Shown: one piece after another, positions 1-64,000 of the stretch
Numbering within the stretch: position 1 is the stretch's first letter
How the letters are laid out: each line of letters starts with the position of its first letter
Virus record (IMG/VR): IMGVR_UViG_3300050029_000262
Reading direction: 5' to 3' (one strand)
Source of the DNA: an uncultured virus (IMG/VR IMGVR_UViG_3300050029_000262)
Taxonomy: Duplodnaviria > Heunggongvirae > Uroviricota > Caudoviricetes
Length of the DNA: 64,000 bases
The notes under the pieces: generated by a model
The model's database searches: none
The model's input: only the letters and a program-made list of their open reading frames with translations
Told to the model about the DNA's origin: nothing
Position numbers and translations under genes: made by a program

Positions 1-1
1 C

Positions 2-260
2 AAAAAAGCACCTTGACCTCGCGACCGGCCCCGGAGACTCCGCTAGCGACTTTGTTTTGAAGGAATGATTTACGGCACCGCCATTACAAAATAGCGATAT
101 AAAGTCCGGCGTCTGTCAAAAACCTTGTGACCTCCTCGGAAAAGGGATACCGGGTTTCACTAGAAATTGTCATTAAGGGGACCTGTTTTTCTTCCGTCCT
201 TCAAAACAAAGTCGCTAGCGGAGTCCGCCGGAGGGGGTCGCAAGGTCAAGGTGCTTTTTT
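2..260. repeat. Imperfect ~63-bp inverted repeat (2-64 / 197-260) in a non-coding, AT-richer region; third copy at 32874-32935
   Basis: Reverse complement of 2-64 matches TCCTTCAAAACAAAGTCGCTAGCGGAGTC...GGTCGCRAGGTCAAGGTGCTTTTTT at 197-260. Confidence 0.9.
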
Positions 261-384
261 CGCCGGAAGGCCTGAGGAACGCGATTCGGTAGACGGCACG
301 GGCCTGTTAGGATTATCAATACAGCCCTAATGTCTGGTCGGAAAGCAAACTCTCATACTCGTCTGTCGGAACTGAGGCCAAGTC

Positions 385-2679
385 ATGCCTACCTGGACCA
401 AGCACACGAACTTCGGGCGCACCACACTCTCGGCAGACATCACCACGGAGATCGCCACCACCGCCGTCCTAACCTCGCTGATGGACTTTCCTGTGGCCTT
501 CCCCTTCTGGCTGACCCTCTGGGACGCCGCCACCTACCCTGACCCCATCAATGATGTGGCCGGACGGGAAGTCGTCCAGGTGACGGCCAACCCCTCCGCC
601 CTGACTTACACCATCGTCCGTGCCCAGTGCGGAACCTCCGCGCACACTCATGCCGCCGGTGCCGCCGTGGCCCTCTGTGTCATGGCCGAGGACCTCCAAG
701 AGTTGCAGGACGCCATTGACGCAGGTGGCGGCGCGCCCCATGCCGTCCTCTCCGCTACGCACACGGACACGCTTGTTGATACGGTCATCCGCGGCGACAT
801 CGTGTATGGCAACGCGACGCCCAAGTGGGCGCGGTTGCCGTTCCCCGGCACGCCTACCGGCAAGGTGTTAGTGGCAACGGCGACGGACGTGGCGTGGAGC
901 GCCGCACCCCTCGGCACGGCGGCCTTCACTCCGGCGACCAACTACGCCGTGGCGGCCAAGGGCGTCACCAACGGCGATAGCCACGACCACAATGGCGGGG
1001 ACGGCGCGCTGATACCGCTGGCCGGAATGGCGAACATGGCTACGGCTTCACTGCTGGGCCGCAAGACGGCCCTGGCGGGCGTGCCGGAAGTGCTGTCCGC
1101 AGCGGACGTCAAGACCCTGCTGGCCGTCGCCGTTGCGGACGTGTCCGGCCTGGGCACCATCGCCACCTACGCCTCCGGGGACTATGCCGTGACGGCGCGC
1201 GGGCTGCCCTCCGGTGGTGCCGCCGGGGAGGCCCTGGTCAAGGTGGACGGCACGGATTACAATGTACATTGGGCGGCGGCAGGCGGGGCCAATCACGCCG
1301 TCCTCTCCGCCACGCACACCGATACCCTGGCGGACACCGTGGTGCGCGGGGACGTACTGGTGGGCAATAACACGCCCAAGTGGGCGCGCCTGCCCTTCCC
1401 GGCGACCCCGACCGGCAAGGTACTGGTGGCGACTGCGACGGACGTGGCGTGGAGCGCCGCGCCCCTTGGCTCCGCCGCGTGGGCGGCCACGGGCGACTTC
1501 GCCGCCGTGGCGCAGACCATGTACATTGGCACAACCGCCGTGCCCATCAACCGGGGCAGCGGCGCGCTGTCTCTGGCTGGCGTCAACATCGACGGCGCGG
1601 CGGGTAGTGCCTCCGTTGCCGCCGTTGCCGACGTTGCAGCCACCGTCAACACGGCCATCCACAACACGGACTCCGGCCCTTATTGGATACCGCTACTGAC
1701 GGCACAAAGTCCTTCGGCCTTACTCTACAACGCTACTAAACTCTACTACATGCCCAACGCTGGCATCTTGCATGTCGGGGCGCGGTACTCCATGTTTGAC
1801 GAGACCACGCCCGCGCATGAACTATCCATGTGCTCCACCTCCTCGACGGCTCTCTCCGCTGACCGCCTCCTCAGTATTGATGTGGTGAATGCCGACCGCA
1901 CACTGAAAATGGGAGCTAATCTGGAGGTGACGGCGACGGCCGCCGTGGGCGGCACCAACACCGGGGACCAGGTGGTGCCCGTCACGGAGGCGGGCGCGGC
2001 GCACAACTTCCTGACCGCCTACAATGCTGGCACCGGCGCCTGGACCAAGGCGGTGCCGGCCCAGGCTGACATCACCGGCCTGACGACCGCCGACAGCCCG
2101 ACCTTTGCGGGCCTGACCATTGACTCGCCGACGCTCTACGTGGACAATGCCAACCATCGCGTGGGCATGGGAACTGTCTCGCCTCTGGTTGCTGTGCACG
2201 TCTATTCGACCTCCACAACGGCGATCATTGCCCAGCGTGATAGCAACCTTACCACGATTGGCATCAGCACCCCGACGCTTGGCGTCGAAAACCAAGACAA
2301 GACGACGAACAACTTTGCGGAGCTCCGGTTCACATCATTGGACAGTGCGGACGCGCGCCGCGTAGGGGCTGCCGTCAAGGCGGTCTTCGCCACCCGCGCC
2401 GCCGGTACACTGGCCGCAGACCTCGTGGGCATGGTGAATAACGAGAGCGCCTCGACGCTGTCGGAGGCGTGGCGGGCCACATCCAAGAAGAGTTTCATTC
2501 TCAATGACTCGGCCATTGCCACTAATGCCACTGATGGTTTTTTGTACATCGCCACCTGCACGGGTACGCCGACCGGAGTGCCGACTGCGGTGACCGGACG
2601 CAGGGCATTGGTGTATGACACTACAAACGACAAGCTGTACATTTACAATGACGGCTGGAAGAGTGCGACGTTTGCGTAG
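385..2679 (+). CDS. Phage tail fibre-like / receptor-binding structural protein
   Basis: 764 aa, Gly/Ala/Thr rich; 59-aa internal duplication; tail-fibre-like segments (PTFAGLTI..., RVGMGTVSP, LVYDTTNDKLYIYNDGWK). Confidence 0.7.
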   Translation: MPTWTKHTNFGRTTLSADITTEIATTAVLTSLMDFPVAFPFWLTLWDAATYPDPINDVAGREVVQVTANPSALTYTIVRAQCGTSAHTHAAGAAVALCVMAEDLQELQDAIDAGGGAPHAVLSATHTDTLVDTVIRGDIVYGNATPKWARLPFPGTPTGKVLVATATDVAWSAAPLGTAAFTPATNYAVAAKGVTNGDSHDHNGGDGALIPLAGMANMATASLLGRKTALAGVPEVLSAADVKTLLAVAVADVSGLGTIATYASGDYAVTARGLPSGGAAGEALVKVDGTDYNVHWAAAGGANHAVLSATHTDTLADTVVRGDVLVGNNTPKWARLPFPATPTGKVLVATATDVAWSAAPLGSAAWAATGDFAAVAQTMYIGTTAVPINRGSGALSLAGVNIDGAAGSASVAAVADVAATVNTAIHNTDSGPYWIPLLTAQSPSALLYNATKLYYMPNAGILHVGARYSMFDETTPAHELSMCSTSSTALSADRLLSIDVVNADRTLKMGANLEVTATAAVGGTNTGDQVVPVTEAGAAHNFLTAYNAGTGAWTKAVPAQADITGLTTADSPTFAGLTIDSPTLYVDNANHRVGMGTVSPLVAVHVYSTSTTAIIAQRDSNLTTIGISTPTLGVENQDKTTNNFAELRFTSLDSADARRVGAAVKAVFATRAAGTLAADLVGMVNNESASTLSEAWRATSKKSFILNDSAIATNATDGFLYIATCTGTPTGVPTAVTGRRALVYDTTNDKLYIYNDGWKSATFA
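739..1470 (+). repeat. Intragenic 177-bp duplication (739-915, 1294-1470) in the tail fibre gene
   Basis: HAVLSATHTDTLxDTVxRGD...TPKWARLPFPxTPTGKVLVATATDVAWSAAPLG occurs twice. Confidence 0.9.
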
Positions 2680-2704
2680 TCGCGCCAGCGGCAACCCGCC
2701 GTCG

Positions 2705-2733
2705 TGGCAACGCAGCCCGGTTTGCGCTATACT
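2705..2733 (+). promoter_or_regulatory. Putative sigma70-type promoter
   Basis: TGGCAA-N17-TATACT in the intergenic gap upstream of 2788. Confidence 0.45.
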
Positions 2734-2787
2734 AAGGTTTGACCCGCCTCAGGAAACAGAAAACGGGAAACGGGAGAGTGGACAATC

Positions 2788-3042
2788 ATGCGTAAGGCAG
2801 ATGCTCTGAAGCAGACACCCGCCGAGGAAACGATACATCTGGCGGACGGCCCCATGGACGTGACCATGGAGCATTACCGGCAGGTGATGCAGCAGAAGGC
2901 GCAGGAGCGCGTGCAAGCGTGCCTGGACCAAATCAACCGCGTGCTGGCGCAACACGGCTGCGCGCTGTCCGCCGAACCCGTCCTGACGCCGGACGGGCGG
3001 CTGTTGGCGCGGCCCCTTGTTGCCCTCAAGCCGGAAGAGTAA
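2788..3042 (+). CDS. Small hypothetical protein (possibly tail-fibre associated)
   Basis: RBS-like GGAGAG upstream; directly follows the fibre gene. Confidence 0.6.
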   Translation: MRKADALKQTPAEETIHLADGPMDVTMEHYRQVMQQKAQERVQACLDQINRVLAQHGCALSAEPVLTPDGRLLARPLVALKPEE

Positions 3043-3063
3043 CAGGGAAAGGCGGCGAGGCGT

Positions 3064-4473
3064 ATGTCTCTAGGCACCAGACCGCCGGGCACGGGAGCCT
3101 TCGGGAGCATCGGCGCGGGCGCAAATGACGCGCACAGGCCATTGAGATTACAGTTGTGCACCGTCGTTGACGTGTCCGTGCCCTATGTTTCGCAAAAGCC
3201 CGACCCGGCATCACCCGAGGAAACCCCTACGGTCTTCGGCTTAGACACCGTAGCGGGCTGGGGTCATACTCACCAGGGAGTGTATTTCTTTCTGCAAGCG
3301 GTGCCGTCCGGGTTCCCTGATGTTTGGACGAGCCTCGGACTTTACTTGAAGGATGTAACTTGCGAATCAGATCCAGGTCTTTTCGTGCAGGCATATGACG
3401 ACGGCGGCGCTATCAATACAACGCTGCGCATCAAAGTCGTCAAAGATGGCGGGGCCGCGCATCTGGAGGCTTACGTCGGAGGCTCATTGGTCTACCAAAC
3501 GGCGCCGGTCACCCTCGACGGAGACACCGATGAGTTTACGATGTCCCTCAAGTTATTTCCGGCGACCGCCTTGGACGGCGTGACGCCTCTGAGCAAGTTC
3601 GGGCCGGTGACGGCAACAGTCTGGGACATGGTGAACACTTACCCCAAGAGCACCGTTATCGTCGGCGTTGACGTGTCCGTCCCGACTGACTGGCTGAAAG
3701 TTCGCTTGTGGAGCAATCCCGGCGACGGAAGACTGTTAGGGCAGGGAAAGTGGCAATCGGAATTAGATTTAGTCCATTCCGGAGGGCTGCTTCCGGGGAC
3801 GGTAGTAGACAATGCCGGTTATCTACACGGCCTCGGGCGAGCCCTCTGGGTACACCTGATGGGTTACGTGAAACTCGTCGGAGATGTAGTCGCCGCCTTC
3901 GGCGACTACTCAGGAAGCCACCACGTCTACTACGCCTATCACTATCCCTACTTCAATCATCCTGATGAAATCAGGTTCCGCCTCTACGCCGCTGACCTGT
4001 CCACCTACGTCGAGACGGTGGTGGTTTCGGCGGCACCAGAGGCCGCCAGTCTCAACGCCTTCCAGTCAACGGGGCAAGCCGTCCACTTGTTCTATCTATC
4101 CTTCGGGGCATTACTCCACGCGCAAAGCGAGGACGGGGAAAGGACCTTCAACGTGACCTCTACAGGTCTATCCGGCTATTCAGAAGCAGACGTAATAGAG
4201 TTGCCCGTTGACAGTCGCGTGCTGGCCATGCTCCACGACGGCATCGAAGGCCACCACTGGTTCCAATCCATCGGCCTCTGGAATCCGGCGACGAATGACT
4301 ACGACTCATGGACGACGCCCAACGATACCGGCTTGGTCGGCAACGGGACGCGCGGCGCGTTGGAACGGCACTTTGACGGCTTGTTGGTCTTCACCTACTC
4401 CGACACCGGTCCCAGAGTGCGAGTGGTGCGGTGCGAGAACTTCAAGATCGACGGCACCGGCACCTGGGCATAG
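3064..4473 (+). CDS. Hypothetical virion structural protein
   Basis: 469 aa, beta-rich composition, in the tail gene block. Confidence 0.55.
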   Translation: MSLGTRPPGTGAFGSIGAGANDAHRPLRLQLCTVVDVSVPYVSQKPDPASPEETPTVFGLDTVAGWGHTHQGVYFFLQAVPSGFPDVWTSLGLYLKDVTCESDPGLFVQAYDDGGAINTTLRIKVVKDGGAAHLEAYVGGSLVYQTAPVTLDGDTDEFTMSLKLFPATALDGVTPLSKFGPVTATVWDMVNTYPKSTVIVGVDVSVPTDWLKVRLWSNPGDGRLLGQGKWQSELDLVHSGGLLPGTVVDNAGYLHGLGRALWVHLMGYVKLVGDVVAAFGDYSGSHHVYYAYHYPYFNHPDEIRFRLYAADLSTYVETVVVSAAPEAASLNAFQSTGQAVHLFYLSFGALLHAQSEDGERTFNVTSTGLSGYSEADVIELPVDSRVLAMLHDGIEGHHWFQSIGLWNPATNDYDSWTTPNDTGLVGNGTRGALERHFDGLLVFTYSDTGPRVRVVRCENFKIDGTGTWA

Positions 4474-4502
4474 CACCCGGCCCGGCGAGGTAACCAAACA
4501 TC

Positions 4503-4904
4503 ATGGCAGACCTGATCTACGACAAGGCCCTGGAGGCCTTCCTGACCGGCGCCCTTGACCCCCTCACCGGCAACGTCAAGGCCGCCCTCATCAATACCTC
4601 ACACTACACTGTGGACGGCGCCGCCCACCAGTTCCTGACGGCCCTGACGGCGGACGCCCTGGCCGTGGTGGCGACCTCGCCGAACCTCACCTCCAAGACC
4701 TACGCGGGAGGCGTCTTTGATGCGGCGGATACCCTCGTGCCCGCCGTGACCGGCGCGGCCTGCCAGGCCCTCGTCCTCTACGTGGACACCGGCACGCCCG
4801 CGACCTCCCGCCTGCTGTGCTACCTGGAGCCGGCCGCGCCTCTGACGCCGGACGGCAGCGACATTCTGCTGCGCTGGCCCGCCCTCGGCATCTTCGCCCT
4901 CTGA
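4503..4904 (+). CDS. Phage tail-associated structural protein
   Basis: MADLIYDKALEAFLTG...VKAALI...VFDAADT...LLCYL pattern resembles small phage tail proteins; GAGGT RBS. Confidence 0.6.
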   Translation: MADLIYDKALEAFLTGALDPLTGNVKAALINTSHYTVDGAAHQFLTALTADALAVVATSPNLTSKTYAGGVFDAADTLVPAVTGAACQALVLYVDTGTPATSRLLCYLEPAAPLTPDGSDILLRWPALGIFAL

Positions 4905-4920
4905 CCCGGAGCCAACGGCC

Positions 4921-7197
4921 ATGCCCACCAACTGGGACTTCAACAACCGGGCCGGAGGCGCAGGCGCCTACAAGCCTTCGTGGGCACCCGCCAAGCGGCC
5001 CCTCTATCCGATGGCCGACCTGCGCCTCTACGACCGCGGCGCGGAGGGCTACTGCACGGACACTGGGGACGCCATCTATGACATCATCGGGGAGGGCTAC
5101 GCCAGCGCCGACTTCTCGCAGACCCTCCATGACGGTCATCTTCTCAATGACCTCTTCTATGTGGAGGACATTGGCGCGCTCATCTGCCAGCCGCGCCGCG
5201 TGCCGGTCAACATGGCACTCGACCAGTTTGACTTCTCCGGCATGTGGCTGGACCGCACCGACACGGAGCGTTCCGACTTTGACTGGTTCGTGACGCCCCT
5301 GCCTTCCTACCCCGCCACTGACTTCCTGCGTCTGGACTTGGGCGCCGACTACTACAATGCCATCGCCGCCACCAAGTGGGCCTACCCGGATGAGGCCCCC
5401 ATCTCCTTTGACCTCATCGTGGAGCCCGCCACGCGCTCCTCCGACCCCTTCGACTTGCAGATGCGGCCCTTTACCGCCATCTTCTTCGGCGGCAACCGCT
5501 TCTGTCTGACGATGGAGGCGGGCGGCAACTGCTGGGCGCTGCGCTGGGATGGCACGCAGTACGTCCGCCTCGGCACCCTCAACCCGCAGTCGCAGACCCT
5601 CAGTGACCTCGACAATGGCAGCGTCAACGTCATCTCCTTCCTCATCCTGAGTTTCCGGGGCAACGTCTACCTGTCCGTTGATGCGGGCACCAAGTTCGTC
5701 CAACTGGACAATCAGCCGCTGCCGGGCGGGCCCCTGACCGTGCAGTGGTATCAGATGTCCGGCGGCCTGGCCATCAATTCGCTGGAGATGACCAGCGGCA
5801 CCTACCAGCCGGAGAACCTGCCCCTGTTCGAGGACCGTTCCGCGCAGTCGCCAGCCAAGGTGCTGACGGAGGGCTTCCACTACAATGCCCCAGCGGGCCT
5901 GGGCAACACCGGCCTGACACCCTACCTGGACCTGACGCAGATCCCGACCTGGCCGGGCAACGGTGACAAGTTTGCCTACTACGCAACCCTGGCCCCGCTG
6001 ATAGTGGCGGCGGAGGCGGGCACGCCCTGGCCCTACTGGTACTTCAGCCCGGCCCTGATGGCAGCGGAGTTTCGCTACGCGGCGGCAGTGGCCGACCCGA
6101 CCCCGGACGCCTACGTCCATCTGACCGACTACGGCGTGTTGGGTCTGACCGTGGAGTTGCCGGACGGGCACGACTCGGCCACTGCCTCCGTCAACCTGAT
6201 GCTCGACCCGCGCCTCATCTTCACCGGCGAGTACCGGCGCCGGTACATTGAAATTGACCTGGGCCTGTGCTACGTGGACGGCACCTGGGAGTTGTGGCCG
6301 GCCGTGGCGGGCTACATCGTATCCGCCCGCACGCGCGGGGAACCTGACTGGCGCAGCGGGCACAGCTTGGTCTTCAACATCGTGGACGGCTCCCTGGCCG
6401 GGCGGGGCGGCAGTGGCGGCAGCACCATTGACGAAAGTTGGCCGCCCCTGGACGGCTGGACGCCCAACACCGCCCTGTCCTTCGCCGCGGCGAAGATTGG
6501 CGTCCACGCCAGCCGCTGTAGCTGGCACTCCGACCTGCTGCCCGGCGGTGACCAAATCTACCTGTCGCGCGGCCCCGGCGAGAACCCCATCTGGTGGCGT
6601 ACCGGGGAGTTGCCTCTGGACATGACTGTCTGGGACGCCATGACCCTGATTGCGGACTTCGCCGGCCTGGAACTGTTCGTCGCCCCGGACGGCACCTGGA
6701 CCACGCGGCTCCGCGGCGACTACTTCGACCTGATTGACTTCGACGCGGCGGGCTGCTACCCGTACACCGCCAAGACCATCGAGTACGAGGCGGCGGCCCT
6801 GGACAGCGGCACGGCCAGCATTGCCTCCGGGGAGGACGCGAACGGCCGGTACGTGGCGGGCTGGCTCATCAACTTTGACAAGGAGCGCGCGCCGGGTACG
6901 GACCTGTTCAACGGCCGCCGTGCCTGGCAGCGCAACGCCGGGCGGCGCTTCGCCACCGCCGGGGACGCCATCGCCGCCGCCTCTACCGCCTTTGACAAGC
7001 AGCAGGAGGACCAGTACAACCTGATGTGGGATACACCCCTCATGCCGATAGTTCTGCGGGGCGACCGGGTACTCATCAAGAATGCCCAGGGGGACGGCGT
7101 GAACCCCAACGCGCAACACCAGGTGGAGAGTCTGCACCACACCGTGCAGCCCCGGCTGGAGGGGACGGGCACGGAGTTCAAGGCGAGGCGCGTCTGA
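4921..7197 (+). CDS. Minor tail / baseplate hub-like protein
   Basis: 758 aa; C-terminal hub-like pattern (WDAMTLIADFAGLELFVAPDG ... LRGDRVLI ... VESLHH). Confidence 0.55.
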   Translation: MPTNWDFNNRAGGAGAYKPSWAPAKRPLYPMADLRLYDRGAEGYCTDTGDAIYDIIGEGYASADFSQTLHDGHLLNDLFYVEDIGALICQPRRVPVNMALDQFDFSGMWLDRTDTERSDFDWFVTPLPSYPATDFLRLDLGADYYNAIAATKWAYPDEAPISFDLIVEPATRSSDPFDLQMRPFTAIFFGGNRFCLTMEAGGNCWALRWDGTQYVRLGTLNPQSQTLSDLDNGSVNVISFLILSFRGNVYLSVDAGTKFVQLDNQPLPGGPLTVQWYQMSGGLAINSLEMTSGTYQPENLPLFEDRSAQSPAKVLTEGFHYNAPAGLGNTGLTPYLDLTQIPTWPGNGDKFAYYATLAPLIVAAEAGTPWPYWYFSPALMAAEFRYAAAVADPTPDAYVHLTDYGVLGLTVELPDGHDSATASVNLMLDPRLIFTGEYRRRYIEIDLGLCYVDGTWELWPAVAGYIVSARTRGEPDWRSGHSLVFNIVDGSLAGRGGSGGSTIDESWPPLDGWTPNTALSFAAAKIGVHASRCSWHSDLLPGGDQIYLSRGPGENPIWWRTGELPLDMTVWDAMTLIADFAGLELFVAPDGTWTTRLRGDYFDLIDFDAAGCYPYTAKTIEYEAAALDSGTASIASGEDANGRYVAGWLINFDKERAPGTDLFNGRRAWQRNAGRRFATAGDAIAAASTAFDKQQEDQYNLMWDTPLMPIVLRGDRVLIKNAQGDGVNPNAQHQVESLHHTVQPRLEGTGTEFKARRV

Positions 7198-7394
7198 TGT
7201 CACTACAAGGGAAGTTCACCAACATCTACCGGGACCTGGCCCGCACCGCCGACCGCAACGCCCGGATGCGGGACGCCAACCAGGAGGCCCGCCAGCAGGC
7301 CGGCGCCACTGCTACGCCGGGCACCTTCGTCGGCAGCGTCAAACGGCATGGCCTGTGGGGCATCACGGCCTGGGATGACTTCTACTGGAGGTAA
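7197..7394 (+). CDS. Small hypothetical tail-region protein
   Basis: ATG overlaps the upstream TGA (TGATG) and its stop overlaps the next ATG (TAATG). Confidence 0.6.
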   Translation: MSLQGKFTNIYRDLARTADRNARMRDANQEARQQAGATATPGTFVGSVKRHGLWGITAWDDFYWR

Positions 7395-8119
7395 TGGAGA
7401 ACATGGCCCGCACACCCAACGCCAAACTCATCACGGACATCGACGGCACGCCCATGGCGCGTGCCGACTGGAACAAGCTGGTAGACGGCCTCGACTTGCA
7501 GACCTACGGCCTGGGAATAACCCTGGGCAGTGGCCTGGTCAGCGGCGGCATTATCCTGATTACCGGGAAGGTCTCTGCCGCCGTCGCCTTGGTGGATGGG
7601 TTCCGCGGCGCAACTTCCTCCGACCAGGACATCGCGGGGCTGGTCAACGGCCTGACGAACAACATCTGGTGCGTGCGCGTAGACCCGGCGGGCGATGACC
7701 CGCTGCTGGCGGACACCTTCCACGCCGGGGTGCTGGCCTTCATTGCCTCCGCCACGCCTCCGCCACACTCATTCTTTCTGGGCACGCTGGCCGTGGACGG
7801 CTACGGCGCAGGCACGTTGGCCGTCAATGACTTCCCGACCCGCCCCACCGTCCTACCCGGCGCGGTCGTTACCTGGCAGTGGTCGGTGAACGTGACCGGC
7901 CTGACGACCGGCACCGAGAGTTGGCATGATGTGGACCACGTAGCGGTTGTGACCTTCCGCGCGGTGTCATTGTTGGAGGTGGTTAGCGTCACGGCCGGTT
8001 TCACGGTCACGCGGCTGGAGAATTGCCAACCGTCACAGTTTGGTTTCCTGTGCCATGACGTGTCCGCCGGTGCCGTCACCTGCACCATCGTCTTCCGCCG
8101 GACGGGCGTGGTGGCATGA
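7394..8119 (+). CDS. Baseplate/tail structural protein (hypothetical)
   Basis: Translationally coupled; beta-rich, 241 aa. Confidence 0.5.
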   Translation: MENMARTPNAKLITDIDGTPMARADWNKLVDGLDLQTYGLGITLGSGLVSGGIILITGKVSAAVALVDGFRGATSSDQDIAGLVNGLTNNIWCVRVDPAGDDPLLADTFHAGVLAFIASATPPPHSFFLGTLAVDGYGAGTLAVNDFPTRPTVLPGAVVTWQWSVNVTGLTTGTESWHDVDHVAVVTFRAVSLLEVVSVTAGFTVTRLENCQPSQFGFLCHDVSAGAVTCTIVFRRTGVVA

Positions 8120-11100
8120 GTGAGCCAACAGCCCCGGTAGGTATCATAGTCCGCAGCGGCAAGGTCCAGATGGTGACTACGCCTGCCTACGTCACGCGCG
8201 CTGCCGTCAGTAGTATCACCACGTCAACCCGGCTCTGCTTCCTGACGCCCCGGCCCGGCCCTCCCCCGCAGGTCACCCGCTTGCCCGGCCCCGCCCTGCC
8301 GCCGCCTGCCGCCAGCTTCATCATCCCCGTCTACAATGGCGAGGCCTTCCTGGCGGAGGCCATCGCCAGTTGCTTCTCCCAGACCGTCCCAGACGTGGAA
8401 GTGGTGGCCGTGGATGATGGCAGCACGGACGGTTCCGCTGCCCTGCTGCTCAAGTTGCAGGCACAGTACGGCCCGCGCCTGGTCGTGGTGCAGCAGGCCA
8501 ACCGGGGCGTATCCGCGGCTCGCAATACCGGCATACGGGCGTCGACCGGCCCCGTGGTGCTGTACCTCGACTGTGATGACCTGGCTCCGCCGGAGCGCGT
8601 GGCCTTGTCATTGTCTCTACTGGAGACAGGTGCTGACATTATCTACGGTCAGGAAGAGGAGTTCATCGAGGGGCAGGACGGCCCGCGGAAACGCACCGCC
8701 GGTATCCGGCAGATCGACCGCGGCAACGCCGTCCAGGGTTGCGGGTTCCGCACCGGCACGGTGGCCGCCCGGCGCAGTCTGCACCTGGAGCGCGGCGTCT
8801 GGCTGGACGAGACGATGGCCGGGGCGGAGGACTACGAACTGTCCCTGGCGGCGCTGGCCTCCGGGGCAACCTTGAAATGCAGCCCAGACGTGCTACTATG
8901 GAGGCGCAACCGCCCGGACAGTCTGCGCGCCCGTTGTGACTGGGGGCCGCTGCGCAACTACGCCGTGCTGAAACACGCAGACTTCCTCGCCCGCTACACG
9001 TCGGCCCCGGTGCCCGTGTCGGCGGAGCAGGCAGAGGAAGTGCGGCGATTGCGGACGGCGGCGGCAACAATGAAACCGGAGGCAGTTGAAACTGTCATGC
9101 CCCAGACCACGCCAGCGGAGTTCATCATCGGCACGGCAGAGCAGATCGCGGACCGGCTCCAAACCAGTCTCGCCGCGGACCTGGTGCTGGTGACGCCGGC
9201 GGCGGCAACGGACGCCTGGCCCAACGACCGGACGGACTTCGCCCGCCTCCTCTCCTGCCTGGCCGACCCCTCCGTTGGCGCCGCGGCGCCCCTCTTTCGC
9301 GAGAGCGTCAATTCTGACCAAAAAGCCAGTGTTAGGGCAGAGGGGTATCTGCGTACCCGGCAGCCGTTAGCGGGCTGCCTCGCGCTACGGCGGTGGGTGT
9401 TAGAGGCAGTGGGCGGCTTTGATGAGACCTGGGGGGAGGCGTGGCCCCTGTTTCTGTGCGAGGCGCTGCTGCGGCACCACTACCGCCTGCTGATCGACCG
9501 GGGCCTGCTCATCGAGGGCAAGGCAACCGTGCCCAAGCGCGCCGTCGCGGCCTTCCAAAAGTCTACCGGCTGCAAGTTGGCCGACCTGCCCGCCTGCTAC
9601 CCCGACCCGCTGTTCACGGCGGTAGTCACCGTGCCGGATGGTTCCCCGGAGGCCTACACCAAGCGCACCCTGGAGGCGTTGCTGGCGGCGGCTCCGGCGG
9701 AGGACCTGGAGGTAGTGCTGGTTGGCGCAACCGGCTTTCCGGTCAGCGGCGAGCGCGTCATTCCGGTACTTGCTCCGGCCCTGGCCTGCGACGGCTACAA
9801 CAGGGGTGTGCGCCGCGGCCTCGGCAAGTATGTGCTGTTGCTCAAGTCAGGTGACACACTGGACGCGGCCTACCTGGCAGCCGTCATGCGCCAGTTGGAG
9901 ACGGCGGAGGTGGCCGTCCACGCGGTGACGGGCGCCGGGCGGCACTATGGCCAGCACCTCGCGGGCGTGGCAACCCGGCGGAGCGTGTTCATGCGGCACG
10001 GTCTCTGGCTGACGGACGGACGAGACGAGGGCGAACTGGGGGAGCAGTTGACGGTGGCGGCCCGGCGGGCAGGTCTGTCCGTGGTAGTGTCGGAGCACGG
10101 CCCCGCCGTCCAGACCGGGCGGCGCATCATCCTACGCGGCTTTCCCAAGACGGCCACAGTGCGCTGGGACAAGACCCCGCTGGTCTTCATTTCGACGTGC
10201 AGCCTGACCGTCACGGGCGGCGGGCAGCGCCCGGCACAGATGGCCCGCGCGGCGGCGGCGGACGGCCACCCCGTCATCTTCTTCAACGACAATCACCAGC
10301 TTGAATGGGCCGCCGACAACCTGCTGGCCTGCAACCAGGAGGCCCTGCTGCTGCTGGCCGAGGACCTGCGCGACCGCGCGGGCACGGCCATCTACGGCCT
10401 GCCGGACTTGGCCGCCTGGGTACACCCCTTCGGTGACCGCTGGCGCGGCGTGTTTGACTTCTGCGACGACTGGGAGGAGTTTGCCAAGGTGGGGCACCTA
10501 CCCGCCTTCGACCTCAACCAGTACCGGCAGGTGTTGTTGGAGGCGCCGCTGGTCGTCTGCTCCGCGCAACGCCTGGTGGACATTGCGGAGGCGCACGGCT
10601 CGAAGAACGCGATCCTGGTAAGGAACGGCGGCCCGGATCGCCCGCTGACCGTGGAGCAATACCCGCGCCCGGAGGACTTTCTGGACGGTGACCTCAAGGT
10701 CTGCTTCATCGGCAGCACTTGGGGCAAGTGGCTGGACTGGTCGGCCTTGGGCAGATTGGCGAAGGACCTCCAACGCCGGGGCGGTGTCATCAACATCATC
10801 GGCGGCAACTATAGCGGGCAGATGCCGACCTATGCGAACGTGCGCTGGCACGGGGAACTGTCCTATCACCGGGCTATGGCCTTCGCCGTCCACAGTGACG
10901 TAGGCATCGTGCCTTTCTGCAATGAGAAGATTTGCGCCAGTGTTGACCCGGTGAAATACTATGACTACGTGGCGGCGGGGTGCCGCGTGGTCGCCACCGA
11001 GGTCCTGACGGAGATGAAAGGCCGAGACTATTGCCGGCTGGCCCCGGCGGAGGAGTTGGCGGCGGCCGTAGTGCGGAGTGCGGAGGAGCCCCGGCTGACG

Positions 11101-11205
11101 TTGGCGCAGCGGGCGCGGTTCTGCCAGGACAACTCCTGGCACCAGCGCATGGTCGCGACGTTCAAGGCCCTCAAGAAACTGCCCGCCCCGGAGGTAACCC
11201 GATGA
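8116..11205 (+). CDS. Multi-domain glycosyltransferase (N-terminal GT2, degenerate GT2-like modules, C-terminal GT-B/GT4-like domain)
   Basis: SFIIPVYNGEAFLAEAI..VDDGSTD..NRGVSAARNTG..YLDCDD (GT-A); VGGFDE; C-terminal DFCDDW, DVGIVPF..VDPVKYYDYVAAG (GT-B). Confidence 0.85.
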   Translation: MSEPTAPVGIIVRSGKVQMVTTPAYVTRAAVSSITTSTRLCFLTPRPGPPPQVTRLPGPALPPPAASFIIPVYNGEAFLAEAIASCFSQTVPDVEVVAVDDGSTDGSAALLLKLQAQYGPRLVVVQQANRGVSAARNTGIRASTGPVVLYLDCDDLAPPERVALSLSLLETGADIIYGQEEEFIEGQDGPRKRTAGIRQIDRGNAVQGCGFRTGTVAARRSLHLERGVWLDETMAGAEDYELSLAALASGATLKCSPDVLLWRRNRPDSLRARCDWGPLRNYAVLKHADFLARYTSAPVPVSAEQAEEVRRLRTAAATMKPEAVETVMPQTTPAEFIIGTAEQIADRLQTSLAADLVLVTPAAATDAWPNDRTDFARLLSCLADPSVGAAAPLFRESVNSDQKASVRAEGYLRTRQPLAGCLALRRWVLEAVGGFDETWGEAWPLFLCEALLRHHYRLLIDRGLLIEGKATVPKRAVAAFQKSTGCKLADLPACYPDPLFTAVVTVPDGSPEAYTKRTLEALLAAAPAEDLEVVLVGATGFPVSGERVIPVLAPALACDGYNRGVRRGLGKYVLLLKSGDTLDAAYLAAVMRQLETAEVAVHAVTGAGRHYGQHLAGVATRRSVFMRHGLWLTDGRDEGELGEQLTVAARRAGLSVVVSEHGPAVQTGRRIILRGFPKTATVRWDKTPLVFISTCSLTVTGGGQRPAQMARAAAADGHPVIFFNDNHQLEWAADNLLACNQEALLLLAEDLRDRAGTAIYGLPDLAAWVHPFGDRWRGVFDFCDDWEEFAKVGHLPAFDLNQYRQVLLEAPLVVCSAQRLVDIAEAHGSKNAILVRNGGPDRPLTVEQYPRPEDFLDGDLKVCFIGSTWGKWLDWSALGRLAKDLQRRGGVINIIGGNYSGQMPTYANVRWHGELSYHRAMAFAVHSDVGIVPFCNEKICASVDPVKYYDYVAAGCRVVATEVLTEMKGRDYCRLAPAEELAAAVVRSAEEPRLTLAQRARFCQDNSWHQRMVATFKALKKLPAPEVTR

Positions 11206-12092
11206 GTTGGCACCCGGACGCCCCGAACCCGTGTGTGCCGGAGCGCTGGCAGGCGGAGTGCCGCCGCTACGTCTGTTACCCCTTCTCTAACAAGTGCCGT
11301 AGCGGCTGCCCCTACTGCTTCGCCGGCGCTACCGTCACGGGCTGGCCGCGGGACTGGACCTACGGGCAGGCCCTGGCCGCCTGGCAGAACGTCCTGGACA
11401 CGCATAGCCCCTGCTCCCTGTCACTGGGCGGCGCGGAGCCGCTGGACGAGTTGCCCTTCGTCGGTGAACTGCTGCGGTTGCACCCGGCCGTCGCCCAAAC
11501 CAATCTGATGTTTGATGAAGAGGAACTCTACCGCCTGGTCAACCCGGAGCGGTTGCTGCTGCACCCCTCCTTCCACCCGCACCTCTGGGGCCCGTTGCCG
11601 CAGGCGGAGGCCTTCTTCGGCAAGTTGAAGCGGTTGCAGCAGCACGGCTACGAGGTGGTGCTGACGGCACTGATTGGCTGGCCACCATACTTGCCCTACT
11701 GGGACGAATGGACGGCCCGGCTCCGGGACATGGGCATTTGGGCGAACTGCGTGCCCGCCCGGCTGACGCAGTACCAAGGTCGCGTCCTGCCGGATGAGTA
11801 CACGGAGGAGGAGTTGGCGGTGCTGGCGCGGCACTGCGGCGCCGCCATCTACACCCCGGACGCGCAACTCCAACCGTTGCGGATTAAGGCCTGCGCGGCG
11901 GGTCACGCCACGGTCTGCGTCATGCCCAACGGCGACGTAACGCGCTGTGGCGAGTACCCGCTGGACATGGACGGCCGGAACCTCTACCGCGACGGCAACC
12001 TGACCTTCACGGACGGCCCGGAGCCGTGCGTCCAGAAGGCGTGCGGCTGCGGCAACCTATACCCCTACCACCTCACGGAGGAAATGCCATGA
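11202..12092 (+). CDS. Radical SAM protein with SPASM/twitch-like C-terminus
   Basis: CRSGCPYC (CxxxCxxC), GGAEP, C-terminal CAAG..VMPNGDVTRC..C..CGC; ATGA overlap with the GT gene. Confidence 0.8.
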   Translation: MSWHPDAPNPCVPERWQAECRRYVCYPFSNKCRSGCPYCFAGATVTGWPRDWTYGQALAAWQNVLDTHSPCSLSLGGAEPLDELPFVGELLRLHPAVAQTNLMFDEEELYRLVNPERLLLHPSFHPHLWGPLPQAEAFFGKLKRLQQHGYEVVLTALIGWPPYLPYWDEWTARLRDMGIWANCVPARLTQYQGRVLPDEYTEEELAVLARHCGAAIYTPDAQLQPLRIKACAAGHATVCVMPNGDVTRCGEYPLDMDGRNLYRDGNLTFTDGPEPCVQKACGCGNLYPYHLTEEMP

Positions 12093-12769
12093 CCCCGCTG
12101 ACGTTGGCGCAGGCGCAAGACCTGGTGGCGTGTTACGCGCCCAGACCCTACTACGCTGAGACCTACTACGCTGAGACCTACCGCGGCTACGAGGCTTCCT
12201 ACTTGCCGGAGGTCGCGGCACGGGTGCTGGCCCTGCCGCCGGGCCGCGTCATTGACGTAGGGCCGGGCTGGGGCACCATGGCGGTGCTGCTGGCCTCGCA
12301 TGGCTGGGCGGTCAGCGTGGTGGACTTCCTGCCGCTGGGGACATTCATCACGCCGTCGCTGCTGGACGAGACCGGCATCCAGTACCACCAGTGCGCCGTC
12401 GAGACGGATGACGTCCTGCCGCCGTTGCCGCCGGCGGATCTGCTGCTGATGACGATGGTCTTCGGGCACCTGCGCTACCGCCCGGATAATGCCATCCGGC
12501 GGGTGTCGCCGTGGCTGGCGCATGACGGTCTGTTCGTCTGTGCGAACATCGACACGGCCCGCTGTCCGCCCGTGGCGCACGCCTACCCGGACTGGCACGA
12601 CATGCCGGTGCCCGGCGACGGCGCGGCCACGGTGGATGACCTGGTGACATGCATGTTGGAGCAGGATGACTATGCCGAGTTGCTGGAGGACTGCTTCGAT
12701 GACGTGACGGTGGTGCCGTCAGTAGGGCAGGCCATGCTGCACGGCGTCTGTTGCCATCCGCGGCGGTGA
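12089..12769 (+). CDS. Class I SAM-dependent methyltransferase
   Basis: VIDVGPGWG motif I; ATGA coupling; 15-nt tandem duplication (YYAET x2) at 12147-12181. Confidence 0.8.
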   Translation: MTPLTLAQAQDLVACYAPRPYYAETYYAETYRGYEASYLPEVAARVLALPPGRVIDVGPGWGTMAVLLASHGWAVSVVDFLPLGTFITPSLLDETGIQYHQCAVETDDVLPPLPPADLLLMTMVFGHLRYRPDNAIRRVSPWLAHDGLFVCANIDTARCPPVAHAYPDWHDMPVPGDGAATVDDLVTCMLEQDDYAELLEDCFDDVTVVPSVGQAMLHGVCCHPRR

Positions 12770-12781
12770 AAGAAGTTGCTC

Positions 12782-12810
12782 TTGCGGTGGCGCGGGAGGC
12801 GTCTTACAAT
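12782..12810 (+). promoter_or_regulatory. Putative sigma70 promoter
   Basis: TTGCGG-N17-TACAAT, intergenic. Confidence 0.5.
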
Positions 12811-12857
12811 GATGGGTGAAATAGGAGAAACCACGACACGAACAGGCGGCCCGGACC

Positions 12858-13340
12858 ATGACTTTCGGAAACGCACTTACTGCCCTGCCCTACCTGCTGT
12901 CACTCATCATCTTGACCTGGGGCACGGTCAAGTACGTTTGGTTCAAGACGCAGAAGCAGACCATCGACTTGCTGATCGAGCAGAACATTACTCTGCGGGC
13001 GGGCAACGCTGATTTGTTGGCGCACAATACGGCCCTGCAAGCACAGAACATCTGCGACAACCAGACGCGTGATCTTCGTATCGGAAAACTGGAGGGGCAG
13101 GTGGAAGTTCTGAGCACCGTCCCTCTGGAGAGGATTGCGCGAGACACGGAGAGCAACGTCGCGGTCAACAGAGAGAATGCCGCTGTCAACAAGGCGATCT
13201 TCGAAACACTGCAAGAGATACTGAGGCAATCGCAGCGGGTAGAGGCGGCACTGGGCCTGAGCGATGCGGCCACCGAGGCCAGCCGCCAGGGTGTCGCCGA
13301 CAGACTTTTGGAGCATGACCATGTTGCGCCGCCGGCCTGA
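12858..13340 (+). CDS. Membrane-anchored coiled-coil protein (holin/lysis-accessory-like)
   Basis: One N-terminal hydrophobic helix followed by a heptad-like region. Confidence 0.5.
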   Translation: MTFGNALTALPYLLSLIILTWGTVKYVWFKTQKQTIDLLIEQNITLRAGNADLLAHNTALQAQNICDNQTRDLRIGKLEGQVEVLSTVPLERIARDTESNVAVNRENAAVNKAIFETLQEILRQSQRVEAALGLSDAATEASRQGVADRLLEHDHVAPPA

Positions 13341-13462
13341 GGCGAACCGCCGACTGCTGACCATGCTGCGCCGTCGTCTGCCTGGGCCTTACTACCCTGC
13401 TGGCGGCACTCATTATGTCATCTGCGTACTGGGGTCGTTAATCCGAAGTGGAGGTCGCCGAG

Positions 13463-13624
13463 ATGAACCTACTCGTATTGTTGCTGATTCTGTTGCTGGT
13501 CTTCGGCGGGGGCGGCTACGCGCTGCACCTGTCCAGCGAGATGATCGTCATCATCCTGGTGGTGGTGCTGCTGTTCGGCGGGGGCGGCTACTGGTGGGGG
13601 CCTTGGCGGAATAGAGGAGCGTAG
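13463..13624 (+). CDS. 53-aa two-TM membrane protein with a duplicated FGGGGY motif (absent from the ORF track)
   Basis: GGAGG RBS; MNLLVLLLILLLVFGGGGYALHLSSEMIVIILVVVLLFGGGGYWWGPWRNRGA*. Confidence 0.75.
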   Translation: MNLLVLLLILLLVFGGGGYALHLSSEMIVIILVVVLLFGGGGYWWGPWRNRGA

Positions 13625-13627
13625 CCC

Positions 13628-13831
13628 ATGCCGTCCCTCCAACCGGCCATCAACCTGCTACGCCACCGCGCCGAGGAACTCCGCGCCGAGATCGAGGACC
13701 GCAATGCCCACCCGCTCTGTAGCACCGTGACGCAGCAGGCCAAGCGCCGGGAGGAAGAGGCAGCTTGTCTCGCGGCGGCTCTGCTACTCGTAGCGGCGGA
13801 GGACCAGGAACTGCACGACTTAGGCCTCTGA
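13628..13831 (+). CDS. Hypothetical protein
   Basis: GAGGAG RBS; ends just before a terminator-like hairpin. Confidence 0.55.
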   Translation: MPSLQPAINLLRHRAEELRAEIEDRNAHPLCSTVTQQAKRREEEAACLAAALLLVAAEDQELHDLGL

Positions 13832-13852
13832 CGACAATCTGACCAGCGTACC

Positions 13853-13886
13853 ACGCCACGACACGCCAGACCCGTCGTGGCGTTTT
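13853..13886 (+). terminator. Rho-independent terminator ending the structural block
   Basis: ACGCCACGAC-loop-GTCGTGGCGT followed by TTT. Confidence 0.6.
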
Positions 13887-13962
13887 CGTGCGTGCCCGGC
13901 GGCTTTGGCGGAGAGTGGGCTAAACGGCCTGCCGGTGGGCCTAAAATAGTTATAGACTTTTC

Positions 13963-13982
13963 CTATAGTTACGCCCTATAAT
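13963..13982 (+). promoter_or_regulatory. Promoter motif CTATAG-N7-YTATAAT (copy 1; early promoter)
   Basis: CTATAG TTACGCC CTATAAT in an AT-rich island; same spacing at 22680 and 50088. Confidence 0.7.
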
Positions 13983-14384
13983 AATAGTACGGCGGGGGCA
14001 GGGGCGGGGGCGGGCCGGAGCGACCTTGACAAACAGGAGGAGGAAGGGGACAGTTTCGGCCCCGCGGCTTTTAGCGGCGAGGTTCGATTATCCCAGGACG
14101 CGCCGGGGCGGTTTCCGCCCTTAACGTCCGCCCCTCATATCGGTTGGAACCGCGGGAGCGCAAAAATCCCTCACGCGGCATCCTATCTCGGCCTGACTAA
14201 GGCCGACCGCTACAGACGGGCCGCGCCGCCTCCCACCCCTGGGAGGGGGCACGGACAGGAGTGGAGACACGGGGCGATGATTGCCCCGGCGCAGGTCTCG
14301 CCTCCCCCCGGCCGAGGGCGGCAAACGAGGTAGTCCAACCGGGTTCCCGATGTTTGCGGAACGAAACCGGGCCGGTGCGAGCGG

Positions 14385-14452
14385 CCCGAAGTATCAGCAT
14401 ACCTGAGCTGGCTGACGAGACCGGGTTAGGGTCCGGTCGAAACTTGAAAGGG
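14385..14452 (+). ncRNA. Type III hammerhead ribozyme
   Basis: AAGU-A(cleavage after 14393)-stem I UCAGC/GCUGG-CUGACGA-stem II GACCGG/CCGGUC-GAAACUU; loop I ACCU can pair with loop II GGGU. Confidence 0.85.
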
Positions 14453-14460
14453 TGAATGAA

Positions 14461-15033
14461 ATGACAACGACACAGACCACAGAGGCAATTACCATCCGAC
14501 GCGGCAGCGGCTACGGCGCTCGCGCCTATAAGGTCGGAGGCATCGTAGTAACCCGCAAACCCGGCCACGCGCAGCAGATACTCGTCGTGGTCTCGGCGAC
14601 TGAGAAATACTTCCGCGAGGACGGCCTGAGTTTTGGCGTCGGCGATGACCGCGGCTACATTTATAGTGCCAAGTGCCGCCAGGCCAATGCCGAGGAAATC
14701 GCGCAGGTTGTCGCCGCCGACCACGCCTCTGCGGTTGCCGAATGGGCGAAGCGGGAGCGAGAGGCGATTGCCTCCGAGATCATGGCCGCAGGCGAGTATC
14801 CTGCTGACGGCAACGACGCCGTTGAGGGCGAACGCCTCTGCGACGCGCAGAACATCTATGGCAGCGGAGATTGGTTCGTGATTGGCGCTGAATGGACGTG
14901 GTATATCCGCAACAATGGGATGGACGGCGACAACTGGTCGGCCAACAACGTGCAGACCTGTGGGGCCGGGGCACGCGGCTGGCGCGTGCCGACGACTGAG
15001 AAACTGACGGCGCGGCTGCAGAAACTCGGCTGA
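14461..15033 (+). CDS. Early hypothetical protein
   Basis: GAAAGGGTGAATGAAATG start motif immediately after the ribozyme. Confidence 0.7.
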   Translation: MTTTQTTEAITIRRGSGYGARAYKVGGIVVTRKPGHAQQILVVVSATEKYFREDGLSFGVGDDRGYIYSAKCRQANAEEIAQVVAADHASAVAEWAKREREAIASEIMAAGEYPADGNDAVEGERLCDAQNIYGSGDWFVIGAEWTWYIRNNGMDGDNWSANNVQTCGAGARGWRVPTTEKLTARLQKLG

Positions 15034-15121
15034 TGGTTCACCAAGGAGGCCCGGCCCGGCGCCGGACCTCTCTGTGAACCCTCCTCTTTAGAGGACGGGA
15101 CGAAACGAAAGGGTGACTGAA

Positions 15122-15586
15122 ATGATGATGACCACGGACGTGAAGGAATTGACTTTGACGGCGGCGGCGGACGCAATCCGGCAGGCGCTGGGTGCGCTGG
15201 CGACGGGTTCGGTGCCGCCCAATTATGACGACGAGATGGGCATCGGTCGGGATGCCGAAGATGGCGAGGCGGCGGCGGAGCGCCGGGCGCGTCTGGGCAT
15301 CACGCACTTCGGTGACGCGGAGGAGGCGGGCATCAGGATGCGGCGCCCGGACCTCTACCCGGAGTTGCAGCCCAAAGAGAACTTCGAAGTCATGTGCGAG
15401 GGGCTGTACGGCGAGGCCCGAGCCGCCGATGCCGCCAAGCAGCCGGCCCTCGCCGAGACCCTGCGGAAACTGGTCTTCATCCTGAAAGACCTGCGCCAGT
15501 GCGGAGCCGACGCAGCCGCCCACGGCGATGACCGCGTCCGCAACATCACCCGGGACAGCTTCAGCCTGCTGAAGAACCTGGGGTAG
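15122..15586 (+). CDS. Early hypothetical protein
   Basis: GAAAGGGTGACTGAAATG start motif. Confidence 0.65.
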   Translation: MMMTTDVKELTLTAAADAIRQALGALATGSVPPNYDDEMGIGRDAEDGEAAAERRARLGITHFGDAEEAGIRMRRPDLYPELQPKENFEVMCEGLYGEARAADAAKQPALAETLRKLVFILKDLRQCGADAAAHGDDRVRNITRDSFSLLKNLG

Positions 15587-15624
15587 ACAGACACCGACGA
15601 ACACGAAAGGGTGAGTGAGTGACC

Positions 15625-16281
15625 ATGACCTATGAAGAGGTCGTCGCAAAGATGATGCTGCAGATCGAGCAAACGGTGGGCGAGAGCTATGCGGAGTTGG
15701 ATCGCAAGGCCAAGGCACTGGAAAAGTTGGAGGGTCACTACATTGGGAACCGCCGCGACAACGTGACAGGCCACAACGGGTACATCATCGCCGACATGGA
15801 CGCCGAGGGAGACACCCTTCTCGCCCTCGCCGACGCACTGCCCGATCCGCCGGGGAAGTACGGTCCAGTGATCCTGGCTAACCACCTGCAGGCCAGCCTA
15901 CTCCGCACCGCCGTCGAGCGCACCGTCCGCGACCTGAGCGTCGAGATCGAGGCCCTGGGCGGGGAGTGCAGCCTCAACCTCGCCAGCCTTCCTCCGAAGG
16001 CCAAAATCGAAAGGGTGAATGAAATGACACGCAAGCAGTTTATCGAGAAGTTGGACGCGGCGGACGTGCATTACGACAAGGTGGTGGCCAAGGCTGACAA
16101 GCAGACCTTTGAGGTCAAGGCGGGCTACTTCTACCACAACAACAACGCGGATGCCCGCCGCCACGCTGCCTTGGTGGCGTTGTTCCCGACCGCGACCATC
16201 ACGGTGCGGGATGACTTCCGCCCCTGGCCGCGGGACAGCTACATGGTCTGCGAGGTCTGCTTCCCGGCGGAGGCGAACTGA
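15625..16281 (+). CDS. Early hypothetical protein; probably two genes in frame (second start at 16024)
   Basis: Start motif at 15605 and an identical internal GAAAGGGTGAATGAAATG at 16009-16026. Confidence 0.6.
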   Translation: MTYEEVVAKMMLQIEQTVGESYAELDRKAKALEKLEGHYIGNRRDNVTGHNGYIIADMDAEGDTLLALADALPDPPGKYGPVILANHLQASLLRTAVERTVRDLSVEIEALGGECSLNLASLPPKAKIERVNEMTRKQFIEKLDAADVHYDKVVAKADKQTFEVKAGYFYHNNNADARRHAALVALFPTATITVRDDFRPWPRDSYMVCEVCFPAEAN

Positions 16282-16619
16282 TGAAGCAGGAAATCACCTA
16301 CCAGAGTGTCGGCCCCGGTGGCGTGCTGACGGCGCGCCGCCGCACCTTCACGGCCACCTCGGTGTGGCAGATGGAGCAGCGGGTGTCCGCCTTCATCGCG
16401 AGCAACGCGGCGGTCATTGCCGGTGTCCAGATGGAGCCGATTGAGGAACGCCCGTTGAAACTGCGGACGGACCGGAAGGCAGCCAAACGGTTCCGCGACA
16501 AGCCGGACGCCGACCTGGTGCGCTGCGCCGGTTGCGGCCGGGACGTGGAGCCGGAGGGGCGCGTGGGGCGGCAGGGCATGTACTCCGTCTGCCCCGGCTG
16601 CGGGGTGGAGTTGGAATGA
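16281..16619 (+). CDS. Hypothetical protein with C-terminal zinc ribbon
   Basis: CAGC...CPGC; TGATG coupling. Confidence 0.6.
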   Translation: MKQEITYQSVGPGGVLTARRRTFTATSVWQMEQRVSAFIASNAAVIAGVQMEPIEERPLKLRTDRKAAKRFRDKPDADLVRCAGCGRDVEPEGRVGRQGMYSVCPGCGVELE

Positions 16620-16867
16620 TGAAGGTCTACCTCTCCCGCTACCTGTCCACCGACCGGGCGGTGCTGGCCGCCCTTGACGGCCTCGCCCCCGAACAGAAAT
16701 GCGAGTACCTGAGGGCGCACGAGGCCTCCGATTGGGATACGGTCTACCGCTTGCTCGCGCCGTACTGGCACACGCACTGCGCTCTCAACAAAACGACAAT
16801 CCACTGGGACCTGGCGGAGGCCATCCGTTGCGGCTGGGCCGCACGGCCATTGAAAGGGGCAAACTGA
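16616..16867 (+). CDS. Hypothetical protein
   Basis: ATGA coupling; MMKVYLSRYLST... Confidence 0.55.
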   Translation: MMKVYLSRYLSTDRAVLAALDGLAPEQKCEYLRAHEASDWDTVYRLLAPYWHTHCALNKTTIHWDLAEAIRCGWAARPLKGAN

Positions 16868-16869
16868 CC

Positions 16870-17247
16870 ATGTCCAAGGCTATCATCACGGGCAAGTCGC
16901 GCTGGACCCCGCCGAACTGCTTCACCCTCCAGACCTTCTGGCGGGTCGAGGAAACAGACCCGCCCACCGGGCGCGGCTTTCACGGCCCGCACAATGTGCG
17001 CTGGCCGGAGGACGTGCGCGGCTGGCGTGAGTACGAGTTCACCGGCCCCTGGGCGGGCATGACGGGCACCGTCACTTACGAGCAGGTGCCGAACGGCTAC
17101 CTCTATATCTTTCGCCCGGATTCCGGGCAGACTAAACCGGACGCGGCTCCGGCTGACCCTTCCACTGCTGAACAAACCGTCCCGACCGTAGCGACGAGCG
17201 GCGAAGCGGAGATGACGGAAACCAAACGAAACGAGACAAGGAAATGA
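16870..17247 (+). CDS. Hypothetical protein
   Basis: MSKAIITGKSRW... after a GAAAGGGG RBS. Confidence 0.5.
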   Translation: MSKAIITGKSRWTPPNCFTLQTFWRVEETDPPTGRGFHGPHNVRWPEDVRGWREYEFTGPWAGMTGTVTYEQVPNGYLYIFRPDSGQTKPDAAPADPSTAEQTVPTVATSGEAEMTETKRNETRK

Positions 17248-17633
17248 AGATCGTTAGCCGATGGGATGCGAACAAAGTGCTGTGGGAGGGCGAGTGCGAC
17301 AACATTCGCGAGGAGTTGATAGCTGCGGTAGCATCAAAAGCGGACCTGGGCTATGCGAACCTGCGCTATGCGAACCTAGGCTCTGTCAGAAATCCCCCGA
17401 TGCAATCCCACGCTTTCTGGGCCGAACTTCTCCGCCGTGCCGCCGGCGACAATCTGCACCGCCGCATGGTTGCGGGACTCGTCGCGGTCTCAACTGATTG
17501 GTGTTGGCCTCGGATGATCGCGTTAATGACCGGGGAACTCGCGCAGGACTGGCAGGAGTGGGCGGGGGCGGTCTTCTGGGCGTGGCCTGAACAGTGCCGT
17601 GAGATCGGCCTTCCGGAGATCGCGACAAAGTAG
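17244..17633 (+). CDS. Short pentapeptide-repeat-containing protein
   Basis: ADLGY-ANLRY-ANLGS repeats; N-terminus paralogous to 50161; flanked by 16-bp direct repeats. Confidence 0.7.
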   Translation: MKIVSRWDANKVLWEGECDNIREELIAAVASKADLGYANLRYANLGSVRNPPMQSHAFWAELLRRAAGDNLHRRMVAGLVAVSTDWCWPRMIALMTGELAQDWQEWAGAVFWAWPEQCREIGLPEIATK

Positions 17634-17686
17634 CGGCGAAGCGGAGAGGGCGGCAATACAAGCGAAGGCGGCGGAGGGTGACTGAC

Positions 17687-18280
17687 ATGGACAATGATGA
17701 CAATACGAAGGCGGTTGCTCCGCTGACGCAGCGGCAGGCGATTGAGGATGAGCGCCGCGGCGGCTTCAACAAGGCCCTGCTCAAGGCCGCGGACAGCGGC
17801 AACCTCTGGGACCTGATGGACGCCTATGCGAAGGCCGACCAGTACAACCAGGCCCGGCTGGACCGGGTGTTCCCGGACGGCCTGGCGATCTGCCGCAAGT
17901 TGTACAACGACTGGCCGAACCCGCGCCAGTGGACACTGGCTCTGCTGCAACTCTTCCCGTGCCTGGCGGACCTGGACGGCCCGGCGCGCTATGACGGCGG
18001 GCAGACGGTCGCCACGCAGGTAGCGCCGGGCGTGATCGAGTTGACGCGGGCGGCGGATGCGGCGGATGATGACGACCTGCCCTGCCTCATGGACATGACC
18101 CACGAGGACCGCAGCCGCGAACTGGTGCGGCGCGGCTGGACGCTGAAATTCAACGCCTCGGGTGACCCCTGGAGTTGGGTTCACCCGGCCCTCCCGGTGC
18201 AGTTTGAGGACCTGGTGGGAAACTGGGCATTGACGACGATCTCAGCCCTGGTCTATGACCGGGAGGCGCGCGGAGAGTAG
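17687..18280 (+). CDS. Hypothetical protein
   Basis: GGAGGGTGACTGACATG start motif. Confidence 0.6.
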   Translation: MDNDDNTKAVAPLTQRQAIEDERRGGFNKALLKAADSGNLWDLMDAYAKADQYNQARLDRVFPDGLAICRKLYNDWPNPRQWTLALLQLFPCLADLDGPARYDGGQTVATQVAPGVIELTRAADAADDDDLPCLMDMTHEDRSRELVRRGWTLKFNASGDPWSWVHPALPVQFEDLVGNWALTTISALVYDREARGE

Positions 18281-18368
18281 TAGTGACGGACGGCGGCGGA
18301 GGCCGGACGAATGGCGCGTATGCGCTCCGCCCGGCCCCGCCTGTTTCGGAAAGGGTGGCGAAGACATC

Positions 18369-19502
18369 ATGGCCAGCGGAATACTCAGGAACGATTTTCT
18401 CTTTGTGACGGGCGAGGCACCCTGGCACAAAACAAACTACGCGCAGGTGGAGGAGGCCCCGACCGCGGCGGAGGCCATGTGCCTCGCGCAGTTGACCTGG
18501 GGCGTAGACAAGGTGCCCCTCTTCTACGCCTGGGAGAACGCCTTGGGCACGGTGGAGGGTGGTTTTGAGCGCATCCAGGGGCGCTACGGCATCCTGCGCG
18601 ATGATCTGACCGGCGCGGATGCCTTCCTGGGCGTGGTGGGGGAGCGGTATACGCCCATCCAGAACGTCGAGTGCTTCGCCTTCCTCGACGCCGTGGCGGG
18701 TGCTGGGACGGAAGTGGTGACCTACGAAACGGCGGGCAGCCTGTGGGGCGGCAAGCGTGTCTGGATGCTGGCCCGCGTGCCCCGCGACATCCGGGTGGCC
18801 GGCACCGACGACATTAGCAAGGTCTACATCCTGCTGACCTCCGCCCATGACGGCTCCGCCGGAGTGACGGCGGCAGTGACCCCGGTGCGCGTGGTCTGCA
18901 ACAACACGCTGACCGCGGCCCTGGCGGGCGCGCAGCGGACCTGGAACGTGCTGCACACGTCAGGCGCGCAGCACCGCATCGAGGACGCGCAGAATGCCCT
19001 GGGCCTGACGCTGGCCTACGCGGACGAGTTTGAGGCGGCGGCCAACGCCCTCGCCAGCCGCCCGCTGCTGGCGGCCGAGATGGAGAAGTTGACCGCGCAC
19101 CTCTTCCCGGAAAACGCCGAGGACGGGGAACTGTCCGGGCGCGCGAAGAAGGCCCGGCTGTCTGTGGCGTGGGCCTTCGATGAGTTGGAAAGTTGCAACC
19201 TGCCCGGCATCCGGGGCAGCCGCTGGGCAGGCTGGCAAGCCGTCACCGCATGGGCCGATCACGCCCAGGGCACAAACGTGCAGGACCCGTCCGGCACTCT
19301 GACGGACAGCCAGAAGGATCTGCGCCGGGCGGAGAACAAGGTGATGAGCGTCTGGGAGGGCACGTCCGCCTACCTGAAGTCGAAGGCGTTCAAGTTGCTG
19401 TGTGAGACAACCATGCCGGAGCCGGAACCCGTAAAGGGGTTCACGAGGTCATCAACCATGCCGAGCGTTACGTTGATGGCCGGGTACACACCAACTGCAT
19501 AG
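18369..19502 (+). CDS. DUF932/DUF945-family phage protein (3' end replaced by an inserted fragment)
   Basis: APWH, YETAGSLWGGKRVWMLA, LLTSAHDGS, TPVRVVCNNTL, HT motifs. Confidence 0.85.
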   Translation: MASGILRNDFLFVTGEAPWHKTNYAQVEEAPTAAEAMCLAQLTWGVDKVPLFYAWENALGTVEGGFERIQGRYGILRDDLTGADAFLGVVGERYTPIQNVECFAFLDAVAGAGTEVVTYETAGSLWGGKRVWMLARVPRDIRVAGTDDISKVYILLTSAHDGSAGVTAAVTPVRVVCNNTLTAALAGAQRTWNVLHTSGAQHRIEDAQNALGLTLAYADEFEAAANALASRPLLAAEMEKLTAHLFPENAEDGELSGRAKKARLSVAWAFDELESCNLPGIRGSRWAGWQAVTAWADHAQGTNVQDPSGTLTDSQKDLRRAENKVMSVWEGTSAYLKSKAFKLLCETTMPEPEPVKGFTRSSTMPSVTLMAGYTPTA

Positions 19503-19747
19503 AGAATTACTGGAGCTTGCTGAAGCGGTGCATCCGGGGCACTTACGTCTCGGTCGAGCCGTTCCACCTCTTCCGTTACCTTGACGAGGAGGACTTCAGG
19601 TTCAATAATAGGAAAGCCTGCGACGGTCAACGCTTTGCGAAGGTGGCCGGGGCGGTAGCAGGGAAGCGCCTGATGTATAGCGAACTGATAGGTCAGGGAA
19701 CGCCGTTGGACGCCATCAAGGGCGCGGTAAACGCGCCCGGAATATGA
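19442..19747 (+). mobile_element. C-terminal remnant of an IS1595-family (ISXO2-like DDE) transposase
   Basis: In frame HEVINHAERYVDGRVHTNCIENYWSLLKRCIRGTYVSVEPFHLFRYLDEEDFRFNNR...GKRLMYSELI; N-terminal part absent. Confidence 0.85.
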
Positions 19748-20580
19748 TCCATGAGGAGGCGAGTAGCGTGACGACTGCGGCGAGCGTATCGTACATTGGC
19801 TGCGGCCTCTATACGGCTGAGGACACAGCACACATACTTCACCTCCCCACTGGCAATGTCAAGCGCTGGGGAGATGGCTATTGGTACAAGTTGCCCGAAT
19901 CGTCCGGCGTGCGCAAGCCGCAGTGCGACTGGCGGCAGTCTTTGGACGTGCCAGAAGTCCCGGTATGCGTTCCTCCGCGCAAGCGCACGAGTGCCGAGCC
20001 ACGCTTTTCGCCTGGGATAGTTCCCCCCGATCTGCCTCCGATGGGAGGTAGAAGGATCTTCTCGTTCCACGAGTTGATCGAGCTTCGGTTCGTGTCATGG
20101 TGTCGAGAAAATGGCGTATCCATGCCTGTCATTCGCGCGGCGGCACAGGTTGCGGCGGAGTTGTTCCAGGCGACGCATCCGTTCGCGCTGGATACATTTG
20201 CCACTGACGGCCACAATATCTTTGCGTTGATGCGGGAAAAGCGGGCTGACCTGGCACTTGGGAAGAACGTGCTTGCTGTGGAACTGCCGAAGTTCCAACT
20301 GGTCTTCACCAGCATGATCGAACCCTATTTCAAAGACCTCGACTTCGAAGATCACTGGGCGAATCGCTGGTGGCCGCTTGGGAAGGACAGGCGAGTTGTG
20401 TTGGACCCAGCCCGTCGGTTCGGAGAACCGATAGACGGAGAGACCGGGGTTCCGACCAACTCCTTGTATCAAACGTACCTGGCTGAGGATAAGGACATGA
20501 GCCGCGTCGCTTGGTGGTATGATGTTCCAGTTGAGGCCGTGGCCTATGCTGTTGACTACGAGAAGCTACTTGCGTCTTAG
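19744..20580 (+). CDS. HTH + DUF433 antitoxin (VapB45-like)
   Basis: GLYTAEDTAHIL, FSFHELIELRFV, HPFA, VVLDPARRFGEPI..TGVPT..L...VAWWYDVPVEAV..AVDYE. Confidence 0.8.
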   Translation: MIHEEASSVTTAASVSYIGCGLYTAEDTAHILHLPTGNVKRWGDGYWYKLPESSGVRKPQCDWRQSLDVPEVPVCVPPRKRTSAEPRFSPGIVPPDLPPMGGRRIFSFHELIELRFVSWCRENGVSMPVIRAAAQVAAELFQATHPFALDTFATDGHNIFALMREKRADLALGKNVLAVELPKFQLVFTSMIEPYFKDLDFEDHWANRWWPLGKDRRVVLDPARRFGEPIDGETGVPTNSLYQTYLAEDKDMSRVAWWYDVPVEAVAYAVDYEKLLAS

Positions 20581-20588
20581 GTGGGGGA

Positions 20589-20687
20589 ATGACTTTCTAC
20601 TTTGATGAATGTCTCTCTAAACGAATCGCCAAGTTCATCGGTGAACTCGGCGCGAAGGTCGTCTGCACCACGGACATATTACGGTAG
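20589..20687 (+). pseudogene. Truncated PIN-domain toxin (VapC45-like N-terminus, 32 aa)
   Basis: MTFYFDECLSKRIAKFIGELG... directly after the DUF433 gene, then a premature end. Confidence 0.65.
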
Positions 20688-20792
20688 CAGCAACGCCCTG
20701 CCCTGCCAGAAGCAGCACAACTTCATGTGCCTCGCGATGCGCGAGGCCGACCGGGCGCTGGCGGAGTTCAAGGCGCAAGCGGAACCGCCCAC

Positions 20793-21011
20793 ATGAACCG
20801 CCTCCGCCGTTTCCTGAAGGCCCTCTGGGTCGTCCTGTCCTTCCGGCCCGGCTACTCGCAACCCCTCCCGCTGCCGTCGGAACCCCGGCGACTCATCTTC
20901 AACGAACCTCGCCCGGTGGCGGAGTTTGATGTTGACCTGTACATGGATTACCTGGAAGACAAGCACCACGGGGACGGCCCCGACGAACCCCACGACGAGG
21001 ATTGCTTCTAA
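20793..21011 (+). CDS. Hypothetical protein
   Basis: ATGA coupling, 72 aa. Confidence 0.45.
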   Translation: MNRLRRFLKALWVVLSFRPGYSQPLPLPSEPRRLIFNEPRPVAEFDVDLYMDYLEDKHHGDGPDEPHDEDCF

Positions 21012-21018
21012 GCAACTT
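20997..21018 (+). promoter_or_regulatory. Dispersed motif GAGGATYGCTTCTAAG (copy 1)
   Basis: GAGGATTGCTTCTAAGCAACTT; further copies at 32165 (-), 46505 and 63807. Confidence 0.65.
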
Positions 21019-21150
21019 TTCACCCCTGACGGGCTATTCCCCGTCCACGCGAGCAAAGCCGCCCCGTGCCTGCCTATGAGCACCGGGCGGCCCATCTCAG
21101 TCCTTGGCCACGCCAAGGTCAGCCACAACCAAAACGAAAGGTCATTTACC

Positions 21151-21522
21151 ATGAAAAGTCCCGCCGTCCCTGATAGCCTCTTCGGCCCCTGGGCCGATGC
21201 CCGTTGGACCCGTATCCCCTCGCCCGAACCCCCCAACTTTGAAGTCGCCCGCTGGGCTGCCAGCATTGACGGCTGCGAGTGTGTTTTGGTGGCCTACGGC
21301 AACGAGAAGAACCGCAACCTACGAGTAACCGTCCAGGGCGTGAACGTCCGCGACGTTGCCCGGCTGACCCAGGCCCTCTACGCTGCGTACTTCGCCGAGA
21401 AGGGCCGGGGTGGTGCGGTGGCGCAGCGGCAGACCAGGCTCCCCCTCGGCGCGCCCGGCCCGGCGGCGAGGGCACCCCGGCCCGCGGTGGGGCACTACCG
21501 TGAGGGCGGCGGCCGCCGATGA
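21151..21522 (+). CDS. Hypothetical protein
   Basis: GAAAGG RBS before ATG 21151. Confidence 0.5.
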   Translation: MKSPAVPDSLFGPWADARWTRIPSPEPPNFEVARWAASIDGCECVLVAYGNEKNRNLRVTVQGVNVRDVARLTQALYAAYFAEKGRGGAVAQRQTRLPLGAPGPAARAPRPAVGHYREGGGRR

Positions 21523-21743
21523 GCACCCCCATGACCCCGCGACAGAAGGCCTGGATTGACGGCGCGTCCTACGAAAGCCTGCTGTCAAAGTGGCGCAACG
21601 CGCCGTCTGGCGACCCATTCTTCGAGGGCGCGACATATGACTACTACTCGACCGTGATGGCGGTGAAACGCAACGCGCCGGGCGGGGACGCCGCGCACGT
21701 TGCCGCCAGCAAGTCCATCGGCTGGAAAGGTGACCGACTATGA
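21519..21743 (+). CDS. Hypothetical protein
   Basis: ATGA coupling; WIDGASYESLLSKWRNAPSGDPFF. Confidence 0.6.
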   Translation: MSTPMTPRQKAWIDGASYESLLSKWRNAPSGDPFFEGATYDYYSTVMAVKRNAPGGDAAHVAASKSIGWKGDRL

Positions 21744-21928
21744 TCTGCCCCCTCCGTCACACCGAAACAACCAACCCTACGACCGGGCGTCCATTCCAGG
21801 CGGACAAGGAGTGCGCCAAGCATGAGTGCGCCTGGTGGGATGAGGTGCGCGGCTGTTGTGCCGTGCTGGGCATTTCCGCCGAAATTGACAGCCTGAAAGA
21901 ATTGCTGCGGCGGCAGCCCGGCCGCTGA
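21740..21928 (+). CDS. Small Cys-rich hypothetical protein
   Basis: MICPL...ECAKHECAWW...CCAV. Confidence 0.6.
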   Translation: MICPLRHTETTNPTTGRPFQADKECAKHECAWWDEVRGCCAVLGISAEIDSLKELLRRQPGR

Positions 21929-22223
21929 AAGGAAATGACGAAAACCATGATAGTTCGCGACCAAAGCAATCCCAAGACGGAGTACAAGGGCCGCCCCTTC
22001 GAGGCCCGCGACGAACTCCTGATGCCCAACATCCCCGCTACTGGAGTGTCTGCGAGACCTGTGCCGCGAACAAGTGCCCGACCTGCCAAGGGACGGGGAG
22101 GCGGCCGGCGGAGCCGCCGTCATTGGAGGCGCAACTGACGCACTTGGAAGAAGTTTATGAGGCCGCGCAGTAGAAACGGCGCAATGACATCCCCGGCGCA
22201 GACCGGGAAGGGAGAAAGCTGAG

Positions 22224-22673
22224 ATGTTGAAACTCTGTTGGAGCAAACGGAGAAGCAAGTTCGCAGTCGTGTCGGATGAGCAACGTGACGAGGACGTGAT
22301 GATCGAGGGCGGCCTACTTTGCGCCCCCGAGGCGTTTGAGCGCATCCGTTCCGCAGTGAAGCGCGGCCCCGTGACCGTGCGCGATCTCGTTGAGAGCGGG
22401 ATGACAGTCAGTCTGTTGCCAGCCGACCCGGCAGTGGAGGCGCGGGCCACGCTGGAGCAGGCGCGGGTGGACGGGGTGATTATCGGCTATGACTACTACA
22501 GCCCGAAGGCCTGGGTTTCGCAGGATGGCAATATCAAGCACGGCATCATCGTCTACTGCGCGACTGACATTCCACACCTGTTTGACGGGAATGGACTCTC
22601 CTACGTGGAAGATAGGGCGGTTGAGTACGTCGAGAAGCTGCGGGCCGAGCAGGAAAGACGCCCCGCGCAGTAG
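22224..22673 (+). CDS. Hypothetical protein
   Basis: ORF filling the gap before the promoter; start uncertain. Confidence 0.45.
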   Translation: MLKLCWSKRRSKFAVVSDEQRDEDVMIEGGLLCAPEAFERIRSAVKRGPVTVRDLVESGMTVSLLPADPAVEARATLEQARVDGVIIGYDYYSPKAWVSQDGNIKHGIIVYCATDIPHLFDGNGLSYVEDRAVEYVEKLRAEQERRPAQ

Positions 22674-22679
22674 AAATGC

Positions 22680-22699
22680 CTATAGCAATAGGTTATAAT
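22680..22699 (+). promoter_or_regulatory. Promoter motif CTATAG-N7-YTATAAT (copy 2; replication operon)
   Basis: CTATAG CAATAGG TTATAAT. Confidence 0.7.
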
Positions 22700-22747
22700 A
22701 GAGGACCGGCCAGGAAGGCCGCACCCCTCTTTCAGAAGGAGAAATCA

Positions 22748-23029
22748 ATGGTAAACTCACCCCAGTATCACAGCATCGAGAAGCGGTTCGGGCGGCCCAT
22801 GCGGGACGTGCTGGTTACGCTTCTGTCGCACTACCAGCGGGAGCGCGTGGCGGTCATGTTGGGCATCAACCCCAACACCCTCGACCGCTACTTGTCCGCC
22901 AACAGCCTGCGGTCAGAGCCGCTGCGGGCCAACGTCGTCAAGGTCATCCAGACGGGCGCGCCGGCCACGCCCGCCCCGGCCTCCGCGGCCAAGGCCATCC
23001 TGGCCAAGGCAACCGCGGTGGCCCCGTGA
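22748..23029 (+). CDS. Small HTH DNA-binding protein
   Basis: AAGGAG RBS; RERVAVMLGINPNTLDRYL HTH-like segment. Confidence 0.6.
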   Translation: MVNSPQYHSIEKRFGRPMRDVLVTLLSHYQRERVAVMLGINPNTLDRYLSANSLRSEPLRANVVKVIQTGAPATPAPASAAKAILAKATAVAP

Positions 23030-25809
23030 GCACCGTCACCTACGGCGTGAATCGCACCGGCCCCCTGCCCTGCGTCTGGCTGCGGTGCGACTACGGCGCC
23101 CGCGACCGGGCCAAGGCCGTGCCCGGCTACCGCTGGCATGACCAGGAGCATTTCTGGTACTGGCCGCTGACCCGGCAGGGTGACGAGACCGTCATCCTGA
23201 AGGCGCTGCTGGCGGCCTTCCCGGAGGCGGTGCTGGGCGCGGCGGCGAGCCTGCCGCGTTCCGCGCCCACGCCCCTCCCGGAGTGCGGTCCGTCCCTGGG
23301 CGACCTGGTGTCCGGTGCGAACACAATCTACCCTTGGCGGCGCACGCCCTACCTCCATCAGAAGGAAGTCGTGACGGCCTCTGTGCTGCGGCACCGTCTG
23401 CTGGTGCTATACGAAATGGGTTTGGGCAAAACACAAGCAGCCATTGAGGCGGCCTGCCTGGCGCTGGAGGCGGGCATCGTGGCGCGCGTCTACATCATAT
23501 GCCCGGCGACCGTCCGACAAGTCTGGCGAGATGAGATCAATGCCTGCGCCTGGATTGCCCCGGACGATGTCGCGATAGTACGCGGCAACCCGCCAGCAAC
23601 GAATCCCGACCGGGCACCCGGTCTATCCGACCCGCAGTACCGCAGGCGGATGCTGGAGCGCCGGGCGGCCTGGACCATTATGGGTTACGAGGCGGCGACC
23701 ATCGAGGTAGACCTGCTGAACACGCTGACCAAAGGGCAGCACCTCATCGTGGATGAGGCGCATTATTGCGTGCCCGGTGACACACTGATTGATACACCGG
23801 ACGGTCCCCGTTCCATTCCCTACCTGCGAGATGGTAACACAGTTTGGGGTTGGGATGATGCAACCCAAACACTGGTGCCCGCTGAGGTCACGGCAACAAT
23901 GAAGCACTCATCGGAGGAGGCACTTTGCGAGTTAGGGGCACTGCAGTTGACGGGAAATCATCCCGTCTGGACGGCCAACCGCGGCTATGTGCCTGCCGCC
24001 GAATTGGAGGCTGGTGATGTTCTGTCTTACCTGCGAGGAGTGCGGAACGAGATTCCAAGTGAAGCATCAGCACGATGCGATGGGTCCAAAGCGCAGACGA
24101 TTCTGCAACAAAAGTTGCTCGGCCAAGTGGAGGATGCGCCAGCCGGAATATCGGCGGACACGCGAGAAATGGACACCGGCGCAAATAGCGACAGCGCGGA
24201 AAACTATTCTGTCAGTTCGACAGCGGCCGGAGGTCGTGAGTGCGCTGGAAAAACACCTGCATTCGGACAGCAATGCTTTTCGGTCTCGCCAGCCGGAGTT
24301 GCAAAAAAAAGTCCATGCGAAGTTAGCGGCGCAGGACTACTCTCACCTCAACGGGGGCAACGGCAGGCCTCTTCCGAAAGCTCACGCATTGCTGGCGGAG
24401 AAGTTGTCATGGCCGACGGAGTTCCCGGTGAATACTGGACAGTCGAGCAGTTCCGGCTATCCGACGTGCTACAAGTTGGACCTGGCAAACCCGCATCTGA
24501 TGCTGGGCATAGAGGTGGACGGAGTGGGGCATTTGGCGAAGGACCGGGCGGCACTGGACGTGAAGAAGGACAACTTCCTGAAGACACTCGGATGGACTGT
24601 ATTGTGCTTCACGAACAGGGAAGTGCTGGAGCAGACGGAGAATGTACTGGCGGCCATCAGCGCTCACTCTTCAACATTGAGACTACCACCGGAAACTACT
24701 TCGCCAATGGGGTATTAGTTCACAACTGCAAAAACCCACGTGCCAAGCGCACCAAGGCCGTGTTCGGCTTCAAGCCGGCGCGTGCCATCATCCAGACCGG
24801 CACGCCTGTCGTCAACACCCCCTCCGACGCCTACTGCATGGCGACCTTCTGCGAGCCCGGCCTGCTGGGCAAGAGCATCTTCGACTTCCGTGACCGCTTC
24901 GTGGTCATCAAGCAGATCCGCGCGGGCGGCCGGGCCTTCGACAAGGAGGTGGGCTACAAGGACATCGCGGAGGCCAGCCGTCGTCTGCTGTCGGTGGGCC
25001 TGCGGAAACTGAAGCGCGACTGTCTGGACCTGCCGCCGAAGGTACGCACCCGGCGCTACTGCGAGATGAGTGCCGCGCAGTACGAGGCCTACGCGGCCAT
25101 GTTGGGACTGGTCGGTGACCAGCTACGGCAACTCCAGGATGAACACCCCGGCCACCTCCCGATGCCCGCCGTGCTGTCGCAACTGGTGCGGCTTCAGCAG
25201 GTGGCGGACGGCTTCTACCCAGACCCCGACCACCCGGAACGCGACATCTGGATACCGGACGCCTGCAAGTTCGAGGCGGCGGACGAACTGCTGGAGGAGG
25301 CCATCGAGAACGGGCGCAAGGTCGTGGTCTGGACACGGTTCGTCGCCCTGGCGCGGAAGGTGGCGGAGCGGTACTCTAAGCATGGCGCGGAGTATCTGGC
25401 GGGGGAGGTCCCCACCGACACGCGCAACGCGCATATCGCGGCCTTCACGCACGACCGGACGCACAAGGTGCTGGTGTTGACGATGGGCGTGGGCGGCCTG
25501 GGCCTCAACCTGCAAGCCGCCGACTGTGAGATTTTCATTGACCGTTGGTGGTCGCCCGCCCTCAACTTTCAGTGCGAGGACAGGTGCCACCGGAGCGGCC
25601 AGCGCAATGAGGTGGACGTGCATATCCTGCTGGCGGAGGGGACGATTGATGAGCACGTCAACAACATCCTCAAGCGCAAGGAGAAGATTGCGGACAGCAT
25701 GACCGGGGACGCGGCGGACCCGCTGGCAGCCCCGGCGGAGCCGGAAGGAGGTTTGTTCGACACGGCCCTACTCAACGCCATTATTGGCGGCGACCTGTTC
25801 AAGAGATGA
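23026..25809 (+). CDS. SNF2-family helicase (HARP-like N-terminus) interrupted by an intein
   Basis: EMGLGKT (motif I), IVDEAH (II), TGTP (III), GLGLNLQAAD, WWSP..NFQCEDRCHRSGQ (VI). Confidence 0.9.
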   Translation: MSTVTYGVNRTGPLPCVWLRCDYGARDRAKAVPGYRWHDQEHFWYWPLTRQGDETVILKALLAAFPEAVLGAAASLPRSAPTPLPECGPSLGDLVSGANTIYPWRRTPYLHQKEVVTASVLRHRLLVLYEMGLGKTQAAIEAACLALEAGIVARVYIICPATVRQVWRDEINACAWIAPDDVAIVRGNPPATNPDRAPGLSDPQYRRRMLERRAAWTIMGYEAATIEVDLLNTLTKGQHLIVDEAHYCVPGDTLIDTPDGPRSIPYLRDGNTVWGWDDATQTLVPAEVTATMKHSSEEALCELGALQLTGNHPVWTANRGYVPAAELEAGDVLSYLRGVRNEIPSEASARCDGSKAQTILQQKLLGQVEDAPAGISADTREMDTGANSDSAENYSVSSTAAGGRECAGKTPAFGQQCFSVSPAGVAKKSPCEVSGAGLLSPQRGQRQASSESSRIAGGEVVMADGVPGEYWTVEQFRLSDVLQVGPGKPASDAGHRGGRSGAFGEGPGGTGREEGQLPEDTRMDCIVLHEQGSAGADGECTGGHQRSLFNIETTTGNYFANGVLVHNCKNPRAKRTKAVFGFKPARAIIQTGTPVVNTPSDAYCMATFCEPGLLGKSIFDFRDRFVVIKQIRAGGRAFDKEVGYKDIAEASRRLLSVGLRKLKRDCLDLPPKVRTRRYCEMSAAQYEAYAAMLGLVGDQLRQLQDEHPGHLPMPAVLSQLVRLQQVADGFYPDPDHPERDIWIPDACKFEAADELLEEAIENGRKVVVWTRFVALARKVAERYSKHGAEYLAGEVPTDTRNAHIAAFTHDRTHKVLVLTMGVGGLGLNLQAADCEIFIDRWWSPALNFQCEDRCHRSGQRNEVDVHILLAEGTIDEHVNNILKRKEKIADSMTGDAADPLAAPAEPEGGLFDTALLNAIIGGDLFKR
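23767..24726 (+). mobile_element. Intein, 320 aa, inserted right after DEAH-Y
   Basis: Block A CVPGDTLI, block B LTGNHPVWT, blocks F/G FNIETTTGNYFANGVLVHN followed by Cys+1. Confidence 0.9.
24017..24718 (+). CDS. Nested +1-frame gene inside the intein: zinc finger + DUF559/Vsr-like PD-(D/E)xK endonuclease
   Basis: GGAGG at 24006-24010, ATG at 24017; CEECG..RRFCNKSC; YKLDLANPHLMLGIEVDGVGH...KKDNFLKTLGWTVLCFTNREV. Confidence 0.8.
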   Translation: MFCLTCEECGTRFQVKHQHDAMGPKRRRFCNKSCSAKWRMRQPEYRRTREKWTPAQIATARKTILSVRQRPEVVSALEKHLHSDSNAFRSRQPELQKKVHAKLAAQDYSHLNGGNGRPLPKAHALLAEKLSWPTEFPVNTGQSSSSGYPTCYKLDLANPHLMLGIEVDGVGHLAKDRAALDVKKDNFLKTLGWTVLCFTNREVLEQTENVLAAISAHSSTLRLPPETTSPMGY

Positions 25810-25819
25810 GGCAAGAGAC

Positions 25820-26467
25820 ATGAGTGATAGCACCCCTGGAGTGCCCTCCGAGGCACCGGGAAGTGAAGATTGCCGGGATGATCTGCTCGGCCCGGTGGAT
25901 TTGGAAGACTTCAACGAACGGCTCCGTGACCTGACGGAGATTCTGCATGACGCCTTCGTGAACATTGCTGCACTGGCAGGAACGGCGGTCCGGCTGTCCG
26001 TGGACGCCAACCCCGCCGCCATCGCCAACGACGAGTACGTGGCCTGGTTCCTGACCAAGGGCCTGACCGACCACGTGGCGGAAAGCGGTGACCTGTCCTT
26101 GGCCTGCGGCGTCCTGAAGGAACTGGTGCAGACGCACCTCTGGAACCGCATGGAGGAGGTCGGCGTGCCTGCCCGGAAGTATCCCGAACTGGGCGTGCAG
26201 TTCATCCAGACGCACGCCGTCTACCCCAGTCTCAACCGCAAGGCGGCAGAGGAGGCCGGGCTGACTGAGGACCAGGCCAAGGACCTTGTGATGGCCTTCC
26301 TGCGCGACGACGTGCAGGCCCCGGAACTCATCGACACCGACCCGCGCATCAACTGGGTGCGGATGCGCGGCAAGGAGTTCCTGCTAAAGTGGCTGGCGGA
26401 GGGCTACATCCTGCCGGACGTCATCAACGCCGTCCCCAAGCCGACCGTGTCCATGCGCAAGCTGTAA
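25820..26467 (+). CDS. Hypothetical replication-region protein
   Basis: Between the helicase and the SSB-like gene; GAGG RBS. Confidence 0.6.
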   Translation: MSDSTPGVPSEAPGSEDCRDDLLGPVDLEDFNERLRDLTEILHDAFVNIAALAGTAVRLSVDANPAAIANDEYVAWFLTKGLTDHVAESGDLSLACGVLKELVQTHLWNRMEEVGVPARKYPELGVQFIQTHAVYPSLNRKAAEEAGLTEDQAKDLVMAFLRDDVQAPELIDTDPRINWVRMRGKEFLLKWLAEGYILPDVINAVPKPTVSMRKL

Positions 26468-26518
26468 CGGGTCCTGTTCAGGCCCCGACGACCATACCGA
26501 AAGGCAGTGTTACAGACC

Positions 26519-27517
26519 ATGAGCAAACTGATTGATGACGAAAAGACGGACCTGGCGAAGGTGGAGGCCCCGCTGCTGGGGTCGCTGGTGGCCGCGGGCG
26601 CGGGTGCCCCGGTGGCGGAGGTGCTGCGCGATGGCGACGGCCGCGCGGTGGGCGTGGAGATCGAGACAAACAAGCTGGAGGTGCCCCGCCTGGCACTGGT
26701 CCAGAAGCAGTCCCGCGTGACCGACGAGAACCTGGCACAGCCGGGGCAGTTGCTCTCCACGCTGCTGATGGAGTCGCTGTGGCCGTTGCCGCAGCACCAG
26801 TTCCCCAAGGGCAGTGACCTGCCGGACGGCCTGTTGCCCTTCGCGGTGCCCGGCGCCGACCCGCCGACCGTTGCCCTGCCCTTCCTGCCCCTGCGGGCCT
26901 TCGTGGACCAGGTGATGTTCAATGACAAGTTCTCGCTGGTCTGCCGGAGCCTGCCCGGCGGCCTGCGCACCGTCCAGGGGTTCCGTTCCCCGGCCTGGCA
27001 GGAGGGTGACGCCTGGGACCCGACCCTGTGCAGCAACTGCCCCCTGAAGGACTGGGGGCCGAACAGCGAAAAGCCGGAGTGCGGCCTGACCTACAACATC
27101 ATCGGGTTCGCCTTGGACATTGCCGCCTCCGACGTGGAGGGCATGTTGGGGATGCCGATGGCCGTGACCTTCGCCAACTCGTCCGCCAAGACCGGGCGCA
27201 CCATGGCCACCAACATGAAGATGTCCGGGAAGAACCCCTGGGCCTACATCTGGCTGCTGTGGAACACGATGGAGAAGAACGACATGGGGTCCTTCTACGT
27301 GTGGCGCGCGCAGCGGGCGAAGCAGCCCGGCACGGCCAAGGCCCTGCCGACCCCGCCGGAACTCTACGAGTACGCTGCGGCCATGTTCGCCAACCTGGTT
27401 GACCGTCCGCTGGACATCGACCGTGAGACCGCCGCGGACGCGGCCCACGAGGTGCCCGCGGAGGGTGCCGTGGGCACCGAGGGCGCCGTCTGGGATGACG
27501 AAGGCCCGCAAGCCTAG
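26519..27517 (+). CDS. Putative phage ssDNA-binding/recombination protein
   Basis: LEVPRLALVQKQS, Cys cluster (CRS..CSNCP..KPEC), acidic aromatic C-tail WDDEGPQA. Confidence 0.55.
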   Translation: MSKLIDDEKTDLAKVEAPLLGSLVAAGAGAPVAEVLRDGDGRAVGVEIETNKLEVPRLALVQKQSRVTDENLAQPGQLLSTLLMESLWPLPQHQFPKGSDLPDGLLPFAVPGADPPTVALPFLPLRAFVDQVMFNDKFSLVCRSLPGGLRTVQGFRSPAWQEGDAWDPTLCSNCPLKDWGPNSEKPECGLTYNIIGFALDIAASDVEGMLGMPMAVTFANSSAKTGRTMATNMKMSGKNPWAYIWLLWNTMEKNDMGSFYVWRAQRAKQPGTAKALPTPPELYEYAAAMFANLVDRPLDIDRETAADAAHEVPAEGAVGTEGAVWDDEGPQA

Positions 27518-27542
27518 CCTCCCGCCTGTCATAGTAAAACGA

Positions 27543-27573
27543 AAGCAGGGGCCGGACACCCCGGCCCCTGCTT
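27543..27573. terminator. 13-bp perfect hairpin between the SSB-like and primase genes
   Basis: AAGCAGGGGCCGG-ACACC-CCGGCCCCTGCTT; only a short T tail. Confidence 0.45.
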
Positions 27574-27607
27574 CGTCCGGGTTTCAAACACAGGCAGGAG
27601 GAGTTGC

Positions 27608-30427
27608 ATGTCGGCAACAGTCACGGCCATCAAAGAAATGGCCGACCTTAAGGCCCTCGTGGGCGAGTCGGTCGAACTACACCAACAGGGGCATAGGTCT
27701 ACCGGCAAGTGCCCCTTCCATGCGGACGGCACGGCCAGCCTGACCATTGACGAGCGCAAGGGGTTGTGGAAGTGCTTCGGCGCAGGCTGCGGCAAGGGCG
27801 GGGACGTGTTCACGTGGATCATGGAGCGCGAGCACTGTGACTTCCCGGAGGCCGTCCGCTACCTGGCCATCCGCTACGGCATCAGCATTCCGTCGTGGAC
27901 GCCGGAGCAACAGGCGGAGGCGGATCTGACGCGGCAGGTAGAGAAGTTGTTGTGCGAGGTGGCGGCGGCCTGCCGGTTGGCCTATGACGGCAGCCCTGGC
28001 CAGGAGTATCTGCGGCACCGAGGCATCACCGACGGAGTGGCGGCCGCCTGGAACGTGGGGTGGGCCGCCAGCCCGTCCTTCCTGGCAGCCATCACGGACC
28101 TCTACCCGGAGGCCGTGGTGGCGCTGGCGGGTGTCTCGCCGAAGTCCTTGTCGGGCAAGCCTGCCACGCCCGGCATGTTCCAGCACCGGGTGCTGGTGCC
28201 CCTGGTGCGGAGCGGACGGACGGTCAACCTCTACGGGCGCAGCGCCAAGGTGCGCGTGGCCTACCGGAGTGACGCGGAGTGCAACGCGGACAAGCATCGC
28301 TACCTGGCGGGCCGTCCGCGTTTTCCGTTCGGGCTGGATGAGGCAGGCGAGCAGACGGTGCTGACGGAGGGGCCGCTGGATGCGATGAGCGTCCAGGTGG
28401 CGGGCTACCGCGCCGTGTCGCTGGGCGGCGCCCCTTCGGAGGAGCAGCGAGACATGCTGCTGCGCTGGACGGAAGGTCCGCTGCTGATTGGCTTCGACGG
28501 CGACCCTGACGCAGACAAGGGGCCGCTGATGGCCCTGAAACTGGTCCACCTGCTCAGTCAGGGCCCGAACGGCCGGCTGTGCCGCGTGGTGGACTGGTCA
28601 CCCTCCGGGGTCAAGGACCCGTCTGCCATTCTGGAGCGGGACGGCCCGGAGGCCGTAGCAGAACTCATTCGGGCGGCGCAACCGCCCCTGTTCTACCGCC
28701 GCGCAAAGGGTCTGGAGACGAAGTACGCTTCCTCCCTGCTTACGCAGGACGGCAGCAACCTCAAAATGGAGGCCCCGGAGCGGCGGCTGTACGTGGTGGA
28801 GACCATTGACAATCAGAGCGACCCCAAGGGCATCCGGGCGGGCATTCGGCTCCTGCGGGGCGGCGACACGTTGAACGTGGACAACATCAACCTGATGTCG
28901 TCCATTGCCCGAAAACGGTTCGTGACGGCGGCAGTCAAGACCATGTTGCGGCTGGAGCAGTCCGCCGACAAGGCGGCCCTTACCGGGTCGCTGGAAGAGG
29001 AGATACTGCTGCTGGAGCAGGAGGTGCGCTACTGGGATACCGAGACGCATGACCGGGAAACGGAGGAGCAGGATGACACGCCGCTGCCGATGACGGACGC
29101 GGAGCGCGCGGAGGCACTGGCCTTCCTCCAGAACCCCTACATGCTAGAGGAAACCATCAAGGACGTGCACGCCCTGGGCGTGGTCGGTGAGGAAGAGGGC
29201 GCGCTGATGACCTGGCTGACCATGACCTCCCGGCTGATGGGCGACCCGTTCGCCCTCATCTACAAGGGTGAGAGTAGCGTGGGCAAGTCCTTCCTGCTGA
29301 ACACGGTTGCGGAACTCTGCCCGCCGGAGGATGTGCGGTCCTTTTCGCGCATCACGCCACAGGCGCTTTTCTACACGGAGGACCCCGCCAACTTCCTTAA
29401 GCACAAGTTCCTCATCATCAGCGAGATGCCCGGCGGCGAAGGCGCCGACTACTCCATCCGGCTGATGATCTCAGAAAAGGGCCTGAGCATGATGTCCACC
29501 GAGAAGGAAGGTGACAAACTGGTCAGTCGCAACCGGGTGATTGAAGGCCCGCTGGCCTTCGCCCAGACCACGACGGCCATCGAGATCAACAATGAGAATG
29601 AGACCCGGCTGCTGGAGGTCTACCTGAACAGCGGGCAGGACCAGACGGAGCACATCCACACGCGCCAACGCTGGCAGTACACGTTGGCCGGGCGGCTCCA
29701 CGAGGCGGACCGACAGGCCATCATGCTGAAGCACCAGAATGCCCAACGTCTGCTGCGGCCATTGGAGGTGGTGCTGCCCTTTGCGGAGGCCCTGACGTTC
29801 CCGGCGATGAAGCCACGGACACGCCGCGACCAGCCCAAGTTCCTCAACATGGTCTGCGTGGTGGCCTTCGCGCACCAGTACCGCAAGGAAGTCAAGGTGA
29901 TGCAACGCGGTGCCGCCACCATCGAGTATGTGGAGGCGAACCTGGAGGACTACGCGGTAGCCTACGAGTTGGCGCGCACGTTGTTTGCGGTGAGCATGGA
30001 CGAGTTGGACAAGCGGGCGCGGGAACTCTTCGCGCTCATTCTGGAGATGGTGACGGCCAAGTGGTATGACAAGCACCCGCCGGTCGCGGCGGACCCGAAC
30101 CTGCTGGGCGAGGAGGAGCCCGCGGCACCCGCGGAGCCGACCCCGCCGGAGTTGATGGGGTTGGCCTTCACCCGGCGGGAACTGGTAACATGGGCCAAAT
30201 GGAGTGGGCACAGCGTCCACGCGGCTCTTGACAACCTGGTGGAGAATGAACTGCTGCGCACGCCGGGCGGTCGGCCCGGCCAAACGTTCGTCTACTACAT
30301 CCAGTTCATACCCAATTCGAGCATGGGCGGCGAGCTGGACAAGTCACTGGTCTCGCCAGCGGAGTTGACCAACCTGCTCATCCGCAAGGCCCAGCAGACG
30401 GAGGGCGGTGAGGCCGTTGGGCCGTGA
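27608..30427 (+). CDS. DnaG-type DNA primase (CHC2 zinc finger + Toprim) fused to a C-terminal P-loop NTPase
   Basis: CPFH..WKCFGAGC, TEGPLDA, GFDGD, KDP; GESSVGKS Walker A. Confidence 0.85.
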   Translation: MSATVTAIKEMADLKALVGESVELHQQGHRSTGKCPFHADGTASLTIDERKGLWKCFGAGCGKGGDVFTWIMEREHCDFPEAVRYLAIRYGISIPSWTPEQQAEADLTRQVEKLLCEVAAACRLAYDGSPGQEYLRHRGITDGVAAAWNVGWAASPSFLAAITDLYPEAVVALAGVSPKSLSGKPATPGMFQHRVLVPLVRSGRTVNLYGRSAKVRVAYRSDAECNADKHRYLAGRPRFPFGLDEAGEQTVLTEGPLDAMSVQVAGYRAVSLGGAPSEEQRDMLLRWTEGPLLIGFDGDPDADKGPLMALKLVHLLSQGPNGRLCRVVDWSPSGVKDPSAILERDGPEAVAELIRAAQPPLFYRRAKGLETKYASSLLTQDGSNLKMEAPERRLYVVETIDNQSDPKGIRAGIRLLRGGDTLNVDNINLMSSIARKRFVTAAVKTMLRLEQSADKAALTGSLEEEILLLEQEVRYWDTETHDRETEEQDDTPLPMTDAERAEALAFLQNPYMLEETIKDVHALGVVGEEEGALMTWLTMTSRLMGDPFALIYKGESSVGKSFLLNTVAELCPPEDVRSFSRITPQALFYTEDPANFLKHKFLIISEMPGGEGADYSIRLMISEKGLSMMSTEKEGDKLVSRNRVIEGPLAFAQTTTAIEINNENETRLLEVYLNSGQDQTEHIHTRQRWQYTLAGRLHEADRQAIMLKHQNAQRLLRPLEVVLPFAEALTFPAMKPRTRRDQPKFLNMVCVVAFAHQYRKEVKVMQRGAATIEYVEANLEDYAVAYELARTLFAVSMDELDKRARELFALILEMVTAKWYDKHPPVAADPNLLGEEEPAAPAEPTPPELMGLAFTRRELVTWAKWSGHSVHAALDNLVENELLRTPGGRPGQTFVYYIQFIPNSSMGGELDKSLVSPAELTNLLIRKAQQTEGGEAVGP

Positions 30428-30857
30428 CACGCCGATGCCCTTTGGCCGCTACAAGGGGACGCACCTGGGTATCCTTCCCGACATCTACCGACGCGATCTG
30501 CGGGAGCAGTTGCGCCTGGACGGGACCTGGCCGGAGGTGCTGGCGGCCCTGGATGAGTTCATGGAGGAGGCGGGTGCCGAGGACCTGTACGTGACCATCC
30601 ATGCGGTCAACAGGTGGAGCGCCCGCGTGCTGGGCCTGGGTGCTCTCGCCGACGAGTTGAAGGCGCAGGCATGGCGGGCCTGGGACGAAGGGGCGGTGTT
30701 GCCGCCCAAGCAGGGCGCGGAGCGCCGGCAGTGGCGGGACCTGGTCTGGGTATTCGCCCGGCGGCGCGGCACACTGTCATTGCTGACCGTGATGGTCGCC
30801 GGCGAGGAAGAGGAGGTGCGGTCCGCCAGACAGACGGAGCGGTTGGATTTGAGCTAA
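30408..30857 (+). CDS. Hypothetical protein with an MPFGRYKG N-terminal motif
   Basis: DUF3820-like motif. Confidence 0.55.
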   Translation: MRPLGRDTPMPFGRYKGTHLGILPDIYRRDLREQLRLDGTWPEVLAALDEFMEEAGAEDLYVTIHAVNRWSARVLGLGALADELKAQAWRAWDEGAVLPPKQGAERRQWRDLVWVFARRRGTLSLLTVMVAGEEEEVRSARQTERLDLS

Positions 30858-30870
30858 TGACGGAGAAAGG

Positions 30871-31266
30871 ATGATGACCAACATGGCCGACCAGACAGAG
30901 CAGGTGCCGTTGGGCCTGGACACGCTCGAAGATGATGACGGCAACAAGTTGCTGTCGGAGGCGGCGGCTGGCCTCCAGCAGATTGAAGACCACCTCCAGC
31001 AGTACCTCGACAGCCACGACGGCAAGCACCACGAGAAGCCCTACAAGCTGACCGTGGAAGTGGAAGTGACGGCGGGCGGGAAGTTCCGCCGAGGCGTGGC
31101 CTGGGGCGTGACGGTGAAGATGCCGAACGTGGCCCAGAAGCACGTCCAGTCGGCCCGCAGCCAGGCCGGCATGCTCATCACGGACGCCTCTGCCGCCGGG
31201 CAGATGAAGTTGCCCGCCACGACCCGCGCCGAACTGGAGAACGCGTCCGCGGACGGCGACGAGTAG
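30871..31266 (+). CDS. Hypothetical phage protein
   Basis: AAGGA RBS; paired with the downstream DUF2303-like gene. Confidence 0.6.
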   Translation: MMTNMADQTEQVPLGLDTLEDDDGNKLLSEAAAGLQQIEDHLQQYLDSHDGKHHEKPYKLTVEVEVTAGGKFRRGVAWGVTVKMPNVAQKHVQSARSQAGMLITDASAAGQMKLPATTRAELENASADGDE

Positions 31267-31324
31267 CACCCCCGGCCTTTTTCGGCCGGGCACAGACGCA
31301 CTGACCTGAGAGGAAAACACGATC

Positions 31325-32107
31325 ATGAGTACCAAGAATGCGAACATCAGCGTCAACGCCAGCGGGCAGACGGAGAAGGCGCCGTTTGTGGTGTTTGACG
31401 ACCCTACGACGGGCGCGCACATTCTGCTGGTGGACCCGGAGTATGACGTGCGCGGGCACAAGACCGTGGGCATCACCGCCAAGGACGCAGCGAGTTTTGC
31501 GGCGGCGGTGCTGGCCTCGCCCGGCGACAACAAGCTCATCGAGTTGCGCGACGGCGGCGAGTTCGTCTACCGTGACAACCTGGGTGACCGCGGCATCAAC
31601 ACGGTCAACTTCAAGCTGGTGCCCTCGCCGACCGCGAAGGTGCTGGGCATGTACGGCTTCACCTTCACGCAGCGCGAACTGCTCCAGTGGAAGGATCAGT
31701 GGCCGGGGAGCCTGCTGCCGGACAGCACCAACCCGGAGGCCGACTTCGAGGATCTGGCGCACTTCAAGGCCAAGGACATCAAGACCGTGGACATCGAGAC
31801 CACGGACACGGCGGTGCGCGTGCGCGTGAACCAGGAGGGGGAGCCGGACACGAAGCTGCCCCGGTTCTGGAAGGGGCGCAGCCCGCTGTTCGATCAGCAC
31901 ACGCAGCAGGATGTGACGCTGAAGCTGGAGGCCTCCTTGCCGGAGGCCGACCGGCAGACGGGTGAGGTGAAGGGCGTGTTACAGTTCCACTTCACGCTGT
32001 GGACGCCCGCCTCCTGCACGGTCATGGCGCTGGCCATGGATGACGCGGCGGCGCAGATGGGTTCGCTGCTGGCGGGCTACACGGTCATCCGGGGCACCAT
32101 CAACTAG
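31325..32107 (+). CDS. DUF2303/YfdQ-like phage protein (tentative)
   Basis: FTQRELLQW..., C-terminal VIRGT; gene-pair context. Confidence 0.45.
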   Translation: MSTKNANISVNASGQTEKAPFVVFDDPTTGAHILLVDPEYDVRGHKTVGITAKDAASFAAAVLASPGDNKLIELRDGGEFVYRDNLGDRGINTVNFKLVPSPTAKVLGMYGFTFTQRELLQWKDQWPGSLLPDSTNPEADFEDLAHFKAKDIKTVDIETTDTAVRVRVNQEGEPDTKLPRFWKGRSPLFDQHTQQDVTLKLEASLPEADRQTGEVKGVLQFHFTLWTPASCTVMALAMDDAAAQMGSLLAGYTVIRGTIN

Positions 32108-32164
32108 ACACGCCCCGGCATGACAAATGGGGGCTGGACGGGCAACTCCCCGCGCCGGCCCCCG

Positions 32165-32195
32165 AAGTTGCTTAGAAGCGATCCTCACGCGGCAG
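32165..32195 (-). promoter_or_regulatory. Dispersed motif GAGGATYGCTTCTAAG (copy 2, minus strand)
   Basis: Reverse complement CTGCCGCGTGAGGATCGCTTCTAAGCAACTT. Confidence 0.7.
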
Positions 32196-32252
32196 ACGAC
32201 CACAATCAGGGGCGGTGCGCCCCGGCGAAAACGGAAACAGGAGAAAAGTACC

Positions 32253-32579
32253 ATGTCGGCAACAGCGAACGAGCGGCTGGCGAACATGAAGGCCCGGATG
32301 GAAGCAGACCAGAAGCGCCTGGAGGAGTTGGAGGCGGCGACGTTGCGGCTGCCCTTGGCGGAGGCGGAACTGGTGGCGATGCAGCCGGAGGAGGACAAGG
32401 CGCTGGCGGCCTATCACGCCGTGGTCAAGAGCAAGAAGACGCTGGAGGCGGAGGTATCCGCCTGCAAGCAGTTGCTGGGCATCCGGGTGCGCCCGGAGGG
32501 CAAGGTGAAGGGCAAGGGCAAGGCGACCCCGACCGTGCCGGTGCCGCCCGTGGCCCCGGTGCCCGACCCGGAAGGGTAG
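32253..32579 (+). CDS. Small coiled-coil protein
   Basis: AGGAG RBS; MSATANERLANMKARMEADQKRLEELE. Confidence 0.65.
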   Translation: MSATANERLANMKARMEADQKRLEELEAATLRLPLAEAELVAMQPEEDKALAAYHAVVKSKKTLEAEVSACKQLLGIRVRPEGKVKGKGKATPTVPVPPVAPVPDPEG

Positions 32580-32799
32580 CGAACCCGGATGGGCGACAAT
32601 CGGCCCCGGCGAGTACCTCTTCGGAGGCGGCTACCGGGGCCGTTTCGCGCCCGGAAGTAGAGACCGCGGCTATAAACAAAAGTGCTAGAAGCTGTTGGCA
32701 CCCCCAGGCGGTCCGTTGCACGCACTTCGTATTATTAAGTCGTGATGAAAAAACAGAAAGTGTTTTGGGGCGCAGTTTTCGTCAACAGGTTTGACCATG

Positions 32800-32940
32800 A
32801 CGACCTTTTCGGAAAAGGGCTATCGGAGTGTTTGGTTTTTTTGTCTTCCGCAGACCCCGTAAAGCCCTGACATTTCAATACAAAGTCGCTAGCGGAGTCC
32901 GCCGTGGGGGGTCGCAAGGTTGAGGTGCTTTTTTTCTCGG
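32800..32940 (+). repeat. Copy of the left-end non-coding element (candidate origin or other cis element)
   Basis: GACCTTTTCGGAAAAGGG ... TTCAATACAAAGTCGCTAGCGGAGTCCGCCG..GGTCGCAAGGTTGAGGTGCTTTTTT matches 129-260. Confidence 0.85.
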
Positions 32941-33077
32941 AAGTACTGAAAAATAGGCACTTCACAGACGCAGAAATCGAAATACTTTATGTCGGCAGTA
33001 GAAATGGGAGGAAAAAGTCGATATAATAACGAAGTGCAGCAGCGGTCTGTCGGCGTAAAATCGGAGAGGTGTTTTTC

Positions 33078-34148
33078 ATGGATTTGCAGATGACTTTGAA
33101 GGAGTTCGCGGCACGGGTTGAGTTGACCGTTGAGGTCGTGCGTGATTTGGCCCAAAAAAGGCTTCTCCCGGAGGCCGTCAAGGTCGGTCGGCGCTGGAGT
33201 TTCGGCTATGACGCCCCCAGTCGGTTCCTGGCAAGGCAACAACTGGCGGCGAAACCCTTGATGCAAGCCAAGCCGCCTCTATCAGAGCGTATTCCCTTTC
33301 CGCCGGAGGTAGTTGCCGCCCGCCTGCATGAGGCACGGTCCTTGCGCGCCCTCCGCATCTTTCGTAACCCGGCTACCAAGGCCAAGCACAAGGCGGCCGT
33401 CAACGCCTCCTGGACGCCAGAACGCCGAGCAGCCATGAAGGCTCGCTGGGCTGACCCGGAGTACCGCACTAAGCAAGTCGCCGCGCATACCGGCAAGAAG
33501 CGGCCGGCGCCTTCCGGTGCCGCGAAGAAACTGATGCTGGACGAATGGGATGGTTGGCCGGAAATTGTTGACCTGGAGCCGGAGGAGGAGCCGCGCTCGC
33601 ATCCTTCTGACTTGAAAAAGATACCCTACACGCCGCGCGTGCCACTCGCCTGGACGGCCTGGCACCGGGCGCGCCTGAACGTCTTGGTGCGTGAAATAGC
33701 GGGCCGGGCGCCGGGTGAAAAGGTGGTCCTGCCGCCTGAAACCATTTCCGCATTGATGGCGCAGGTACGGGCGGAGGCAGACGAGATCACAGCGGTAGAG
33801 CAACGGGCGGCAGCGGCACGGACTGAAATGGAGGAGGCGGCGGCAACGCTGGCGGCGGCAGAGAATGACCTGGCGGCAGCCCGGCTGACGATGCAAGGCG
33901 CCAAGCGGTCACAGGTCGCGGCGACCCGCGCGGCAGCGGAGAAAGCCAACCTGCCGGTGGCGCAGACCGCAGACCAGGAGCGGAGGCGGGCGGCCTGGAC
34001 GCCGGCGCGCAAGGCCGCGCACAGCGCCGCCATGAAGGCTTACTGGACGCCGGAACGCAAGGCGGACCGGCGGGAGCAGCGTGCCGCCGCGGAGCGAACG
34101 GGTCAACAGGCCCAACGCATCAATGAGGTAGAGAGGCAATGGTATTGA
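33078..34148 (+). CDS. Excisionase-like HTH protein with NUMOD3-like W-x-P-E-R repeats and a coiled coil
   Basis: MTLKEFAARVELTVEVVRDLAQKRLLPEAVKVGRRWSF; WTPERR, WADPEYRTK, WTPARK, WTPERK. Confidence 0.6.
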   Translation: MDLQMTLKEFAARVELTVEVVRDLAQKRLLPEAVKVGRRWSFGYDAPSRFLARQQLAAKPLMQAKPPLSERIPFPPEVVAARLHEARSLRALRIFRNPATKAKHKAAVNASWTPERRAAMKARWADPEYRTKQVAAHTGKKRPAPSGAAKKLMLDEWDGWPEIVDLEPEEEPRSHPSDLKKIPYTPRVPLAWTAWHRARLNVLVREIAGRAPGEKVVLPPETISALMAQVRAEADEITAVEQRAAAARTEMEEAAATLAAAENDLAAARLTMQGAKRSQVAATRAAAEKANLPVAQTADQERRRAAWTPARKAAHSAAMKAYWTPERKADRREQRAAAERTGQQAQRINEVERQWY

Positions 34149-34180
34149 ACCGATGACGAAACATACTTTAAGGAGTAACC

Positions 34181-34753
34181 ATGAACCTACGCGCCACGCT
34201 GGACAGCGGCAAGACCCTCCAGGCCCGTAGCGAGAACGCTCCAACCAATAACGCCCTCTCCCCGCAGGACCTCGCCGCCCGCCTGGACAAGGGCCTGCGC
34301 TGGCTGGTGGCCCACTACGAGTTCGCCACGACGGAGGAGCAGCAGAAGTGGGTCACGGCCCAGGCGCAGTGGCTGGCCCTGGCCATGGAGCATGACGAGC
34401 GGCTGGGCCTGCCGCCCGGCTACACCAAGGACGAACTCGACCTGGCGCTGGCCTGGCTGCGCGGCGACCGCGAGTCACCGCAGGTCTACTTCACGCCGGA
34501 TACCGAGGATCTGCGCGGCGGCAACATCACGCTGGCCCCGGCGGGCGGCTTCAGTCTGCCGCGCAAGCTGGTGCTGGCGGACGGAGCCGGCCTGGAGTGC
34601 GTGCTGAAGAAGCGCCCCACGGACGGCCCGCGCGTCTACGACATCCTGGACTTGGTGCGGCTGTTCCGCCTGAAGCGCATCTTTCCGGCGGCAGGCGTAG
34701 TCGGTGACCCGGCGGAGTTTCTGCGACAGCACGCCGGGGAGGCGGGTGCATGA
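34181..34753 (+). CDS. Hypothetical protein
   Basis: AAGGAG RBS. Confidence 0.65.
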   Translation: MNLRATLDSGKTLQARSENAPTNNALSPQDLAARLDKGLRWLVAHYEFATTEEQQKWVTAQAQWLALAMEHDERLGLPPGYTKDELDLALAWLRGDRESPQVYFTPDTEDLRGGNITLAPAGGFSLPRKLVLADGAGLECVLKKRPTDGPRVYDILDLVRLFRLKRIFPAAGVVGDPAEFLRQHAGEAGA

Positions 34754-34875
34754 CCTGGCCACCGGAACCCTATGAAGTCCTGGTGGGTGACTGTCGCACA
34801 ACCATGCGGGGTTTGCCGGAGAAGTGCGTTCAGGCGTGCTTCACGAGTCCCCCGTATTTTGGATTGCGTGATTAG
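34750..34875 (+). pseudogene. Truncated N6/N4 DNA methyltransferase (N-terminal 41 aa)
   Basis: VLVGDCRTTMRGLPEKCVQACFTSPPYFGLRD then TAG; no FxGxG motif downstream. Confidence 0.75.
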
Positions 34876-34950
34876 CGATATGGGACGATGTGGTGTACGG
34901 CAAGTTTCTCTTCTGAAAGCGGTGTAAGTCTGAAAGGGAGTGGCAGCTAT

Positions 34951-35275
34951 GATGGTTTACCATTTGGACGGCGAAGGGGAGGAAGTCGGGGGCATCGGCG
35001 AGTTGGCCGTGAAGTATGCGCAGGAGCGGGCGGCCCGGATGAAGGCGGAGCAAGCCATGTCAAAGCTGTGTGGCGAGGCAGATGGTCTGCGTTCGCAAAT
35101 AGCGATTATGCAGCATGGCATGGCGATGCGCAGTGTCAGTGTAACCGAAGCCCAGGACCTCCGCATAGCCGCCGACAAGTCTGCCGCGCTTCGCGCAACC
35201 TGCGCCAACCTGCGCACGTTGCTTTCCTGCCAGTTCGGCCTCGACACGGTAGCTACCGACGAAGAAAGGGTGTAG
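34951..35275 (+). CDS. Hypothetical coiled-coil protein
   Basis: ORF with a GGGAG RBS; start approximate. Confidence 0.4.
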
Positions 35276-35631
35276 CTCATGCCCTTACCCAGCAGGTTCC
35301 GCAGGCGGCCAGAAGCCGCCCCCATAGTCCAACCCGACACAGGCTCCCGGCTTGTGGTTTTCGTCTCGTGGGCACCCTACCACGTATGCGGCGGGAACGC
35401 AGTGACCCCACGCGGGGGCGGGCGGAACGGGCCGAGACGAAGGCCCGGCAGTGGCGGCGGACAGGTAGAAGATCAAGCCCCGCACGGGGTGACGGGAGGC
35501 GATGGCAGATGAACGACAGGTGAGCCGACACCCTGCAGAAGCTCGTGGACGAAGCCTGCATCGACATCATGGGCAGGAGCACCAGGTGGTAGCGGGGACG
35601 GGCTGAGGAAAGCAGACATTTACGAGGAGGA

Positions 35632-36600
35632 GTGAGCGAAATGGGCGACGAGACAACGAAGTGTCAGTGTGGAGATTGCTACTGGGCAGGAGTGCGGTGG
35701 AGCATCAACGAGACCTTGAGTGCCGAGGAGTGCGATACCCACGAACCGAGTCTCGTGGAGATGTACCAGACGACGAGCGGCTATTGCCCGACCTGCGGAA
35801 CCCGCCTCAACGCCGAGGAGGTCGAGTGCGCCCTGCTTCGGAGGGAACTGTTGCAGGCGCAGGTGGATGGGATTGAGATAAAGGTGGAAGGGTTTACCGT
35901 GTGCATTGCCACGAACGAACGGATGAGGGCGCAGGTTGATAGCATCCGCACCCTCCGCGCCGAGCGGGCCGCGCAGCAGGAGCAGGAGGCCGTCGCCGCA
36001 GCGGAAGCACAACTCAACCGCCTGCAGGACGCCGGGGTGTTGGAATGGGAAACCATGTTGGGTACAGACGGGTATTGCGTTGGGAGCATCCCGTGGTGCC
36101 GGGTTGGACAGTCCCGTCTTGCCAACGCCCAGGACGCGGTTCGCCACGGGCAACGGTTGGAGCGGGAGGCCATCGCCGCGGCGGAAGCGAGACTGTTGGA
36201 GTTGTCTGGCGCGGGCCTTTGCACTCTGGTATCCAAAGCCTATGAGACGGGCGCAAACGGTGGCCCTGTCCGCTGGCGCATGGACATACACACGACGGAA
36301 CGCGCACAGGAGCACCCGACGGCAGCCCCGTGCTATGGAGCGACGAAGCTGGAGTGCCTGACGCGAGGGATCGAGTGGGCCGAGGGGCTGGTGCCGAGGG
36401 TGCGGTGTATAAATGGAATGAACGAAACAGAGATGGTTGTAGAGTTGCTGCAGCTCGGCTGGGAGCCCGTGTTCATCTGGGGTAACAAGGTTCCAGCGTG
36501 GGAAAAGAGTGGGTGCAAGGTGTATCGAAGGTCCGTAGAGGCACAGAGCGACTTCGCCCGCCGGACACTGCGTGAGGCCCGTAAACAGGCGGCGCAGTGA
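35632..36600 (+). CDS. Hypothetical protein with N-terminal zinc ribbon
   Basis: GAGGAG RBS; CQCGDC, CPTCG. Confidence 0.55.
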   Translation: MSEMGDETTKCQCGDCYWAGVRWSINETLSAEECDTHEPSLVEMYQTTSGYCPTCGTRLNAEEVECALLRRELLQAQVDGIEIKVEGFTVCIATNERMRAQVDSIRTLRAERAAQQEQEAVAAAEAQLNRLQDAGVLEWETMLGTDGYCVGSIPWCRVGQSRLANAQDAVRHGQRLEREAIAAAEARLLELSGAGLCTLVSKAYETGANGGPVRWRMDIHTTERAQEHPTAAPCYGATKLECLTRGIEWAEGLVPRVRCINGMNETEMVVELLQLGWEPVFIWGNKVPAWEKSGCKVYRRSVEAQSDFARRTLREARKQAAQ

Positions 36601-36917
36601 TGGCAACCTGGCACGAACTCACCGACCGCCAGCGCCGCGCCCTCACCGTGGTGATGGAGTCGTGGCATCCCGTCCAGGCCTGCGAGATCATCGCCAAAGG
36701 ACACGTCACGCTGCTGACGGTGAACGGTCTGATAGCCGACGGGCTGATTGAGTGGCGGGGAACGGGCTACGTCGCCACACCGAGCGGGCTGCTCTCGTTT
36801 CACGGGTGTTGTGAGATTGAGTCCCGCAAGGCCAAGTACCCCAATGGCGGGGCGAACAATCCGCAGACCGGCTGCCAGCACGCCGGGGAGTGCCAGATCA
36901 GGCGGATAGTCGAGTAA
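36597..36917 (+). CDS. Hypothetical protein (wHTH-like)
   Basis: GTGA coupling. Confidence 0.5.
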   Translation: MMATWHELTDRQRRALTVVMESWHPVQACEIIAKGHVTLLTVNGLIADGLIEWRGTGYVATPSGLLSFHGCCEIESRKAKYPNGGANNPQTGCQHAGECQIRRIVE

Positions 36918-36936
36918 CGCGGCCACGAGCCGCCAA

Positions 36937-37581
36937 ATGAGAAACCAGACCATGTTACCGATGAAGACCAACCGCGTACTACTCATGCTGTTGATGTTGC
37001 TCATCACCGTCCTGATGCTGCTGTCCCTGCCGCACGACGGCCGCCCGGATGCCCTCACACCTGCCCCGGCGGTGACGCTACCCGCAACGCCTCCTACGGC
37101 CCCGGCCACGCCGACGGGCGTTTCCCCCAAGGCCCCCACCGGCACGCCTAAGAAACGATCCTCGGTGCTGCTACCCACTGACCCGCTGCTCAGGACGGCG
37201 GCGCAGGCGCTGCGCGGTGACTTTGGCAAACTCAAGCCCTGGCAGCAGGTCGCCTACGAGTTAGCAGCCAAGGGCAAACATCATCACCTGCGCCTCTGGG
37301 TGACACAGTACTGGCCAGGTGAGGGCCGCGATAGTCGCCACACGGCCAGCGGCGCGCCTGTTTCGTTGCGCGTGGCCGCCGCCAATCGTATTCCGCGGGG
37401 AAGTTACGTCTGGATAGCCAACCCGCCTCACATGCGTCAGGTGTTGGATTGCGGCGCGCACAGCAACGACCGATGCGCCGACCGGAATGGTTGTGATGCG
37501 TGGATAGACCTCTGGGTGCCGCGGGCGGGATGGCATGGCCTGGACACGATGACGACGGAGGCCGTTGTGCTTAGTCCTTGA
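36937..37581 (+). CDS. Membrane-anchored 3D-domain (MltA-like) cell-wall lytic protein
   Basis: N-terminal TM, Pro/Thr linker, VTQY..HTASG...VAAA..IPRGS.V.I....QVLDCG....IDLWV. Confidence 0.7.
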   Translation: MRNQTMLPMKTNRVLLMLLMLLITVLMLLSLPHDGRPDALTPAPAVTLPATPPTAPATPTGVSPKAPTGTPKKRSSVLLPTDPLLRTAAQALRGDFGKLKPWQQVAYELAAKGKHHHLRLWVTQYWPGEGRDSRHTASGAPVSLRVAAANRIPRGSYVWIANPPHMRQVLDCGAHSNDRCADRNGCDAWIDLWVPRAGWHGLDTMTTEAVVLSP

Positions 37582-37602
37582 TTCGAAAGGAGCAACCCGA
37601 CC

Positions 37603-37953
37603 ATGAAGGGTGAACAGACCTTCACTTGCCCGTCCTGCTTCCAACGTTTCACCATTGACCTGGGACCGGAGGACGCCGGCGGTGATGCAATCTTCTGCCC
37701 CCATTGCCACCACCTCCACAAGGTGCCCCGGTCAGTCTGTATGAACTGCATCCACTGCTCCGGCTCCGGCGGGCACCTCAGTGTCCGCAACGACAAGGCC
37801 AACCCGCACATCCCTCTGGCCAAGTGCCACAGTCTGACGGCCAGCGGCCTGAAGCAGGCCATCACCCTACACTTTGGCATTTCATTCCTGCCGTGGACGG
37901 CGGCGGAGGAGTGTGATGAGTTCAAACTGAAAACACTGGTGAGGAAATCATGA
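37603..37953 (+). CDS. Zinc-ribbon protein
   Basis: CPSC, CPHC, CMNCIHC. Confidence 0.6.
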   Translation: MKGEQTFTCPSCFQRFTIDLGPEDAGGDAIFCPHCHHLHKVPRSVCMNCIHCSGSGGHLSVRNDKANPHIPLAKCHSLTASGLKQAITLHFGISFLPWTAAEECDEFKLKTLVRKS

Positions 37954-38240
37954 TCCTCTGTGATGGCGTCCACTTGGTCAGTGACGCTTCCCTGCATGAA
38001 CTGCGGGCCTTCGCCGCCCGCCTCGACCTGAAGCGGGAGTGGGAGCAATGCTCCAAGAAGGGACTGCTGCATTATGACCTGAAGGGTGGCAAGGTGGAGG
38101 CGGCCTTCCGTCTGGGAGCCGTCCATGCCGACACCCGCGAAATGGCCCGGCGGTGCTGCCGCCTGGTGGGCGGGAAACGTCCGCTGCCAGCCGACAAACG
38201 TCACCTCGACAAGCTCAAGGCCGTCGCGGGCCCGCGTTGA
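37950..38240 (+). CDS. DUF4031-family protein
   Basis: HLVSD.SLHELRAFAARL.LKREW.Q....HYDL....A..LGA. Confidence 0.75.
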   Translation: MILCDGVHLVSDASLHELRAFAARLDLKREWEQCSKKGLLHYDLKGGKVEAAFRLGAVHADTREMARRCCRLVGGKRPLPADKRHLDKLKAVAGPR

Positions 38241-38265
38241 AATGAACAGGAAATGAAAGGATAAT

Positions 38266-38808
38266 GTGACCATGTTCGACAATCTGAAGTTGCGTAAAAT
38301 GCTCGCCGTCACGACCCTGCCCCTCCGCAAAGGCCCCGTCGTCCGCACGGATGAGACGGTGCCCGGCCTGACCATCATCAATCTGGACGGGCTCCCCTCC
38401 GCCGCGGAACTCCCGGAGGCGGAGCGGGAGGGATATACCATCGTGGATGTTCACCTCCTCGACATCCGGGTGGATACCGACCGGGCACGCTCCCTCCTCC
38501 CGGCCCTCGTGGAATTGCTGGCTGACTACCCCGACCCGGCCCGGCTGGCGAGCGGCCCCTCCTACATTGAAATGGGCGCGGTGTGCGGCGACCAGACCGT
38601 GGCCCTGGCCCTCTTCGCCCTCGGCAAAGTCGCCGGACTATGGGAAGTCATAACGCCCGCGCGCCTCGGCCTCACGGGGGCGGTCGCCGACGAACTGGCA
38701 GGCCGAGGCTTTGTGATGATTACCGGCTACGTTCCGGTTACCGCCGCCCCGGAAAGCGAGGCCGTGCCCAATGGACCCGCTACTGCCCCTGCGCCCACTG
38801 ACGGATAG
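38266..38808 (+). CDS. Hypothetical protein
   Basis: GAAAGGA RBS; GPSYIEMGAVCGDQ..AL.LFALG. Confidence 0.6.
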   Translation: MTMFDNLKLRKMLAVTTLPLRKGPVVRTDETVPGLTIINLDGLPSAAELPEAEREGYTIVDVHLLDIRVDTDRARSLLPALVELLADYPDPARLASGPSYIEMGAVCGDQTVALALFALGKVAGLWEVITPARLGLTGAVADELAGRGFVMITGYVPVTAAPESEAVPNGPATAPAPTDG

Positions 38809-39139
38809 GCAACGCAGCACCCTCAAGACCCTCTCCCTGGAGGCAGAGGCCAACCCGGAGAGCAACGCCAACCGCTGGCTGCACGAAAACCTCTGCCCGG
38901 AAGTCGTGCTGGCCATGCTGGAGGAGCAAGAGCGGGCGGACGCCGCTCTGGTCGTGGCGAATGACGCCGTGGCTGAGCAGAGCCGGATAGTAGCGGACCT
39001 GACCCAACGGCACTACTCCGCCGTCGCATTGCTCAACATCCTGGGCCGGGAAGCCGAACTGCTTGATGTGTCCAAACCTACCTATTCGCTGGAACTGACG
39101 CAGTCTGTTCGTGACCTGCTGCTGAAAGCGAGGGTGTGA
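38771..39139 (+). CDS. Hypothetical protein (Ead/Ea22-like segment)
   Basis: PEVVLAMLEE motif. Confidence 0.45.
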   Translation: MDPLLPLRPLTDRQRSTLKTLSLEAEANPESNANRWLHENLCPEVVLAMLEEQERADAALVVANDAVAEQSRIVADLTQRHYSAVALLNILGREAELLDVSKPTYSLELTQSVRDLLLKARV

Positions 39140-39384
39140 CCCCCATGCCGGAACGCAAGCATAAGCGCAAGCCGGTCGGCCAGTGGAACGCCCGCCGGGA
39201 GGGCCGCTGGCGGATCTGGAAGTCAACTACCCGCACGCTCTTCCTGCCGCCCCTCTGGTACTGGGGAGTACAGTTCACGAACTACAAGGCGGACGCCGAC
39301 GAGCCCCACGAGTGGGGTACGGCCACCTGGGCCTGGCTGGCGCGGCGGCGCGCCCTGCGGGCCCTGAAAGAAGGCGGACGATGA
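39136..39384 (+). CDS. Hypothetical protein
   Basis: Coupled on both sides. Confidence 0.5.
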   Translation: MTPMPERKHKRKPVGQWNARREGRWRIWKSTTRTLFLPPLWYWGVQFTNYKADADEPHEWGTATWAWLARRRALRALKEGGR

Positions 39385-40151
39385 GAGCAATCTACGAGCC
39401 CAAGGGCGCGGCCCGCGAGTACGCACCCCTGGCCTGCAATCTCTACGACGGTTGCCTGCACGGATGCACCTACTGCTACGCGCCCGGCTGTCGCCGCATG
39501 ACCCGCGAGGCCTTCGCGACGGACATCAAGCCATACCCAAACATCCTCCAGAGGCTGGAGAAGGATGCCGACGAAATGGCGGCTGCTGGTGACACCCGGC
39601 GCGTGCTGTTCTCATTTACATCCGACCCGTACCAGGAGTACGCGGCCGGTTGCGACGTAACCCGTGAGGCCCTGCAGATCATGGTTGACCGGGGGCTGCA
39701 GTTTTCCGTCTGCACGAAGGGCGGGATGCGGGCGGCGCGGGACTTCGACCTGCTCAAGCGGGGCGGACAACTTGGGGTGTCGCTGGTCTGGGGAATGGGG
39801 GATGACATTTGGCCGCAGGAGAAGTGGGAACCAAACGCCGCGAGTTGTTATGACCGCCTCGCGTCTGTCTTCCACGCGACACGCCACGGCATCTACACCT
39901 GGGCCAGTATTGAGCCGGTCATCGAGCCGACTTCTGCCCTCAAGGCCATCAAGTCGCTGGCCTACAACGGATGCGACGAGTTCCGCGTTGGCAAGATCAA
40001 CCATGACGCCGCGCTGGCCGCGGGCGTGGACTGGCAGGCCTTCACGGACGAATGCTACGCCCTGCTACTCTACCTGAAGCGCCCGTTCCTGTTCAAGGAG
40101 AGCCTGCACCCATACCTACAGGGCCGGCCCGTGACGGGCGGCCCGCAGTAA
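39381..40151 (+). CDS. Radical SAM protein (spore-photoproduct-lyase-like phage family)
   Basis: YDGCLHGCTYCYAP, FSFTSDPY, TKGG, SIEPVI. Confidence 0.85.
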   Translation: MRAIYEPKGAAREYAPLACNLYDGCLHGCTYCYAPGCRRMTREAFATDIKPYPNILQRLEKDADEMAAAGDTRRVLFSFTSDPYQEYAAGCDVTREALQIMVDRGLQFSVCTKGGMRAARDFDLLKRGGQLGVSLVWGMGDDIWPQEKWEPNAASCYDRLASVFHATRHGIYTWASIEPVIEPTSALKAIKSLAYNGCDEFRVGKINHDAALAAGVDWQAFTDECYALLLYLKRPFLFKESLHPYLQGRPVTGGPQ

Positions 40152-40185
40152 TCGTCATCTGTGGCATGAAAGGAAATTGACACAC

Positions 40186-40839
40186 ATGGGACTTGTTCTC
40201 GGCATCGACGTGGCGTACAAAACAATGGGCATCGCCGTCGCGGAGGTGCGCCTGAACCTCGGCGTGGCAGGCGTCCGGCACGGCAACGACTTTGAACTCA
40301 CCAGCGTCGGCGTGGCGCTGACCGAACGGCTGGTGGCCGTCGCCGCCCTCAAGGCTGACGAAACCACCTCCAGCCGCAAGCGGCACGCCGACATGTTCGT
40401 GGCCGACAAGGACTACCTCGGCGCGCTGCGCCAGGCCGACCAACTACTCGACTTCATCCTCCAGACCAACCCGGACATCGTGGTCATGGAACTGCCCTCC
40501 GCCGGAGCCAAGGGCGCCCGCGCCAACCGCTGCATGGGCATCGCCACGGGTATCGTCGCCGCCCTCCCGCCCGCCCTGCGACGGCTGGGCCGGACGGACT
40601 GCCCCTTCCTCTGCCGCGCGCCCGGCGACGGCAAGTACGCCGCGACCGGCAAGCGTAGCGGTACCAAGGACGAGGTGGAAATGAAAGTGCGTCAGTGCTA
40701 CGCTGGAGCAGACGGACTGCTGGCAACCATCAAGGCCGCTGACGTGGAGCACGTCTGTGATGCCACTGCCGCCATCTGGGCCATCCGTGGCTCCGATGAG
40801 TACCTGCGCTGCGCCTGCGCTACCATAGAGGCCTCCTGA
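40186..40839 (+). CDS. ruvC: RuvC-like Holliday junction resolvase
   Basis: VLGIDVA..MGIA, VVMELP, K..ATG..SGTKDEV, EHVCDA. Confidence 0.75.
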   Translation: MGLVLGIDVAYKTMGIAVAEVRLNLGVAGVRHGNDFELTSVGVALTERLVAVAALKADETTSSRKRHADMFVADKDYLGALRQADQLLDFILQTNPDIVVMELPSAGAKGARANRCMGIATGIVAALPPALRRLGRTDCPFLCRAPGDGKYAATGKRSGTKDEVEMKVRQCYAGADGLLATIKAADVEHVCDATAAIWAIRGSDEYLRCACATIEAS

Positions 40840-41213
40840 TGAGCGACAAACTGTCCGTCAACATGCAGAAACTGATGCAGGACCGCGGCTGGAACTGCTC
40901 CATACTCGCGGAGCGCGCCGGACTATCCTACCAGACCGTGCGCCGCGGCCTGCTCGGCATGGACATCCAGGAGCGCACCTGGGTCAAGATCGCTGCCGGG
41001 CTGGGCGTGGCCTTCCCCGTCCTCTGCGGGCAGGTGGTGATCGAGAGCGTGCTGCTAGATGATGACAGCCGTGCCGTCCTGGTGCTCTACGACGGACTGA
41101 CGGAGGCGCGCCGCGCCCTGGTGCACAGTCTGCTGCGGGAACTTTCCAACCTGCCGGCGGAGCCGGACCCCGCCGACCTTGAGTCGTCACCAGACCCGGA
41201 GAAGGAAGTCTGA
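40839..41213 (+). CDS. XRE-family HTH transcriptional regulator
   Basis: LMQDRGWNCSILAERAGLSYQTVRR...KIAAGLGV. Confidence 0.8.
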   Translation: MSDKLSVNMQKLMQDRGWNCSILAERAGLSYQTVRRGLLGMDIQERTWVKIAAGLGVAFPVLCGQVVIESVLLDDDSRAVLVLYDGLTEARRALVHSLLRELSNLPAEPDPADLESSPDPEKEV

Positions 41214-41765
41214 ATGGTCCTCCAACACTGCGACCGCTGCCGCTCCGAACACCCCCGCCAGACCGCCGGCGGTCTCTGCTGCGAGTGCCTCCACGCCGAA
41301 CTCACCGCCGCCAAGTTGGCCGCCGCCACCGACCGGATCTGCTACACGGACGGCGTGACGCTGGATGTGGCTGACCTGGCGCCGCAGTCGCTGGAGGGTT
41401 TCTCCTACGTCGTGCCATCGGACGGCAACCATGACGCTGACCCCATCTGTTCCATCTTCCGCCTGCGCCTGCACGCCGACCGGGGAAACTTCTACCTGGG
41501 CAAAGTCGCCCTGCCCCTGGACGGCGTGCGGGTGCTGCAGGCCACCGCCGAGTATGGCAACTTCTTCGCCCGCGATGAACTGACCGAGCAACTGCTGCCC
41601 GCCGGCCTGACCCACTCAATCAACATCACCGTCATGGACGCGCCCGGCGCCGCGGAGGACTTCCATCACCACAACCGCCTGCCACCCAGCATCACCCCCC
41701 TGATGGCGGCCTTCGACCTCGACCTGCGCCGGCTGCTCGACCTGACCGAACCCGACCGCCGCTGA
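41214..41765 (+). CDS. Hypothetical protein
   Basis: CDRC..CCEC N-terminus. Confidence 0.55.
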   Translation: MVLQHCDRCRSEHPRQTAGGLCCECLHAELTAAKLAAATDRICYTDGVTLDVADLAPQSLEGFSYVVPSDGNHDADPICSIFRLRLHADRGNFYLGKVALPLDGVRVLQATAEYGNFFARDELTEQLLPAGLTHSINITVMDAPGAAEDFHHHNRLPPSITPLMAAFDLDLRRLLDLTEPDRR

Positions 41766-41768
41766 CAG

Positions 41769-41798
41769 TTGTAATCCGACCCCCTCCTACGCTACAAT
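41769..41798 (+). promoter_or_regulatory. Putative sigma70 promoter for the ParB/modification cluster
   Basis: TTGTAA-N18-TACAAT. Confidence 0.45.
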
Positions 41799-41903
41799 GC
41801 CGCCTGGGTAAGCTGGGGCCGCGCCGTTGCCCTCAGAAGCGCGTTGCGCGGCCCCTACTTTCCCAACAACCATCATCACTCCCCAAGGCGGCACGCCATC
41901 CCC

Positions 41904-42503
41904 ATGCCTACGCCCATTCGCCTGCTCAGCCACCTGACGATGCACACCGCTGATGAGTTGACCCCCCTGGTGGGCAACCCCAATTCGATGTCCCCCCAGT
42001 CCATGGACCAACTCAAGGCCTCCCTCCGCGCCCACGGCCTGCTGGAGAACCTCGTCCTCCAATCCGGCACCCTGGTCGTGGTCGGCGGTAACCACCGCCT
42101 GCTCGCCCTCAAGGAACTCATCGCCGAAGGTGAACTGCCCCCGGATGCTCCTATTCCCTGCGGTGAGTTTGCCTTCACCCCAGACCAACTGAAGAAGGCC
42201 TCCCTGGCTCTCAATAAGATCGCCGGCGACATGGGAGCCGCTGCCCTGCGAGATTTCCTCGAGGACGTGGTCTTCACCGATGACCTCGACCTGGCTGGCG
42301 CTGGCCTCACCGCCACGGAACTCGACTTCCTGCTGGCCACGCCATGGGACGACGCCGACATCTTCGGACGGTCCTTCGTCGTCAAGGGCAAGCGCAAACC
42401 CGCCCCGCCGGATGAAGGCGGAGCCGACCCCGGACCCGACGATCCGGACCTGCCCCTGACCGTCTGCCCGGAGTGCGGGCACGCCTGGCTTGAAGGCAAC
42501 TGA
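41904..42503 (+). CDS. ParB/Sulfiredoxin N-terminal-domain protein (paralog 1)
   Basis: NPNSM..LKASLRAHGLLENLV..VVGGNHRL..ALNKIAG; C-terminal CPECG. Confidence 0.85.
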   Translation: MPTPIRLLSHLTMHTADELTPLVGNPNSMSPQSMDQLKASLRAHGLLENLVLQSGTLVVVGGNHRLLALKELIAEGELPPDAPIPCGEFAFTPDQLKKASLALNKIAGDMGAAALRDFLEDVVFTDDLDLAGAGLTATELDFLLATPWDDADIFGRSFVVKGKRKPAPPDEGGADPGPDDPDLPLTVCPECGHAWLEGN

Positions 42504-42505
42504 CC

Positions 42506-42763
42506 ATGGCCCTCCCCAACAGCGAAATGGCTGACGACATCATCACTCTCACCGACTGGGCCACCGACCAGCCCACCTTCATCCGCGAGAAGGTCCTGAG
42601 CATTGAGCCCGCCATCAAGCTCACCCGCGTCACCACGGCCTCCGGCAAGACCTTTGACGTGACTGAGACCCCGGCGCAGGCGGCCCGCCTCTGCTGGCCC
42701 GCCGCCAGGGGCCGCATCGGCCTCCAGCCGCCAGACCTGGGAAAGGCAGACCCCCTCCCATGA
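42506..42763 (+). CDS. Small hypothetical protein
   Basis: Between the ParB paralogs; coupled. Confidence 0.55.
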   Translation: MALPNSEMADDIITLTDWATDQPTFIREKVLSIEPAIKLTRVTTASGKTFDVTETPAQAARLCWPAARGRIGLQPPDLGKADPLP

Positions 42764-43455
42764 GAATGCTCACCAAAGTCGTCATGCGCAACCCCGCCGA
42801 CCTCGTGCCCCTGGTCGGAAATCCGAATGCGATGGACGCCCAGGCCATGTCAATGCTCAAGGCGTCCCTCCGCCAGCACGGCCTCCTGGAGAACCTCGTC
42901 CTCCAGAAGGGTACCGCCGTGGTCGTGGGCGGCAACCATCGCCTGCTCGCCATCCAGGCCATGATGGCGGACGGCGAGCTGCCCGCCGACACTAAGGTGC
43001 CCTGTGGTGAGTTTGAGTTTACCGAGGAGCAGATGAAGAAGGCGGCCGTCGCGCTGAACCGCATCGGCGGCGACATGTTGGCCGGGGCACTGCGTGACTT
43101 TCTGGAAGGGGTGGACTTCAGCAACGACGTAGACCTGGCGGAGGCGGGATTGGAGCGCGCGGAACTCGACGCGCTGCTGGGCGGGACATTCGGGCCGGAG
43201 GACGTGTTCGGGGCAACCTATGGCGGCACCCAGAGCCTTGAAGCTGACAACTTCATCCATGGCCTGCAAGGCATCGGCCTGTCTGTGGACAAGCAGCCCA
43301 ACTATGGCTTCCACTTCTCCTGCACTGCTGAGACGGCGGCAGTCATCCGTGAGGCATTGAACCAAGCCATTGCCCGGCTGGAGGCTGGTGCCCTGATGAA
43401 GTGTGATGCTGATTCTCTGGCCTTGGCCCTCATTTGTGAGGAGTGGACCCCTTGA
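42760..43455 (+). CDS. ParB/Sulfiredoxin N-terminal-domain protein (paralog 2)
   Basis: Near-identical core to paralog 1 (LKASLRQHGLLENLVLQ..VVVGGNHRLLA). Confidence 0.85.
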   Translation: MRMLTKVVMRNPADLVPLVGNPNAMDAQAMSMLKASLRQHGLLENLVLQKGTAVVVGGNHRLLAIQAMMADGELPADTKVPCGEFEFTEEQMKKAAVALNRIGGDMLAGALRDFLEGVDFSNDVDLAEAGLERAELDALLGGTFGPEDVFGATYGGTQSLEADNFIHGLQGIGLSVDKQPNYGFHFSCTAETAAVIREALNQAIARLEAGALMKCDADSLALALICEEWTP

Positions 43456-44966
43456 AAGATGCCCTGATGCCTTCTGGCAACCTGACCGTCTGCCCCGGCC
43501 CCCTGCGCTTCGACAGCTACGACGGCTGTCCCTCCGGTTGCGCCTACTGCTTCGCTCGGATCGCTGCCATGTCCGGCACGGCCAGCAAGCACGACACCTT
43601 CAATGCCCCGGAACCCCGCAAACTCAACCTGACCCTCAAGCAACTCCTCGGCGAAGGGCGCAGTGCCATTGCTGCCTTCCGGGCGATGGACATTCCTGTC
43701 CACATGGGCGGCATGTCAGATTGCTTCCAGCCGCTGGAGCGCCAGCACCAGGTCACCCTCAAGGCCATGGAGGTCTTCGCGGCCAACGACATCCCCGTCA
43801 TTCTCTCCACCAAGTTTCGGCTCCTGCTGGAGGAACCCTGGCGCTCCGCCTGGGAGGCCATCCCGCGCCGCTTGCTGCAGGTTTCACTCATTGCTGCTGA
43901 TGACCGCCTCGCCCGACTGGAACCCAACGCCCCCACCTGGCAGGAACGGATCGCCTTCGTCACTGAGATGAGCCAGACCGGCCCGGTCATGGTGCGGCTG
44001 CAACCCTGCATCCTGCCCTTCTCCATGCTGACGGTGGGGAAGCTGGCGGAGGCAGTCGCCGAGGCGGGCGGCAAGGGCATCACCGTCGAGGGCCTGAAGC
44101 TTCCCAATCGCGCCCGTGCCTGGATGGACGGTCAACTCAAGGCCATCCTTGGCAAGGCCTACGAGACACCCAAGGCGGGCGGCACCTCTGACAAGGAATA
44201 CACCTTCGGGCAACGCTTCGCCTACCAACTGGCCGCAAAGAAGGTCTGCCGGGAACATGGGCTGCGGCATTGGGCGGCGGATAACGCGCAACGCTGGCTG
44301 GGGGACAGCCCCAACTGCTGCGGGCAGGACCTGTTGCCGGGTGTCGGTATCTGGGAGGCCAACTGGGGCCATGCGGCAGACTTGGCATTGCGGGAGGGCC
44401 GTGTCACATTCGCAGCCATGGGCGCAGCCATGGGCGCAAATGCAACAAACATCATCAACTCCGGGGACGGCGCAAAAGCACGGGAATGGGCGGCAGGTGA
44501 CATCTACCCCGGTGCGGCGAAGAAGAAATGGCTACCGTTGGCCGACATCAATCCCTCGAACCTGAACCTGAACCTGGGCAACGGCGCAAACACCAGAAAG
44601 ATCATGTCTGCTGCTAACATCAACCCTGGGGATGCGCGGGTCAACCCTGGGGATGCGCGGGTCAACCCTGGGGATGCGCGGGTCAACCCTGGGGATGCGC
44701 GGGTCAATACTGGGGATGGAGCCAAGGCCAGAGAATGGGCAAAGCCCACAGAGACCGACTCCGGCCAGACACTCCTCAACTGGTACCGCTACCAGTGGAA
44801 CCAGGGCAACAAGGGACGCGGCCCCCAGGCCGTCATGCCTAATCTCGTGCCCACCCAGAAGGATGAGGACGGCAATCTCGTCTACGAGTTCTTTCTGCCG
44901 CCCGAACTGCGGGACGCCATCGAGGCCGTCACCGGAGAGCCATTCGGAGTGCCCCATCATGCTTGA
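43443..44966 (+). CDS. Radical SAM enzyme (SPL-like) with a repetitive insertion
   Basis: FDSYDGCPSGCAYCFAR, GGMSDCFQPLE, STK, LEPNAP, RLQP, NCCG. Confidence 0.85.
   Translation: MDPLKDALMPSGNLTVCPGPLRFDSYDGCPSGCAYCFARIAAMSGTASKHDTFNAPEPRKLNLTLKQLLGEGRSAIAAFRAMDIPVHMGGMSDCFQPLERQHQVTLKAMEVFAANDIPVILSTKFRLLLEEPWRSAWEAIPRRLLQVSLIAADDRLARLEPNAPTWQERIAFVTEMSQTGPVMVRLQPCILPFSMLTVGKLAEAVAEAGGKGITVEGLKLPNRARAWMDGQLKAILGKAYETPKAGGTSDKEYTFGQRFAYQLAAKKVCREHGLRHWAADNAQRWLGDSPNCCGQDLLPGVGIWEANWGHAADLALREGRVTFAAMGAAMGANATNIINSGDGAKAREWAAGDIYPGAAKKKWLPLADINPSNLNLNLGNGANTRKIMSAANINPGDARVNPGDARVNPGDARVNPGDARVNTGDGAKAREWAKPTETDSGQTLLNWYRYQWNQGNKGRGPQAVMPNLVPTQKDEDGNLVYEFFLPPELRDAIEAVTGEPFGVPHHA
44620..44718 (+). 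repeat. 21-nt tandem repeat x4 plus a partial copy (NPGDARV)
   Basis: TCAACCCTGGGGATGCGCGGG exact x4; also AACCTG x3 at 44559-44576. Confidence 0.95.
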
Positions 44967-45801
44967 CCAATGGTTTCAACAGACCCCTGTTGAACCGCAT
45001 CACTTTGCTGGCCTTGGCCTATTCGTCAAGCGGGAGGACCTCGCCACGGTGCCGCCCATGCCCCCACTCTCCAAGGCCCGTGGCATCGGTGCACACCTGC
45101 TTAGACTGAGAGACACCCAAGGCGTTCGGCGGGTCGGCGTGCTCGACACGAAGGTCAGCAAGTCTGGGCTCGCCGTCGCCATTCTCGCCGAGACCCTTGG
45201 CCTCGCATGTGACTACTTCTTCCCCGCCCCCAAAGGCGAAGACTGGAAACTGCCGCATCGACTGGAGGCACAGCGGCACGGTGCCCAGCTCTGCCCGCTC
45301 CCCGGCGGGCGCATCGTCATTGCCTACGCCCGCGCCAAGGCGGCTGAACCCGGTCACATGCTGCCGCTGGGCTTTCCACTCTACGAGACCGTCATGGAAA
45401 CAGCCAAACAGGTCTCGCCCTGGCCGGGCACGGTCGTCTTAGCCTGCGGCACGGGCACCATTTCTGCCGGGTTACTGCTGGGCTTTGCCAGTTTGCCAGA
45501 CTCTGAGCGGCCCGCTGCCATCTACTCCATCACTGCCTCAATGGCTCCGGCCAAGGTTTCCCGCACCGCTGCCTGTCACCTGGCTCGCGCCCTGTCGGAA
45601 TGCCTGCTCAAAGCAGATGACTTGCAAACCATCACCGACCGCTGGCAGATCATCAAAGAAGGCAATGACTAATATGCGCCTTCCAAAACAACCGTCACCT
45701 GGCCTGTCCATCCCTACTATGAGGCGAAGGCCCTTGACTGGCTGGCCAGGAACCGGGTGGACCTGATCGAGCCAATTCTATTCTGGAACATAGGCAGCTA
45801 A
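44959..45801 (+). pseudogene. PLP-dependent enzyme (cysteine synthase/D-cysteine desulfhydrase fold) with an in-frame TAA at 45670-45672
   Basis: TPVE..LFVKREDL..SKARG, VVLACGTGTISAGL; the frame continues past the stop as YAP..WPVHPYYEAKALDWL...PILFWNIGS. Confidence 0.75.
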
Positions 45802-45804
45802 ACC

Positions 45805-46482
45805 ATGTCCATCACCGTCCTCCTCCAACCGCACTTCACCTCCGCCGCCCTCTCCCTGCCGCCGTCGTTCCTCCGTGACCACGTAGACCTGCTCATCACC
45901 TCTACCGTGGACGCCGGCTACAAGCACAAGGAACTCGACCGCTACGCCCGCGCCCTCTGGCCCACCGACTGGCAGCGGCACCTCCATGCCCTCCAGGTGC
46001 CCGGCCTCCGTATCAATATACTGCCCCGCCCCGGCTGGCAGGAACTCAACCGCGACAACCCGGACGGCCTGCTGCCCGTTACCCAGGCCCGCGCCGAACT
46101 GGTCGCCGCCGCCCTCGCCCCCCTCATGGACGCCCTGCCGGAGGATACCCGCCTCGTCATCCCCGGTGGCCAGGTTCACCCTGACCACTACTCCACCGCC
46201 CTCGGAGCCCTGCCCTGGGCCACCCACGCCTACCGCGAATGGCCCTCCGCCGCCATCGACCCGCACACCGCCGACCCCTTCTGGCGGAAACGCCTGCCCG
46301 CGTTGCAGGACCTGCTCTCCGGGCCCTGCCCGCCCGGTGACGGACAACCCCTCTTCGCTGGCCTCTACGGCCCGGCGGCACGCGCCTGCTTCGATGCCTG
46401 TTTCGCCTCCCAGAAGGACGGCTATCGCCTCATCGACGGCGTTTGCCACGAGGACTTCCGCTGTGAGGTACGGCCCCTGTGA
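45805..46482 (+). CDS. Degenerate PIG-L/LmbE-like deacetylase-fold protein
   Basis: QPHFTSAALS (cf. PHxDD), PGGQVHPDH, YREWP. Confidence 0.5.
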   Translation: MSITVLLQPHFTSAALSLPPSFLRDHVDLLITSTVDAGYKHKELDRYARALWPTDWQRHLHALQVPGLRINILPRPGWQELNRDNPDGLLPVTQARAELVAAALAPLMDALPEDTRLVIPGGQVHPDHYSTALGALPWATHAYREWPSAAIDPHTADPFWRKRLPALQDLLSGPCPPGDGQPLFAGLYGPAARACFDACFASQKDGYRLIDGVCHEDFRCEVRPL

Positions 46483-46504
46483 CGGGAGGCGTTGCCGCCG
46501 CGCC

Positions 46505-46617
46505 GAGGATCGCTTCTAAGACCCTGCCAGCCACATAATGGGGGAAGTCTACGTCCAATGGGGGCCGGGCCGCGTGCTACGCCCGCCTTGAATTGCCCGT
46601 CCCGGCCCTGCTATGAT
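46505..46617 (+). promoter_or_regulatory. Motif copy 3 (46505-46520) plus an extended -10 sigma70 promoter
   Basis: GAGGATCGCTTCTAAG; TTGAAT-N18-TATGAT with TG. Confidence 0.6.
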
Positions 46618-46655
46618 GGGAGCCGGATAACCTGACCCCGGAAGGACGTTCCGAC

Positions 46656-47348
46656 TTGCGACCAAGCGGCGCGAAAGGCGTAAAAAAGCCAGTGCTGGGG
46701 CGTGGCGGCTACCCGCCTACGCTCGTGCGCCAGGTTCGTGACGCCTGGGCCTCCGGTGAATACAATAGTGATAAGGCGCTGGCCGAGGCGTTCAACCTCT
46801 CCCGCTCCGAGACTATTGCGGAGTGGCGTATCAAACACGCGCCGGACGGCATCTCCTGGGACAGCATCCGCGACAAGCTCAACCAGGGTGCCCTGGACGT
46901 CATCGCCCAGCGCCTCGGAGAATCCTCCGCCGACGCCACCCTGCGGCACCTGAAGATCGTCCGCGCCGCGCAGACCACAGTGGCCCGCTACATCTTCGGC
47001 CAGCGGCTGGAGTTGGCGGACGGCACCACGATGAGCATTCCGTCCGTGGAGCCAAAGTCGTTGGGGGAGGCGGTCAAGTCATACATTGACCTGGTGCGCA
47101 TCGAGCGGCACATGCGCGGGGAGCCGGACGTGCGCGTGGAGCACTACCTGACGCTGGTGGGTGAGGTGGTAGCGGAAGTCGCCACCCTGTTCGTGGCGGA
47201 GATGGGCCTGCCCGCGGCGCGCGTGGTGCGGTTCGAGGAACTGTTTGGCGACAAGTTGAAGGGGGCGCTGGCGGACGCGGAACGCAAACTGCTGCCCGCG
47301 GGCACGGAGGCGGAGCGCTGGACGGCCGACGAGGGCGAGGAGGAGTGA
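46656..47348 (+). CDS. Putative terminase small subunit
   Basis: N-terminal HTH (DKALAEAFNLSRSETIAEWR) plus helical body; upstream of ParB/TerL. Confidence 0.55.
   Translation: MRPSGAKGVKKPVLGRGGYPPTLVRQVRDAWASGEYNSDKALAEAFNLSRSETIAEWRIKHAPDGISWDSIRDKLNQGALDVIAQRLGESSADATLRHLKIVRAAQTTVARYIFGQRLELADGTTMSIPSVEPKSLGEAVKSYIDLVRIERHMRGEPDVRVEHYLTLVGEVVAEVATLFVAEMGLPAARVVRFEELFGDKLKGALADAERKLLPAGTEAERWTADEGEEE
47211..47262 (+). repeat. 52-bp exact direct repeat with 52520-52571
   Basis: CCCGCGGCGCGCGTGGTGCGGTTCGAGGAACTGTTTGGCGACAAGTTGAAGG. Confidence 0.9.
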
Positions 47349-47437
47349 GTGAGTCTCTAGAGAGAGGAGAGAGGAGAGAGAGAGGAGGAGGAGGGGAGGA
47401 CTCTACTACTACTGATTGTAAGAGGAAGACCCTGCTG

Positions 47438-48115
47438 ATGCGCCAAGTCAAGATCATCAACAAGCCGCTGGACTGGTTCACCGACAATCCCGACAACTAC
47501 CGGGCGCATCCCGCCGACCAGCAGGCCGTGCTCCAGCGCAGCCTGCGGAAATTTGGTGTGGTAAAGAATGTGGTAGCCCGGCCGGACGGCACCATTCTGT
47601 GCGGGCACGGCATCATCGCCGCGGCCAAGGCGGAGGGGCTGGCGGACTTCCCGGTGGTGATCTTCGAGGGCACAGACGCGGAGGCCAAGGCGCTGCTGAT
47701 CACCGACAACGAAATCAGCACCATGGCGATGGATGATGACCGCGCCCTGACGAACCTGCTCAAGGACCTCCAGGACATCGACCCGGAGTTGCTGGAAGTC
47801 ACCGGGTTTGACAGCATGAAGTTGGCGGCCCTGGTGTTGGTGACGCGCAGGGAAGATGAGATACCCGACTTCGATGCGGCCCTCCATTGGACAGGGATGC
47901 CGGAGGTGGAGGAGCGGCAGCGCAAGACGGGCGTGGAGCTCATTGTGCGGTTTGAGACAGAGGAACAACGGCAGGAGTTCATGGAGCGCAACCAGTTGAG
48001 AAACCTGTCAACGGGTGCAGAAAAGCGTAGCGGCGCAACGATGTCCGCCTGGTATCCAGCTAGACCACGAGACAATCCGGGCAGCAGCCGGTTTGCCGAC
48101 GGAGATGATGAGTAA
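47438..48115 (+). CDS. ParB N-terminal-domain protein (third)
   Basis: NPDNYRAHP..Q...L..SLRKFG.VKNVV....ILCGHG...AA, LITDN, TGF. Confidence 0.85.
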   Translation: MRQVKIINKPLDWFTDNPDNYRAHPADQQAVLQRSLRKFGVVKNVVARPDGTILCGHGIIAAAKAEGLADFPVVIFEGTDAEAKALLITDNEISTMAMDDDRALTNLLKDLQDIDPELLEVTGFDSMKLAALVLVTRREDEIPDFDAALHWTGMPEVEERQRKTGVELIVRFETEEQRQEFMERNQLRNLSTGAEKRSGATMSAWYPARPRDNPGSSRFADGDDE

Positions 48116-48977
48116 CATGCGGCTGCCCCGTTACCCTGTCTACATTCCCTCTCGCGGGCGTAGTGATGAATGCCTGACGGCCCGGTTTCTGGAGCATGAC
48201 GGTGTGCCTTTCCGGTTGGTGGTGGAGCCGCAGGAGCACGATCTGTACGCGGCTCGGTTTGGTGCGGAGCGGCTGCTGGTGCTACCGGAGAAAAACACGA
48301 CTGGCCTCCACTGGGCACGCAACTGGATTAAGGACCATGCCGTAGCAGAGGGGCATGCGCGGCACTGGCAACTGGATGACAACTGCCGACGCATAGCCAG
48401 ACTCTACCAAGGGCGGCGCATCCCTTGCGCCGCGGGCGTGGCCCTGGCCGCCACTGAGGACTTCGTGGACCGCTATGAGAATATCGCCGTCGCCGGCCTG
48501 AACTATGAGATGTTCCTGCCTTCCACATACGACGGCATTCCCACCCCGCCCTTCCGGGTCAACGTCCACGTCTACTCCTGCTCGCTCATCCTCAACAGCA
48601 TTCCAAACCGCTGGCGCTGTGCCTATAATGACGACACGGACCTCTGCTTGCAGGTATTGGCGGACGGCTGGTGTACGCTGCTGATGAACGCCTTCATGGT
48701 CAAGAAGATGACAACCATGACCATGCACGGCGGCAACACGGATGACTTCTACCAGGGCGACGGCCGGCTGCGCATGTCGCGCTCCCTGGAGCGCCTCTGG
48801 CCGGGTGTGGTGGAGACCAAGCGCCGCTACGGCCGCCCGCAGCACGTCATCAACTGGCGCAAGTTCCGCACGGAACTGAGGCTCAAGCCGGGCCTGTCGG
48901 TGACTGACGGCCCGGATGAGTACGGCATGGTACTGGGGCCGAACCCCAACTACTGCAAAGGAGCCGCCACCCCATGA
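48105..48977 (+). CDS. GREB1-like / TET-associated-type glycosyltransferase (putative DNA-modifying)
   Basis: YPVYIPSRGR, LVVEPQE..Y, ARNWI, HWQLDDN, YNDDTDLCLQVL, MHGGNT. Confidence 0.75.
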   Translation: MMSNMRLPRYPVYIPSRGRSDECLTARFLEHDGVPFRLVVEPQEHDLYAARFGAERLLVLPEKNTTGLHWARNWIKDHAVAEGHARHWQLDDNCRRIARLYQGRRIPCAAGVALAATEDFVDRYENIAVAGLNYEMFLPSTYDGIPTPPFRVNVHVYSCSLILNSIPNRWRCAYNDDTDLCLQVLADGWCTLLMNAFMVKKMTTMTMHGGNTDDFYQGDGRLRMSRSLERLWPGVVETKRRYGRPQHVINWRKFRTELRLKPGLSVTDGPDEYGMVLGPNPNYCKGAATP

Positions 48978-49186
48978 ACTGCGACACCATCACCCGCCCC
49001 TGTGAACTGCAACTGGTCTGCGCCCGCTGCGCCACGGTGGTCTGTGGCGGGCGCGGCGCCGCCGGGCACTACAACCGCCACGGTGACGGCCACGACCACT
49101 TCGCCGACCGGGCGGGTCGCCGCCTCACTTGGGACAAATACAACGGCCTGGTCAACAGCACCGTCCAGAGGGGCTTGCCTACATGA
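48974..49186 (+). CDS. Small Cys/His-rich hypothetical protein
   Basis: ATGA coupling. Confidence 0.5.
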   Translation: MNCDTITRPCELQLVCARCATVVCGGRGAAGHYNRHGDGHDHFADRAGRRLTWDKYNGLVNSTVQRGLPT

Positions 49187-49434
49187 GACTACTCTTCGCT
49201 GCCCTGCCCAACCCCGCCGGTGACGGACCGCAGGAACTCTACCACCTGTGCGGCACCGAGGAGCAGCCGGCGATCCTGGTGGCCTCCGCCTGCGGCTTGG
49301 TGGCGCGGTTCCCCAACTGGACCGGCCACACGACCGTGCCGCGTGCCGCCCTGGTCTGCCCGGCCTGCCAACGCAAGTCAGTGGGGAAGGCGTTGGCGAC
49401 CATTCGGGCGGGGTTGGCTCCGCCCAAGGCGTAA
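49183..49434 (+). CDS. Small hypothetical protein (zinc-binding)
   Basis: ATGA coupling; CG...CPAC. Confidence 0.5.
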   Translation: MRLLFAALPNPAGDGPQELYHLCGTEEQPAILVASACGLVARFPNWTGHTTVPRAALVCPACQRKSVGKALATIRAGLAPPKA

Positions 49435-49506
49435 CGCCGGCCGCCGCCCGCTGCTTGGCACGGACGGCCCGGCTGGTCGCAACAATCTGACCGGGAGGTT
49501 TTTCTG

Positions 49507-49962
49507 ATGCTGAAGACAAGTCTGGTCCTACTCGTGTTGCTGGCGCTCTGCTCGTTGCTGTTGGTCACGGCCCCGGCGGCGCTGGCGGCCGACCCGCCCC
49601 TGACCGTGGCCGTTGCATCCGCCGCGGCGCCGGCCGCCGCGCCGCCTGCCCAACCCGTAACCGGCTGGGCACCGGCGGTCACCTTCAATGGCGTGGCACC
49701 CTGCGGCGCCGCCACCAGTTTCGGCGCGGGCCTCGGCCTGCGGGTGTTGAAGTGTAGCGAGACGAACGGCCTGTGGCTGGACGTGGATGGCGTGAAGGAC
49801 GGCACAGCGGATGCCTTCGGTCTGGCCTTGGGGCTGTCCACGGAAGTGAACTTCCTCGGCAAACTGACGGGCGGGCAGGTGGCGCAGCGCGCCGGGCTGC
49901 TGTACTCCTTTCAGAGCAATAAGCTGCTGCCGTTCCTCACGCTGCTGTCTACTAACTTCTAA
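49507..49962 (+). CDS. Secreted / outer-membrane beta-strand protein
   Basis: GGAGG RBS; signal peptide ending ALA; alternating beta pattern; C-terminal Phe. Confidence 0.6.
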   Translation: MLKTSLVLLVLLALCSLLLVTAPAALAADPPLTVAVASAAAPAAAPPAQPVTGWAPAVTFNGVAPCGAATSFGAGLGLRVLKCSETNGLWLDVDGVKDGTADAFGLALGLSTEVNFLGKLTGGQVAQRAGLLYSFQSNKLLPFLTLLSTNF

Positions 49963-50087
49963 CGGTCTTCTCCGGCCAAGGTACAACTGAACATGGCGCG
50001 GGCGCCGCCCCTGACCAAGCACAGGGATACGGTACCCGTGCCGTGTCGTGTCTGCCCGCATGGTGCGGAAAAAAAGATACCCGACGG

Positions 50088-50107
50088 CTATAGGTTTAGG
50101 CTATAAT
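50088..50107 (+). promoter_or_regulatory. Promoter motif CTATAG-N7-YTATAAT (copy 3)
   Basis: CTATAG GTTTAGG CTATAAT. Confidence 0.7.
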
Positions 50108-50160
50108 AGTTAGCAGGCGGGGGACAAGCCAATCGAGCATAAGGGAAGGACTGAGATGAA

Positions 50161-50401
50161 ATGAAGATCACAAGCCGTTGGGACGGGAAAGTACTTTGGG
50201 AGGGAGAGTGCGATAACATCCGCGAGGAGTTGCTGGCGGCTGCGAAAGCGGAAGCCAACCTGTTGCGAGCCGACCTGAGTGGTTGAGTTCAAGGCGGGTG
50301 ACATAGCGGCGATCCCGACCGTGACGGACGGCAAGTTCCGGCTACATCGGTGCCGCGTAGTTGGCGAGAAGGACCTGACGGGCCTCATACCTGAGGGGTA
50401 G
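50161..50401 (+). pseudogene. Internally deleted/frameshifted pentapeptide-repeat protein, paralog of 17244
   Basis: MKITSRWDGKVLWEGECDNIREELLAAAKAEANLLRADLSG* then +1 frame VEFKAGDIAAIPTVTDGKFRLHRCRVVGEKDL. Confidence 0.7.
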
Positions 50402-50449
50402 CGGCAGTTCTAAATGCAAGCCAATCAAGCAGAGGAGGCAGGATGAGAA

Positions 50450-50848
50450 ATGGCAATGAGCAGAGACGCTGAAGGCGGTTGTACCCGTCGCGCCGGAGAG
50501 GTCGATAAGGACTGGGATGCACGCTGGAGGAACATGATGGACCAGTGCGAGAACTGGCCCTACCTATGTCGGACGTGCGTGGCCGAGTACCTGGGCGCGG
50601 CCGTCGTGGAGGCGACCATCCAGCGGACGGACGCCTGGCGGCGCATGTTTCTAAAGATGCAGCACGACCGCCTGGTGGTGGGCGTGCGGCAGTTCTTCGC
50701 GGACGGGCGAGGCGGCGTGACGGCCTTGCGGGAGGCCTTCCCGCAGGCCTTGAAGTCCGAGTTGCTGGCGGCGCTGGACGCCATCATTGCCGAGGATCTG
50801 GCGGCGGCGGTAGAGAAGGCGGAGGCCGGAACCCATGCCCCTCACTGA
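50450..50848 (+). CDS. Hypothetical protein
   Basis: GGAGG/AGGA RBS. Confidence 0.55.
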   Translation: MAMSRDAEGGCTRRAGEVDKDWDARWRNMMDQCENWPYLCRTCVAEYLGAAVVEATIQRTDAWRRMFLKMQHDRLVVGVRQFFADGRGGVTALREAFPQALKSELLAALDAIIAEDLAAAVEKAEAGTHAPH

Positions 50849-51386
50849 TGCCCTGGCGGCGGAGTTCGAGACCCTGGTGACGATGCAACGCGGCTGGCTC
50901 ACCAGCGTGGCCTGCAAGCGCCTGGGCGGCAACCCGGAGGAGGCGGCGGACGCAGTGCAGACGGCGGTATCCAAGGCCTGGGTAGCCCTGCCGCACTTCC
51001 GCCATCAGGCAACCATGCGCACCTGGCTGGCCACCATCCTCGTGCATGTCTGCTTGGATGCGTGCCGACGACACGCCTACGGACCGGAGTTCCTGTCGGC
51101 GGATGAGGAGGCGGAGTGGGGTGATGACTTGGCCGACCCGGCGGGTGACGTGGCCAGGGAGGTCGTGGGGCGGGATACGCTGCGCCGCGTGGCGGCCGCC
51201 GTGGATGCCTGCGGGCACTCCAGCTACATGCGGGCGGTGGTGGCGCGGGACCTGGACGGGCAGACCTACGAGGACGCGGCGGGCGGCCTGGGAGTGCACA
51301 TAGACACGTTCAAGGCGCAACTGTGGCGGGGACGGCAATGCTTGCGAGCCCTGCTGCTCGCGGAAGAGAGTGAGACTGATGTTTGA
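50835..51386 (+). CDS. ECF-type RNA polymerase sigma factor
   Basis: Region 2 EAADAVQ..KAW..LPHFR....TWL..I...CLD..RR; region 4 DGQTYEDAA..LGV...TFKAQLWRGR. Confidence 0.85.
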   Translation: MPLTDALAAEFETLVTMQRGWLTSVACKRLGGNPEEAADAVQTAVSKAWVALPHFRHQATMRTWLATILVHVCLDACRRHAYGPEFLSADEEAEWGDDLADPAGDVAREVVGRDTLRRVAAAVDACGHSSYMRAVVARDLDGQTYEDAAGGLGVHIDTFKAQLWRGRQCLRALLLAEESETDV

Positions 51387-51522
51387 GACCTGGCACCACA
51401 TGACGATGACGGGGAAGTGGTTGGCCGTACTGCCGGGCGGTGTGCTGGGCCTGCTGGCCTGGTATCTGCTCGACCTGCGGGCGCACGGTTTCTGGCAGCA
51501 GGGCGGTGGGGATGATGAGTAA
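51379..51522 (+). CDS. 47-aa single-TM protein (absent from the ORF track)
   Basis: MFETWHHMTMTGKWLAVLPGGVLGLLAWYLLDLR...; overlaps both neighbours. Confidence 0.5.
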   Translation: MFETWHHMTMTGKWLAVLPGGVLGLLAWYLLDLRAHGFWQQGGGDDE

Positions 51523-51928
51523 CTGCCCCTTCTGCGATATCGAGAGCAACCGCATCATCGGCAGCGCGCCGGGCGTGCTTGCTCTCCTCGACCACAACCC
51601 CTGCTCCAAGGGCCACGCGCTGGTTGTGCCGCGGCGTCACATCCCAAACTACCTCGACCTGTCCATGGACGAAGTCACTGACATGCACGTCCTGGCGCGG
51701 GCACTGGCAGCACAGTTCCAGGCCACCGACCCGACCATCAAGGGGTTCAACATCGGCCTCAACATCGGGGAGGCGGCAGGTCAGACGGTATTCCACGCAC
51801 ACCTGCACATCATCCCCCGCCGGGACGGCGATTGCGAGGACCCGCGCGGCGGGGTGCGCCGGGCGATGGCGGTTCATCAGCGGCGGGACAACCGACTACC
51901 GGGGTGCATCTACTATGACCACCGCTGA
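51512..51928 (+). CDS. HIT-family nucleotide hydrolase
   Basis: CPFC, GHALVVPRRH, GFNIGLNIGEAAGQTVFHAHLHIIPR. Confidence 0.9.
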   Translation: MMSNCPFCDIESNRIIGSAPGVLALLDHNPCSKGHALVVPRRHIPNYLDLSMDEVTDMHVLARALAAQFQATDPTIKGFNIGLNIGEAAGQTVFHAHLHIIPRRDGDCEDPRGGVRRAMAVHQRRDNRLPGCIYYDHR

Positions 51929-52148
51929 GATACGCCACAAGCTGGAGGCGGCCGTCCACGGCCTGCCGCTTGACGACCCGGACGCCAGGATGCTCCACGC
52001 GGCGGCCTACCTGGACTACGTGGAGGCGGTGGCGCGGCTGGGGGCCAACGACCCCGGCTACGTCCTGAGCCAGCGGGGACAGGAATGGCTGCGCGACAAC
52101 CCGCGCCCGGATGTGGTGCCGCTGACGCAGAGGGGGTTGCCCTTATGA
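51915..52148 (+). CDS. Hypothetical protein
   Basis: MTTAEIRHKLE...; overlaps neighbours. Confidence 0.5.
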   Translation: MTTAEIRHKLEAAVHGLPLDDPDARMLHAAAYLDYVEAVARLGANDPGYVLSQRGQEWLRDNPRPDVVPLTQRGLPL

Positions 52149-52405
52149 AGCCGGGCCGCAAGCCGCTACCCTTGCCCTTGGCCTTGGCGCGGGGCTGGTG
52201 TGACCGCTGCCGCAACCTGTCGGTGCGGGGTGATACGGGCGCCTGCACCCGCTGCGGGGCCGGACTGGCCCGCGGCTACGAGTACGTGGAGGCGGACGAC
52301 GAGGTGCTGCTGGCGGAGGGCGTGGTGCCGCCGTCGTTGGCGGAGGCGGGAGAGCGCCGGCGGCGCAAGGCGGAGCGGGCGGGGCAGACGGCGTTCTCGA
52401 TGTAG
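52145..52405 (+). CDS. Zinc-finger hypothetical protein
   Basis: CDRC..CTRCG. Confidence 0.5.
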   Translation: MKPGRKPLPLPLALARGWCDRCRNLSVRGDTGACTRCGAGLARGYEYVEADDEVLLAEGVVPPSLAEAGERRRRKAERAGQTAFSM

Positions 52406-52441
52406 AGGGGGATACTTGATGAGACGAAAGGGGCATGACTG

Positions 52442-52654
52442 ATGACCAGTAGTGAGGCACGGGCCTTGATGACGCAGGCACTCGCATTGCTGGAGCGGGC
52501 GGTGGCGGGGATGGGCTTTCCCGCGGCGCGCGTGGTGCGGTTCGAGGAACTGTTTGGCGACAAGTTGAAGGTGGCGCAGTCGGCGAGTGCGGTAAAGACG
52601 GAACTGGTGGCGATGGTGCATGATGAGATCGCGGCGGAGCGGAGGGCGAAATGA
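52442..52654 (+). CDS. Small protein containing a duplicated terS segment
   Basis: MGFPAARVVRFEELFGDKLK nearly identical to the terS C-terminal segment. Confidence 0.5.
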   Translation: MTSSEARALMTQALALLERAVAGMGFPAARVVRFEELFGDKLKVAQSASAVKTELVAMVHDEIAAERRAK

Positions 52655-53388
52655 AGGACTATCCTAGTGCGCGGCGCGTGGAGATCATCGGCGGGCAGAC
52701 GCTACTGCTGGGTGACTGCCTGGACGTGCTGGCGTCTCTCGTGGGCGACTGCTTCCTGACCGACCCGTTCTACGGGGTTGACGGCGGCAAGGGCGGACAG
52801 GCCCGGGAGCGCGGCAAGGCAAAGTACACACAGGGAGAGTTCGACGACACGCCGGAGTCTGTGGCGCAGATTGTGGTGCCGGTGATCGCGAGGCTTGCCG
52901 AAGCCTGCCGTCGTGGAGCCGTGACGCCGGGCATTGCCTGTATGTCTCTGTACCCACGGCCTGCTGACATTGGGACATTCTGGACGCCTGCTGCTATGGG
53001 CGTTGGACCGTGGGGTTTCACGTCGTTTCATCCAATCATGTACTACGGCAGAGACTACCGAGCAGGTCTCGGAGCATGGCCGACCGGACGCCAAGTCACC
53101 GAGCAGTCACAGAAGAACGGGCACCCGTGCCCGAAGCCTCTGGAAGCGTGGAAGTGGCTCCTGCAGAAGGTGTCGCAGGAGGGCGAGTCGGTCATTGACC
53201 CGTTCATGGGAAGCGGCACAACACTGGTGGCCTGCCAGTACCTCGGCAGGCGCGGCATCGGCGTCGAAATCTGCGAGGAGTATTTCGAGATCGCCTGCCG
53301 CCGCGTCGAGTGGGCAGTGAAGGGCCTGAAGGAACCGAAGGCGGACGGCCCCGAGGACGCCACGCAGGCCAGCCTCTTCTCCGACTGA
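52651..53388 (+). CDS. N6-adenine/N4-cytosine DNA methyltransferase (beta class)
   Basis: LLGDCL, TDPFY (variant motif IV), HPCPKP, DPFMGSGTT, GIGVEI. Confidence 0.85.
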   Translation: MKDYPSARRVEIIGGQTLLLGDCLDVLASLVGDCFLTDPFYGVDGGKGGQARERGKAKYTQGEFDDTPESVAQIVVPVIARLAEACRRGAVTPGIACMSLYPRPADIGTFWTPAAMGVGPWGFTSFHPIMYYGRDYRAGLGAWPTGRQVTEQSQKNGHPCPKPLEAWKWLLQKVSQEGESVIDPFMGSGTTLVACQYLGRRGIGVEICEEYFEIACRRVEWAVKGLKEPKADGPEDATQASLFSD

Positions 53389-53516
53389 CCATCCCCCACC
53401 TCCCCCTCCCGTAGGCGCGTTGCCCGCACGCCGAGGTAACGTGCCTACGGCTTTCCTCACCAGATACGGGAGTCCGCCCGTCCAGACCCATCCCTCCCAT
53501 CCTACGCGGCCCTGCG

Positions 53517-53545
53517 TTGAAACTCCCCGCCCGCTGTGCTATAGT
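53517..53545 (+). promoter_or_regulatory. Extended -10 sigma70 promoter for terL
   Basis: TTGAAA-N17-TATAGT with TG; ATG only 10 nt downstream. Confidence 0.65.
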
Positions 53546-53555
53546 TCCCCCTGCC

Positions 53556-55442
53556 ATGCCCACTGATACCTCGATACGCACGCCCGCCTACGACTACATC
53601 CTGGGCGGCCTCCAGCGGTACAAGGACCGCGGCCAGGCCCCGGCCCCGCGCAAGGCCATCATCGAGGCCTCCGTGGAGGACTTCATCCGTGGTGACCAGG
53701 GCCTGGACCTCGGTGACGAACCGTTCCCCCGTGTGGTCAGCACCATCACCGACCTGATGGACGGCGGCTACCATGACCCCCTCACCAACAGCACACACCC
53801 CTACCTGGAGGCCTTTCTGGAGTGGGGCATCGGCGCCGGGAAGGACTACGCGGCCAGCGTCTACCTGCTGTGCAACGCGGCCCGTGTCCTCCAGTCGATG
53901 ATCGCGGGCACGTTCTGGTTCCGGCACGGCCTGGCCACCAACAGCCGCATCGAGTTGGCGCACTTCGCGCCGGACGAGGCCAGCGCCACAGAGGTGCTGC
54001 ACAGTGAGTTGGTCTCCAAGGCGGACGGCGCGCCGTGGTTTCGGAAGTTCGCGCAGATTGATGACAAGATGCGCACGCGCATCCGGTTCCGGCGCACCGG
54101 CCGCAAGGGTGACTACTGGCCGTTGGAGATCGTGCCGCGTGGCTGCTCCATGAGCAAGCGCCTGGGGCGCAACCTCTACCGGGCCACCATTGACGAGGCC
54201 AACTTCTGGGCCAACACGACGGGCGTGACGGGTGACGATGCGCTTAACCTCTACTACGCCATCAGCCGCCGCCTGCGCTCCCGGTTCGGTGATGCCGGGC
54301 AACTGCTGATGTTCTCCTCCTCCAACTACGACGGTGACCTCTCCAGCCGCAAGGAGAAGGAGGCCATTGACCCCGCCCGGCGCATCTTCTACAGCAAGGC
54401 CGCCTCCTGGGAGGTAAAGCCACCCAACCGCTACAACTCCGCCGGCCTGACCTTCAACTACGAGGAGAAGGACAATCGCCAGAATGTGGTGCGTGTCTGG
54501 AAGGGCATCCCCATTGACCTGAAGGGTGACTTCGAGGGTGACCCGCACCTGGCCCTGCGCGACTACGCGGGCGTGCGCTACGGTGACGTACAGACCCTCG
54601 ACCCGGATGCGGAGTGGCTGTTCAAGGAACCGCCTGCGCCGGAGGGCCGTGGCCCCATTCCCACCTTCGGTTCGCCGTTTCTCATGCCCTACGGCATGGA
54701 TCGCAGCTACCTGCCGCTGGAGGACACGGACTACTTCCTGCACTTCGACCTGGCCACCAGCGGCGACCCGCGGGCAGACGGCCTGGGCATCAGCCTGGTC
54801 CACCCGGAGTTGCTGATGGAGGATGAGTTGTTCCCCTCCACGGCCTTCTCCAACGAGCCGTACAGCAACGCGGTCATGGTCATCGACTTCGCGGAACGGG
54901 TCATGCCGAAGGACGTGGGCGGGGAACGGTGCATTGAGGATACCCGCCAGTTCGTCTACGACCTGATAGCCCTGGGATTCCCGCTGGCGTGTGTCAGCTA
55001 CGACGGTTTCCAGAGCACAGACAGCAGGCAGATCCTGGCGCAGCACGGCGTGACGACCCGGCTCATCTCGGTGGACAAGACGTTGGCCCCGTACCAGACG
55101 TTGAAGCGGCTACTGCACGCCGGGCGGGTCATCTACGGGCCGTCCGTCTGGCAGCCGGAGTACGCGGGCCTGAAGCTGGAGGGCGCAAAGAAAGTCGATC
55201 ACCCGCCAGGCAAGTCGAAGGACGCTAGTGATGCCACGGCCGGCGCCGTCTACTCCTGCTGGATGACCACGGTGGCGTTGATGGCGGGCCGTGACCCGGA
55301 CGGCGGGGACGCGGAGCGCATCACTCGCATGAAGCAGCGGCGCAGCAAGCAGGACGCCGACCGGCAGGAGCGACACGGCCGGCGGGAAGAGGACCGGGCA
55401 CGGCGCGCCGGACGGCGCACCGACAGAAAGGACAGAGAGTGA
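53556..55442 (+). CDS. terL: Terminase large subunit
   Basis: WGIGAGKD Walker A, TIDEANF Walker B, LHFDLA (RNase H-like), VSYDGFQS, KVDHP..SKDASDA. Confidence 0.85.
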   Translation: MPTDTSIRTPAYDYILGGLQRYKDRGQAPAPRKAIIEASVEDFIRGDQGLDLGDEPFPRVVSTITDLMDGGYHDPLTNSTHPYLEAFLEWGIGAGKDYAASVYLLCNAARVLQSMIAGTFWFRHGLATNSRIELAHFAPDEASATEVLHSELVSKADGAPWFRKFAQIDDKMRTRIRFRRTGRKGDYWPLEIVPRGCSMSKRLGRNLYRATIDEANFWANTTGVTGDDALNLYYAISRRLRSRFGDAGQLLMFSSSNYDGDLSSRKEKEAIDPARRIFYSKAASWEVKPPNRYNSAGLTFNYEEKDNRQNVVRVWKGIPIDLKGDFEGDPHLALRDYAGVRYGDVQTLDPDAEWLFKEPPAPEGRGPIPTFGSPFLMPYGMDRSYLPLEDTDYFLHFDLATSGDPRADGLGISLVHPELLMEDELFPSTAFSNEPYSNAVMVIDFAERVMPKDVGGERCIEDTRQFVYDLIALGFPLACVSYDGFQSTDSRQILAQHGVTTRLISVDKTLAPYQTLKRLLHAGRVIYGPSVWQPEYAGLKLEGAKKVDHPPGKSKDASDATAGAVYSCWMTTVALMAGRDPDGGDAERITRMKQRRSKQDADRQERHGRREEDRARRAGRRTDRKDRE

Positions 55443-56236
55443 TTATGACTACCAGACAGTACGGTTGGAAGCCAGACAAGGTGGACACGCGGGACCTGAT
55501 GCTGAAGGTAAAGCGACTGGCGATAGCAGGTGTGCCCCTGCCGCCGCTGGTGAACTTGACCTCCGGGTTCCCCGCGGCCTATGACCAGGGGCAGATCGGC
55601 AGTTGCACCGGCAACGGGTGCGCGGGGGCCGTCGCGTTCGACCGCCGCAAGCAGAGTATGCCTCTCCTCGTGCCGTCGCGGTTGATGTTGTACTACGATG
55701 CGCGGGCTCTGGAGGGCACGACCAATCAGGACGCCGGGGCCAGCATCCGTGACGTGGTGAAGGGCTTGACGAGCTACGGGTATTGCGACGAAAAGCTCTG
55801 GCCCTACGTTGAGAGCAAGTACGCGACCAAGCCCAGCGCGGCCGCCTATGCCGATGCGAAGACGCGAGAACAGGTGGTCTATCAGCGGGTGACGCAGAAC
55901 GCTGGACCCGCGGCGACCCAGGCCGCCCTGAAGACCACGCTCGCCAGTGTTCTGCCGGTCGTGTTCGGGTTCACCGTTTACCCGTCCTTTGAGAGTGACG
56001 CCGTGGCTTCGTCAGGAATCGTGCCGATGCCGAGTGCCGCGGATAAGAAGGCCGGCGCCATTGGCGGTCACTGCGTGGTGCTGTGCGGGTACGACGATTC
56101 CAGCGCGCGGTTCCTGTGCCGCAACTCGTGGGGGATTGGCTGGGGACTGAAAGGGTACTTCACAATCCCTTACGCTTACATCTGCAATTCGGCGCTGGCG
56201 TCGGACTTCTGGGTCGTCCAACATCTCGGCGCGTAG
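55439..56236 (+). CDS. Papain-like C1 cysteine protease
   Basis: DQGQIGSCTG, GGHCVVLCGYDD, RNSWG..WG.KGYF. Confidence 0.9.
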   Translation: MIMTTRQYGWKPDKVDTRDLMLKVKRLAIAGVPLPPLVNLTSGFPAAYDQGQIGSCTGNGCAGAVAFDRRKQSMPLLVPSRLMLYYDARALEGTTNQDAGASIRDVVKGLTSYGYCDEKLWPYVESKYATKPSAAAYADAKTREQVVYQRVTQNAGPAATQAALKTTLASVLPVVFGFTVYPSFESDAVASSGIVPMPSAADKKAGAIGGHCVVLCGYDDSSARFLCRNSWGIGWGLKGYFTIPYAYICNSALASDFWVVQHLGA

Positions 56237-56247
56237 GAGCAGTGACC

Positions 56248-56724
56248 GTGACCAGTCAACATGACCGGGACCTACAATTCATGCGGAGCGCGCGGGAGGT
56301 GGCCCGGCGCAGCAAGTGCGCCAGTCGCCAGATTGGCGCGGTGCTGGCGCAGGATGGCTGCGTGGTAGCGGAGGGCTACAACGGCGCGCCGCGCGGCGTG
56401 GACCTTTGTCAGGACCCCAACGCGACTTGCCCTCGCAAGGCGGCGGGCTACAAGTCGGGCGAGGGGCTGGAGAGTTGCCCGGCTGTCCACGCGGAGCAGA
56501 ATGCGGTGGCACAGGCGGCCCGGCTGGGCGCGGGCATAAATGGGGCAACGCTCTACGCTTACTGTTGCCGACCCTGCAAGTGGTGCGCCGGGCTACTCAT
56601 CAACGCAGGCGTACGGCGCATCGTCCACCTGAATGACCCGGACTATGATGAACTGGCGGGCGTGTTGCTGGAGGGCGCGGGCATTCAGGTCTGCACGGTA
56701 TCGCGAGAGGAAGTGAATGACTGA
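56248..56724 (+). CDS. dCMP deaminase
   Basis: SKC..RQIGAV, GYNG, HAEQNA, PCKWC, INAGV. Confidence 0.9.
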   Translation: MTSQHDRDLQFMRSAREVARRSKCASRQIGAVLAQDGCVVAEGYNGAPRGVDLCQDPNATCPRKAAGYKSGEGLESCPAVHAEQNAVAQAARLGAGINGATLYAYCCRPCKWCAGLLINAGVRRIVHLNDPDYDELAGVLLEGAGIQVCTVSREEVND

Positions 56725-57167
56725 TGCTACGATGGCTGCTCGAGGAATGGTTCGCTCGCCTGCTGTCCGTGTCCATCCTGCCGCGGGACGCCCGCCACCG
56801 CTACGTGTCGCGGGCGGGGACGGCCTACGACGTGGAGGTGGCCCCCGTGCCCGGCGTGTTGGCGGCCGTGGAGGTGACGCTGCGCGGGGAACCTGCCATT
56901 CGCGGCACGGCGCTGCCCGGCCTGACGGTCATCGTCAAGCCGACCGCCCTGCGCGTGGGCGCGGCCATCCGCTACCTGCTGCACCAGGCGGACTTCGAAA
57001 GCGGGCGGATGTTGGCCCTGGGGGAGGAGTTCTCCGTAACGACCGTCCAGCCGGAGCCGGACCTGTCGGAGGCGCAGACGCAGCGGCTGGTTGAGTTGCT
57101 GGAGGCGAAGGTGGTGGAGCGGCTGACCACGCCCTCCGCCGAGGAAATGGTAGACGACGAAAGGTAG
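56724..57167 (+). CDS. Hypothetical protein
   Basis: TGATG coupling. Confidence 0.55.
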   Translation: MLRWLLEEWFARLLSVSILPRDARHRYVSRAGTAYDVEVAPVPGVLAAVEVTLRGEPAIRGTALPGLTVIVKPTALRVGAAIRYLLHQADFESGRMLALGEEFSVTTVQPEPDLSEAQTQRLVELLEAKVVERLTTPSAEEMVDDER

Positions 57168-57177
57168 GCAACGAAGC

Positions 57178-57426
57178 GTGGCCAAGCTACTCATCTTTGT
57201 GCCTCTGTGTGGTATCGCTGAAGTGGAACTGGCGGATGGCGGGGATGCTACCGCGTGCGCAGCAAAGGCACGACAGGCAATGGAGGATTGCCGGGGGACA
57301 GCAGTGCTGTTACCGGCGGGGGTGACCGTCACCATCCACCAGTCACCCGTGATGTTCGTCAACACGGGCGGCCCGCAGCAGGAACCGCCGTCCTGGGGCA
57401 AGTTCCCCGGCTCCGGCGGCAACTGA
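57178..57426 (+). CDS. Hypothetical protein
   Basis: Fills the gap before the portal promoter. Confidence 0.4.
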   Translation: MAKLLIFVPLCGIAEVELADGGDATACAAKARQAMEDCRGTAVLLPAGVTVTIHQSPVMFVNTGGPQQEPPSWGKFPGSGGN

Positions 57427-57455
57427 TTGACATTCCCCGCAGCACGTAGCACAAT
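57427..57455 (+). promoter_or_regulatory. Putative sigma70 promoter for the portal gene
   Basis: TTGACA-N17-CACAAT. Confidence 0.55.
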
Positions 57456-57494
57456 CAGGCCCGGCGATACAAGCAAGGGAGCACCCCACCCATC

Positions 57495-59549
57495 ATGGCT
57501 ATCCGACCGCTGACCTACGTGCCGACCTCCAACGTGGCTCTGCTGCACAAGGCCCAGGCGGGGACGGTGACCCGCCCGGACGCCGGGCGCGGGCTCCGCA
57601 AGGGCAAGGGCGGCGGTGGCGCTCTTACCGACAACATCGGCGGCACCATGTCACTCCAGTCGGAGTACGCCCGCATCAGCCGCCTCTTCAACACCTACAA
57701 GTATGACATCGACGTGTTCGCCATGGTGCGGCAGGTCATGCGGAGAATGCCGCCCTGGCGGCTGGAGGAAACCGTGCCCGGCGCGGGCACCGAGGCCAAC
57801 AAGGTCCTCCTCGACTCCTTCTTCCACCTCCCGGATGGCGAGAACACCTGCCAGCAGATCGTGCGCTGTACCATCGCCCGCATGAAGATGGTGGGCAAGG
57901 CCCACTGGGCCTTGCGGCGCCTGGATGACCAGGCCCTGCGGGCGGCGGCACCCGGCAGCGAAGGTGCCCTCGCCCTCCAGCACAACATCGTCAACGCCCT
58001 CTCCAAACAGTTTGACCTCAACTTGGCGGACGCCAACGCGGCCGTCCAAGACCTGCTCGGCTCCCGCGCGCCGATTGGCTTTGAGTTGCTGGCCGGCGCC
58101 TTGCGCTATGACAAGCAGCGGCGCGTCTGGCAGCAGTCCACGGGCGGGGTCGGCGCGGGCAAGGAGTTCGCGGCGGAGGACGTGCTGGAGTTCAAGATCA
58201 TGGACCCGACCGGGGGCGTGATGAGTGAACTGGAACGGCTGGAGAGTTGGAGCGATGCCAGCGTGCGGGTGTTCAAGCTCAACGCTGATGCCGTCAAGAC
58301 GGGCGGCATGGCCGACCTGCTGATCGTTCTGTACGGCAGCAACAAGCGGGAGGTGGAGCGGCTGGAGGCCCTGATGGAGGACCGTGCCGACCCGGCCCGC
58401 ACGGAAGATGTCTGGCTGCCGATGGTGACGCACTCGACGGCTCCGGAGGGGCAGCGCGTGGGTGTGGAGCAGGTGGAGTTGTCACGCCGCGGGCGGGAGA
58501 GTATGCACCTGGAGTTCGACAAGGCGTTGCGCGTGCGCAAGGCAGGCGCGACGGGCGTGCCGTTGCAGGCGGTGGGGGAGTGGCAGCAGGTCAACCGCGC
58601 CAACATGGAGACCGCCGACTACATCCTGATGCAGCACGAGATCATGCCCTGGTGCGAGGACTTCCGGGGCCAGGTCAACGAGCAACTGGTGGTGGACGTA
58701 TTCGGCATCACGGACTGGGAGTTTGGTTTTGATGAGGTGGACCTGCGCGGCCAGGAGTTTGCCCACGAGCAGGACCAGGACCTGCTCAAGACTGGCGCGC
58801 TGACGCCCTACGACTATTGGGTCAAGACGCATGGGGGAGCGCGGGCGGAGGCCATGCTGGCGGCCGTGGTGGCGCTGGGCATTGACGAGGCGGCAGTGAA
58901 AATACCGTGGCAGTTCACGGGCAACAAGTGGGCGCCCATCACGGAGCAGATCCCGCCGGCGTTGGGCGGGCCGGAGCCACCCAAGCCGCCCGCACCAGTG
59001 TTGCCATTCGGCGCGACGACGGCGGTCAACCCGGCCAACGCCAGCACCAACCCGGCGGAGGGCAATGCAGCACCACCGGCGGAGGGCGGCACCCCGCCCG
59101 CGCCGGGCGGTATGATGCCGCCTAACGTGCCCGCTGCCAACGCCGACGCCATGATGAAGTCCCTCGACCACTGGCAGGAGGAGTGTACCGTCTCGATGCG
59201 CAAGAGCGGCCTGGTCTACTGCCCGGAGGCGGACGCCGCCGCGTGGCGCGTCCTGCCGCAGCAGATGTACCTCTCGCTGGGCAAGTCCCTCAACTCCTGC
59301 ACCTCCGTAGTCGAAATCAGCAACACGTTTAAGGATGCGCGCGGCGTACTGCGGGTCGCCTCTGATAAGCTGGAGAAGGTGAAGACCCCGCAGCACGTCA
59401 TGCGGTCAATGACGGACGCCATCAACGAGGTCTTCATGGCGCGTGACCAGCACGCGCAACTGGCGGTAGCGGAGCGGCTACGGCAGGAGGCGGAGGGGTT
59501 CGAGACGGAGGCGGCGACGGTGCCCGCCCCGCCCCTGAAGAAGGCTTGA
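57495..59549 (+). CDS. Portal protein
   Basis: GVPLQAVG....VNRANME.......IMP......VNEQLV; after terL, before MuF; Pro-rich tail. Confidence 0.75.
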   Translation: MAIRPLTYVPTSNVALLHKAQAGTVTRPDAGRGLRKGKGGGGALTDNIGGTMSLQSEYARISRLFNTYKYDIDVFAMVRQVMRRMPPWRLEETVPGAGTEANKVLLDSFFHLPDGENTCQQIVRCTIARMKMVGKAHWALRRLDDQALRAAAPGSEGALALQHNIVNALSKQFDLNLADANAAVQDLLGSRAPIGFELLAGALRYDKQRRVWQQSTGGVGAGKEFAAEDVLEFKIMDPTGGVMSELERLESWSDASVRVFKLNADAVKTGGMADLLIVLYGSNKREVERLEALMEDRADPARTEDVWLPMVTHSTAPEGQRVGVEQVELSRRGRESMHLEFDKALRVRKAGATGVPLQAVGEWQQVNRANMETADYILMQHEIMPWCEDFRGQVNEQLVVDVFGITDWEFGFDEVDLRGQEFAHEQDQDLLKTGALTPYDYWVKTHGGARAEAMLAAVVALGIDEAAVKIPWQFTGNKWAPITEQIPPALGGPEPPKPPAPVLPFGATTAVNPANASTNPAEGNAAPPAEGGTPPAPGGMMPPNVPAANADAMMKSLDHWQEECTVSMRKSGLVYCPEADAAAWRVLPQQMYLSLGKSLNSCTSVVEISNTFKDARGVLRVASDKLEKVKTPQHVMRSMTDAINEVFMARDQHAQLAVAERLRQEAEGFETEAATVPAPPLKKA

Positions 59550-59555
59550 ACGGCC

Positions 59556-61409
59556 ATGGATGAAGTTCTCCAGAAGGCGCCGGTCATAGGCGCGGCTGTC
59601 AACCTGTCTGCGCACGGCCCGGTGCGGTTGTCCGCCGTCGGCACCCGCTCCATGTCCGAGTGGGTGGACTTCGTGCGTGACAGCCAGGACTTTGATGACC
59701 TGAGCCGCCAGCAACTCGTTACCGCCATCTATGGCATTCGCAAGACGGCCGCCGAGGAGGTCTTGACCCGCGAGATGGGCCGCCTCGGCGTCATCACCCC
59801 GGCGGACCGCGACCGCCTCAAGTTCCTCCTCTCCGACTACTCCGAGTATGGACAGACCCTGCGCCGCCGTGCCGAGGACCAGGCCAAGAAGATCATCGAC
59901 ACCGACCGGGCCTTCCGGGAGAAGTGGGCGGAGGAGCGCAAGGCACAAGTCTACCCGATTGCCAACCGCCACCAGATCAACAACGAACTGCGGCAGGAGT
60001 TGCAGCGCCGGGCCTTGTGGAAGAACGAGCAGATCGCCAATACGGAGCACCAGCAGGGCAAGTCAGAGGCAGTGGCGGACTTCTACCGCCGGACGAAGAT
60101 CAGCGACCCGGAGGCGGAGGCAGCCTGGTACTTCACCGGCCCCAACGACAAGCGTACCTGTGACCGTTGCATTGAGATCATCGGCGGCAATCCCTACACG
60201 CAGCAGGGCTTGATTGCGAAGTTGGCCTCGGTCGGGGCAATGGCCCCGGACGCCTACTCTGTCCATCCGCACGAACGGCACATGGCGGACTTCCGGCCCT
60301 CCCGCGGCACCATGCACAAGGACGAGAACCGTGACGCGGCCAAGGGCTGGGCGCGGCAAATGGGTTCGCTGCAGGACCATGCGACCGGCGTAGTGACCGA
60401 GGCCCCGATGCCGAAGGCCATGCCGAAGTGGGTCGAGACACGAATGCCTGCGAACGTGGTCAGCAACGCCTTGCGGGAGCGCGTCTGCGGTACCAAGTTG
60501 TGGAAGTGGGCCCTGTCCTCGGCGACGAACGAGGCGGGCACTGTGGATTGCGAGGCGCTGGTCCAGCAGCAACGCGGGGACTGGGCGGCACGCACGGCGC
60601 AGGAGATCGTCGGCGGCGCGGAGTTGGAACCCGGCGTGCCCTTCGACTTTGCGACGGAAGGCGAGCAGGTCTTTGACGTGCATGTCAGCAAGGCGGGGGA
60701 CGAGCCTTGGACCCTGAGCGCCGAGCAGCACGCGGCGCGCGACCAGTACGAGCATGAACACGGCTACGTGGCGCACTCATTGGACGTGGTGCTGGAGGAG
60801 GGGCGGGCGACGGTCTGGCACGGGGAGGGGGTGGGCGGGCTGGCGGGGCGGGAGAAGATCGCGACGGTGGACATGATGAGCGGGGCGGTGGAGAAGCACG
60901 TGGCGGAGTGGCCGTGGCAGCGGGCGGCGGGGGCACCTATTTCTGTATCTGCTTCAAAGACCATCACCCCGGTCAATACTACTATGCCCTCCGTCACGCA
61001 GTTCAATGCAATCCTCGATAAGACACCGGAAGAACTGAAGCCGATGCTCTACCGTTACTCTGACGAGGAATTGGCGAAGATGAAATTGTACCAGGTACGG
61101 AACCCGGACACTGGTGCTGTACTGGACGCCGGGTTTGCCATCAAGGCGGACGGCGACATGGTCAACGTCTGCAACAACAGTGGAGTGAAGGGGCTGGGCA
61201 AGGGCATAGTGCAGGCGGCCATCAATGCCGGGGCAACGACGTGCGACCACTATGACACGCCGCAGTTGAACGGACTGTACTCACAATTCTTCCACGAAGT
61301 CCGCCGGGAACCGTTTGATGTAAGCCTGGCAGTCCCGGAGTGGGACTATAAAAGATTCGATAATCCAGATATAGTCTATAGAGAACTCATCGAAGGGCTA
61401 CAACCATGA
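59556..61409 (+). CDS. Head morphogenesis (MuF/gp7-like) protein with a C-terminal GNAT-like extension
   Basis: IANTE, W....NDKRTCDRC, HP..R; C-terminal GFAIKADGDMVNV....KGLGK.IVQAAI.AGA...D.YD...L..LYS. Confidence 0.65.
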   Translation: MDEVLQKAPVIGAAVNLSAHGPVRLSAVGTRSMSEWVDFVRDSQDFDDLSRQQLVTAIYGIRKTAAEEVLTREMGRLGVITPADRDRLKFLLSDYSEYGQTLRRRAEDQAKKIIDTDRAFREKWAEERKAQVYPIANRHQINNELRQELQRRALWKNEQIANTEHQQGKSEAVADFYRRTKISDPEAEAAWYFTGPNDKRTCDRCIEIIGGNPYTQQGLIAKLASVGAMAPDAYSVHPHERHMADFRPSRGTMHKDENRDAAKGWARQMGSLQDHATGVVTEAPMPKAMPKWVETRMPANVVSNALRERVCGTKLWKWALSSATNEAGTVDCEALVQQQRGDWAARTAQEIVGGAELEPGVPFDFATEGEQVFDVHVSKAGDEPWTLSAEQHAARDQYEHEHGYVAHSLDVVLEEGRATVWHGEGVGGLAGREKIATVDMMSGAVEKHVAEWPWQRAAGAPISVSASKTITPVNTTMPSVTQFNAILDKTPEELKPMLYRYSDEELAKMKLYQVRNPDTGAVLDAGFAIKADGDMVNVCNNSGVKGLGKGIVQAAINAGATTCDHYDTPQLNGLYSQFFHEVRREPFDVSLAVPEWDYKRFDNPDIVYRELIEGLQP

Positions 61410-61660
61410 CCGCAACAGACAACCAAAAAACACTTGCACCGGGCCTGGCTGCTCAGGACGAAGACGAGGCCCTGACCTTCAGCGGCCTGACCATTGGCTG
61501 CCAGACCGAGGGCCGGAAGAACTGGCTGGCGCGAGGCTTCACCAACGTCGAGGACCTGCGGGCGCATATCGCGGACATTGGTCTGACGGTGGAGCAGTTC
61601 AAGACGACCTCCGCCTACAAGCAGAACATCGGTACTCTGGACTGGCTGAAGGAACTGTAA
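61406..61660 (+). CDS. Small hypothetical protein
   Basis: ATGA-coupled to MuF. Confidence 0.55.
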   Translation: MTATDNQKTLAPGLAAQDEDEALTFSGLTIGCQTEGRKNWLARGFTNVEDLRAHIADIGLTVEQFKTTSAYKQNIGTLDWLKEL

Positions 61661-61666
61661 ACAACC

Positions 61667-61975
61667 ATGCTGACCTGGAGCATCGCCACCACAACCGAGG
61701 CCGCCGACGTAGGTAAGGCCATCGAGGTGACGGCCATTCGCAACTGGGCCGCGCAGTTGGACGACCCGCTGCCCTTGTTCTTTGACCTCAGCCCCTGGGA
61801 CGATACGTTGCCGGCCGACAACGTCCCTCAACTGGTCGCGGAACTGTCAATCATGGAGACCAAGATGACCCTCGCGGGGGAGGGGTTCCCGACCGGCCTG
61901 GAGTTCATCATCACGACCATGCTACGGTTGGCCCGCCGGGCGGCGGCGCTGAACCGGGCAATCATCATCGGCTGA
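61667..61975 (+). CDS. Small hypothetical protein
   Basis: AAGGA RBS. Confidence 0.55.
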   Translation: MLTWSIATTTEAADVGKAIEVTAIRNWAAQLDDPLPLFFDLSPWDDTLPADNVPQLVAELSIMETKMTLAGEGFPTGLEFIITTMLRLARRAAALNRAIIIG

Positions 61976-62000
61976 CGGCAGCCCGAACAGGAGAACGGAA

Positions 62001-62417
62001 ATGACGCAGACCTTGTGGCAGCAAATAATGGGGGCGCTGGCGGTGGGCATCCTGGCGCTCATCGGCCTGGTCTTCAAGAAGGCGCAGGATATCCTGGCCG
62101 CCTATCTGGACCGCCTGGCCACACTGGCGGAGAGCAAGGCGGCAGCGGCCACTCTGACGGCGGCAGTCAACACGGCGGTCAAGGCTGTGGCGCAGACGAC
62201 GAAGGGCACGGACATCAGCAACGCTGGCAAGAAGGTGGCGGCCCTGGCGTTGCTGGACCGGCAAGGCCTGCTGGGTGACAAGGTGAAGGTGGATACGTTG
62301 GTAGAGGCGGCGGTGCATGATCTGCCGGCAAAGATGATCGCAATACCGTTTTCGGGCAAGTGCATTCCCAATGCGCCCGCAACGGGCGTTGGCGCGGACG
62401 CGCAGCCGCTCCCGTAA
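62001..62417 (+). CDS. Holin (LL-H-like)
   Basis: N-terminal TM; AVKAVAQ...GKKVAALALL...LVEAAV. Confidence 0.7.
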   Translation: MTQTLWQQIMGALAVGILALIGLVFKKAQDILAAYLDRLATLAESKAAAATLTAAVNTAVKAVAQTTKGTDISNAGKKVAALALLDRQGLLGDKVKVDTLVEAAVHDLPAKMIAIPFSGKCIPNAPATGVGADAQPLP

Positions 62418-62471
62418 GTGGACGGCGGAGCCGGACGGCGCATACCAGAAAACGGAAAGAGGAGTACGACC

Positions 62472-63242
62472 ATGGCAAACGGATTCGCATCCTGCCACCC
62501 GGCGACGGTGGCGACACTCAAGCAGTTGGGCGTGACGGATGACCAGGTGACGCAGGGGGTCGGCTACGCGGCGGCCAGTGCCGGGTTCCACGAGCCGGTC
62601 GGCATGTACAATGGCCTTCATTATGGTACTTGCGTAGACCTGACGCACGCGCTCTGCAGCCCCGACTTCTTGCAACGCTGCTGGCAGGCCGGGCTGATCG
62701 CCTTCGACCGCAGCGGCGCCACCGGCTGGAACGGCACATCTCATATTCACGCGGTCCACATCGGCCTGCGTGACGACAACGGGGCCTGCCGCATCTTCGA
62801 CGGCCCGCGACACCAGATCGTAGACTTCCTCCACGCGCCGCCCCTCAACGGGCTGGCCGGGCATGGCCTGCTGGAAGGGTTCCTGCCGACCGCCGACCTG
62901 CAGGCGAGCGACCGCGTGATCTACTCATCGTGGGTGCCTGATGAGCCGACTGCGGTGTACGACAACGGCACCCGCGTCCCGTGCTACGCCTGGTACAACG
63001 GGCAGACCGTGACCTGTGATGTACGGGCGCTGTGCGAGGCCCTCAACTGCCAGGTCAGCGGTGACCAGAACGGCGTTCAGATCCTCAGCGGCGGTCTGCC
63101 GGTGGACATCCATGCGGCCAATCCGCACTTTGACGGAAGGTGGTGGCGGGCCGGGGTACGCGGTGTTGCCGAGGCCCTCGGGTATGCGGTGACGTTCACG
63201 CCCCTGAGTGGCGTGCAGGCCCGCGTTGACTTGACGAAATAG
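62472..63242 (+). CDS. Endolysin: M15-like zinc peptidase plus copper-amine-oxidase-N-like C-terminal domain
   Basis: ASAGFH..CVDL..AGLIAFDR..HIHAV; VRALCEALNCQV and GVRGVAEALGYAVTF. Confidence 0.6.
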   Translation: MANGFASCHPATVATLKQLGVTDDQVTQGVGYAAASAGFHEPVGMYNGLHYGTCVDLTHALCSPDFLQRCWQAGLIAFDRSGATGWNGTSHIHAVHIGLRDDNGACRIFDGPRHQIVDFLHAPPLNGLAGHGLLEGFLPTADLQASDRVIYSSWVPDEPTAVYDNGTRVPCYAWYNGQTVTCDVRALCEALNCQVSGDQNGVQILSGGLPVDIHAANPHFDGRWWRAGVRGVAEALGYAVTFTPLSGVQARVDLTK

Positions 63243-63256
63243 AGGATGGCCTTACC

Positions 63257-63541
63257 ATGCTCATCAAAGTCGCCGGGCATCAAAAGCTGGAGCAGACCTT
63301 CGGCCCCATGGGGGCACTCTTCGTCGAGGGCTACGAACATGGGACCGAAATCCGCTACAAGGAGCAGCGCGTGCTCTTCTTCGACGCGACCGGGAACTGG
63401 ATGGTGGGGTTTGCCTTCAACGACATCATCATGGCGTCCGCCCTGGGGACGCCGGAGCAATTCTACGCCGAGGTGCGACGGTGGCTGACAAGAACCAAGG
63501 CCGGCGACACGCCGCCGCAACTGGCGGGCAAACGGTGGTGA
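63257..63541 (+). CDS. Hypothetical protein
   Basis: GAGGA RBS. Confidence 0.55.
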   Translation: MLIKVAGHQKLEQTFGPMGALFVEGYEHGTEIRYKEQRVLFFDATGNWMVGFAFNDIIMASALGTPEQFYAEVRRWLTRTKAGDTPPQLAGKRW

Positions 63542-63750
63542 CGGCCCCGGCCCCGGAGGCAGTGCCCGGCGCGCCGACCTCCCGCCGGGTGCGGTGCGGC
63601 ACGCCGGACTGCCGCAGCCGGCGCTACGGCCTACCACTCAGCCGCGCACCGATTATCGCGCACCTGGAGTTGGTGCCCGGCGGGCCGCCCGTCACGGCCC
63701 GCATCCGTTGCCCGCGGTGTGGCGAATACACTGAGGTCACGCTGTCCTGA
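63538..63750 (+). CDS. Mu Com-like zinc-ribbon protein
   Basis: VRC...C ... IRCPRCGE. Confidence 0.55.
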   Translation: MTAPAPEAVPGAPTSRRVRCGTPDCRSRRYGLPLSRAPIIAHLELVPGGPPVTARIRCPRCGEYTEVTLS

Positions 63751-63797
63751 TGCCCTGCCCGCGAACGGCGGCGTAGGCGGTCACGCAAACCAGTTGC

Positions 63798-63930
63798 CTG
63801 CCGCGCGAGGATCGCTTCTAAGCAGTTTCCGGGACGGGCGCGGGGAAACGCCCGTCCTGACCTATTTTGACGCTCCGGCAAAGAAATAGGCACGCCGCCC
63901 TTGACAAGCGCAAACGGGCAAGCCTATGAT
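63798..63930 (+). promoter_or_regulatory. Motif copy 4 (63798-63827) plus a sigma70 promoter
   Basis: CTGCCGCGCGAGGATCGCTTCTAAGCAGTT; TTGACA-N18-TATGAT at 63901-63930. Confidence 0.7.
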
Positions 63931-64000
63931 GATGGCCAGAACAGGTCATGCTCTTCGGTTGGTGTGTCGCTTGTATTGTGCTTCAGGCCCGGCGGCCCTC

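Follow-up and report, generated by a model that had tools for sequence, protein, structure and literature searches.

Thousands of hammerhead ribozymes are known from phages and bacteria, and to our knowledge the roles of most of them are unproven. RiboJ, the element with which synthetic biologists standardise mRNA 5' ends, consists of the sTRSV hammerhead and a hairpin. The direct precedent for the locus described here is the hammerhead of the haloviruses HF1 and HF2 (HHphage). In the available part of Perreault et al. 2011 (PLoS Comput Biol, PMC3088659), it is placed 13 nt ahead of the start codon of the ORF that opens an early polycistronic transcript, and the mapped 5' end of this transcript falls no more than 3 nt from the cleavage site. 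The same part of that report also covers prophage and phage hammerheads that flank genes and are read as processing long phage transcripts. For RiboJ, the accessible text of Clifton et al. 2018 (PMC6206723) gives an increase of about 2-fold in transcript abundance and of 2- to 10-fold in protein, while hammerheads of RNA mycoviruses, located in their 5' UTRs, enable translation according to the accessible text of Lopez-Galiano et al. 2026 (NAR, PMC13725137).

The locus studied here belongs to an uncultured high-GC phage (~64% GC), represented by a window of 64,000 nucleotides (the whole stretch of DNA that was analysed). A type III hammerhead motif was located in a 630-nt gap between two plus-strand gene blocks, together with the following features:

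13853-13891, plus strand: terminator-like hairpin closing the upstream gene block, an inverted repeat
13953-13983, plus strand: promoter-like site TAGACT-18 nt-TATAAT in an AT-rich island, promoter score 10/12
13990-14388, plus strand: noncoding, GC-rich leader of ~400 nt, its start placed from the -10 box
14389-14445, plus strand: type III hammerhead ribozyme motif, recognised by its core, the RF00008 alignment, a descriptor, three compensatory stem I pairs and a null model
14446-14466, plus strand: 21-nt translation-initiation module GAAAGGGTGAATGAAATGACA, repeated at gene starts
14461-15033, plus strand: first gene after the ribozyme, 190 aa, from the ORF list

Like HHphage, as far as the available part of PMC3088659 describes it, the motif is found in a virus of prokaryotes and before a polycistronic block with replication genes, the gap to the start codon being 15 nt here and 13 nt there. 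HHphage is, however, a core variant from an archaeal virus with a helicase gene behind it, whereas the motif of the peat phage has a canonical core, a ~400-nt leader ahead and a protein of 190 aa without a family match behind, all in a high-GC phage. The prophage and phage hammerheads in the same part of Perreault et al. 2011 share with it an intergenic position on the sense strand of phage DNA; those of prophages occur there in clusters of several, whereas the window holds a single copy. With RiboJ, as presented in the accessible text of Clifton et al. 2018, the peat phage motif shares a place between the promoter or leader and the ribosome-binding site; its predicted cleavage would likewise remove variable upstream RNA and leave the ribozyme body on the mRNA. 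RiboJ is man-made and carries an extra 3' hairpin that exposes the ribosome-binding site, a hairpin absent from the natural element of the peat phage. It is likely that the peat phage ribozyme is what nature offers as an equivalent of the RiboJ insulator. The mycovirus hammerheads also sit in a viral 5' leader and are tied to expression of the downstream ORF; from what the accessible text of that study reports, they are eukaryotic, cap-independent, of type I and carried by RNA genomes, and their mechanism is not transferable to translation driven by a Shine-Dalgarno sequence. The layout is already known from other viruses, and what distinguishes the present locus from these precedents is the canonical core, the type III topology, the long leader ahead and the repeated initiation module adjoining.

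The hammerhead motif and its computational support

The sequence-only reading had called a type III hammerhead at this position, and inspection of the sequence found every element that it had listed in its place. The parts of the motif are as follows:

14389-14392 with 14442-14445, plus strand: stem III, 4 bp, AAGU with ACUU, from sequence reading
A14393, plus strand: H17, in the triplet GUA 14391-14393; predicted cut between A14393 and U14394
14394-14398 with 14407-14411, plus strand: stem I, 5 bp, UCAGC with GCUGG
14399-14406, plus strand: loop I, 8 nt, AUACCUGA
14412-14418 and 14439-14441, plus strand: core strands CUGACGA and GAA, the latter followed by A15.1 at 14442
14419-14424 with 14433-14438, plus strand: stem II, 6 bp, GACCGG with CCGGUC
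14425-14432, plus strand: loop II, 8 nt, GUUAGGGU

All the core positions that we take to be invariant in hammerheads, with the core numbering and the NUH rule that we likewise assume for 14389-14445, were found to be canonical (C3 U4 G5 A6 N7 G8 A9 and G12 A13 A14), with C at N7. The A15.1-U16.1 pair is formed by A14442-U14392 and the G10.1-C11.1 pair by G14419-C14438, and H17 is A14393, not G. Loops close stems I and II while stem III is open and lets both RNA ends exit, which is the type III topology. The stem I pair adjoining the core is a U.G wobble in the window copy. With the core and all three stems present and three stem I pairs covarying in a relative, the call was upheld and, judged from its sequence, 14389-14445 is a genuine and complete type III hammerhead motif.

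The rarity of the motif was assessed using a descriptor of our own for type III (CUGANGA, GAAA, a U16.1-H17 site, stems of at least 4, 4 and 3 bp, and loops of any length). Applied to both strands of the 64-kb window, it returned a single site, 14389-14445, and 200 shuffled versions of the window (first-order Markov) contained no site at all. No other hammerhead was found in the window with looser settings or with our own type I and type II descriptors.

The Rfam hammerhead models, which the sequence-only reading had named as a check on its call, gave a divided answer. A 70-nt stretch was aligned end to end with RF00008 (clan CL00010; model positions 1-54 of 54) at 27.5 bits and E 1.3e-4, 21 bits short of the gathering score of 48.5 bits, a curation cut-off that does not define a ribozyme. 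In this alignment three outer stem III pairs are marked as non-standard and both loops exceed the model length. No match was returned for the whole window at the gathering thresholds, and none to Hammerhead_3 for a 251-nt stretch at E<=10. Among the matches that this 251-nt search did return, a 12-bit Hammerhead_1 fragment was judged spurious and a snoRNA match was set aside. A match to the Pseudomonas P36 sRNA (21.8 against 36 bits, E 0.024) was absent when 13830-14400 was searched, and is read as two generic GC hairpins.

Folding was less discriminating. The hammerhead secondary structure of the 57-nt motif was calculated at -14.8 kcal/mol, 3.4 less stable than the nested minimum free energy (MFE) fold at -18.2, which draws on the complementarity between the loops, and the fold of the 79-nt stretch is not unusually stable (z = -1.08). 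Thermodynamics alone, as modelled here, does not single out the hammerhead fold.

About 40% of hammerheads, of all three types, use a pseudoknot between loops I and II, according to the available part of Perreault et al. 2011 (PMC3088659). Complementary loops, ACCU with GGGU, had been put forward as fitting such an activating contact. The complementarity is present, in two registers: ACCU 14401-14404 with GGGU 14429-14432 (4 bp), and CCUGA with UUAGG (5 bp, -4.9 kcal/mol). Runs of at least 4 were obtained in 68% of shuffled loop pairs and runs of at least 5 in 27%, so the observed complementarity is not above chance and was dropped as evidence for the motif.

A natural variant in a peat metagenome

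The sequencing runs listed as containing the stretch are exclusively DNA runs of peat metagenomes, with no RNA run among them, and two of these runs may be where the window itself comes from. Four of them were examined for variants, with 13987-14022 left out as a repeat. Run X3 yielded a contig of 5800 nt (depth 13.8) that is ~93% like the window over 13850-14470 and unlike it past 14470.

Inside the motif this relative carries nine substitutions and one insertion. Six of the substitutions form three double changes in stem I (14394 T>G with 14411 G>C, 14395 C>A with 14410 G>T, and 14396 A>G with 14409 T>C), by which U.G becomes G-C, C-G becomes A-U and A-U becomes G-C, so that three of the five pairs are changed and all are still paired. 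A further substitution (14416 C>T) hits N7, the sole free position of the core. The loops account for the remainder, with 14405 G>A and a T inserted after 14399 in loop I, and 14428 A>T in loop II. No change was found at an invariant core base or in a pair of stem II or stem III. In addition, TCC is inserted directly after 14445, the end of stem III, at the joint between the ribozyme and the initiation module.

This pattern was compared with a null model of random sets of nine substitutions, in which the core and all 15 pairs were spared in 0.04% of 200,000 trials, and three double-changed pairs occurred in none of those trials. The leader served as an internal control: under its MFE fold none of its 21 X3 substitutions is compensatory, 7 break predicted pairs, 3 keep a pair by a one-sided change and 11 are unpaired.

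The covariation in homologues on which the sequence-only reading had made its call depend was thus found for stem I, with three double-changed pairs from one relative; stems II and III are invariant in X3, and the relative is consequently uninformative on them. Note that the stem I changes are adjacent to one another, three on either strand, and may go back to one replacement event rather than to independent ones. Taken with the null model, the variant suggests that the hammerhead has been kept by selection, which forms part of the joint explanation that we consider probable below.

The X3 changes also bear on the loops. Substitutions 14405 and 14428 lie opposite each other in the ACCU/GGGU register, where a G/A mismatch becomes an A-U pair, while in the CCUGA/UUAGG register they break the central pair. 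From this sequence comparison the loop changes would favour the ACCU/GGGU register, without settling it.

Genome context, initiation module and further relatives

The phage encodes a portal-like protein, a Pam3 gp34-like protein, a sigma factor, a DNA methylase, a primase, an SNF2 helicase and a DUF932 protein, together with a TET-associated glycosyltransferase (PF20691, E 4e-44). A blastn search with 13800-15100 returned no match among GenBank phages or PLSDB plasmids. The sigma-70-type factor is the phage's own, and a radical SAM protein gave a weak match below the Pfam cut-off; the glycosyltransferase, radical SAM and sigma-70-type factor genes are at 48015-48977, 39183-40151 and 50835-51386, respectively. 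As read from their sequences, these three suggest DNA hypermodification and a phage-directed transcription switch.

The hairpin that closes the upstream gene block has perfect 10-bp arms (13853-13862 and 13874-13883) followed by a T-run, TTTTCGTG, and was missed by the terminator scan because its loop is 11 nt. The promoter-like site includes the motif TATAG-N8-TATAATA, of which the window has three copies, on the plus strand only (13964-13983, 22681-22700 and 50089-50108), and 100 shuffles have none. The X3 relative differs at this site solely at the spacer or flank bases 13961 and 13971, leaving the specified bases intact. Each copy was observed to precede a plus-strand gene block, and the motif is probably the phage's own early promoter class.

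The other two copies are followed by leaders of only ~45-55 nt, and a leader of ~400 nt is present solely at the 13964 copy. This long leader ends in a GC hairpin (14367-14388) adjoining stem III, has an MFE of -214 kcal/mol (z = -3.2) and is ~94% conserved in the X3 relative. A search of 13830-14400 against Rfam at E<=5 returned no family match for it. A coding reading was rejected for the leader ORFs 14261-14455 and 14281-14406 on the plus strand and 14121-14324, 14210-14338 and 14197-14724 on the minus strand, as the X3 changes in them are mostly nonsynonymous, with stops and frameshifting indels. A G-tract repeat, GGCGGGGGCAGG then GGCGGGGGCGGG, was also observed at 13991-14014, just past the putative start of transcription, and its G-runs are sufficient for a G-quadruplex on the sense strand.

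At its other side the motif was said to abut the ribosome-binding site of the first early gene. The first part of that statement was confirmed, since 14445 is the last base in the 3' arm of stem III and the repeated 21-nt module starts at 14446. From this point the sequence reads GAAAGGGUGAAUGAAAUG, with a Shine-Dalgarno-like GGGUGA at 14450-14455, 5 nt ahead of the ATG at 14461-14463, which is itself 15 nt past the motif. The gene is also the first after the promoter-like site and has replication genes downstream, whereas 'early' is a guess from gene order. The module recurs at gene starts of the same block, being identical at 16009-16029 and present with 3 mismatches at 15107-15127; a similar sequence lies ahead of 15625 (about 15606-15628). 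In the X3 relative it is unchanged, through 14470. The copy at 16009 was observed to lie in frame within ORF 15619-16281, which may for that reason be two genes or have an internal start.

The 190-aa product of the first gene was 43% identical over residues 40-189 to a sequence of a Sedimenticola MAG in a tblastn search (E 2e-31). It had no match in Pfam, PHROG, NCBIfam or PDB, and all Atlas leads were below 0.8.

Further relatives were sought through this protein, through its neighbours and through the motif itself. Relatives of the 190-aa protein were found at four weak loci in genome contigs, with a hammerhead at none, and were not found in viral contigs. The DUF932 and SNF2 neighbours each led to one distant viral contig (34% and 32% identity, respectively), in which RF00008 was not detected at E<=1. 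A pattern based on stem II matched 94 loci in viral contigs; 89 of these loci with the same stem II sequence held type I motifs by our own descriptor, in contrast to the type III motif of the peat phage, and a single one was type III-like, overlapping a type I. With a pattern based on stem III at least 117 loci were matched in viral contigs, and among the matches listed four were type III, none of them resembling 14389-14445. Two pattern scans of metagenomes gave no match each. Among the matches listed, the viral and metagenome collections searched contained no relative besides the X3 contig, and on this basis the hammerhead element looks specific to its lineage.

The stem II pattern also drew attention to a 43.9-kb viral contig, IMGVR_UViG_3300031999_000054, with 13 distinct matches in its first 7.4 kb (about 420-7380), spaced ~300-1150 nt apart and all of type I by our own descriptor. 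This is an unusually dense array, like the prophage clusters described in the available part of Perreault et al. 2011 (PMC3088659).

The similarity to X3 stops abruptly at 14470/14471, 10 nt into the first ORF, and the X3 sequence past 14470 had no match in the window at up to 3 mismatches. The abrupt end, the repeated module and the TCC insertion at the joint between ribozyme and module together suggest, at the level of sequence comparison, a mosaic junction at the gene start. An extended reading would make the promoter, the long leader, the hammerhead and the 21-nt module a portable expression cassette, reused by phages of this lineage before different genes. In its support, the ~93% similarity extends from the leader across the ribozyme and the Shine-Dalgarno sequence to the tenth nucleotide of the ORF before it stops, the TCC insertion falls at the joint, and the repetition of the module at other gene starts would provide points for recombination. 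Even so, we regard it as unlikely that the cassette exists in this form; if it does, the ribozyme would be the source of its context independence, and the freed leader may function by itself.

Proposed mechanism, alternatives and significance

The explanation that we favour, and hold to be probable, is that a type III hammerhead under selection in the 5' leader of a phage operon removes the leader, sets a uniform, structured 5'-OH end on the mRNA, insulates its expression and probably slows its decay. It starts from the observed motif, its statistics, its structure-preserving variation and its placement, and from these we infer the cleavage, the start of transcription and the effect on stability or expression.

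In the proposed sequence of events, transcription from the promoter-like site at 13953-13983 would begin at about 13990, and RNA polymerase would traverse the ~400-nt GC-rich noncoding leader and then the ribozyme. Stems I, II and the short stem III would fold co-transcriptionally, and the RNA would cut itself between A14393 and U14394. The freed leader would bear a 2',3'-cyclic phosphate and, tethered by only the 4 bp of stem III, should dissociate rather than religate. The 5'-OH of the operon mRNA would then coincide with the foot of the stem I hairpin. The ribozyme body would form a compact structure at the 5' end, followed by the Shine-Dalgarno sequence and, 15 nt on, the ATG. Every mRNA would carry the same short, structured 5' end without a phosphate, whatever the leader or the read-through from upstream genes, so that expression would be uncoupled from the leader and decay that depends on the 5' end would probably be slowed.

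Hairpins at the 5' terminus and a missing 5' monophosphate slow decay of the RNase E/J type. It is this knowledge, together with the RiboJ precedent, that favours definition of the 5' end, insulation and stabilisation as the outcome of cleavage. The earlier suggestion that release of the leader could affect stability or translation is a reasonable one, with precedents in HF1/HF2 and RiboJ. The mean unpaired probability of 14446-14455 was 0.59 while the full leader was attached and 0.53 once it had been cleaved off, so that the Shine-Dalgarno sequence is equally accessible before and after and the folds predict no gain in translation; they lend no support to cleavage unmasking the Shine-Dalgarno sequence. 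The short stem III (4 bp) and the U.G wobble by the core count against the best explanation.

These two weaknesses, and the score below the Rfam gathering threshold, are what would be expected if the motif resembled a hammerhead by chance, or had decayed into an inactive relic that no longer plays a role. We consider this highly improbable, given that the descriptor found nothing in 200 shuffles and that X3 retains the core and all pairs despite nine substitutions, an outcome reached by 0.04% of random sets. Another reading keeps the cleavage and reverses its purpose, in that the ribozyme would serve mainly to generate the 3' terminus of the RNA upstream of it, the ~400-nt leader would be a functional noncoding RNA (for example a decoy or a regulator) and the mRNA end would be a by-product. 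Such a role would suit a leader that is long at just one of three like promoters, folds better than shuffles and is ~94% conserved in X3. It is nevertheless quite unlikely in our estimate, as the MFE fold shows no compensatory change among the 21 leader substitutions and 7 of them break predicted pairs, as the leader has no Rfam match at E<=5, and as the viral and metagenome collections yielded no relative.

The element could also act as a conditional switch, in which regulated cleavage or a competing fold toggles translation or decay of the operon through Shine-Dalgarno release, ions or a ligand. The nested fold that competes with the hammerhead secondary structure is the more stable by 3.4 kcal/mol, the 79-nt MFE structure allows a pairing of CCC 14385-14387 to GGG 14450-14452, and salt-tuned control is proposed for the halovirus variant in the available part of Perreault et al. 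(PMC3088659). Longer folds, however, place CCC 14385-14387 in the strong hairpin 14367-14388, the accessibility of 14446-14455 hardly differs after cleavage, and no aptamer-like element was detected in the Rfam searches, and we hold a switch to be very unlikely.

Under the favoured explanation, in which cleavage would define the 5' end of the operon mRNA, the peat phage example leaves knowledge of the hammerhead class itself unchanged. It does indicate that the RF00008 gathering score misses a well-supported environmental phage example. The clear layout of promoter, long leader, ribozyme, shared module and gene, together with a natural variant that preserves the structure, makes the locus a convenient test case for whether phages standardise the 5' ends of their mRNAs by self-cleavage, as synthetic biologists do with RiboJ.

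Follow-up and report, generated by a model that had tools for sequence, protein, structure and literature searches.

Inteins whose endonuclease lies outside the intein reading frame, or on the opposite strand, have been described before (Gosselin 2025; Phillips 2026), and later preprints credit Gorbalenya (1998) with the out-of-frame intein endonuclease. The novelty of layout that an initial annotation of the present locus had implied is therefore not upheld. In the fractured genes of Dassa et al. (2009, PMC2677866), the intein is split, and a free-standing gene for a Vsr-like or GIY-YIG endonuclease separates its two halves. Like our locus, they occur mainly in phage DNA metabolism genes and carry, at the endonuclease site of the intein, a same-strand Vsr-like gene that has a start of its own; also comparable is the 3′ end of this gene, which overlaps the C-intein coding region by 6 to 69 bp. 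They differ in having a host-frame stop, a spacer of 27 to 51 nt, and trans-splicing. Work on non-canonical inteins of actinobacteriophages (Gosselin, Arsenault, and Gogarten, bioRxiv 10.1101/2025.01.02.630785) likewise describes endonucleases in another frame or strand, VSR-like endonucleases tied to 3R3P by HHpred, invasion by a free-standing endonuclease gene, and signs of continued transfer. In contrast to our locus, the VSR-like endonuclease is antisense there, the same-strand out-of-frame case is an endonuclease VII-like protein in frame 3, and the hosts given are DNA polymerase, minor capsid, terminase, and thymidylate synthase genes rather than a helicase Walker B motif.

The dnaX intein system (Phillips 2026) is close in design, with a contiguous intein, a disordered host-frame middle, a same-strand overlapping endonuclease open reading frame (ORF) with a Shine-Dalgarno (SD) motif, a low dN/dS for the endonuclease reading frame beside an elevated one for that of the host, and a proposed origin by secondary invasion of a mini-intein. 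However, it combines a LAGLIDADG enzyme in a +2 ORF with cellular dnaX, whereas our locus combines a zinc-ribbon plus DUF559/Vsr-like nuclease in the +1 frame with a phage SNF2 helicase, and the family described here extends over SF2 helicases and clamp loaders. Two further systems share some features. I-Bth0305I, the prototype EDxHD homing endonuclease (Taylor et al. 2011, PMC3239194; structure 3r3p), has the same Vsr-like core and an N-terminal DNA-binding region ahead of the C-terminal catalytic domain, but its gene resides in a group I intron of recA. The ShiLan insertion in phage DNA methylases (Arsenault et al. 2025, PMC11855218) also leaves the host frame free of stops while another frame, with a start of its own, codes for an endonuclease, but the enzyme is an HNH nuclease, no splicing domain is detectable, and the insert stays in the protein, whereas our overlap is flanked by Hint lobes. 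In a literature search with short coverage of subscription journals and preprint supplements, we found no same-strand, +1-frame Vsr-like/DUF559 endonuclease in a contiguous intein at Walker B.

The window analyzed here, a 64,000-nucleotide stretch from an uncultured Caudoviricetes virus (IMG/VR IMGVR_UViG_3300050029_000262), encodes on its plus strand an SNF2-family helicase (23026..25809) with SNF2-rel_dom and Helicase_C domains, which matches the PHROGs DNA helicase family phrog_62 (E value of 6.5e-93). The precursor has 927 aa, or 607 aa after predicted splicing. A class 1 intein of 320 aa (23767..24726, plus strand; Cys1 to His319-Asn320) lies in helicase motif II, where the host ORF reads ...LIVDEAHY|CVPGDT...GVLVHN|CKNPRA; the Cys1...HN/C+1 intein reported initially thus stands, but not its placement directly after DEAH, as the actual junction is DEAHY|C. 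No stop interrupts the host frame across 23026-25806, the intein is contiguous, and the third frame of the intein contains many stops. As in a non-canonical intein, the endonuclease ORF is off the intein frame and the host frame is uninterrupted. Identity with a fractured gene is ruled out by the open host frame, here and in 124 of the 125 matched regions of the related loci described below. In an alignment with intein-free orthologs, the Cys+1 codon of the C-extein (24727..24729, plus strand) takes the place of the Leu of DEAHxLKN, and the predicted spliced product restores the DEAHxxKN seen in these proteins. Such orthologs (P0048 to P0051) are 49 to 65% identical to the window helicase and 597 to 630 aa long, and P0047, at 74% identity, also has no intein. 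The GC content is 0.56 to 0.58 within the intein versus 0.63 to 0.73 in its flanks.

The two ends of the intein resemble a complete splicing domain. The N-terminal lobe (intein aa 1 to 89; 23767..24033, plus strand) contains blocks A and B and is predicted by AF2 to form beta strands with a pLDDT of 83 to 97, and the C-terminal lobe (aa 298 to 320; 24658..24726, plus strand), reading ...NIETTTGNYFANGVLVHN, has strands at residues 299 to 319 and a pLDDT of 95 to 97 (the same range for aa 301 to 320). Cys1 (codon 23767-23769) is invariant in 31 aligned inteins, as are Asn320 and His65, the latter in block B, where TxxH is present as TGNH; His319, within the C-terminal VLVHN|C at 24712-24729, is at least 90% conserved in this alignment. 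Structural searches of the intein model with VIA-align ranked the NrdJ-1 intein (Z score of 17.1, rmsd of 2.0, 129 aligned residues) and NpuDnaB (Z score of 17.1) best, and ranks 1 to 33 were all intein, BIL, hedgehog-Hint, or Vint domains. Pfam gave only weak Hint matches in the intein frame, limited to residues 1 to 89. Modeling thus supports a Hint splicing fold for the ends, and, judging by this fold and the catalytic residues, the helicase intein would be able to splice; the exclusively synonymous listed differences of the flanking helicase sequence from run X3 (below) and the DEAHxxKN restored in the predicted spliced product speak for this as well.

Between these lobes, the +1 frame holds a putative homing endonuclease gene of 233 aa (24017..24718, plus strand; start MFCLTCEEC). 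Six nucleotides upstream of its ATG at 24017 is an SD-like GGAGG (24006..24010, plus strand), placed in the host codons L-E-A of ELEAGD, and its TAG stop (24716..24718, plus strand) runs across host codons L317/V318 and ends 8 nt before the end of the intein; the ORF, the ribosome-binding site, and the stop just before the terminal HN are all present in the sequence as the initial annotation had them. An in-frame stop closes the nuclease frame 22 codons upstream, and an alternative ATG at 23987, with no SD motif, would yield 243 aa. The gene encodes a zinc ribbon followed by a DUF559/Vsr-like nuclease related to I-Bth0305I. The zinc ribbon (Cys6, Cys9, Cys30, and Cys34; 24017..24121, plus strand), also noticed earlier, has its four cysteines kept in 79 to 80 of 80 relatives, and profile searches returned weak TRASH/zf matches in Pfam and FCS-type zinc finger matches with E values of 0.05 to 0.6. 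The nuclease core (aa 131 to 217; 24407..24667, plus strand) has a pLDDT of 88 to 96 and contains D155, E166, D168, H172, D181, and K184, as well as Cys197. It matches PF04480 with 39.2 bits (gathering cutoff, 20.6) over residues 152 to 216, and this domain is present in all 43 homologues. A profile of the nuclease family (A1) matches the DUF559 protein 3hrl (E value of 1.2e-11), the nearest solved relative, ahead of I-Bth0305I itself (3r3p; E value of 6.5e-6). The same two structures head the Foldseek results, where no hit passes 0.001 (E values of 3.7e-3 and 1.9e-2, the latter for 3r3p with a probability of 0.99 and a TM score on the target of 0.62). The nuclease assignment made from the letters alone is thereby borne out, and a nuclease fold is predicted for the +1 product, the absence of which had been named as a refutation. 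The window nuclease agrees with 31 of 33 columns that are at least 85% conserved, including the four zinc cysteines and the six core residues other than Cys197, and among 80 relatives there is little or no variation at E166, D168, H172, and D181, which may or may not correspond to the composite catalytic motif (E, D, H, D) of the EDxHD enzymes. In a HMMER alignment, the I-Bth0305I residue aligned with D168 is Asn, and a His is lacking at the position of H172.

The position of the GGAGG-ATG pair suggests that the nuclease starts independently at 24017. A start codon with an SD motif upstream of the zinc finger occurs in 52 of the 80 relatives versus 5.5% of control triplets. Against it stand the other 28, in which a recognizable SD motif before a start codon is absent, and a consensus scan of the plus strand, which found no sigma-70-like promoter within 23500-24900. 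Alternatively, the nuclease could be made by a programmed +1 frameshift, fused to the N-extein and N-intein, with GGAGG as the stimulator. An SD-like motif stimulates the frameshift in prfB, and here such a motif sits directly upstream of a frame that is +1 of the host frame in every embedded locus. However, the 6-nt spacing to the ATG is ideal for initiation, most relatives have start codons shortly before the zinc finger, and no slippery or stop codon shift site is seen. Furthermore, in several loci (L008, L047, L116, and others) a nuclease-frame stop lies a few codons before the homology begins, leaving hardly any room for a shift, and a free-standing relative (L062) has its own start. We therefore regard a frameshift as highly improbable and favor internal initiation.

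In the host frame, the same DNA appears to encode little more than a tether. The middle of the intein (aa 90 to 297; 24034..24657, plus strand) comprises about 208 stop-free codons for which AF2, even with the 31-row alignment, gives a pLDDT of 39 to 61, nearly no secondary structure, and thus predicted disorder; Pfam and PHROGs searches of this part found no domain and neither LAGLIDADG nor HNH, in keeping with the early description of a stop-free shadow frame. A canonical intein with an in-frame endonuclease is ruled out by this lack of domains and of predicted structure. The linker has no conservation of its own beyond that imposed by the nuclease frame. For example, at 24470..24475 (plus strand) the near-invariant Tyr152-Lys153 of the nuclease is encoded by TAC-AAG; since TAT for Tyr152 would create a host-frame TAA, the host frame reads a near-invariant Gln236.

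To place the window in context, we compared it with 124 related loci, near-duplicates included, from 3 GenBank phages, 80 IMG/VR contigs, and 41 contigs of metagenome-assembled genomes. In 123 of them, as the initial annotation had asked of homologues, both frames are open: the host ORF is long and uninterrupted, and its +1 frame contains the nuclease homologue; the exception is L062, the free-standing relative. Host-frame stops are zero in 124 of 125 matched regions, and the third frame has stops in all 125. When synonymous codons of the nuclease were permuted and host-frame stops counted, the window was expected to have a mean of 8.1 stops and has none (0 of 500 permutations were stop free), and the family null gave a mean of 7.6 stops, with a largest P value for zero stops of 0.084. 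This avoidance is visible in codon choice, with T-ending codons at 6 of 6649 places before AA/AG/GA codons (all six in L062) versus 3984 of 16168 elsewhere. Over the same nucleotides, dN/dS was 0.06 to 0.41 in the nuclease frame, the purifying range looked for in the initial annotation, versus 1.09 to 2.33 in the host frame, with 0.05 to 0.53 in the host-frame flanks (18 hand-picked pairs, three of them from one trio, and dS saturated or zero in some). At the family level, double coding is thus kept by selection, purifying in the nuclease frame and against stops in the host frame; for the window by itself, the evidence for selection on both frames is the permutation test.

These data also bear on the idea that the stop-free middle is itself a functional domain, with both frames coding for folded proteins. 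The host frame is strictly open and a few of its residues are conserved, such as L235 and Q236 (each at least 90%), but this Leu-Gln pair is conserved because the nuclease Tyr-Lys codons force it, the host-frame dN/dS is 1.1 to 2.3, and the predicted disorder and the empty domain searches of aa 90 to 297 point the same way. A second folded protein is therefore extremely unlikely, and we retain the reading of a linker that is merely kept open.

Two compensating indel errors could hide an ordinary in-frame endonuclease domain in a window that comes from a metagenome, and they would likewise shift the frame at either end of the nuclease. The +1 offset, however, is shared by 123 of 124 loci whose assemblies are unrelated (three GenBank genomes of cultured phages among them), the nuclease has its own SD motif, ATG, and upstream in-frame stop, and codon choice specifically avoids host-frame stops. 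In addition, contigs from two further peat metagenome runs cover the region without gaps, in pieces for X2 and as one contig spanning 23600-24900 for X3, and they contain none of the compensating frameshift errors that the initial annotation had listed as a possible refutation. We consider the chance of a sequencing or assembly artifact negligible and treat the overlap as real.

In 121 of the 124 host ORFs, the residues directly after Walker B form a homologous, Cys-first N-terminal splicing domain; the remaining three are cut by contig ends. The C-terminal block G (...VHN[C/S]) could be bounded in 113 loci and failed the pattern in 8 of 121; where bounded, the nuclease stop lies 8 to 74 nt before the intein end in 109 of 113, most commonly at -8 nt (28 of 113), as compared with the 3′ overlap in fractured genes. 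In L047, L078, and L115, VHN|C is further upstream of the nuclease stop than the range searched, and in L034, L090, L095, and L097 the nuclease-frame ORF continues into the extein. In L031, truncation leaves a nuclease ORF of 34 aa within a host frame that is still open. The family spans SF2 helicases and clamp loaders, and IMG/VR alone contains at least 370 tblastn-confirmed stretches coding for nuclease relatives. No in-frame fused relatives were found at an E value of 1e-5 or better among proteins of 409 to 2000 aa, which is weak evidence.

Overall, the locus is very probably a mobile intein, hosted by a phage SNF2 helicase, that bears its homing endonuclease as a separate overlapping gene. 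The dual-coding element proposed in the initial annotation holds computationally in both halves, the Hint fold and the conserved +1 nuclease under purifying selection. In the mechanism that we propose, the helicase mRNA would be translated through the insert in the host frame, and the insert ends (aa 1 to 89 and 298 to 320) would join as a Hint domain, excise themselves, and link DEAHY to CKNPRA, with the roughly 208 residues between them serving as a disordered tether whose sole requirement would be the absence of stop codons. On the same mRNA, the internal GGAGG-ATG (24006-24019) would start translation one base out of step and yield a free 233-aa zinc-ribbon plus DUF559/Vsr-like nuclease. 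This enzyme may cut intein-free alleles at or near the motif II (Walker B) codons, and repair would copy in the whole intein, as suggested by the homology to I-Bth0305I and the sporadic distribution. As the probable origin of the unit, we envisage the out-of-frame entry of a free-standing Vsr-like endonuclease gene into a mini-intein that stayed functional, followed by radiation with the frame offset frozen.

The window copy is a site-shifted member of an SNF2 subgroup. In a quick-search tree, its nuclease falls in an eight-row clade (SH-aLRT of 99) with those of seven DE|CH SNF2 inteins, which are inserted three codons upstream (DE|CH..). We speculate, more tentatively, that the family is one ancient and very successful selfish unit, founded by a single event in which a mini-intein targeting Walker B (DE/DExH) took up a free-standing Vsr-like endonuclease gene out of frame. 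With the +1 offset frozen since, this unit may have moved among unrelated P-loop ATPases (SNF2, DExH, and XPB-like helicases, helicase-methylase fusions, and DnaX-type clamp loaders) and, as in the window, between neighboring codons of the same motif, the out-of-frame state being favored in its own right. We find this reading as a whole possible but rather doubtful. If it is true, the out-of-frame state would uncouple nuclease dosage from the host protein and keep a bulky domain out of the splicing precursor, and it would not be a stepping stone to in-frame fusion. The near-identical intein in two diverged peat phage alleles would then be homing caught in the act.

Those two alleles are the window and its X3 counterpart, which differ at 3 of 960 nt in the intein and at 8 listed (up to 14) of 341 nt in the flanking extein (Fisher P value of 0.0016 to 1.8e-6), all 8 listed extein differences being synonymous. 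This much lower divergence of the intein than of the flanking sequence between the two samples fits recent lateral spread of the intein. All three intein differences are nonsynonymous in the nuclease frame, and one gives X3 a stop at codon 14 (Q14>stop, TAA), suggesting that the nuclease may be under relaxed selection here; X3 nevertheless retains R197. The window has Cys197 where 78 of 80 relatives have Arg and Ala87 where 71 of 80 have Pro. Taken at the sequence level, these changes suggest that the nuclease of the window lineage may be starting to decay. The architecture could accordingly be real while the window nuclease is an inactive or weakened relic and the intein persists by vertical descent alone, a reading to which R197C and P87A at conserved positions, the codon 14 TAA, the three protein-altering differences, and decayed relatives such as L031 lend some weight. 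On the other hand, the ORF is intact over 233 codons with all other conserved residues present, three substitutions are too few for measuring selection, and the low intein divergence points to recent transfer, for which a functional nuclease is required, be it the one encoded here or one supplied in trans. We judge the relic reading unlikely and continue to favor a mobile intein.

Such loci provide a large natural data set on two genes that share DNA, one constrained as a protein and the other merely kept open, and they link three arrangements that have been treated apart: free-standing endonuclease genes, fractured genes with split inteins, and contiguous inteins. They also suggest that these inteins tolerate an unstructured insert of about 200 residues, and together with their small Vsr-like nucleases they might be put to use in protein ligation and site-specific cutting. 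Cultured phages, among them Pseudomonas phage MR14 and phages of Vibrio lentus, are included among the carriers, so that translation and homing are open to direct testing. The nuclease gene goes unnoticed by gene callers and in GenBank, where each of the three phage records annotates just the helicase CDS over the match.

The window is phage-like in character, with a GC content of 64.6% and genes for a DNA primase, a portal-like protein, a ParB-like nuclease, and glycosyltransferases. Its SNF2-family helicase ORF (23026-25809, + strand) is interrupted by a 320-codon intein insert (23767-24726, + strand) that lies between LIVDEAHY and CKNPRA, begins with CVPGDT, and closes with GVLVHN; GC drops to 0.56 to 0.58 within the insert, versus 0.63 to 0.73 in the flanks. 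The initial annotation placed the intein right after DEAH, whereas the insert is preceded by DEAHY. The stop-free intein frame (host frame) and the open +1 frame described there are both present, and the remaining same-strand frame is full of stops.

In the host frame, Pfam Hint matches were weak and restricted to intein residues 1 to 89. AlphaFold2, run on a 31-row alignment, gave pLDDT values of 83 to 97 for these residues and 95 to 97 for residues 301 to 320, versus 39 to 61 for residues 90 to 297, where secondary structure was nearly absent. The best structural matches of the ordered parts were an NrdJ-1 split-intein fusion (Z 17.1, rmsd 2.0, 129 aligned) and NpuDnaB (Z 17.1), and ranks 1 to 33 were all intein, BIL, hedgehog-Hint, or Vint domains. 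The catalytic positions (Cys1, block B His65, His319-Asn320, and Cys+1) are all kept, and together with the Hint-like ends of the predicted fold they bear out the reading of the host frame as an intein.

The +1 frame contains a 233-aa ORF (24017-24718, + strand) with GGAGG (24006-24010, + strand) 6 nt ahead of its ATG at 24017 and a TAG stop (24716-24718, + strand) that ends 8 nt short of the insert end; an alternative ATG at 23987, without a Shine-Dalgarno (SD) sequence, could lengthen the ORF to 243 aa. The product matched Pfam DUF559 at 39.2 bits (cutoff, 20.6), and a 17-member family profile matched the DUF559 structure 3hrl (E 1.2e-11) and 3r3p, the catalytic domain of the EDxHD homing endonuclease I-Bth0305I (E 6.5e-6). 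The same two structures occupied the top Foldseek ranks for the nuclease model (mean pLDDT, 82.6), with 3hrl at probability 1.00 (E 3.7e-3) and 3r3p at 0.99 (E 1.9e-2), although neither E-value passes 0.001. The protein opens with a zinc ribbon of four Cys residues, followed by a helical segment and then the nuclease core. Pfam, profile, and predicted fold concur with the earlier proposal of a DUF559/Vsr-like nuclease, and the zinc finger and the hidden GGAGG described there are present as well.

A tblastn search of GenBank phages with the nuclease returned 40 records, of which three were opened (Pseudomonas phage MR14 and two Vibrio phage types); each time, an annotated CDS covered the match, which lay in its +1 frame. 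In these records (MT104474.1, gp44; OZ196825.1, gene 0036; MG592563.1, NVP1194O_65-71 region, gene 69), the match is covered only by a long CDS labelled as helicase or "coil containing protein", with no entry for the overlapping nuclease gene of 209 to 261 aa. Scans with the family alignment contributed 41 loci from MAGs and, from IMG/VR, the 80 best of at least 370 stretches confirmed by tblastn. The expectation that both frames stay open in homologues was realized in 123 of the 124 related loci, near-duplicates counted, with the nuclease homologue inside a long ORF open one base behind; the other same-strand frame was open in none of the 124.

Permuting synonymous codons within each nuclease introduced a mean of 7.6 host-frame stops across the family and 8.1 in the window, where 0 of 500 permutations were stop free, whereas the observed number was zero in 124 of 125 regions. 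The avoidance of stops is visible in codon choice: before AA, AG, or GA codons, T-ending codons stood 6 times in 6649, all six from a single free-standing locus, as opposed to 3984 of 16168 cases elsewhere. The near-invariant Tyr152-Lys153 of the window is spelled TAC-AAG; with TAT instead, the host frame would read TAA. A sequencing or assembly artefact, in which compensating frameshift errors would have displaced the nuclease from the intein frame, is unlikely: contigs from two further peat metagenome runs, X2 and X3, carry no indels across the region, with X3 complete from 23600 to 24900 on one contig (0 gaps) and the X2 pieces also at 0 gaps. The double coding is neither artefact nor chance.

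Nei-Gojobori dN/dS over the nuclease core was 0.06 to 0.41 in the nuclease frame and 1.09 to 2.33 in the host frame of the same nucleotides, versus 0.05 to 0.53 for flanking sequence in the host frame, across 18 pairs that were hand-picked from a blastn list, three of them from one trio, with dS saturated or zero in some. Purifying selection on the +1 frame, which the initial annotation named as a check, was thus found among pairs of relatives. Low nuclease-frame and high host-frame values indicate that the intein middle is under selection as a nuclease; its host frame is selected merely to remain open, and a host-frame middle with a function of its own is unlikely at these ratios.

Ribosomes would traverse the insert in the host frame, with cis-splicing across a disordered tether, and the nuclease would come from the same helicase mRNA by an internal start at 24017. 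No promoter-like site was found on the + strand inside the intein. Of 80 distinct loci, 52 have a start codon ahead of the zinc finger with an SD sequence at 4 to 10 nt, versus 5.5% of control start-like triplets. A programmed +1 frameshift, by which ribosomes would slip out of the host frame to make the nuclease, is unlikely. The nuclease may cut intein-free motif-II DNA, and repair would then copy the intein in.

A Cys-initial homologous N-terminal splicing lobe was present in 121 of 124 host ORFs, the remaining three being interrupted by contig ends. The C-terminal end (VHN followed by C or S) could be delimited in 113 loci, giving inteins of 268 to 461 aa, and the insertion point was invariably in Walker B/motif II (after DE in 100, DEx in 1, DExH in 7, and DExHx in 5, including the window). 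The nuclease stop lies 8 to 74 nt ahead of the intein end in 109 of the 113, with the 8-nt offset of the window as the most frequent class (28/113). Among 102 C-exteins scanned (108 available minus 6 duplicates), 70 were SF2-helicase-like (Helicase_C in 69, SNF2-rel_dom in 15, and an additional DNA methylase in 6), 15 were from DnaX-type clamp loaders, and 17 had no match at E 1e-5 or better.

The only free-standing nuclease (L062, 2968-3621; 217 aa) is flanked by a minus-strand 762-aa ORF and a 606-aa ORF, whose start it overlaps by 11 nt, and its six host-frame stops are in line with the permutation null. At another locus (L031, 2944-3045), the nuclease ORF is reduced to 34 aa and the host frame is open throughout the region, which looks like a decayed endonuclease within a surviving intein. 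In three Cyanobacteriota MAG contigs (L090, L095, and L097; mutually 93% identical), a 327-aa nuclease-frame ORF extends far beyond the intein end into the extein.

The distribution of the insert is sporadic. Four helicase orthologs (P0048 to P0051; 49 to 65% identical, 597 to 630 aa) lack it and read DEAH(A/L)LKNP at the motif, and the +1 Cys of the window therefore stands in place of Leu; removal of 320 aa from the 927-aa precursor leaves 607 aa, identical to the length of P0048. The closest SNF2 ortholog (P0047, 74%) also lacks the motif-II intein and carries another at Walker A (EMG|CVSGDT to VVAN|CGKT) with an in-frame HNH_3 (columns 150-415 of the ortholog alignment, A3), so that two unrelated inteins target the two ATP-binding motifs of this helicase. 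A quick ML tree of 80 nucleases puts that of the window in a clade of eight (SH-aLRT 99), whose other seven members come from SNF2 inteins that split DE from CH, three codons upstream of the window's site; the four DExHx rows do not group together. On this sequence evidence, the window element therefore looks site-shifted within motif II.

Compared with the X3 allele, from a sister population in another peat sample, the intein has 3 changes in 960 nt, versus 8 listed differences, all synonymous, in 341 nt of flanking extein (up to 14 including those tallied but unlisted; Fisher P = 0.0016 to 1.8e-6), a pattern in keeping with a recent lateral spread of the intein from one diverged allele to another. 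Each of the three changes inside the intein (24056, 24605, and 24665) alters the nuclease protein. The X3 nuclease has a stop at codon 14 (Q14 to TAA) yet retains the consensus Arg197; the window ORF is intact but has Cys197, where 78 of 80 relatives have Arg. Possibly, each allele carries one damaging change. Local decay of the nuclease is thus a live possibility, although the window otherwise agrees with its relatives, at 31 of 33 strongly conserved columns; its lineage may be at an early stage of such decay, with three substitutions being too few to settle the matter.

The general layout, an intein with an out-of-frame endonuclease gene, is already described. Phillips et al. (2026), crediting Gorbalenya (1998), present a dnaX intein whose dN/dS pattern is like that of the window family but whose enzyme is LAGLIDADG in the +2 frame, in contrast to the DUF559/Vsr-like enzyme in the +1 frame here. 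Dassa et al. (2009; PMC2677866) describe split inteins whose two halves are separated by a Vsr-like endonuclease gene, with 3' overlaps of 6 to 69 bp, and Arsenault et al. (2025; PMC11855218) describe an HNH gene concealed in a stop-free insertion. Within an incomplete coverage of the literature, main texts only, no description turned up of a contiguous Walker-B intein that holds a Vsr-like/DUF559 gene in the +1 frame of the same strand. The overprinted helicase intein is real, under selection, and a variant of a known layout.

In one relative (L026, 2009-4108), a helicase-methylase fusion, Hint_2 matches a second time further downstream, at C-extein residues 524 to 567 within the methylase part, a sign that this gene may contain two inteins. 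Elsewhere in the window, a ParB-like nuclease/methyltransferase-like gene adjoins a beta-glucosyl-HMC-alpha-glucosyltransferase-like gene (47345-48977; phrog_842, E 2.4e-39), and a 1029-aa ORF (8116-11205) has a GtrB-like glycosyltransferase domain; taken together, these genes may point to a phage that modifies DNA or a surface with sugars.
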